From Blastocystis sp. Blastoise (Eukaryota; Protista; Bigyra: Opalinata): a stretch of 64,000 bases of DNA. A model generated the notes under the pieces. The model saw only the letters and a list, made by a program, of their open reading frames with translations, did no database searches and was not told the DNA's origin. This document shows, piece by piece, positions 1 to 64,000 of this stretch. The first letter of the stretch is position 1. Every line of letters begins with the position of its first letter. The DNA lies in assembly GCA_039096225.1 (NCBI GenBank), contig JBBPEB010000015.1, forward strand, positions 434,001-498,000. The letters are read 5' to 3'. The position numbers and the translations under genes were made by a program.

Positions 1-95
1 GTATCCATTTGTTTATATTCACTAGAACCAACAACGTCAGAGATAATTTGTCTAATTTTAGGTTGAAGAGCAGGAGAAGCTTCACTGAAAGACAT
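1..95 (-). CDS. Tctex-1-type dynein light chain, 5' end (runs off window)
   Basis: ATG at 95 on the minus strand gives MSFSEASPALQPKIRQIISDVVGSSEYKQMD, resembling the Tctex-1 first helix ([20 protein letters not shown]). Only 31 codons are visible. Confidence 0.55.
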   Translation of the reverse strand, partial: MSFSEASPALQPKIRQIISDVVGSSEYKQMD

Positions 96-1563
96 TTTAA
101 AGACTTTAATACAAATCACAAGAGATATAAGTAAAAAAAGAATTGTTTTTTTGATAAAATATTATTTTTTGGAGATTCTTCTTACTAAGAGGTATTTTTG
201 AGATTCTCTCCTGGTTATTTACATTATTTAATAATATCATCATAATTGTTCTATTTTATTGTCATATAGTATATAGTTGCTTATATACTGATGAAGCAGT
301 CATCTATGATATAATGAGCCTAATTTAGTATGGTATCAATATTATTTTATGTGAGTTGAGGTGTTCAATTCTTTATTAAATATGTTTTTTTAACTGCTTC
401 TTGTATAACATGGTAAATAAGAGAATAGCAGATAATTTCTATTGTTCATAAGTAACAATTTGGGAGACGATTTTTATAAATTCTTGCGACCTATACTATA
501 AAACTCATTATAAATTTATAAAAACAGTCTTCTAACAACTCTATAAGGATTATATATTTATAAATTGATAATTAAATACAATATATCACTTGTTCATTAT
601 TTTCATACATTTTTAACGAGTAAATAGTTATCTAAGTCTTAGAGTCATTCTGAATTTGATGAAAACAAGGATATTAAATGAAATAAACTAAGTATCTTCA
701 TTGAATACTGACTTATTAGATTCTTTTTTGATTTCTTCATATTCTACTCTAATTATTATTTCAATAGAAATAGTCACACATTCTGAGTATTCTAAATTAA
801 TTTTCTGTTATGGAGAATAACTTATGTTTAAAATTTAATATTTTTAACCACCGTTTATAATAAATTATGAACCTATTTTTATTTTAAATTATGATATGTT
901 CGGTGTTACATCAATAAATTTAGTCAATACTTACTTTGTCATGAAATCATTCACTAATTAATGTCAAAATAATTATATAAGAACATTATAATTATGAATA
1001 TCTATTTATCACATTTTATACAAATCAAAATACATACGTAATTGTTTAAATTGTATCGCATTAAACCCAGCAATTGAGTAGATATGGTGTACAATGTATT
1101 ATTTTCTTCATATTTTGTGCTCTACGTCAGTTACTTGATATAAATATTGTAGAAAAGAAGAAAAAGATAAAACGAATATGTAGAATAGAGAGGATTTATA
1201 AATTATATCTCTGTTTTAAGTAATTCTATTCTCTTTTAGGTAAATCATTAAGATGTGGAAATATTTCTTTATGATAAAAATAAGAAATGTTAATGATTGT
1301 ACACGCTTCTCTTTTCCAGAATTCTTTCTAGTTCTCCTGTTTCTCCATATCAGTGTCTCTTTATTTCCTATGATTATTTGAGATTTTGTTTTTGTTTCAT
1401 TTTCTCCAATAATTACTCTACTTCTCTTAACAGGAACCAATAATTTATTCATTATAAATAAAAATGGAAGAAGCAACCAATCTCAATTTTTTTATTTATA
1501 AGGTGTGTTCTATAGACTACAGGTAATTCTTGTATGACTCCTCTTCTGATTAATCTATAAATT

Positions 1564-4500
1564 ATGATGAAGATAAAAGGAACACATACACAGAAACCGA
1601 AAGAAATTGATATTTCAAAAGAAAAGTCTAAATGTTTATTATACCCACCTTCAAATGAGATATGCTACTATTGTCATTCATATCCAACTATTGTAGATCA
1701 AATGGAGTATCTGATTATCCAACTAATTCTTGTTTATTGATAATTATTTAGATGTAAGAACATGGATCCTTTTGTCTATGAAGCTCTTATTGAAAAGGGA
1801 TGGATAAGAAGTGGTAATATCTTCTATAAGTCAACTCCATGTCAACTTTGTCCAGAATTTTCAATTATTATCGATCCATTTTTATGGAGTCCTCGAAAAA
1901 GAGTTCATAAAGCTCTCAAACGTTTTTCAAAACCAATAAAACTAAGTCAAGAGTTGATTTCTTCTCTTCAAGAACCATCAATACCAAATTACTTAAAAGA
2001 ATTGTACTTTCAAGGTAACTCGGGTGAAACATTGAATATAGATGTGCAATTAGTCAATAATCAACTAAATAATTTATTATCAAAAGTAGTAGATCGTTAT
2101 TTAAAAGAAGATGTATGCTATTTAAAGACATCATGTCAAGAAAAAAGGATAATATTTAATCAAGATAAAGATTTACAACCATTATATTTATGTGAAACTC
2201 AAAAAGATAATCAATATGGTACATTTCATAGTTCTCTTCTTTATAAATATTTTAATTCTTTGATTCAATATACAAAATATATTGATAAATGTCCTTTATC
2301 TTCTTTTGATAGTCGAATGAAAACAATTGATAAATATAAACATGTTTTCGATGATGAATCTATGCATTTTGTTCTTGATGATGATGAATATTCTAATTTA
2401 TATAATAAAGATATTATATTCAAAGTGAAAAAATATCTAGAAGAAAATATAGAAAACTTAAAGATATTTCGTTCTATATATTTAAATTATTATCCAAGTA
2501 TAGAGATTCGTGATTATTTTAATTATGAATTATCAGAGACTTTTTGTTTGCTTCTTTATTATGAAATATGTTTAGAAATTATTCTAGATCCATTGTTATC
2601 ATCTTTATTTAAGGTTCCTATTTATTCTGATAAAATCCTATACTTTGAATTTATTGGTCAAGAAAAAGAAGGAGAACCTCATTTCGAAGTATATTTTATT
2701 CTCATTCTATTTACTATATATTCCTTATTTTTTAAAATTATTGAACAATTTTTATTATTTATTATATTGTATCTAAACTTTAATAAAGAATTATATTTAT
2801 ATGTTATTACTCTATAACTTTCTATATTTATCAATATTAGCTACATTCTAATCTATATAGATTGAATATGATAGTTGTATTGTTCAACGTGAAAAATTAG
2901 CTTTATATCGTGATTATGAATATGGAATTCATCACAATAATCTATCCACAAATTATGAAGTAACAACAAGTGATATGGTTTTTAATACACCTTTAAAGGT
3001 ATGTTTTATATATATATATTTTAATTTTGTTTTGCTTTTTGTTTATTATATAAATTATATTAATTTTATTATATTAATTTTATTATATTAATTATTATAT
3101 ATTAATTTTTATTATATTAATTATTGTCATATTTATTTATATATACTATATCTACTATGATTCTTATTTTAGGATATATATGTAAAAAATGATGGACTTT
3201 TTGTTCGACTTGGTTCTTATGTATATATATAAATATTTATTTATTATGTATTATCTACCATATATATATAATTTATTATATGTGTTTATCATTTATAATA
3301 TTAAAAGAATTGAATACATTTATAAAAAATAAATTTTATTATATACATAATACTTATAATCCTCTATATATCTTCTCTAGCATCGTCTCTATTATATGAC
3401 TTATAAATACCATCGTCTTCTTCTTATGGTTGATTGTATTGATATACTACCTTCTAGAGTATTATCAGGATACTGTCTACGTTCCCCGCGGTTTAAAGAG
3501 ATTAATGCTTTACATTTAGGATATATTTCTGGTTATCATGATATTATGCTTGCTAAACAATTGTCGATTAATATGAATAGTCCATTTCTTTGTGATTTCG
3601 GTATATTCTATATTTATAAGATTTATTTATTATTTATTAATATATTATATATAGGTTATTATGTAGCTAGTAGTTCAAAAATGAAATACAAACAAGATTT
3701 TAATGTATATATATAATAATAATGCTTAAATAACATATATAATAATTTAATAACATATATAATAATTTAATAACATATATAATACTTGAATAACATATAT
3801 AATAATTTAGTAACATATATAATAATTTAATAACATATATAATAATTTAATAACATATATAATACTTAAATAACAGATATAATGCTTAAATAACATATAT
3901 AATAGTTAAATAACATAAATAATAATAATCTATATATAGCCAATACTTCTATATATTCCAACACTTCAGAAATGGTATCCATTTGCTCCTCTATATAATA
4001 TTAATAATCAAACAATAATTCCTTCTATCGATACGCCTAAATCTGTTTTTTCTTCTTCTATTTTTCATATATCTCATCTTAATAATTCAAATAAGAATTC
4101 TAAAAATAATGCTAATCATATAAATAATAGTTCAAAACGGTCGAATACTCAATCATCTAAACATAACTCTTCAAGAGTTAGTTCTTTAGATGATTCTATT
4201 CCTTATTCTTCTCTTCCTTGTTCACCTTCCGTAGAACCTTCTTCTTATCTAGAAGATGATATAGTTACAAATAGAGAAATAAGTATAAATCTACTTGATA
4301 CTATAGATAATAATACATGTAATACCACAAAACAATTTAATAAACAATATAATAATACAAATACAAATATATCCTCTTATGCTTGCTATATTAATACTAC
4401 AAATAAACAAATGAATCAATCCAAAGATAATTCCTATTCAGACTCTATTTGCTCTTCTAAACATACATCATATAAACTTCATAATTCTTCATCTTCACCT

Positions 4501-6162
4501 ACATTTCAAAGTATATCAACAATTTCCTCTTTATCTTCTACTATACCCTCTCTTTCTATTAATACAGATTCTTCAATTAATATAAATCAGGATTATGAGA
4601 ATACTTCAAACTCCTATTTATCTACTAATAATGGTGATTGTAATTCTAATAATGATGATTGTAATTCTAATAATGATGATTTTAATTCTAATAATTCTAA
4701 TAATTCTAATAATTCTAATAATTCTAATAATAATTCCAATATTTCTAATAATAATTTCAATAATTTTAATAATTCAAATAATATTTCTAATAATTCTTAT
4801 AATATTGCTTCTTCTAATAATAATACTTCTTCGAATACATGTAATAGCAATATAATTAATACTACACGATCTTATCCTGTTCGTAAAGTGTCTTCGTTAC
4901 CTACTCCTTTAAGCGATATTCAAGAGAGTCCTACTCCTCCTCCTCCTCAAGCTCTACCTCCTCCTCATTCTTATAGACATCCAAGTATAAGTTCTGTTGG
5001 AGATACTATTATGAAAGAATTTAAAGAATATACTTATGATGAAATAGTACATTATATTGAATCCGATTTATTTCCATATAATGGAATACAACCTAGAACA
5101 TATCAACAACTTTATTCTTTATGGCCAAAAGAAAAGAGAATATCTTCATTAACAGAATTATATATACTTTTAGATCAAGATAAAATTACTATGTGTATAA
5201 ATACTATAGATATTCACGCATATACAGATAAAAATTACTTGAGAAGGTACAGTAATCAAGTAAATAGTTTTGATTCTTCTTCTCAACATCCTTCTTTTTC
5301 TATATGTCTGCCTTCTACTACTGTTCCTCCTTATATTTCATCAGGAACTACTCCTCCTTTACCCTCTCCTTATAAAACAACTTATCATACATTATCTAAA
5401 ACACAAAATAATGATGATTCATTTCCTCTTGGAACTATCGAACATGTATTCTCATTTAATAATATCAATCATCTATCTTCACCTAAAGTTAATACTATCT
5501 TTTCTATTAATAATACTACAAATAGTAATATTTATAATATTAGTAGTATTAATAATTCAAATAATATTCTCAATCAATATATACCATCAACTCTCTCTAT
5601 AGACTCTCCAAATGAAAATACTATTACTTCTCCTCTGATTAATAAGAATCATGTAAAATCACCCAATAAACATGAATTACATTTACATGAATATAGTGAT
5701 TCCCATGATTATCGATATGATTATATAAATAATAGTGAAATTACATCTCCTGATAATATAACTACGTTTCTTCATTGTAATAGTTATTATAATACACAAT
5801 CCACAAATAATATAATTAATACTAGTAAATCCAATCATAATTCTTCTTTTTCTCAATTTCCAAATATATATACATCTTTATTTGAAGATAAATCTATATA
5901 TATACAATATCAAGGATGCTCTCTTATTCAATTATATGGTAAACAAATTCTTTCCAAGAAATCAATTTCACACTGTTTTCAGTCGATTTCTCAGTCTATA
6001 CATAATTTCTTTATAAATAAACAAAAGAAAGAAAATTATCTTATCATAGATCAAGATATTCAATCAATTTCTCAATCTAACAATCCTCAATTAATGGTTA
6101 TATTTAAATATTATTTATTAAATTTAGGAAAAGATATTTATGATGAATGCACATTTATATAA
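1564..6162 (+). CDS. ATE1: Arginyl-tRNA--protein transferase (divergent), 7 exons, long low-complexity insertion
   Basis: Spliced product (introns 1707-1751, 2689-2860 and four more) has CYYC, YEALIEKGWIRSGNIFYK, LYRDYEYGIH, GSY-H, DILP, LGYISG and GYYVASSSKMKYKQDFNP..W, matching ATE_N/ATE_C motifs. The C-terminus YYLLNLGKDIYDECTFI resembles the ATE1 tail. Confidence 0.85.
3721..3920. repeat. 20-bp minisatellite (about 10 copies) in an ATE1 intron
   Basis: Tandem unit aataatttaataacatatat with minor variants. Confidence 0.9.
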
Positions 6163-7092
6163 AAATTATTGTTTTTATATAATAATCATGAATTATTTTG
6201 ATACATAAAAACATCAAAATATAATTATTTATTTGTAGTATGCTTGTAATCTGTTATCTATATTTTTGTCTATATATATACGTTTTCATCTGGCTTTTCT
6301 TTATTTCTGAATCGATAAATAAATATTGCTTTCGATTTCATTTGTAACTTATTTGATTTTCAATATATAATTCAATGTTTCTATTCGTGCGTATATATCC
6401 AAGATATTATTTTTCATTTTTCATTGTTTTAAAAGAATATTTTACTTTGTTTCCCTTTCAGCTGCTCTATGATTTATTTTTAATTTTCTTTTTTAACATT
6501 GTTTGATAGTATTATAATAGTGTGATTGCTTTTGTGACATTTTGACCCTAATTCTTTTCTTTTTTAACATTTTCTTGTGCTTGTCTTTGCTTAACAATCA
6601 AAAAAATACTTAATAAATTTGTTTTGTTTATATTAAATACCTATTTAATTACTTTTCAAATATTAGTACTAGTTTTTAAAAATTTTCAATCCATTTTATA
6701 AAAATAAAAACATATTTACTCACAAAAGATAAATAACTTAGTTATAGGTAATTAGTATATAATAATAATAAAACATTAGTTCAAACAATAAAAGAGTTGA
6801 TTTTTATTATGAATTATATAAACTGAAATTTTTATGTACATATGATGAATTAGATCTATGTATAAAATAAAACATAGTAAAACTGGAGAATTACTTTAAA
6901 GCTCTTTCATAAATTAAAAGAAACTGGATGAAAACTTGAAGAACTGAAATAAATTTTTAAGCAAATACTAGATAAAAAAGAGTCATTTTTTATGGTAAAC
7001 AACTAGCAATAAAAAACTACCAAAAATTTCAGCAATTTTTCAAGTAAAAACAAAAAACTCCATTTATTATTCATTTATTAAATATATTCATC

Positions 7093-8771
<1,679 letters not shown>

Positions 8772-9666
8772 TATATATATATTGTAATAATATCAATTTA
8801 GAAATATATTTAAATAAATACTTATATATATCTATTATATATGAATCATAACTATATTTCTACATTCTATAATTATTTATATAAATATTACTATTGAATT
8901 CTAAATCTTGTATCATGTCTATTTATTATATATATTATTCTTATTACTTTTTTTCTTGTTATATACTTTTATTGTTGTCGTGAATGTAATTATTTAATAT
9001 ATAATTTTTACGTACACACATTTTCATTATAAATAAAAATATGTTTTCGTTGTCATTCTTGTTTGCTCCTTTTTTTCTTTTTTATACCTATATCAATAAG
9101 TAAATATCTTCTTTGGTTCATCAGTATATAATCACCTTCTTTTTGTTATACTCAATTTTTTGTTATATCTTTTTTTTTATTGTTTTTTTACAAATAATTA
9201 AAAAAAAATGAACTTTAATGACTTCAAGACTTTCTTTTAAACAATGTTCTCATTAACATTCTATATTTAACTACGTTTTTATCTCACTTTCAATTGTTCA
9301 CATTCTTGATCGATCGTTTCTTCCAACAAGAAATGGTTCTCAATGCTGCTACAACTTTTATATGTATAAAAGAACATATAGTCATGTCTTATATGTGAAA
9401 TATATAATACTCACATTACCATTTCTAGTTTTTATGACACATTTCTAATATTTATATAAAGACAATTAACTGTCGAATCATTCTTAATACTTGATTATCA
9501 GCTGCTTTTAATATATATATAGTAAATTCAAAAAGGTTATTTACTAGATTTTCAAAAAACTGATATATATACCTAGTTTTATTCTATGAGAGAGTCAGTT
9601 TTTTTGGATAATAGAAAATTTATGTATGTAAAATCTTATAAATCTTTTACATAAGTAAAATATAAT

Positions 9667-11825
9667 ATGGAGGCTTCTTATATAAGAAATTGCTACTTAA
9701 GTTCTATTCATAATAGAAATGATAAAGCTCTGTTTTTTAAGAGTTTTTTATCATGTAATGATGAAACCTGCAAGAACTTGCTGAAATCATTATCAAATCA
9801 GTTTGCTGCGATGAATAATTTTGTTGCTGATTGTTCTCAGGAGGAGATTGATTATTTTAACCAACATTTAACGCCGTCTTTACAGTCAATTACAAGAAAA
9901 TATGCTTCTGAAATTCAAACAAGTACTACTCTTCTCTCCCCAGATGACTATCAAAATTTGGAGTACATTGACTCTGTATTAGATGGGTCTCCTTTAGTTT
10001 TACCTTGTGTGCGATTATTAATGTTTATGGAAACACTTCCATCATCTATGCCTCTAACTCAGTCAGCATATCTAAATCGAATTAATCGAAATAATCTTTA
10101 TTATTTCATTGATTTATTAAAACAACGAAATGATGTTGTTTTAGCAGAATCAAAAGAAGTAGAAAACATTCTAGCAACAATTGAAAATCAATATCTATAT
10201 GATTTAGTTAGCTCACTTCTATTTATTGGATTAAAATTCTTGCCTCTTCCTATTCTTATTTATTTCATCTTTATGTCTGGAATGAATAGTAATACTCATA
10301 TTATTTCGTTTATATTAACATTTTTTAAATATGAAAGTAAATCAATTCTTAGCAAGGAATATTATAAACATATTATCCAGCATTTCTACACCGCTTTAGC
10401 TGATAAAAGGAATCAAATTGATATTATGTCTATCTATTACTCTATTACACAAAATTATACATCTAAATATTCTGTAAATATATATTTAATTATAAGATAA
10501 TTTATGTTATTATGTTTATTATCATTATGTTTATTATTATTATTTTATATGTTTTATAGGGTATTAATTATAAGACTTGTTGTGATCAAGATATTAATAA
10601 TTTATGTATATTTGATATTCTTAAAATTCCTACTCAATTCTTTTTACAAAATGGAAATATGTAGTATGTAAACAATTAAAACAAAATAATAGTTATACAT
10701 ATATTTTTTAGTTTAGTCCTTTTTTTTTATATATTAATTGATTATGTATATATTATTTCTATATTATATATAGTAAATTAACACCTGGCGATAAAGAGTA
10801 TTATTTTTACTCTAGTCAAGTTCGTCAATATATTGACAACACATTTTCTTCTATTCCATTTTGTTCAGAACGATTCGATATCTCAAAGAATGAATGTTTA
10901 TCTTTATTAACTACTATTGATACTAGTTTATCTGCTGTATTTAACTCGTATTATCATGAACTTGCAGTCAATAACAAGGACTATTTAGTTCCTTTTAAAT
11001 GTACTGAGAAAACTGAAGAATCTATATTATTTAGAATCGCCTATCAAGTCCATAATCTAACTGAAGTATGAAATATTATTATTAATTATTATTATATATT
11101 ATTATTATATATTATTATTATATATTATTATTATATATTATTATTATATATTATTATTATATATTATTATTATATATTATTATTATATATTATTATTATA
11201 TATTATTATTATTATTATTATATATTATATAATATATATTATATAATATAGACATTAAAGGCAACCGATCTATTCTTGACTTGTGAGAAAATGTGGAATA
11301 CTCTGTATATGAGACTCTTTCAATCTGATCAATCTCTTATTCGAAACATATTTCCATTTAGAATATTCACGGTTTTACTTCCTTATTTCAAGGAAAATAT
11401 TGCTTTAAGAACATGTTTTCGTCATTTAGATCCTAATAATTTTAATAGTATGAAACAACTATTTATGAATCCAGAATTTGAATATGTTTTAGTTAGAGCT
11501 TACATTATGCTTTATACACTTGTATATATATATAGTATTTATTCTAAATATATTTTTATCGTATAATTTTATTATCTAATTATATTGACCAATTCTGTTG
11601 TTACATTTTATATATATATATATAAAGTAATATTCATTTAATATCTATAAATTAATATATATATAGGATTATGAATGTAGTCAATTTCGAGTTTCTGAAT
11701 TATTTCATTTCAGTAAAGTAAATAGAAATGATTATCAATTAACATCATATACAAACTCTTTGAAACTACTTGTTACCAGTAAATTATCAAATCCTTTTCT
11801 TATGAAAGAAATGGATGACCATTTT

Positions 11826-11868
<43 letters not shown>

Positions 11869-12560
11869 TCTCTTTTATTCTATTTTTATTTATTTTTCTT
11901 ATTCAATATATATTATTATATATTATATATAAATAGGGAAAGTATCGAACTGATTATCAAACACGTCAATCCAGACATTATTTCCCTATTATAGCAAGTA
12001 AATCAGAACTCTATCATGGAATTATCTGTATATATTCATTATTATTATATATTTATATTATTTTTTAACAAATTTGTTTTATTCATTATCTTTATATATA
12101 TTATATATATAGGCAAATTAGAAGAAATTCGTTCACTTCTGGAAACCCGTCTTGATGACTATAGAGAAAGTTTATCTATTCAAATAGCTAGTATAAACGA
12201 CTGTATTCAATCATTTAAAGCTAAATCTTGTCCTGTATATATATATATATATATATATTTAATATTATTTTTACTATATATTATATGTTACTCTTCTTTT
12301 ATATAAAATTATAAAATATATAATTCTCTATATATGTATAGGAAACAGTAGAGAATACCAGTGTCTATTATCCATGTTTACCTTACTTTGATATTCCTAT
12401 TTCTATTGATAAAGCTACTTCTTCTTATAGAAATCCTACTGTAAGACATCCTAATTATGAACAATGGAGACAATATGGACAACAACGTGAACTTAATAAT
12501 AATAATTCTCGTCGACCACCTCCAGAATCAACTATGTTCTTAAATGAATTCCATAAATAA
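9667..12560 (+). CDS. Hypothetical multi-exon protein, no recognised family
   Basis: Eight exons join in frame through GT-AG introns and end ...ESTMFLNEFHK, stop TAA at 12558-12560. Confidence 0.7.
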
Positions 12561-13127
12561 ATATATATACTAAATAGTATTATATATATATACATCTATT
12601 TTAAAACATTACTCACATGGATTCTTGTTATAATATTGTCTATTTTATGTTTTTTATATAACTTATTACCTATTCTTTTTTTCTAATTTTTTGTCTTATT
12701 TTTATTTATCTATTTTACTTGTATAATACATTTCATATATTTAAAAAGAAAAATATTGTTCTATTTTTGTTTCAAGTTATTATGGTTTCTTATAATCGTA
12801 TTTTCTTTTATATGTAGTTTCAATTGTTATAATTATTTGAATGATTTTATACAATTAACTTTACAAAAATTATTCTTTTTATTGTTATGACAATTATTAA
12901 TTAATCAATCAAAAATAAAATACTATTTCTTAAGAAAAATGTTCCGAAAATTTTAAAAATTCCCATGAGGTTTTCTTTTCCTAGAAAGACCAAGTTAATT
13001 TTGTTCATCCAATGAAAACACATGAATCAATTCATTCTAGGGAATTTTGTCTATTAAAGAAAACAGTGTTTGTCCCATGAAAAACAAAAAAACAAATAGA
13101 AATTTATTTCATTTGTATATCATTCAA

Positions 13128-14816
13128 ATGAATCGTTATTTCTGTTTCTTATTATTAATTGCTACTTGCAATGCATTCTATATACAATCAGTTAATGGAA
13201 GTTATGTAGATCAAGTATTCATTGTTCGTCAACGTCAACTGATTTCTTTAACTGAAATTAAAGGTACTAATTTAGATGAGGTGAAACGTGTTTCTCTTCA
13301 AAAAGAATGTTCTTACAATGTTTTCTTTGATGGTCCAAGTGAAGTTATGAATATTCATGATGTTTCTGAAGATAAAACTACTGCCTATGTTACATTTACA
13401 ATTATTACAACAGAAGAAATTGGTATTTGGAAAGTTTGTCTTTCTACTGAAGAAGATGGTCCAGATTTTCATAATGATGCACATATTGATGCTGCTGTTA
13501 TTTCAATGTTTCAACTATGTCATACCTTTGGAGCTACAGCAAAAGCTATTCGTAATTGTGTGAAATCATCTGGTGATGTAATTGATCCTAAGAAAGAAGT
13601 TGAATTAATAGCTTCTAATTTTGGGAAACCTAAATGGGCAAATCTTCATGATTATTATATATCTGATGAATATAAGAAAATGAAAGAGATTGAAACTCGT
13701 CCTTTACCTTCTTTTGCACGTAAAGAATGGGATTGGGGTATGAAAGTGATTCCAGGTGGTAAATTTATGATGGGTTCTGATTGTGAGAATGCTCGTACAG
13801 ATCCTGAAAGTGGTATGAGAAGTCCAGGTGAAGGTGAATATCCTTTACGAGAAGCTTCAATTAAATCATTTAAAATGGATCGAACAGTTGTTACTAATGG
13901 TCAATTTCGTGAATTTGTTCGTGAAACAGGATATAAAACTGATGCTGAACAATTTGGATGGTCTTTTGTATTTGAATTTACTATGGAACCGAATATTACA
14001 CGTGAAAGTTATTATACTGTACAGAACAATCCTTGGTGGCATCCTATAAAATATTCTTATTGGAGACTTCCTTATGGTCCTAAAAGTCGTGTACGATATG
14101 AATTAGACCATCCTGTTGTTCATGTATCTTATAGAGATGCTCAAGCTTTTTGTTCATGGAAACATAAACGTTTACCTACTGAAGGAGAATGGGAATGGGC
14201 TGCTAGAGGAGGATTATCTCAAAAGACATTTCCATGGGGAAATGAGTATCCTCATACAAAACCATGGTTAGGAGATCGTGATATTAAACGTACGCATCGT
14301 TGTAATCTTTTCCAAGGTCAATTCCCTTATAATAATACTGTAGAAGATGGATATTATGCTACTTCTCCTGCTCAAGCTTTCTTACCTAATAATTTTGGTT
14401 TATATGGTATGGTAGGAAATGTTTGGGAATGGGTTAATGATGAATATACTATTCATCATGATACTACTCCTTATATACCTGTAAATCCAAAATCTTCCTC
14501 TATAGAGCCATTTGATCAATTACGTCGTAATATAGATAAAAGAGTTAGTAAAGGAGGTAGTTGGATTTGTTTTTATCCTTGTGCACGTAATAGCGCTCGT
14601 CAAGGTATTGATAGTGATAGTTCTGCATCTAATTTAGGATTCCGTTGTGCTAGTGATCTTGAAGAACAAGATATTCAACCAAATTATGAAATTCATCATG
14701 GACAGTTTATAGATAAGGAATCAATTCAAGCAGGTGTACATATTGAATTTGAAGGAGAAACAGAAGGAGAAGCAGAAAAAGGACGTCCTCCTCATCCAGA
14801 TATGTATTATGCTTAA
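13128..14816 (+). CDS. SUMF1: Formylglycine-generating enzyme (FGE-sulfatase) family, signal peptide, intronless
   Basis: The likely start MNRYFCFLLLIATCNA looks like a signal peptide. Motifs: IPGGKFMMGS, AEQFGWSFVF, HPVVHVS, RLPTEGEWEWAARGG, NNFGLYGMVGNVWEW, KGGSWIC, DSSASNLGFRCA. Confidence 0.9.
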   Translation: MNRYFCFLLLIATCNAFYIQSVNGSYVDQVFIVRQRQLISLTEIKGTNLDEVKRVSLQKECSYNVFFDGPSEVMNIHDVSEDKTTAYVTFTIITTEEIGIWKVCLSTEEDGPDFHNDAHIDAAVISMFQLCHTFGATAKAIRNCVKSSGDVIDPKKEVELIASNFGKPKWANLHDYYISDEYKKMKEIETRPLPSFARKEWDWGMKVIPGGKFMMGSDCENARTDPESGMRSPGEGEYPLREASIKSFKMDRTVVTNGQFREFVRETGYKTDAEQFGWSFVFEFTMEPNITRESYYTVQNNPWWHPIKYSYWRLPYGPKSRVRYELDHPVVHVSYRDAQAFCSWKHKRLPTEGEWEWAARGGLSQKTFPWGNEYPHTKPWLGDRDIKRTHRCNLFQGQFPYNNTVEDGYYATSPAQAFLPNNFGLYGMVGNVWEWVNDEYTIHHDTTPYIPVNPKSSSIEPFDQLRRNIDKRVSKGGSWICFYPCARNSARQGIDSDSSASNLGFRCASDLEEQDIQPNYEIHHGQFIDKESIQAGVHIEFEGETEGEAEKGRPPHPDMYYA

Positions 14817-15249
14817 TACTTTGTTATTCTATATCACTAGATAGTTAATCTTAATTTTATTAAACTATCTATTTTATAAATTAGTTTTTTTTTCTAATTA
14901 TTATTAATTTTTTTTGATATTTCTATTTTTTAATGTGATCTCATCATTATTTATTATGTGAATCCTATGGAGAACTAGTTGCTAAAATTAAATTTAATAT
15001 ATTATAGAATTATTCTCATGTGATGTTTTGTTTATTACAGTGAAAACAGATTATTTTTCAATAAATTGATGGTCTATACATGTATCAATGAAAATTTTAC
15101 TAAAAATAAAAGAAAATTAATTATTAAGAAATTTTTAAAGAACAAAATACAGATTTATTCATTTTTTTTTTTAAACTTACACTTATCATTTATTTTATTA
15201 AGCCTATTTAATATAAGATACAGTTCTAAAATAAGATAATTTAAAAACT

Positions 15250-16918
15250 ATGAATGGTAATTCAAAAGAATTTGCATCGGTATCTGATTATTCAATTTCT
15301 GTTCTAAAATATAGATTGCTTCTCTTGTTATAAGATATGTGAAGACTGACGAGTCATCATTGGATGCTAAGAAGATCGCCAAAGAGATCGAGAATCGTAC
15401 ATGGTATCAACTCTATTTTCATTTCTCTTCTTTTATTATATTCTGTTTTGTATATAAAGTTACCAAGGTCTAAAATCTGATTTCAAGAGTAAAAATATCT
15501 TCGATCCAAATGACCAAGTTATAAATGTATCAATTTTTTTAAAGTTTTCTTTTAAATAATTATTATATTTTCAATATCATATTTAATTATTTATTACAGT
15601 TAGAAGAGATATCCAAAAAGAAACTTAGAATCACACCAGGTATTGAAATTATTGTTTTTATTTTATAATAATAAATTCTAGATCTTCATTGTTCAGAAGT
15701 ACCTTTATGGACAGATCCAACTAGTGATGATTCAACGATTGTTTATTGTGAAAAAATCATGTTATGTCGTACACGTATATATTTTTTTAATTTTCTTATA
15801 TATATATATATATTATTCTTGAAATAGAACGAAATGATCGTGGAAATGCATATGTTTCTAAACCTAATAATGTGAATCATTTTCTTTGGGAATGGATTGT
15901 TATGAAGTATATACTGATAGTTAATTATTTTTTTTCTTATATATATATATATTTTATGATTTCTTTTTTCTAAAATATAATTCTATATAATTATTTTTTA
16001 ACTTTTTTTTCTTATTTTTTTTTCTTATTTTTCAACTCTAACTACTATAATATAATATATATTAGGCAAATTTTACGTGATTTATATTATCTTTATTCCT
16101 ATATACAACCCTTTTGTACAAGTGATACTTGTAAAACTATGGGAGCTAAGCCAAAATATACTTATTTATGTGCATGCCATACGTTCCCTAAAGAAGTATA
16201 TACTATAATGTAATATATATATATATATATATTGAGTATTTAGTATATTATATAAATGATTCTATTTATTCTTATGTATAGTGTTGTGCCATCGATTATT
16301 TTTCTCATAATTTATTAGCGGCCAACACAGATATATATCAATCTAAATCACTACCTCCTTAGTATTTAATCATTTACATTATATTATTTTATTATTTATA
16401 TTATTTATATTATTTATATTATTTATATTATATTATATTATATTATATTATATTATATTATATTATATTATATTATATTATATTATATTATATTATATTA
16501 TATTATATTATATTATATTATTATTTATTATAGTGGTAGTTACAGTTCAAAATCAGAGAAGAAGTTAGGTGATTTATTAAGACGATTATATCGATTATAT
16601 ATACATAGTATCAGTTATCATGAAGATCAATTTTTAGATTATGAAGTATTCCTTTTTTAGTTACTATTAATATATTATTATTATGTTAGTTACTATAAAT
16701 ATATATTATTATTGTACATAATTTCTACATTTTTTTTTTAATTACTTTTTTTTTATCAAAATATTATACTTTTATTCTTCTATTCTCCATTATATATATC
16801 TATTTAGAAACGATATCATGGATTTGAACATTTTCATGCATATATTGACACATTCGGTCTTGTAACGAAAGATAAACTACAACCTTACGTTTCTTATCAA
16901 GATATTCCTTCAGAATAA
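15250..16918 (+). CDS. MOB4: MOB4/phocein (Mob family), 9 exons
   Basis: Spliced product contains FCTSDTCKTM..YLCACHTFPKECCAIDYFSH...LRRLYRLYIH...HEDQFLDYE, matching phocein CHPDTCTQM..FLCAAHKTPKECPAIDY...RRIYRIFSH. The ORF track misses it. Confidence 0.9.
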
Positions 16919-17720
16919 TTATTATCACTATAATTACTATTATAATGATATCTCTTTTTATATATATAACACATGCTATATATATATCTATATATTACTA
17001 ACTTGGTAATATATCTCTGTCACCCTTTTTTCTCATTTTCTTTTCATAGTTACTTATTTTAAGATATTCTTTATATATGATTTTTTTTTATTTTTAATTT
17101 CACTTCCTATTCATATCATTACTGTAATTCTTTTTTATCATTTTTTTTTACTTGCTTCATAATCCTCTTCATTTTCTAAGCTAAACTATATATTTTTATC
17201 TTTAAAATATTAATAATCAATATCACATTTTGTCTAAGTATTTGATCGCTTTTATTCAAGAATACTCGGACTCTATAACCATGTTTTTCTTTCTTAATGT
17301 CCAGAACACCAATTATAATAAATATTTATTATCTGTTGTGCATTCTTTATCACAGCAATATGTTTTAACATATCATTTTTGTACTATTCAAACTAATTCG
17401 TCATGATACTTGGCTTTTTAAGAAAAGCTCGAAATTCATAATGACGAATACCATGATTTAAAGATAACCTCTCTCATAAATTGATCAAAATGTAAGAAAT
17501 AGTAGTCAGACTAAATCAGTAAAAATGACATTCTTTTTCCTTTTTCTAGCAAATTGCTGTCAATCTCAAAAAATACAATTTTTATTTTATACTGCTTATA
17601 TACTATAAAACCATGATTATTTAAAAGAAACAAAGAAATGTTCTTCATTGGATTTCTTAAAGAATCAAAAAGAAACTATTCGTAAGATGCATATATATTT
17701 TTTTATACATAAACTGAACA

Positions 17721-18201
17721 ATGATTGTTGCTGCATATATTTTAATTGGACTTATCTTCATTCTCGTCATTCTCTGTATTGTCGTCATGACACAATCAGA
17801 AGAAAAAGACGACTATAAAAGTGTATGGCATCTATGCTTACTTTTAACTATATTGTATTATATTATATATATATATATATATATATAGGATGATGAGGAA
17901 GTACACTTATTACAAAAGTATATTTAATATATTATTTGATTTTTTAAATCACTTTTTCTAGGAATTCAAATACAACTCCTACCGATATGAAACCTGTACG
18001 AAAATCAAAGCCTGTAAAACCTGTATTCAAAGAAACACCCAAAACTGAAGAAACTCAGTCACTTGTTATTGATATGGAAAAACAAGATGTAGATAATCTT
18101 GTTGTCAAAGTAACTCCTAAACCTGTTGTAGTTCCTAAACATATACAAACTCCAAACAGTACACAGACATCTCCTGAAGTCACTCAAGACCCCACTAAAG
18201 T

Positions 18202-18247
<46 letters not shown>

Positions 18248-18431
18248 TGACTTGTTTTTTTTTTATAAAAGTTTTCTTATCGTTAAAAACTATTTATATA
18301 TTTTTTTTTAAATTCTTATTTCATGCACATAATTATTTGATCATCTATTATAGCCTGAAAATGTCTTCTATAAAAACCCAGATATGAATATCAATGATTT
18401 ATTACAAGATATCAATTCTGATGAAGAATAA
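17721..18431 (+). CDS. Small single-pass membrane protein, 4 exons
   Basis: An N-terminal hydrophobic helix MIVAAYILIGLIFILVILCIVVM is followed by a K/P/T/V-rich tail. Exons join in frame to TAA at 18429-18431. Confidence 0.65.
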
Positions 18432-18857
18432 ATTTTCTTTTTTCTTATTTGATTAGAATTATTATTTTCCAAGTCAATTTTATATAACGTCTTTATAACT
18501 AAATTTATTTTTCTACTCTTTATATAATATATATATATAATTAAACACTTATTTTATATGTTTTGATAATCATCAATGAATATTTATTATTATTTTATAT
18601 CTCAATTCATTTTATCTATTCTTATGTTCGATTTTCTCGTGATATCATAGAGATCTATGAAAAACTCCTTCATTATCCATGTTTTGCTGTTCATTTTAAG
18701 AATTATTATTTATGTCATTTGTTTAACGTTTTTTTTTTTAATTTATAACTATTAGCAACTACATATAATAATGCATATTTTTAAACACCATCTTATTCCA
18801 ACTAAATAGAAAATAGCACAGTATTTAAAGATTATCACTAGTAGGCACGTTTTTCGC

Positions 18858-18946
18858 GTTAGATATATTTTTGGGTCACGTTAGATAACGAAAACGCACC
18901 AAAGCGTTCTCGCCTTTTTTTTAGACATACTTTTAAAATTTAGACA
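18858..18946 (+). repeat. Left subterminal repeats of the CACTA element
   Basis: TTAGATA/TTAGACA at 18859, 18881, 18921 and 18940. Confidence 0.75.
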
Positions 18947-19688
18947 GACTTCTGGTTTTTTAAGAAAGGATAAAATTTGAAAAATTAGAAATGAATTATG
19001 AATTCATATATATATATTTTTAAATTTGTTGTTTATATGAACAAATTAGAACTGATTACAGTTATTATAGATGTTTCTAAGCAGTGTTCATAATGTGTTA
19101 GTATTTATTTATAAAATTTATCATAGTGTTTTACATCATTCTTATAGGTTTTCGATTCTGGATATCCTCTTCCTTTCAGACATTCTCCTTGACTAGTTTT
19201 AGAAAGGTCCATAACAGAGACTTGTGGGTTTATTTATTATAAGGTATTTTATTACATTTCTTTTTTTATTCTCTTAGATTTCTTGGTTATTCTCGTCAGT
19301 ACTTCTTCTAAACAACAAGTCAAGACAATATAGAGCGTATATAAATATATCTATTTATTTTTTTATTGCATTGGCAATATTTTCTCTTTTTTCTCTTTTC
19401 CTATCAAAATTATTCATTTGATTTTTATTTACCCTATTCATATTTTATATATATTTTCAATTTATATATTATATAGAAAAGTTATTTCTTACTCCATTCT
19501 TGAATCTTGTGGTTTCTCTGATATTTTCAAATACCAAATACGATATCAGTTGTAAAATAGTTTGTATATATATATATGTTTATTTATTTGTATTTAATTA
19601 TTTATTTTTATCTATTTAATTATATTATTAATATAAGAATTTATTTATTTGTTTAAGTATATATAACATTTATATATTATATATATAG

Positions 19689-19921
19689 ATGAGAAATGAG
19701 TTGGTATTCGTGATTATAATATTCATTATACAGATAATTTTATTACAAAACAACCTTCAAATTATCAAAAGTATATATATGTTTATTATTATTATATTTT
19801 TTTATATAGATATATATATTCAAATTTATTCAAAAGTAGATAGAGTAGAAACAGTATGTGATAAAGTGAATGATTATGCTGATAATAATATTCGAATTTT
19901 TGTTGCTACTTCTCGTATATT

Positions 19922-19952
<31 letters not shown>

Positions 19953-20378
19953 TTATATCTTCTAGTCCTACTTATTTTCCTTTAACAGATGTAAAAGGAG
20001 GATATGCATTAAGTCCAATAGAAGAATATATTGGTAAGAAATGTTGGTTTACTATGAAAACAAATCTATTCTTCTTGTATATTATTATTTTATATTTATA
20101 TAATATTATTATTATATATATAGATATGAGAATAGAACAGATCAATTTATAGATTTTGAAACGAATAATGGATTATGGGTTTTTATTAATAAACATTTAT
20201 TCTTAGATTATGGAGGGTATTTATATTATATATATTATTATTATTATTTATATAGTTATAATTCTCCAGTTGGTTCTCATATTAATATAACGAATTATGC
20301 AGATAAATTAGGTCTTATTCCTGGAATCACCTATTCTATATCTATATTCTTTGCTTCTAGAACATGTAGATCAATCAA
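19689..20378 (+). pseudogene. PA14/fibro-slime domain fragment inside the CACTA element
   Basis: Spliced reading VGIRDY...WFTMKTNLFFLYE...DFETNNGLWVFINKHLFLDYGGYNSP...LGLIPGITYSISIFFASR matches the fibro-slime pattern IRDF...F.GDDDVWVFIN.KL.VDLGG.H...LGL..G.TY.F.FFY.ER. There is an in-frame TGA at 19697. Confidence 0.75.
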
Positions 20379-20541
20379 GTATATATATGTTTATATATTA
20401 TTATATATTATAATCTTTATTATTATACGTTTAATTATAATTATATTTTAGTTTATTAGTATATATACAAAAACTATAAGAGTATTAGTTTCTATATCTA
20501 TATCTATTCATTGATATATATATATATATATATATGTTTAG

Positions 20542-21568
20542 AATATGAGATACAACTTGTTTTATGATTAGAATTATATGTAAGAATAGCTATTGAACTT
20601 ATTTCAATTGATATAAATATGTGAAGATTTATAGATAATAGAATATTCAAGTAAATATATATATTATTATTATAATTATCTTTTAGTTTATTATTATATT
20701 AATTATCAATCTATAGATTGAAGCTATTTTGTTACCTGATGTATCATTTCTTTTCGTCATTTATTCGTACAATATACATTCGAAATAACAACTTACTTAT
20801 TACTATAAGAATAAAAAGTATATTATTTATATTATATATATATATATGGTATTTATATGATAACATATTTTTTAATCCTTTGTTTCTAATTAATATTATG
20901 CACTTATATATAATAATGATAATAGGTTTTATATAAATACTTATTTATAGTTTCGATGTACATCCAGATATATAGAAGATTCTAGATATTTCATCATGTG
21001 ATCATCTCGTGACTCCCTCAATCTCCACTTTAACGGACACTATTCTCTGTATGTACCTCAAGTTATATGTTGAGGTATATAGAGATAAACTACATTATTA
21101 TTAATATTATTACTCTTTATATAAATCTATAGAGGCTTCTTTATATGAATATATAACTGTATTACAATCATTATGGGCAGATGTTAACCTTGGAAAAGAT
21201 GTATATATATATATATATATATTAAATATGTTATTACTGTTATTACATATATAGTTTGAATACTTATTTTCTATGTATAAATTAAGCATATATATATATA
21301 TATATAGTTACTTCTCTTCCTTCACTTGAAACTATTTGTAATGAAAGGTGTATACATATATATATATTATGGTGTATTTATTATTATTATATATATAGTT
21401 ATTAAAATTTTTTACCAAGTGATTTTCCCCGCCAAATTGATGTTGATGAATATATTAATACACTGAAATTTGCTGAAAAACGAAAAATGTAATTATTATT
21501 AGTTTTTATTATGATTTATTTATATATATATAGTTATCAAGATCCTTATGATTATCAAAAATTATATA

Positions 21569-21607
<39 letters not shown>

Positions 21608-22160
21608 ATGAGATCAAATATTTAAAATAGAATTGATGTATATAATAATTTTATATATATATATATATATATGGAATAACTAATTTAACTACATTATTTC
21701 ATGATCTTCAAACGATAAAGAAATCTGCTATTTATAAATCACTTGTTCAATACATACGAGACAGAGATATATTAGATGTGTTATTCCAACAGTGTTTAAA
21801 TACACAAACGTTACGATTGTCTCTCTTTCTTCTTCAACATATATGTACTGTTATCCTTGTATTTACTTATTATTATTATATTCTTTATTATTATTATATA
21901 TATACATATTCTTATTCTTATATATATAGTTAACAAATAAGGATATTGATATATTTTATGAGGCTGTTCATAATAACCGTATATATGAATCCATTCAAGC
22001 AACTACCATTATATGTCAACTACTCCCTCTCTTCCCTAATCAACGTATATATATATAGAATTATACTTATTATTATATATAGAACGTGAATATTTACAAA
22101 GTTTATTATTGAATACATGTGATAATATATGTACAGTACAAGTATATATATATATATACT

Positions 22161-22193
<33 letters not shown>

Positions 22194-23339
22194 ATACTTA
22201 TACATATATATAAATACTTATATTCATATTATATATAGAGTATTAAGGTATAAGTAAATTGCTAGTATTATATTTAAATGACATCCCTGAATCACAACCT
22301 ATTCCTGATTCTATTCGAAATTCTATTAAAACAGTTGGTGAGTATATTTTCCGTTAAGGATGTATTTGTACTCCCGAATCAAATGAAGAAAAGCACGTGA
22401 TATTCCATTGATTCCACTTTATAAATCAGATAGCTTTGTATATATATATATATATATATTATTATTATTATTATATATTATCATAGACTTCTTAACAACA
22501 TGGTTTAAGAATGCAATATATTTAAATGATGGTTATAAATCATTCTTCAATTTATTATATACTTTTGAACCTTCTCTGAAATCCATTTTAATTTATATAC
22601 TTTATTATCTCGTTTTTTACTATAATATTATATCATATTATTATATATAATACAAAGAAGAGAAATAATATTAGTAAGTCTATATATATATAAATATGAA
22701 TTGAATTCTATTCCTCAAGATATTATGTATACCTTATTAACAAGAATAGCAGAGATTATTCAAATAACTCATTGTCCTTCTTCTTATATACTTCCTAAAT
22801 TACATACATTAAAGAAGATAAATAGTCATTCTATTTCCTTTAATATGAGTCATAATAGTCTAGAAGAAGTGCATATAAAGATATAGAAAATGATTTAATG
22901 GATGATAATGATATGGAAGTACCTGAAGAAGAAGAAATAGGATTAATGAATACTTATGAAGAGAAAGAAAGAGGAGAAGGGGAAGAAAAACCTACTGGAG
23001 AACTGATTTATGGATTAAGTTATATACTGAATACTGTTGAAATTGAAGGTGAAGAAGAAACAGGAAAGAAGAAAGAAAAAGAAATGATAGATATATTTAC
23101 TTATATAGGAAAGCGAGAAGAAGAAAATGATCATTGTATGTTTGTTATGTTTATTATATTTATTTTATATATTATTATTATACTTCTTCTTATTATTAAT
23201 ATTCTGTATAATATATAGCTATTGATGTGCAATATGTATATTCTCTTCTTCGTAATCAACTGAAAGCCACGAATAAAGAAGATAGATATGATATGAAGAC
23301 ACTAGGTGAATTTGTATATATTATTATTATTATTATTAC

Positions 23340-23396
<57 letters not shown>

Positions 23397-23895
23397 CAAT
23401 CTATAGATATGTGAATCTTTCTTCATCTACTTATATGGTCTTCTTATAAAATATTTTATTAGATATACTTAATTATTCCCGTGGTTATATACTACTTTCC
23501 TCTTATCTTCTCCTTCATCATCCCTCCTTACAGTGGCTTGTTGTCTTTATAAATCAATAATCGCGGGAAATACTTATTCTCAAGAATATTTTAATTATGT
23601 ATATATATATTCACTTTATATAACTTTTGATGTAGCATATTATATATTATTTACTATTTTATATTTGTTATTAATTATATAATATATATATATATATATA
23701 GATAGATATTAGACATACTACAAACAAGGCTTATTATATACTTATGAACTACAGATACATCAATATATATACTGCTACATACCTCCTATAATACCAGCGT
23801 TTTATATCCCTCATTGAAAACCATAATTATCAAAACATTATTATATGTCTTACTGATAGATAATGCGCTTTGTATATTGTAGATGATGAAAAATG
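20542..23895 (+). pseudogene. Decayed multi-exon gene fragment(s) of unknown helical protein(s) inside the CACTA element
   Basis: A series of GT-AG-bounded exons has protein-like translation (e.g. FLPSDFPRQIDVDEYINTLKFAEKRK, IYKSLVQYIRDRDILDVLFQQCL). It is broken by in-frame stops at 20973, 21403, 22355, 22409 and 23470 and by frameshifts. Confidence 0.7.
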
Positions 23896-24731
23896 TCATA
23901 TATATATATATACTAAATTATAGATATTTTTATAATTAATTTATATAGGATAAAGAAAGAAGTCATATACATATATATATTTTTATTGTCTATTAACTTT
24001 TATATATGTCTTCTATTATGTTATATTTAATTATATATTATTCATTTTGTTTTGTAAATATTATAGAATGAGATTATTGTAAAGAATTCTTTTCGAATAA
24101 TAGTAAAATGGAATACGTATTAATCCTGTTTATATTTTTATTAGATTTTATTATTTTATGTTGATAACAACTTGCAAACCTTCTCAATTCATTCACTTAC
24201 TTGTAATATCAACAATCCATTAAAATAAAATATATTATAATAAAAATGTTTGTAAAATGTGAATTATGACTTTCTAAACAACTATGTCAAATATATATTT
24301 TTATTCTCTATGATATTTATATTATGAATCAAATACTATTATATATATATTGCTCACAAATATTTTAAATTGAAATTACTTTCTGTTAAAAATAACAATT
24401 TTTTGTTCTTTTAAGTCTAGAAACATGTTGTAATGAAGTAATCTAGCTTAATACGTATAAAATACATTTATAACTCAATTTAGCATTCAAATAGACGTTT
24501 TAGTAGAAAAAAGGAGAATTTTAGAGAATTGATAACCCCTGGAAATAAAGAAATTTATAGAGACTTTTATTATAGAAAAAAAAGATTTTCTGTATTTTTA
24601 GGGCCATGTATGTATTTTTAAAATAAATTCTAAAAAATTTCATATTTATTTTTATTTTTAATTGATTCGCAACTATTTTATATAGTTTTTAAAATGTATA
24701 CTATATAATTTATTTATTTTATATCATATAG

Positions 24732-25230
24732 GCTTACGGGTCCGTCGAAATAGCTTCAAATAGGTCCTGATTATTCTTCATATTTTAAAGTTAACTCATG
24801 AGTTGTGTGGTTTAGGTGATCCGAAATCCGGTGCTATAAAAGGTATATTTTTTTACATTGTTGTAGTTTTTTTATTAATATTATCTTCTATAGGTTCAGA
24901 TGTTGTAGGAGGTCTCCCTAGTCGACAACTTCATGGTTCTAAAGGTATTTAATTATATTAATATTTTTTGAAATTAACTATTTTTTATTTTTATATAGGT
25001 TCTAGGTTTTCTCAGTGGTTCCGATTGGTCAACAATTTCTTGATGGTTGAAGGTATATTATTATATTATATATATTTGTTTACATCTATTTTTATAGTTG
25101 TGGTTTTTCTTCATGGAGTCGCTTTAGAAGTTTTATTACAAGGTATATATTTATTTATTATCTATATTATTATTATTTCTATTATTTTTATATGTATAGT
25201 CATCAAAATGGTTCCCAACTTAGTTAAAAC
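24732..25230 (+). other. Cluster of short spliced exons near the right end of the element (non-coding or decayed small ORF)
   Basis: Exons of 111, 51, 54 and 45 nt each end AAG|GTAT and are preceded by ATAG. One frame is open across exons 2-5, with a TAG in exon 1. Confidence 0.55.
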
Positions 25231-25559
25231 AAACAAAATAATTATTATTTTTCTTATTTTTTTTTATTTTTCTTATTGTTTTAATTATTATATTATTATT
25301 TATTGTCTTTTGTTAATATAATTTTAATTATCATTCACACAACGATTAAATAAATAAATAAGACAGGTTTTATCCAACAAATAGCACCCAAATTCTATCT
25401 TAAAAATACATGATAATGTGTTTAAAATGTGTATTAGAGAAAAATATAGATACCTTTAGAGCAGATAAAATACAAATAGACATATATTTGCCTTGTGTTA
25501 GAAAAGAAAAACACCAAAAACTGCTCTTAAAAAAAAAGATGCCAGCTGGGTCAAACGTG

Positions 25560-25656
25560 TTAGATAACTTCCTGGCATATGGTTAGAGAAGATTTTTTGT
25601 CGTTAGATAAGAAAATAGCCCATTTTTTAGATAAGGTTTTGGTTACCCAATAGATA
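25560..25656 (+). repeat. Right subterminal repeats of the CACTA element
   Basis: TTAGATA-like motif at 25560, 25583, 25603, 25627 and 25650, spaced 20-24 bp. Confidence 0.75.
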
Positions 25657-25849
25657 GATTTTTTTACTAAAAAACAAAATGCCTACTAGTGTATTTAAAG
25701 TATCTTCACTTAATACTTAAAAAAATTTTGTACTGGATTCTTTTGGAAAATCACGGGGAACACTAAAACAAATGTAGGCAAAAACAATTTTTTTAATTGA
25801 GTCTTATTCAAAACTAGTTGCTATTGTAGTTATATAACAATTATATACA

Positions 25850-34902
<9,053 letters not shown>

Positions 34903-36443
34903 TCATTATTTCTATATTTTAGTTATAAGAATTGTTTATATATTCAATTCTTTTCTAAAACTATCAATTCTTTTGTTATATATTTAATACTTTTTCTATT
35001 AATTTTCTATATTTTCAATTCGTCTATATAAATTTTTTTAGGCGTTCAATTGGCTTATATATTTGTTTTTATGGTTTTATTTATGCATTTATTATACATA
35101 TATATTAAATATTCAATTCATTTATATATGCAATTCTTTTATATACATCTCATTCATTTTATATTCTACTCAGCTGTAAGCTACATAAATATATAAATAT
35201 ATTATTTTATTCATAATCTTGATATATATTTATATATTCTTAATGATTTGCGTATTTTAAAAATATTTGCGTGTTGTTTTTGTATATATTCTTTTTTTTT
35301 ATATATACTTTTTAACGCTACATTAGTTTAAAACTCTATTTTATTTTGTTCTTTTACAATTTTTTTTTCTAATTTTTATACAGTTTATTATTAATTAATT
35401 CTCTTTTTTTTTCTTTTATTCTTTCTAATCATTTATTTACACTAATATTTTAACCAGTAATCAAATTACTTTTGTTTATATTTTATTTCATATATACATA
35501 TATTATTTAATACTTTTTATTTATTTAGTTTTATAGTTATTACAACAAAAGTGCTCTATTCAAAACGCTACATATTTTATTTCTCATTATTCAATTATTT
35601 TATGTTTTATAATTGGTATAATCTTCATTATATATCCTTCTTTTGTTTTAATATAGATATATCTTAAATTTTATTTATTTTTTAATTCTAATAGGCCTAA
35701 ATCTCTTCGTATATCTCAGTTTGTTTGTGATTTTGTTTTTTCTTTCTTATTTAATGAATTTAGTTTTGTTATTATTGATTTGGATTATGAATAATAATAC
35801 TTAATCACAACAGTCGACATTTTCTTTTGTGAAACTCATAAATTACTCAACTTTTTAGCTTAAAAAATGTCACCGTGTTCTCCCTGTTCTCTATATGTTT
35901 CATTTATGATCTATATATCAAAAAAGACTCATTTAAATAAAAAAAACAAATACATTGTCAACAATAAGTGTGTAATTGTCTAAATAAGTTCTTATCATCA
36001 TTTGTCAATTACGTGTATACATGAAACCAATATATTTACTAGAGGTTAGATGAGAACCCGTCGATAGTAATAAAAACTTAAATTACTAAAAAAAAGATTA
36101 AAAAAATCATAATTAAAGTTATAAATTACAGTCAAAATGTATATTTTTTCAATTGTACAATATACTTTATAAGGTAGGTTTCCTAGCTTATACTAGAATT
36201 TTTGTTTCCAAAATTTCTAACAATAAAAAAAGAATTCTTTTCCCTGGGCATTTGGACGCAATACCATCCCTACAGAGACAACTTTGAATTTCTTTCATTT
36301 TCAAGATACAGTTCGCTTTGGGTTTTCTTTCAAGTTTTAGTAAATAGTTAAATAAAAAATAGATCAATTATATTTTATATTCAAATATTATTGTATGTTT
36401 TCTCTCTATTCCTTAAGTATATAAGTTGAAGAAGTTTGCCAAT

Positions 36444-37107
36444 ATGAGTATACAATTTAACGAAGAGCATCTTGAGTTTTTGGATTCATTGTCGAAACCT
36501 GTCACAATGTATCAATTACGAGAAGATACGATCGAGAATAAAAAGATAATATGCCCTGAATTCTTAGAAACTTGTTTACAGTATTTACATTAGTTTTTTA
36601 AAGTTTATTTATATAGGATTCTAGAAAAGGAGGTCACATCCGATGAGATCTCTGGTCCTGACTATAAAAATGGTAAGCCTGGAATATATACTTATAAAAT
36701 GAATGGTTTAATCGTTGATAATCCACATAATTATAATTTATACGCTGTCCAATGGAATGCTGCTTGCGTTTTTCATGATTATAAAGCAGAAAGTCTTCGA
36801 GAATTATTAACAAAAGAAATAATCCGTCGCTTATTTGGTATTTTCTATTTGGATTTCCAATCTAATAAGTATTTACTTTTTATCTCTCCTTTTATATATA
36901 TATATATTATATTCATTTTATTCATTTCATATAAAGAGTATACGATAATGCTTCGAAATCTCTTGATGGATGTTTAGTGGCAAACCGTTCGCTTGTTACT
37001 GATGAGCTTTATGATAACGCTAAGTTGATGAATGCTCTTGTGAACAATATTCATAGACTTGGTGTTTTGGATCTCCTAAAGAATTTTATTTATAGTTGTT
37101 TTGATCG

Positions 37108-37144
<37 letters not shown>

Positions 37145-40100
37145 TCTCCAAATTTACTAAGATAAACTATTAATTATAATATTTATATATAGAAGATTGT
37201 GATATGTTTTTCTATAAAGATTTCAACGCTTTTATTGATGCATTATATAATAATATGTTTTATGATTTATCAAAATATACTGAGTTGCCTACTAATTTTG
37301 AAGATATAATATTAAAATCAAGAAATTCTTCTTATTTATTATTATCTATTGTTCGTTATTCTGTGATTAAATAGTATATTAGTCTATTTAAATGTTACTT
37401 TATATTATATTATATTATATTACATTTATTATATTATATTTATTATATTATATTTATTATATTATATTAATTATATTATATTTAAAATATAGAATATAAA
37501 TGTATATATCTATAGTTCTGGAAAAGAGACCGAAACTAATCTTCCTTTTGATTCTATTACTCATTCAATTATTAGTGAACATTATTTATCACAATATAAT
37601 CAAGTAGTTCTTTCAGATATAAAGATACTTAAGGAGTTTGAATATATTCCTAAAGCGAAACAAGAATATAAAGAGAAAATTCAAGAATATCTTCATTCAA
37701 TAAATAGTCAATATTATCAATGGGATCCTGTGTTTATTTCTCCTTTATCTTTAATTACTAAGGATACTACTGAAAGTGGTTATGATATTATGTGTATTCC
37801 ATCTTTAGAAGAAGAATATAATGATGATATTGATATGAATAACGAATATATAGATGAAAATATTGATAAGAATTTAGGATTACAAGATTTTAATAAGAAT
37901 AATAATAGCGAAAATAATAATAATAATCAAGATAATAATCAAATAATTACATCTAAAGATATATATTCCTCTCTTTCAAAAGACTATGTCTCCCAACAAT
38001 ATGAATGTCTTAAGAAGGATCTATCAGCATTATATTCTACAATGAGTGATAAAATCATAGAATCTTGTATAATGACTATGGATATGTACATATGTAAAAC
38101 ACCAAAGAATATAGACAATAAAATGGATATTATCGATTTAAAAAATAAGAATAATGAACATAAAGAAAATATAAAGGAATTAAGATATTTCATTGAACAA
38201 TTATTAAGTGTACTAATGGAATATTTATCATGGCTTCCAAGTCTCTTTGATGATTGGAGTATATATATATATATTGATTTTTTGTTATTATATGTGTTTA
38301 TATTATTATACTGTTGTGTTTTAATTATATTATCATAGTTTTTTTTTTATTAATTATGTATTTTTATTTTTCTTATATTGTGTATTATATATTATATTTT
38401 TTATTATATTTTTTATTATATTTTTTATTATATTTTTTATTATATTTTTTATTATATTTTTTATTATATTTTTTATTATATTTCTTCTTATTATTTATAT
38501 TTTTTAATTATGCCTCTTATTATTATTTTATAATAATATTTTTTTATTATTTTTTTTATATTTATTCTTATTCTTATTTTATAATATAGATGATCATATA
38601 TTTTGTTCGGATTATTACTGTCTTGGAGATTCATTACCCGCTACTTTCTTTAAATACGTTCCACCAATCGAAAAGCCTGGTTGTATCCCTAAAGAAATAC
38701 TATTTCCGCTTCTCTCGGATTCTATTCAATTAGAAGTTCTTATTAAGGAATTAATATCTATAGATATGGGCACAATCCGATTACATGGAGTAGAATCAAA
38801 TAATGTTGTATATATTATTATTTTTTATATATTATATTAGTATTTAATATATATATATTTTTTTATCATTATTCTTTTTTTATTTTTATATTATTTTTTA
38901 TATATTATTTTTTATATATTATTTTTTTTTACATTTTTTTTTTTTTTTATATTATTTTTTTTTACATTATATTTTATATATTATTTTTTATATATTATTT
39001 TTTATATATTATTTTATATATATAGAAACCTAGAGTAACTCAGAGTGTTACCTATCTCTTCCGTTTTATGAATATGCTGATTAATTACCCCGATTTATGT
39101 GTAGATATTCAAAAAGAACAAATCGAATCTTTACTTGTATATTAATATTATTATTATGTATATATATATATTATTATTATAGTCTGTGACATTGTTATTA
39201 TTAGACTATTGTAAGAGTCATGCAACAAATACTTATATTCATATACAATTAAAATCAATTTTAGCTACAATGAATAGAGTTATTCAAACTCTTCCTGAAT
39301 GTATATATATATATATTTATATAAATATTTATATTATTTTATAATAATCATTATAATACTTTTGCTACTTTTCATTTAACTACATTTTTCTGTTATAGCT
39401 TATGAAATTGATGTAAATATTATTTTCAATGCAGTTGTTCAAACAATTCATGATATTGTATTTATTGTTTTTATATATAGTTTATAATATAATAATATTA
39501 TTTCTATATACCTATATATTATTTTTTAGGATGATTCTTATATACGTTTTGAGTCTATTGGAGACATACATAAAGATCCTCAATTCCAATATATAACATC
39601 TACTTCTTCTGATTCCTCTATATATTATACAGCACAAATTACTTCTTCTACGTATCCATTTAAGAATATCCCACTTCGTTATTGTTTATATAATTTCATT
39701 GATGCCTTATCTCCTAGTACTATCAACACAAAAGAAGAATTCGAAAAGAATAATGGTCCAGGAGCTAATAATTATTTTGGTTATACTATAACTGATACAG
39801 TAGTAAAAGAAAAGCCAGTAATTGATATTATGAAAAATAAAGATACTCTCTTGGAAAATAAAGATATCCAACATATTAAACATCTTGCAAATGAAATGAA
39901 TGAATATATTGTTACAAATTCTGTATGTTTTAATGTTTATTATATTACATTATATGATTATAATATATTATATTATATTATAATATATACTATACTATAT
40001 TATTTATTTTATATTATTATATTTTATTGTATTTATATATTATTATTACTATACTATATTATTTATTATATATTATTATATTTTATTGCATTTATATATT

Positions 40101-41366
40101 ATTATATACTATACTATATTATTGTCTACTATGCTATTATCCTATAATAAATTATAGGATATTAAAAAGCCAATAATAACTAATTTCCTTAACAATACGG
40201 ATCAGATCGATTTTTCTTCGTTTGCTACAGTTAAACAGAATCCTTGGGATAAGGCTAAAAAGCAAAAGAATCAAATGACAGAATCCTCTTCGTCACTTCT
40301 TTATAAGAGTCTATCTAAGACTTTATCAGAACCATCTACACAAGATAATAATAATAATATTCCTAACAATATACCAGAGTTATATTCATATGAATCTCGA
40401 AATTTTTCATCAAATATTGTTTTATCTCCTATTCCCTTCTTAGCATCACCAACATCTTCTTCTCCTTCTTCTCCTCTATGTCCTGCTCCTTCATCTTTCT
40501 CTATTCCTCGAACAAGTAGCTCTGGTCAAGAACCTGCAGATCTACCTACTATGCTTCCTCAAATGTCTTCTATGATTCCAGAAATACCTTCAATGCTTCC
40601 TCATATACCCTCTAATATTCCTCAAATACCATCAACAATTCATGAACCACCTTCTATGCTTCCTGAAGTACCCTCTATGCTTCCTCAAATACCCTCTACA
40701 ATTCATGAACCACCTTCTATGCTTCCTCATATACCCTCTAATATTCCTAAAATACCATCAACAATTCATGAACCACCTTCTATTCTTCCTCAAATACCCT
40801 CTAATATTCCTAAAATACCCTCTACAATTCATGAACCACCTTCTATTCTTCCTCAAATACCCTCTATGCTTCCTGAGATACCATCTACAATTCCTAAAAT
40901 ACCATCTACAATACATTATCCATCATTTAATAATACTGACAATAATAATGTAAACTCACCTTCATTTAAAAATTTTGTTTCTTCACTAAATCATGTCAAT
41001 GTTTTTCGAGATTATTCTACTAATAATATTCCTGTAGCCCATCCTGAGAAGTCAACACTTCCAACTATTATTAAGAGTTCGAAAAGACCTAGTATCAATC
41101 AAGACTCCGTATATAATTCTGGAAAACGAGTATCATCAGATTTGACTCTTTCAGATAAGAGCTATAAAGATCTTAATACTTCAAGTACACCTTTTTCTAA
41201 AGAATTCGATTTCTCTTCTTTAAACAATAACTCTAATTCTGAATCTAACAAATATAATAATACTGCCAAAAAGTTCTACACGTATAAGAATAACACTAAT
41301 GAATCAAATAATGATATAGATCCAAAAAAAACCATGAGAGGAACACAATCTCATGCTTATAATTAA
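36444..41366 (+). CDS. SIT4/PP6 phosphatase-associated protein (SAPS/PPP6R)-like
   Basis: Spliced YDNASKSLDGCLVANRSLVTDELYDNAKLMNALVNNIHRLGVLDLL and LLDYCKSHATNTYIHIQL parallel SAPS FFSKVLSILISRK...IIKHIGTSAIMDLL and FFKYTWNNFLHTQV. Confidence 0.7.
40545..40925 (+). repeat. Coding 21-bp (7-aa) Pro-rich tandem repeat
   Basis: About 18 units of the types PSMLPQI / PSNIPKI / PSTIHEP. Confidence 0.9.
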
Positions 41367-42122
41367 ATATATATAATTAAATATATTATACTGTTATTAT
41401 ATTATTATGATTATATAAATATCTCCAGTCAATTATAATCATTTATATCTATATATTTATATATTTATTCATTTATTTATTTTCATAATAATTCAAGTTT
41501 ATTTATTCATTATTGTTGAGTTTTATCTTTATTCCAATTTCACATACAATTGATTATTATTTATCTATCTATTCATAAAACATTTTTTCAGTAGTTTGGA
41601 CCATCAAGTTTTAAACCCATTTTTAGAATAAAAAATGATCTAAACCGTCAATCCGTCAAAATTGTTTCATAGTTGAACATTTCTTTTATAAATATATAAC
41701 ACATATATGTCGTTTATCCACATTTTACAGATTCAAAATATATCAAGTTTATATATAATGGAATCCAAGAAATAACTCTAATTACTCTTTTATATACAAT
41801 ATCATTCAAAATATGTCAAGTTGTTTTCATTCTTATGATGTACATAACTTCTTTATTCACAGTATATGTCCTTCTATGAATTGAATCATGTTTTAGAATA
41901 AACATAATGCATTTCTTTGCATTATTTTTCATTTTAATTTATTTCAAGTTAATCCATATATCTATCCTATAATATACAAATAACAAAACAGATACATATC
42001 CTCTTGACAAGAAATTAATATGTTAATAAACAATTTATAGAATAACCTTGGAAAATCCATCGTTGTTCTTTCAAATTGTAAATCTTTTATTTCTTTTATT
42101 TATTATCTCTATTATTTTATAA

Positions 42123-45802
<3,680 letters not shown>

Positions 45803-46124
45803 TGAGTTAAGAAGCTCTGTCAACATTCTTGTCAATCATTAATTTCTTTTATTTTTTTTAAATTTTATTTTATTGTATTTTATTTTATTGTTTATCGCAT
45901 TTGAAATAGTTGTTTTGTTGTATATATATATAATAAAAGACATAAAACGCAAAATACCATATATAAAAATTATTTTCATTTGTAGAGCAGAAAGAGGAAA
46001 CATATTTATGGTTATCATTAAAAATCATTAATAATTGTTTTCTTCTTATTTTCATCAGTGAAAGTATATATTCTAATAAATATATCTTATTCTATTATAC
46101 AATACAGAGTCCTATTTTTTTGAT

Positions 46125-51979
<5,855 letters not shown>

Positions 51980-52207
51980 AATTATTTATTTTTTCAATCT
52001 TAATGTTTCTTTTTTGTTAAATTATTGTCTTAATTAAAAATTGTTGATTTACCCACTAATGATATATTTTCTATATGTATATATATTATATATACTTGAA
52101 ATTGAAAAAAATACAAATTTGAAATAAAATCATACAAAACAAAAATCATATTTATACACCTTGGTTTCAAACAGAAATATGTCGTTGTAAGTAAACTGTA
52201 GTTATGC

Positions 52208-52762
52208 TTATGCGACAAGAGCAGAAGCAGTAGCAGATTCATACTTCCATTGAGGAGGGAGTTGTTTGGAGCTCTTGTAGTATCTAGCAATACGATGAAT
52301 ACGGGATTCAATAAGAATTAAACGGAACTTAGAATCACGATCCTTACGGTTATGTTCAAGATGCTTTCTGACAGAGACAGCCTTCTTAATAAGACAGTAG
52401 AGATCTTCAGGAAGAGCAGGAGCGAGACCGTTCTTCTTTAAGATTCTGAGTATCTTAGAACCTGTAACGTTCTTAACTTGACCGACACCTTCTTGATCTC
52501 TTAAGAGAACACCGATTTGGGAAGGAGTTAAACCCTTCTTAGCTAAACGGCAGATGTGTTCTTCGACTTCTTCAGCAGTCTTCTTGAACCAAGCAGGAGC
52601 AGTTCTCTTGTAGGGAACACAAGGAGCGGCAATACCATGACCATTACTGATAAGTATTATTATAAATTATAAACAATCAATGTCAATAAACACCAGAAAA
52701 AAAACAACTACGATTGAGAAAAACAACTAGAATACATACCCATTACTGTGCATACGACCCAT
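52208..52762 (-). CDS. RPS13: 40S ribosomal protein S13 (uS15), 2 exons
   Basis: MGRMHSNG...[11 protein letters not shown]...[15 protein letters not shown]...[40 protein letters not shown]...[13 protein letters not shown]. Intron at 52647-52739. Confidence 0.98.
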
Positions 52763-53940
52763 TATTAATACTTTGTATTGAAAGAAACTTCAAAGGTGAA
52801 ATAATAATTTCTTTTATAAACAAAAAAAAGTTCTGGGTTATTTATGAAAATTTTACTGAGTGGTTACTCCATTAATTTTTCCTATATAAATTTCTGAAAC
52901 CAAAAAGCATTTTTTGTCCATACATTTTTCTTAATCAACTTTGAACTCGAACCACTCACTCCTCGTTTTTTTATTATTTTTTGTCAGTCATTTTTACGAA
53001 TTAATCACGGTTTTTATTGTATACCTGAAAAATTGTTGAAATTTTTTTTTGAGATTTCAGAATAATTCAGTTACTATAGTAATTTAACCTATTTATAAAA
53101 TAGACACACCAATTTATTTAATAATAATTATAAGAATGATGATTACAATATATTTGATGAATCAAATTATCTGAATTTAATGTTTAATCCACGTATTGAG
53201 TTTATTACAAAAACGTAATATGTTTCAGAACTTATATTTAGTCTACAAATCTTCTTCTTAAAGTAAAGAGAATATATAATATAAGAGTTGATAACATAGT
53301 TTCTACAGTAATGTAACAAACATTAAGTTGACAATAAAGAAAATGTCATTATCTTCTAAGTTATTTGTGTATAAATTATTTTAATGTTATTTCTAAACAA
53401 AAAAAATACAATTGACATGAAATTAATCGTCTACTATTAACAAAAAGATAAATAGAAATCACAAAAAAGTGAGTTATTCAAGCCTACTTACAAAAATATA
53501 TATACATGTATTTATTTTTCATAGTCACATATGAAAGCTCATTTTATAAGATTTTTAGAGAGAATAACAAACAAAAAATTTCTTTATCTTGAATTTATGA
53601 AAATGCAGAAAACAGAATAATTACTTAATAAAAAGACTCCTACAAACAATTATATATATATAGAATACAAATGTAATACAGTGATATATATATAACAACA
53701 ATAAGAAGAATATAGAGTACAAAAATACTGAAGATCAACTACAATATGATTCTTAAAGGAAAAAATAAATAATGCAATTCGATAATATAAGTATAAATAG
53801 AAAAATAGATACGAGTTTTGTTATAGAATTTAATAAAAAATAAAATAGAAAGAGATATGGATAAATGAATATGTATAAAAATGAATATAAAAATTTTATA
53901 TATCATAATCTTTACTAATTGATTGTATGATATCATCTCC

Positions 53941-54095
53941 CTATAATTCAAGACCTAATTCAGTTCCTTCTTCTTCACTAAAACCAGGAATAGAACGTGC
54001 TCTTTGACGACCATTACTAGTGTTCGTTGAACTGTATACAACAGGACGAGTAGTAGGAGTAATCATCCAAATCTTATTAGCATATTCATTCATAC

Positions 54096-54183
<88 letters not shown>

Positions 54184-54910
54184 TGTAAAAGAATCGAATA
54201 TATATTTCTTTTCAATAAGTTATATATAGAGTATATTATATACGCTCTATCTGAAGAGAAATAACCTGTTCCCGCGGTATTGAGAAGACTCTTCTTACTC
54301 CATTCTAAAGGTTTCTTATAGAGAGCATCAACTTCACGTTGAGCACGTACGTACTGTATATATGCAATAAGAATAATATAATTAATTAATAAGAATTATA
54401 ATATAACATAAATATAGAAAGAAAAAATGAAATATAATAAAAAAGGCAGTTATATATATCTAGATACATCATCGAAATCTTCAGTAATAAGGTAATAATC
54501 ATAACCATAAATAAGAGACTGTAAAATAGGCATAATAAGATCGTTACCACCATAAGAACCGGAGGCAAGTTGACCAAGAACAATAGCTAATTCATTAGAA
54601 ATAGGTTTAGCTCTCTTTTGGCCCTATAATAATAAGTATATTTTATGAGTATAATTATGATGAGTATAAAATATAATAATAGCCTTTATATATATATATA
54701 TATATATATATAATACTTTACAACTATCTAAAGTCTTTCTAATTTCATTGACTTCTTCAGTTCGTTTACCAAATATAAACATATTCTCTTCTCCAATACG
54801 TTGAGCTAACTCAATATTAGCACCATCATAAGTACCAATAATAAGAGCACCATTCAAACAGAACTTCATATTACTATATGAATATATATAATACATAAGA
54901 ATATATAAAA

Positions 54911-54957
<47 letters not shown>

Positions 54958-57063
54958 TATTTACCTAGTTCCTGAAGCTTCTGTACCTGCAGTAGATATA
55001 TGTTGAGAAAGTTCAGCAGCAGGAATAATCAATTCAGCCTTACTGACATTATAATCAGGAATAAATACAATCTTAAGAAGATTATCAATAGAACGATCAG
55101 CATTGACTATTTCACCTACAGTATTAATAAGCTTAATAACTTTCTTAGCAAACTGATAAGAAGGAGCAGCCTATATAATAATAATAATAAACATAATAAT
55201 AATAATAATAATAAACATAATAATTACCTTTCCTCCAAAGATAACAACACGAGGAACAACATCTTTTCGTTGTTCTTTTGAAAGTCCTTTTATCCAATGA
55301 TAACGATATATACAATATAAAATATTCATTAATTGACGTTTATATTCATGAATTCTCTTAATCTATAAGAATACACATAGAGTAAGAGATAAATAAAATG
55401 TTTTTATAATATTAAATAAACATAATAATAATAATAAAAATAAATAAAAATAATAAAATAAACATAATAATAATAAATAAACATAATAACAACAATAAAA
55501 TAATAAGCAAAATAATATACTTGAATATCAAAGAGAGCATCTACATTAACTTCTATACCTAATTCCTTCTTAATATAAGCAGCAAGACGTATTTTATTTT
55601 GTCTCTTAATATCTCTCCATTTAGTTAATACTTCCTTATCATCTTGATATCTCTTTAATCCTTCTACTAAAGATAAATTGGTACACCATTCCTCATTACC
55701 CAATAAATCAGTAATCAGAGAAGAGAGAGCTATATGGACAATAAATTATCAATAAATATACATATATATTGTTAATAAACATAATAGTAATAAATTTGAA
55801 AATTTAAACAAATAAATCATAATATATTTATAATAAATATATAAATAATGTTAAAATAATATCCTATATATACATGGATTAGCAAGAAGTAACCAACGAC
55901 GAGGAGTAATACCATTAGTAACATTTAAGAATCGTTCAGGGTACATATCATAAAAGTATTTAAACAAATCATTCTTAAGAATTTCGGAATGAAGAGCAGA
56001 TACACCATTTACATGGGAACTAGCTATAATAGCTAAATTAGCCATACGATACTATATATATAAAGAGAAATATAGAGAGATAACAATAAAAATAATTATT
56101 TATGAATATATACAGATAATTATTAAATAATATATATATTATATATACCTTCTTGACAGAATCATTAGAGATAATAGATAGATTTTCCATTCTAGTAAAA
56201 ATATCTTTACTATCTTTATATAAGAGTTGAACGTCTTTCAAGAAATGCCAGTTAATATCATTAATAATCTGAGCAATTCTATAAGTTAAATAAAAAAAAA
56301 ATATTTATGTTCAATTAAAATATATATATATATATATTTTAAATAGTATAATAATATAGATAATAAAATGTAAATTATAATAAAGTGTATTATATTATAA
56401 TTATATATATACCTAGGTAATAATGTTTCTACGTCTTGAACACTCCAAGTTTCTAAGGCTTCACTCATAACGGTATGATTCGTATAATTAAATGTACGAC
56501 AACATAATTCCCAAGCTTCATCATAAGAGAGATTATATACATCGATTAATAAACGTAAGAATTCAGGTATAGCTAAAGTAGGATGAGTATCATTTAACTA
56601 TATATAATATTTTATGAATATATTATATAATAACATAATGTGTAGATAAAGAAGTATACAAAAATAATTTAAATATATACTTGAATAGTAAAGAAATCAG
56701 GCAATTCTTTCCAAGGAAGATCACGTTGAATAAAACGAGCTAATATATCCTAAAGATACAGTAAGAATAATGATAATAATATATATATAACAGATTATAT
56801 TAAAATTATAAGAAAATAAAATATATATAGAATACGTGACATATAAAGAATAACTAGAGTATATACTTGAATAGTACAGGAAACAAAGAAATATTCTTGT
56901 TTAAGACGAAGAGTCTTACCACTCATGGTACTATCGTTAGGATAAAGCACAGAAGTAATGGTTTCCGCGCGACGATCACTCTCTAATGCCTGAGTATAAT
57001 CTCCCTTATTGAATTCATTAAGATCAATTTCCTATAGAAATATTAATAATAATAATAATTTGC

Positions 57064-57098
<35 letters not shown>

Positions 57099-57459
57099 GA
57101 TAACATAATATATACATTAAGAGGAATAGCTCTCCAAAGACGAAGTGTATTACAGTTATTTGTATTATAACCAGGAATAGGAGTATCATAAGCTATACCT
57201 AATACACAATCACCATCCTCCCAAATACTCTAGAAGAAGGGGGATATAGAATATATTATAGAAAACAAATATATATATATATAAATTCTTAGAATTGAAT
57301 TATTACTTATAAGATACAGTATATATACATTTTTCTTTCCATCCTTCCATTCTTCACGTACTTTACCATAGAAACGAACTGGATACTTTATATCCTTACG
57401 TTGAATTTCCCAAGGGTTTCCAAATGTTAACCAGTAATCAGGATGTTCAACCTATACAG

Positions 57460-57500
<41 letters not shown>

Positions 57501-58673
57501 TCCTTAAATATACCTGCCAACCATCAATAATTTTCTGTTGAAACATACCATAGTTATAACGAATACCATAGCCAACAGCTATAGAATAATAAAAATAATA
57601 ATAACAATAATACCAAATAAATACATTTCCAATTAATAATAAAAACATAATAAGAAGATATCTAAAATTATAAAATACTATACCTGGATAATCTTGAGTA
57701 GCTAATGAATCTAAGAAACAAGCAGCTAAACGACCTAAACCGCCATTACCTAACGCGGGATCTTTTTCTTCTTCGTACATTTCTTCTAAATTACAACCTA
57801 ATTCATGAAGAGCCTAAATAAATAAATATATATATATTTCTTAAATTATGTGAGAAACAATAAAAATAACAATAAATATATATTGTTTAGTATACTTCAT
57901 TATAATTATCCTCAAGTTTAATATTAATTAAAGCGTTTTGTAATAATCTACCTAATAAAAACTCCATAGATAAATAATTAACGCATTTTGTTTGTGTAGA
58001 ATTCATATAGGCATAAGTATCATTAAGATTCTCAATTAAACGATCTCTTACACTATATAAAAAGAAAGTTATTATAGTATTTATAAAAATTAATAAATAT
58101 GATAATATATATCACAAAGAACGCCTTAATATGAACTACATAATGTTTATATATAATCTACCTATGAGATGTAGCTAACATAGCTTTCTGATTAGTCATA
58201 TCAAATCTAGTGCATGCTAAAGTATATTCCATATGATTGACAATAGTTCTTTGGATCGAATGCTTATCTATAATAAAAATAAAATAGAGAAAAAAAGAAA
58301 TAAAGAAACAAAAAAATGAGATTGACGTCAAGAAACCTAAGATTAAATATATATACCATTATCAATATAGCTAGCCATCAATGCCCACAATTTACTTGTC
58401 TTGTGGTTAACATTTAGACAACTATTGTATAAAAATTAAGAAAATGATTGTCATAGATCTTGGTAAAAGGAGAGATATAATAAAGGATATTTTTCTTGCT
58501 CTATATTTTTGAGAAATTTTTTCTCCAGAGTCTTCAGAATTAAAACGCTGCATCGGAATCTATTAATTAATATATAAGATCTAAACTATAGTTGAGTTTA
58601 TAGAAACAATCTTTTTTATATGCGAAGAATATGCGTTTGTATGACGGATGGCGAATCCGCGATGTACAGTCAT
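53941..58673 (-). CDS. Glycogen/starch (alpha-glucan) phosphorylase, about 20 introns
   Basis: Motifs [66 protein letters not shown] and EASGTSNMKF (PLP lysine). The donor of the first intron is uncertain. Confidence 0.97.
58427..58490 (-). other. U12-type AT-AC intron (64 nt)
   Basis: Minus strand 5' ATATCCTTTA, branch TTTTCTTAAT, 3' TATAC. Removal joins ...YRARK|[20 protein letters not shown], whereas read-through hits TAG. Confidence 0.9.
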
Positions 58674-59370
58674 AATTGAGTCATTGATTATCATAGAATG
58701 TTCTAAATGTAATCAACGAATTCATTGGTCAAAAATTCATATTGTATAATCTCATTTGGCAAAAGAAATTTCTGACTCTTTCTGATAAGAAAGACAAGTC
58801 CCTTTTGTTCAAGCATAATGAATCATCTGTTTTTTGTCTCTATTTTTGATATTTGCTTCAGGAAATAGACTATTTCAAAACCTAAGAATGATATATTTAC
58901 CATAACTTTAATTGAGAAGTTGCATTTAAAAAGAGTTCATTAATAGACTAGAGTTTAATCGCCATAAACTATTTTTTATTAATAGCTTAATTATTAGATT
59001 ATCTCTGATAACCAGATATATTAAAAACATTATGTGAAACTTAGATTTGAAAAAAAAATATTTCATGTTTCTTATCGTATTAGTTTAACATAATCTCTAT
59101 GATAATCATTGTTTTGATGAGGAAACTTTTATAGTGAAATAATATTCAGATTACATGTATTAAAACAAAATTAACTTTTAAAATGTGTTAAAAAGACATA
59201 TACTCATTTAAAGAATAAAAAATACTTGATTTAAGAAAAGGTTACACATAAAGTAGATGAAATAAAAAGATGAAAAGTTGAAAAATATACAAATGTTTAA
59301 AAAACATATAATTCCAAGATAGAAAAAAAACTATGTAATAGAATAAATAATATAAACACGCTTCATATAA

Positions 59371-60785
<1,415 letters not shown>

Positions 60786-63122
60786 ATTTACTTTATTTTA
60801 AACTCACAAATTAACTTTTAAAACAACAAAAATCCTAAATGATATTTTTTACTCTTTATTCTGTTAATGATTAAAAGTATTTACTATGAGACGTCAGTTA
60901 CCAAAACACTGCTATTTCATAGATTCGTTTCGAAAATCAGTATAAAATGTATATCAATATTTTTCGATTCTAGAAATGAATTTACAACAACCATAATAAA
61001 ACATTTATACGCAATAATAAACAATAAGATCAACATGAAGTAAAACAAAGTAGAATGCCTCCATATATCATTTTAACTATTGGATGAACAGAAAAAAAAA
61101 TTAAAAAGAGGGAAAAAAAAGAATATCTTTTGAAAGCAAAAAATACAATACAAACAAATAGAATTTTTGATAATAAGACATATAAAACATTTAATACAAT
61201 AATCTATAACTTCAGGGTTCATCAGTATATAAAGAAATAGATAAAAGCTAAAAATAAAACAGTATATATAGATATTTGTTAATATCATAGAGTATGTTAT
61301 AGACGTATATGAATATATAGAAAAATGATACAAAAAGAGAGATTGAAGAATAAGAAAAATATGTTAAATAGAAAGAAAGAGGAATGCAAAACAAGAGATG
61401 CATTTAAACAAGATATTTCTTTTGAAAATAAATATAAAAATAATGGTATATACATATAAATCGTATATGTGCAGTTAAATATATAAATATATAACGATAT
61501 AAAATAATAGTTAAAATACAACAGAAATACATATATATATTATTTTATATAGAATATACTGCATTGTTAAAAAAACAGCTTCAAGAGTTCAAAAAGAATA
61601 TAAAAAATGAATTTATACTTCATAACAAAGAATATGTATATTTGAAACATTCATTATATATTAATAATATATATCTTTAAGAATGATAAATTACAAAATA
61701 TTAAAAAAATAAACAGTGTACTTCTTCAAAAGAAAAATAAACTTGAAAGTAGTACTTCTTTATTTAAAACTAATATAATGTATGTTTATAAAGAAATAAT
61801 TATATTATATATATAATAATACCTATAGAGATTCGAAAAGAAACATTGGAATACTAGAAAAAAAGAAAAGTATATATATAAGAAATTAGTATTTAATAAG
61901 GTAACAATACTATAATATATATAAGAGAGAGAATAGTGTTTATCATATTATTAGACAAGATATAATCATAATATATAGAGTCAACTCTCAAGAAGTTAAC
62001 AAGAACAGATTAAAAAAATGAGACTCTAGATATACTGGATCTTTTCCAAAATACAAGACATTAATTATATTGTATCTTAATGTAATTGCTTATAGAAAAT
62101 ACTGAGTTTTGTTAAAAACACAATATATATTAAGAATAGAAAAAGACAATCATAATTATAATGTTATTATAAATAATGAAAAGAGAAGAAAAGTATTATA
62201 AAGAATTTAGTAATTAATTGAAAGAAAAAGACCTAAAGAGAAAAAAGTATCGAATAATAATAGACCTGAGGTTACAAATATATGCATATATACATTATTA
62301 TAAAAAATAATAGAAAAATATACAAGCACATACAGTGATAAAGAATACAAGAAAAGAAATTGTTTTTGTTTTAAATTAATAAATAAACGAGATATCAATA
62401 AATAATATTTCAATATATATAAAGTATGATATATTTATGAATATAATAACCCTTATGTAAATAAACTGATATTCAATAGAAAAAATAATGATAATAAAAG
62501 CGAGGAGAAATGGTTAAAAAAGAAGAGTACAAAAAAAAAATAATATATATATACATTATTAAAGGGAATAGTAATAAATAAAAATTAAATATTATATATA
62601 TATATATTAAATAACTACAAGATAGAAGCCACATAATATGCCGGCATAATATATTAATATATAATAAAAAGATTGAGAGAAAATAATTGTATAAAATAGA
62701 TTTGATAAAATATTTATATATATATATATAGAAACTATAACAAATTAAGAAGAAATAAGTATTAAAAAAAGGAGAAAAGGAAACATAAAGCAACATAAAA
62801 AGAAGTGTATATTTTAAGAAAAAAAAAAACAAATAAAACAAAAAAAAACAGAAATAAAAACAAAATAAAAGGATATTATTAAAAGAGGTTGAAATAAATT
62901 ATATATACATATATATATATAATATATATATAATGGGAAAACAATAAAGGAAGATAAAATAAATGGTTGATAAAAAATATATCATATACAAAAATTGAAA
63001 AATCATAAATATACATATATGTAAATTGCAATAAATATAAAACAAAATGATAATGAAAATAAATGTAAAAAGAATGAGATTGATTTTTTGACTATATGAT
63101 ATATATATATGTAGAATATAAA

Positions 63123-63233
63123 TTAAGCTAAGTAGAGAATGGACTGATGAAGAACGAAATAATTTGAATACGAAGATAAAAATAATGAAACATTATTCAT
63201 ATTAATAACCGAATAACTATAATAAATAAATAA

Positions 63234-63285
<52 letters not shown>

Positions 63286-64000
63286 TCCAAAGAAAGATTG
63301 AATAACTCTGTCAAGTTGTGATATATGTATTCCTTGCGTATAATGTTGTGTCAACAACGTCTGAAGATGTCGAATTAATTCTGAGTCACTCTCACATTCT
63401 ATATATATATATATATAAGTATATAGAATAATATATAACAAATAATAAATAATATATAAAAAATAATAAATATAATAATATATATATACTAGTCCATTTA
63501 ATACAGACATTTGTAGAGAATAATATATTTTTAGTTAAAGAGAAGTATTCTTCTGTATTAATAGCAGGATAACTAGAAAAGTAATATTCACTAGTTTGTA
63601 CTATAGAGATAAATACATGAAATATAGGTATATAAGCTATATATATTAAATATTTAAATTATTAAAAAAATAAAGTTACAATATAAAAATGTATATATAT
63701 ATATATACAATTTGTTTCAATAATAGTATTACGAGCATAAGTAACTAATAGGTGTTGTAATGAATGAATATGTTTCGAATAGAATTCGATGAATGCATTG
63801 GAATCATAACTTCGAATGGAGAGTTTTAACATAACATCAAATAAAGAAATAGAATAAGGATATACATAAGGCTTCACAATAGCTATATATATATAATTAA
63901 TTAATATATATACATGATATATTAATAAATACTATATTATATAGTATAAAAAGACTAGAATTTTAAAATAATAATTGAATATATACATTGAAAATAATTA
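63123..64000 (-). CDS. 3' end of a gene extending beyond the window; possible C-terminal OST-HTH/LOTUS-like domain
   Basis: Four exons join in frame, ending IRHLQTLLTQHYTQGIHISQLDRVIQSFFGI...FLSSYSNYFVLHQSILYLA, stop TAA. The domain call is only a pattern resemblance. Confidence 0.6.

Follow-up and report, generated by a model that had tools for sequence, protein, structure and literature searches.

What is a 6,856-bp segment with CACTA-like ends and gene-like contents doing in the genome of Blastocystis sp. 'Blastoise', and why do its copies differ by whole introns? The segment occupies positions 18836-25691 of the window, by which we mean the whole 64,000-nucleotide stretch of DNA that was analysed. 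Its host is a stramenopile protist of the tortoise gut, and relatives of this organism have reduced genomes and introns.

Ends and classification of the element

The boundaries of the element are defined by the following features.

18833-18835, no strand: left target-site duplication (TSD) TAT
18836-18847, + strand: left terminal inverted repeat (TIR) CACTAGTAGGCA, 12 bp
18848-18950, + strand: left subterminal region, with TTAGAYA four times (18859, 18881, 18921, 18940)
25475-25679, + strand: right subterminal region, with TTAGAYA three times
25680-25691, - strand: right TIR CACTAGTAGGCA
25692-25694, no strand: right TSD TAT

A first-pass annotation had described a perfect 12-bp CACTA TIR, a 3-bp TAT duplication and subterminal repeats, and all three are borne out: CACTAGTAGGCA is present at both ends on opposite strands, TAT lies directly outside each, and TTAGAYA occurs seven times in the 600 terminal bp (four in the left 300 bp and three in the right, all on the + strand) versus twice in the 6,256-bp interior. 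Across the genome, CACTAGTAGGCA has 47 exact matches, whereas its reversed control has 4. The window as a whole shows no enrichment of the 8-mer GTTAGATA (4 occurrences, 6.6 expected), but all four fall within the two ends of the element. The left subterminal region is 98-100% conserved between family copies; the right one is tandemly duplicated in eight copies as a unit of approximately 195 bp that includes a full inner TIR. A host gene starts at approximately 25852, beyond the right TAT.

The first-pass annotation had also reported an interior of intron-containing + strand pieces without a transposase. Consistent with this, we count approximately 30 interior GT-AG introns, all on the + strand, and a search of the interior for transposase similarity found none, which makes the element non-autonomous. 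The CACTA/CACTG-type TIR, 3-bp TSD and subterminal repeats are those of the CACTA/EnSpm superfamily, whose Tnp2/Transposase_21 DDE transposase is found in relatives with the same TIR and not in the element itself. Non-autonomy, a host-gene-derived interior and DNA-level capture with introns kept are the marks of Pack-CACTA (Pack-TYPE) elements. Judged by its sequence, the 6,856-bp element is a Pack-CACTA in a non-plant host.

Copies, insertion sites and a candidate transposase

Further copies, sought as a refutation test, are present. Approximately 16 loci have the same interior, with a mean divergence of about 3%, and each of the 12 complete copies has its own 3-bp TSD. (The ends of L001-L004, the CACTG subfamily and the parent gene on contig C14 were judged by coordinates and identities.) Twin copies L005 and L008 differ by 0.09% and lie at different loci with different TSDs. 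The empty site that the first-pass annotation anticipated was found for a sister copy, L006, with 2 mismatches in 349 bp (99% identity), but none was found in the genome for the window copy. One candidate for the latter, at C4:1171018, is an exact 19-mer to which neither flank extends, and we attribute it to chance. Insertion of the window copy inside a retroelement was likewise rejected: near matches to the 19-mer adjoin reverse transcriptase (RT) loci, and the flanks do not extend there. The NCBI annotation labels several copies as chimeric host genes (WA158_007682, WA158_007145 and WA158_001779), and annotating them in this way inflates gene counts.

The search for an autonomous partner succeeded in locating transposase open reading frames (ORFs) with the same TIR in the assembly. 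PF02992 scores above cut-off at four loci. Three open frames of 846 aa, 99-100% identical to one another, sit in elements with the same TIR as the Pack-CACTA, and 14 bp at its left end are identical to the left end of one transposase-coding element, at C8:2015452. The D-D-E, CxxC and D-x-x-H motifs of these ORFs align with Transposase_21 hits, and related ORFs with aligned catalytic motifs occur in the same-TIR elements L019/L020 and L021-22. An alternative genetic code was considered and dropped, as the transposase ORFs are open under the standard code. The partner is uncertain because no transposase-coding element has the family's subterminal sequence. We infer that a CACTA transposase acts in trans, most likely of the 842-aa type, whose element has the same 13-14 terminal bases.

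Composition of the interior

The interior consists of four parts.

18990-19616, + strand: 5' spliced module, 70-77% identical to 24 or more loci in other families of CACTA elements
19616-20620, + strand: captured fibro-slime (PA14-like) gene piece with several exons and introns; right boundary approximate
20627-23610, + strand: captured gene piece, the N-terminal (ARM/UBL-like) portion of a UCH-family deubiquitinase, lacking the catalytic domain
23610-25360, + strand: 3' spliced module, with mini-exons at 24732-25260

The first-pass view of the interior as gene pieces holds for the fibro-slime and UCH parts; the outer modules, common to other CACTA families, are probably not cargo. The 5' module is probably a leader belonging to the element. 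The last 640 bp of the 3' module are 78-79% identical at 26 or more other loci, three of which sit 7-20 kb downstream of Transposase_21 ORFs.

A search for parental loci identified sources for both captured parts. The fibro-slime piece matches TIGR02148 (E 6.7e-8) and has about 10 donor-like loci at 93-99% identity, with donors also at 84-89%. Its left junction falls within an AT-rich intron, and a 416-bp internal part, retained by one copy, is deleted at approximately 19927. The deubiquitinase piece matches a conserved host UCH gene exon by exon and is colinear with the ortholog of another Blastocystis, whose downstream ORF is UCH. Intron positions are common to cargo and ortholog, which argues for capture at the DNA level. 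The parent gene lies at C14:184120-191453, where the locus runs on into the UCH domain; it is absent among the loci listed with the 5' or 3' module, lists that are lower bounds. The cargo yields no intact protein: TAA codons at 22355 and 23470, together with frameshifts, disrupt the deubiquitinase piece, and its stops are present in 14-15 of 15 copies.

Other identities for the interior were examined. A cohesin loader (Scc2/NIPBL) was rejected, as PF12830 matches only at C18:750233, where there are no cargo-exon matches. Pfam searches with individual cargo exons gave no reliable match, an Rfam search of 23900-25900 gave nothing credible, and ARAGORN found no tRNA from 20500 on, although a non-canonical fold may escape detection. 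The 416-bp and 2.2-kb 'inserts' seen in some copies are not second captures, as the donors show them to be segments of the same two parent genes.

One could also read the interior as a second, TnpA-like gene of the element itself, or as a protease gene that has been domesticated and is under selection, since all copies and the older subfamily share it, and pN/pS between copies is 0.49 in the deubiquitinase part. This is very improbable and already largely refuted by the exon-by-exon orthology with common intron positions, the catalytic domain of the C14 parent, the stops in nearly all copies and the lack of similarity to the autonomous elements compared. The low pN/pS would be better explained by variants from a functional parent or older copies. 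The idea of a gene-capturing element, raised in the first-pass annotation, is supported, and none of its three refuting conditions applied. As a qualification, the family carries a single old cargo, fixed and internally deleted, which does not vary by copy.

Precise intron differences between copies

Copies of the element differ in which introns they contain, a feature that the first-pass annotation had missed. The following sites lie in the window copy.

21765-21766, + strand: exon-exon junction; a 40-55-nt intron is absent here and in L006 and present in 13 copies
22327-22328, + strand: exon-exon junction; 5 of 15 copies lack a 43-nt intron, with no microhomology at the site
22438-22486, + strand: chimeric intron, formed by the loss of 2.2 kb of internal sequence between intron microsatellites
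22868-22869, + strand: junction of a removed 46-52-nt GT-AG segment (cryptic intron), window copy only
23462-23463, + strand: exon-exon junction; 9 of 15 copies lack a 36-46-nt intron that the ortholog has at this position
23851-23852, + strand: exon-exon junction; a 66-72-nt intron is missing from the window copy only; no microhomology

In the assembled sequences, 15 distinct GT-AG segments have been removed exactly to the base, for a total of 34 copy-by-site losses; the window copy lacks five of the 15. Counts were taken from alignments, plus the 23314 site from the junction matrix; a k-mer deletion scan and the fuzzy junction matrix were otherwise too noisy (rows 19771, 24945 and 23462 of the matrix contained false calls). 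The positions checked agree with the ortholog, which has an intron at the 21765 position, and the differences are therefore losses. Losses are patchy between copies rather than in long runs, although L008 and L007 each lost neighbouring introns together. At least one loss was seen at 10 of 12 sites from 21765 to 23851, compared to 1 of 14 upstream (Fisher p 0.0002, with the boundary set post hoc) and none of six further 3'. One of the lost introns is also missing from 3 of 10 diverged loci.

RT-mediated intron loss predicts that introns are removed exactly at their splice sites, with no requirement for microhomology. A random deletion of 25-110 nt would coincide exactly with an intron with a chance of about 6e-5. 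The chimeric intron, confined to short-form elements, is excised exactly in L012, and the segment removed as a cryptic intron at 22868 codes for protein in the ortholog, so that its loss causes a frameshift; removal of both points to spliced element RNA as the template. The genome has 20 RVT_1 matches above cut-off, many in open frames of more than 2,400 aa. Two sequencing runs, one of them recorded as animal-gut poly(A) RNA, contain a share of 0.14-0.21 of the element's words.

Alternatively, the losses could be real but free of cDNA, arising by double-strand-break repair or slippage at the DNA level, or by RNA-templated repair. Genomic deletion and break repair are among the alternative models in PMC3652778, the introns contain many (TA)n and (TAT)n tracts, between which other deletions run, and the losses are patchy. 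Microhomology is 0-2 nt at most of the removed segments and 2-4 nt at two sites. However, most segments have 0-1 nt, and yet their ends fall precisely on GT and AG; deletions that narrowly miss the intron ends were not seen between copies; and a cryptic intron within coding sequence was removed. We regard a cDNA-free origin as unlikely, while noting that direct RNA-templated repair and the cDNA route are not separable by the present sequence data.

Another interpretation is that the Pack-CACTA is real and the intron differences are an assembly artefact from spliced RNA reads used in polishing. None of the lost introns exceeds about 100 nt and introns of 125-163 nt are always kept, which fits the known short-intron bias but also a short-read alignment limit. 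Single-nucleotide differences between copies are finely mosaic (four-gamete failures of 40% at 20-50 bp), which may reflect real conversion or, in part, polishing cross-talk. Twins L005 and L008 differ by three clean substitutions and three reciprocal introns, and for two of these introns the nearest base that tells the twins apart lies more than 1.6 kb away. Short reads without a distinguishing base cannot be placed on one twin, which argues against the artefact at these two sites; the twin pair L019/L020 has no such gap. Many short introns adjoining lost ones also persist in the same copy. The published polishing inputs were nanopore DNA reads, Illumina DNA and POLCA, although the final round is called just 'short-read' (PMC12129017). 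Such an artefact seems to us an improbable source of the differences.

Proposed origin and spread

RT-mediated loss can be placed in a stepwise scheme. An ancestral CACTA derivative would have gained intron-containing UCH deubiquitinase DNA between its own 5' and 3' modules; the homology itself is observed, and the mechanism may have been a template switch during gap repair or the joining of adjacent ends. The fibro-slime piece then entered an intron in the same orientation in the present subfamily, as comparison with the older subfamily shows, and the cargo was shortened through internal deletions between intron microsatellites. A CACTA transposase, putatively acting in trans, would have spread the family to its approximately 16 loci, as the TSDs attest. 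Copies would be transcribed and spliced, and the RNA reverse-transcribed, probably via one of the long RT-coding ORFs of the genome. The cDNA would recombine with copies in short tracts, removing single introns exactly, and copy-to-copy DNA conversion would propagate some losses. We consider this scheme as a whole, from the captures to RT-mediated intron loss, likely, and jointly with it that the family was mobile in recent time.

Comparison with known systems

Pack-CACTA elements have been described in Arabidopsis (Catoni et al., PMC6379663) and other plants (PMC8903248). The Blastocystis family resembles them in its CACTA-type TIR, 3-bp TSD, lack of a transposase, derivation of the interior from host chromosomes, autonomous relatives whose termini are similar, and several copies with a common interior. 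It differs in its stramenopile host, in its 4-kb cargo with about 25 introns from two source genes, and in the variation of its copies by exact intron losses; we found no report of precise intron losses between copies in the literature on Pack elements. Animal Pack-TIRs, such as the multicopy Ssk-FB4, for which template switching was proposed (Tan et al., PMC8277862), are likewise DNA-level duplications on a TIR element amplified via further transposition. The Blastocystis element, in contrast, belongs to a different superfamily and has cargo made non-coding by stops common to its copies. The animal screen dropped intron-less captures as retrocopies (PMC8277862).

Exact removal, adjacent co-loss, short introns and a genomic RT are shared with mRNA-mediated intron loss, which is known chiefly between species and over long timescales (PMC3652778). 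In Blastocystis, by contrast, several losses separate copies less than 0.1% apart, and the template would be the transcript of a transposon, with chimeric and cryptic introns among those removed.

KAONASHI-type MULEs and CACTAs carry ubiquitin-like protease domains. The Blastocystis element is similarly a DNA transposon with part of a ubiquitin-system protease gene, but its piece is of the UCH family, broken, and without the catalytic domain.

Implications

The element extends gene-capturing CACTA transposons, described from plants, to a stramenopile of the gut whose assembly contains both parents and putative partners. How introns are lost has long been debated, mostly from comparisons of distant species. 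Approximately 15 copies of one 30-intron sequence offer many recent exact losses with a known ancestral state in a cultured organism, and copies differing by cleanly removed introns are a natural test of intron loss in genomes. We tentatively propose, as a reading that we hold to be nearly evenly balanced, that spliced RNA rewrites DNA here and that the family may lose introns about as often as it gains point mutations along its whole length, with introns unique to its own transcript among those lost. If this is true, the family would be a built-in reporter for RNA-to-DNA conversion within the genome of a culturable eukaryote.

Results

The element and its parts are as follows.

Features of the element in the window
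18836-25691, CACTA element (6,856 bp) with a perfect 12-bp terminal inverted repeat (TIR), CACTAGTAGGCA, and TAT on both flanks
18990-19616, 5' spliced module, found at dozens of other CACTA loci
19616 to ~20620, fibro-slime gene piece (TIGR02148, E 6.7e-8)
20627-23610, UCH deubiquitinase gene piece, colinear exon by exon with the ortholog L025 of another Blastocystis
23610-25360, 3' spliced module, likewise found at dozens of other CACTA loci

The CACTA termini, 3-bp TAT duplication and subterminal repeats reported in the first-pass annotation are all present, the last as seven TTAGAYA motifs, every one in direct orientation, within the terminal 300 bp of both ends. The TIR 12-mer has 47 matches in the 33.3-Mb assembly, compared to 4 for a control sequence. 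The element is intergenic, its flanking sequence is unique in the assembly, and a host start codon lies ~160 bp beyond its right end. This neighboring gene (25852-34902) has short exons, an open frame of 2,402 aa with low complexity and a presumably TLDc-like end; the adjoining element may affect its promoter. Elsewhere in the window, an intronless 589-aa ORF with raised GC (13047-14816), which we take to resemble a formylglycine-generating enzyme, is a possible lateral transfer.

About 5 kb of the interior had been read as gene pieces. This stands for the fibro-slime and deubiquitinase pieces, both with parent-like genes in the genome, while the outer spliced modules are probably the element's own, since dozens of other CACTA loci share them. 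The fibro-slime piece, with homology beginning within an AT-rich intron, has ~10 donor-like loci, mostly close to contig ends, matching at 93-99% over its 3' part. Judged from sequence, 20627-23610 is a single gene and no mixture; amino-acid identity to L025, a gene of 41% GC with short introns that runs on into a UCH domain, is 40-75% per exon. In these searches, spliced models were entered as single exons, naturally contiguous frames or stored protein ids; apart from whole-element comparisons and NCBI protein models of sibling copies, queries near 20377-20412 ended at 20370 or began at 20440. An Atlas feature search gave weak agreement (USP9X/USP24-type ARM plus UBL, score 0.88). The parent lies at C14:184120-189442; an open frame of 653 aa with UCH comes next, at 190620. 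Three copies keep 2.2 kb more of this gene; in the others it was deleted between intron microsatellites, leaving a chimeric intron (22438-22486). TAA codons at 22355 (14 of 15 copies) and 23470 (15 of 15) make the piece a pseudogene, in line with the decayed cargo within intact ends described earlier. Among copies, pN/pS is 1.08 for the fibro-slime piece and 0.49 for the deubiquitinase piece; we infer that the latter reflects variants brought in from functional sequence. A second piece of the same gene, 78% identical, lies at C28:175944-178150; its predicted protein (P0002) presumably begins with a MuDR-type zinc-finger-like stretch, suggesting that a second transposon is fused to the gene.

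Further copies of the termini and, for a sister copy, an empty site, on which the transposon reading had been made to depend, were both found. The same interior occurs at ~16 loci in the genome, 12 of them complete and each of these with its own 3-bp target-site duplication (TSD); mean divergence is 3.0%. The insertion site of the sister copy (L006) is the left end of a different CACTA element; once rejoined, the flanks restore this end, with the TSD once and 2 mismatches over 349 bp. The twin copies L005 and L008 (C4:2171934 and C8:1842342), on separate contigs and with unlike TSDs, show 6 aligned mismatches over 6,879 bp, 3 of which are due to slippage of the alignment at a T run. The right end is tandemly duplicated in eight copies. 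An older subfamily, 74-78% alike, lacks the fibro-slime piece, and at least part of it has CACTG ends.

Over 24999-25052, L011, L012, L017 and L018 carry part of the 3' module in a diverged version (89% across the region), which probably came from another subfamily. A DDE_3 (Tc1/mariner-type) transposase replaces or breaks the left end of one copy (L007:9657-9998). Two truncated copies near contig ends (L023:8955-9287 and L024:8726-9226) have in common a downstream ORF that lacks a Pfam match and that we take to resemble a tyrosine recombinase. At C8:1848.9-1862.7 kb (L008:8500 to L009:10000), the left end of a family copy contains a nested CACTA element of 13.6 kb. This element has another TIR (CACTATCAGCGAT), an AAT duplication and an ORF for a transposase that occurs in at least 8 copies with identical scores.

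The search for an autonomous relative was also productive: Transposase_21 scored above cut-off at four loci in the genome, and related ORFs lie in elements that have the family's 12-bp TIR and 3-bp TSDs (L019/L020, twins 99.8% identical, and L021-22). The ends of L021-22 agree with those of the family for 14 and 13 bases, and three open copies of their 842-aa ORF exist, at 99-100% identity. Catalytic D, D and E residues with CxxC and D-x-x-H motifs align over five transposase ORFs, and the L022 ORF matches that of L004 at E 8e-31. Genome comparison did not find the family's subterminal sequence in any transposase-coding element. The 3' module ends in 640 bp that are found again, at 78%, downstream of three Transposase_21 ORFs, which links the family's descent to that lineage; the L021-22-type transposase is a candidate partner. 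Genome-wide, CACTA transposase loci number ~50 and exact CACTRGTAGGCA ends ~100; in the genome paper, transposable elements appear as bulk fractions only (PMC12129017).

Pairwise alignments of the copies revealed 15 distinct GT-AG segments exactly removed, 34 losses summed over copies. Five of the segments are absent from this copy, after 21765, 22327, 22868, 23462 and 23851. Most removed segments have 0-2 nt of microhomology; the remaining large deletions fall inside or between microsatellites. Introns of the ortholog coincide with three junctions of this copy (after 21765, 22327 and 23462) and with its introns at 21859, 22045 and 22438 (donor), so these are losses, not gains. The intron after 21765 is also missing in 3 of 10 diverged loci. 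At the site of 23460, L012 carries a MITE-like insertion of 151 bp, with a duplication of 9 bp, that falls exactly on a lost-intron junction.

Discussion

By all testable features the element belongs to the CACTA superfamily and is of the Pack-CACTA kind (PMC6379663, PMC8903248). Pack-TIRs occur in animals as well (PMC8277862). Our literature search, incomplete in coverage, found no report of Pack-CACTA in stramenopiles or of precise intron loss among Pack copies.

The intron differences could be an assembly artefact. According to the genome paper (PMC12129017), polishing used nanopore reads and Illumina DNA, together with a POLCA round called "short-read". Had RNA reads entered this round, short introns could in principle have been deleted, and all lost introns are ~100 nt or shorter. 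However, short introns beside the lost ones are retained, reads are unassignable between L005 and L008 at two of the losses, and the L019/L020 twins have no such gap. We therefore regard an artefact as improbable and genuine loss as the better reading.

Some losses may have spread between copies. Between L005 and L008 there are three reciprocal intron differences compared to three clean substitutions; two of the substitutions, ~50 bp away from one of the lost introns, carry the alleles of L016, a copy in which this intron is also missing. That event is thus a short conversion tract, and may have originated at the DNA level from another copy; the minimum of RNA-level events is accordingly 15, one per segment. 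Exon SNPs among copies fail the four-gamete test in 40% of the pairs 20-50 bp apart and in 60% of those farther apart, which implies frequent short-tract exchange, although polishing may contribute to the figures.

The genome has 20 RVT_1 (reverse transcriptase) matches above cut-off, many in open frames longer than 2,400 aa. Such ORFs of 2,400-2,800 aa occur on C10, C13, C14, C15 and C29, several in tandem at a spacing of 8.5-10 kb. Shares of element words in two public runs (0.21 and 0.14, the latter recorded as animal-gut poly(A) RNA) only hint that the element is transcribed. The chimeric intron, impossible in host mRNA, was lost in L012, and the GT-AG stretch lost after 22868 in this copy is conserved coding sequence in the ortholog. 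These two cases point to RNA of the element itself as the template for removal.
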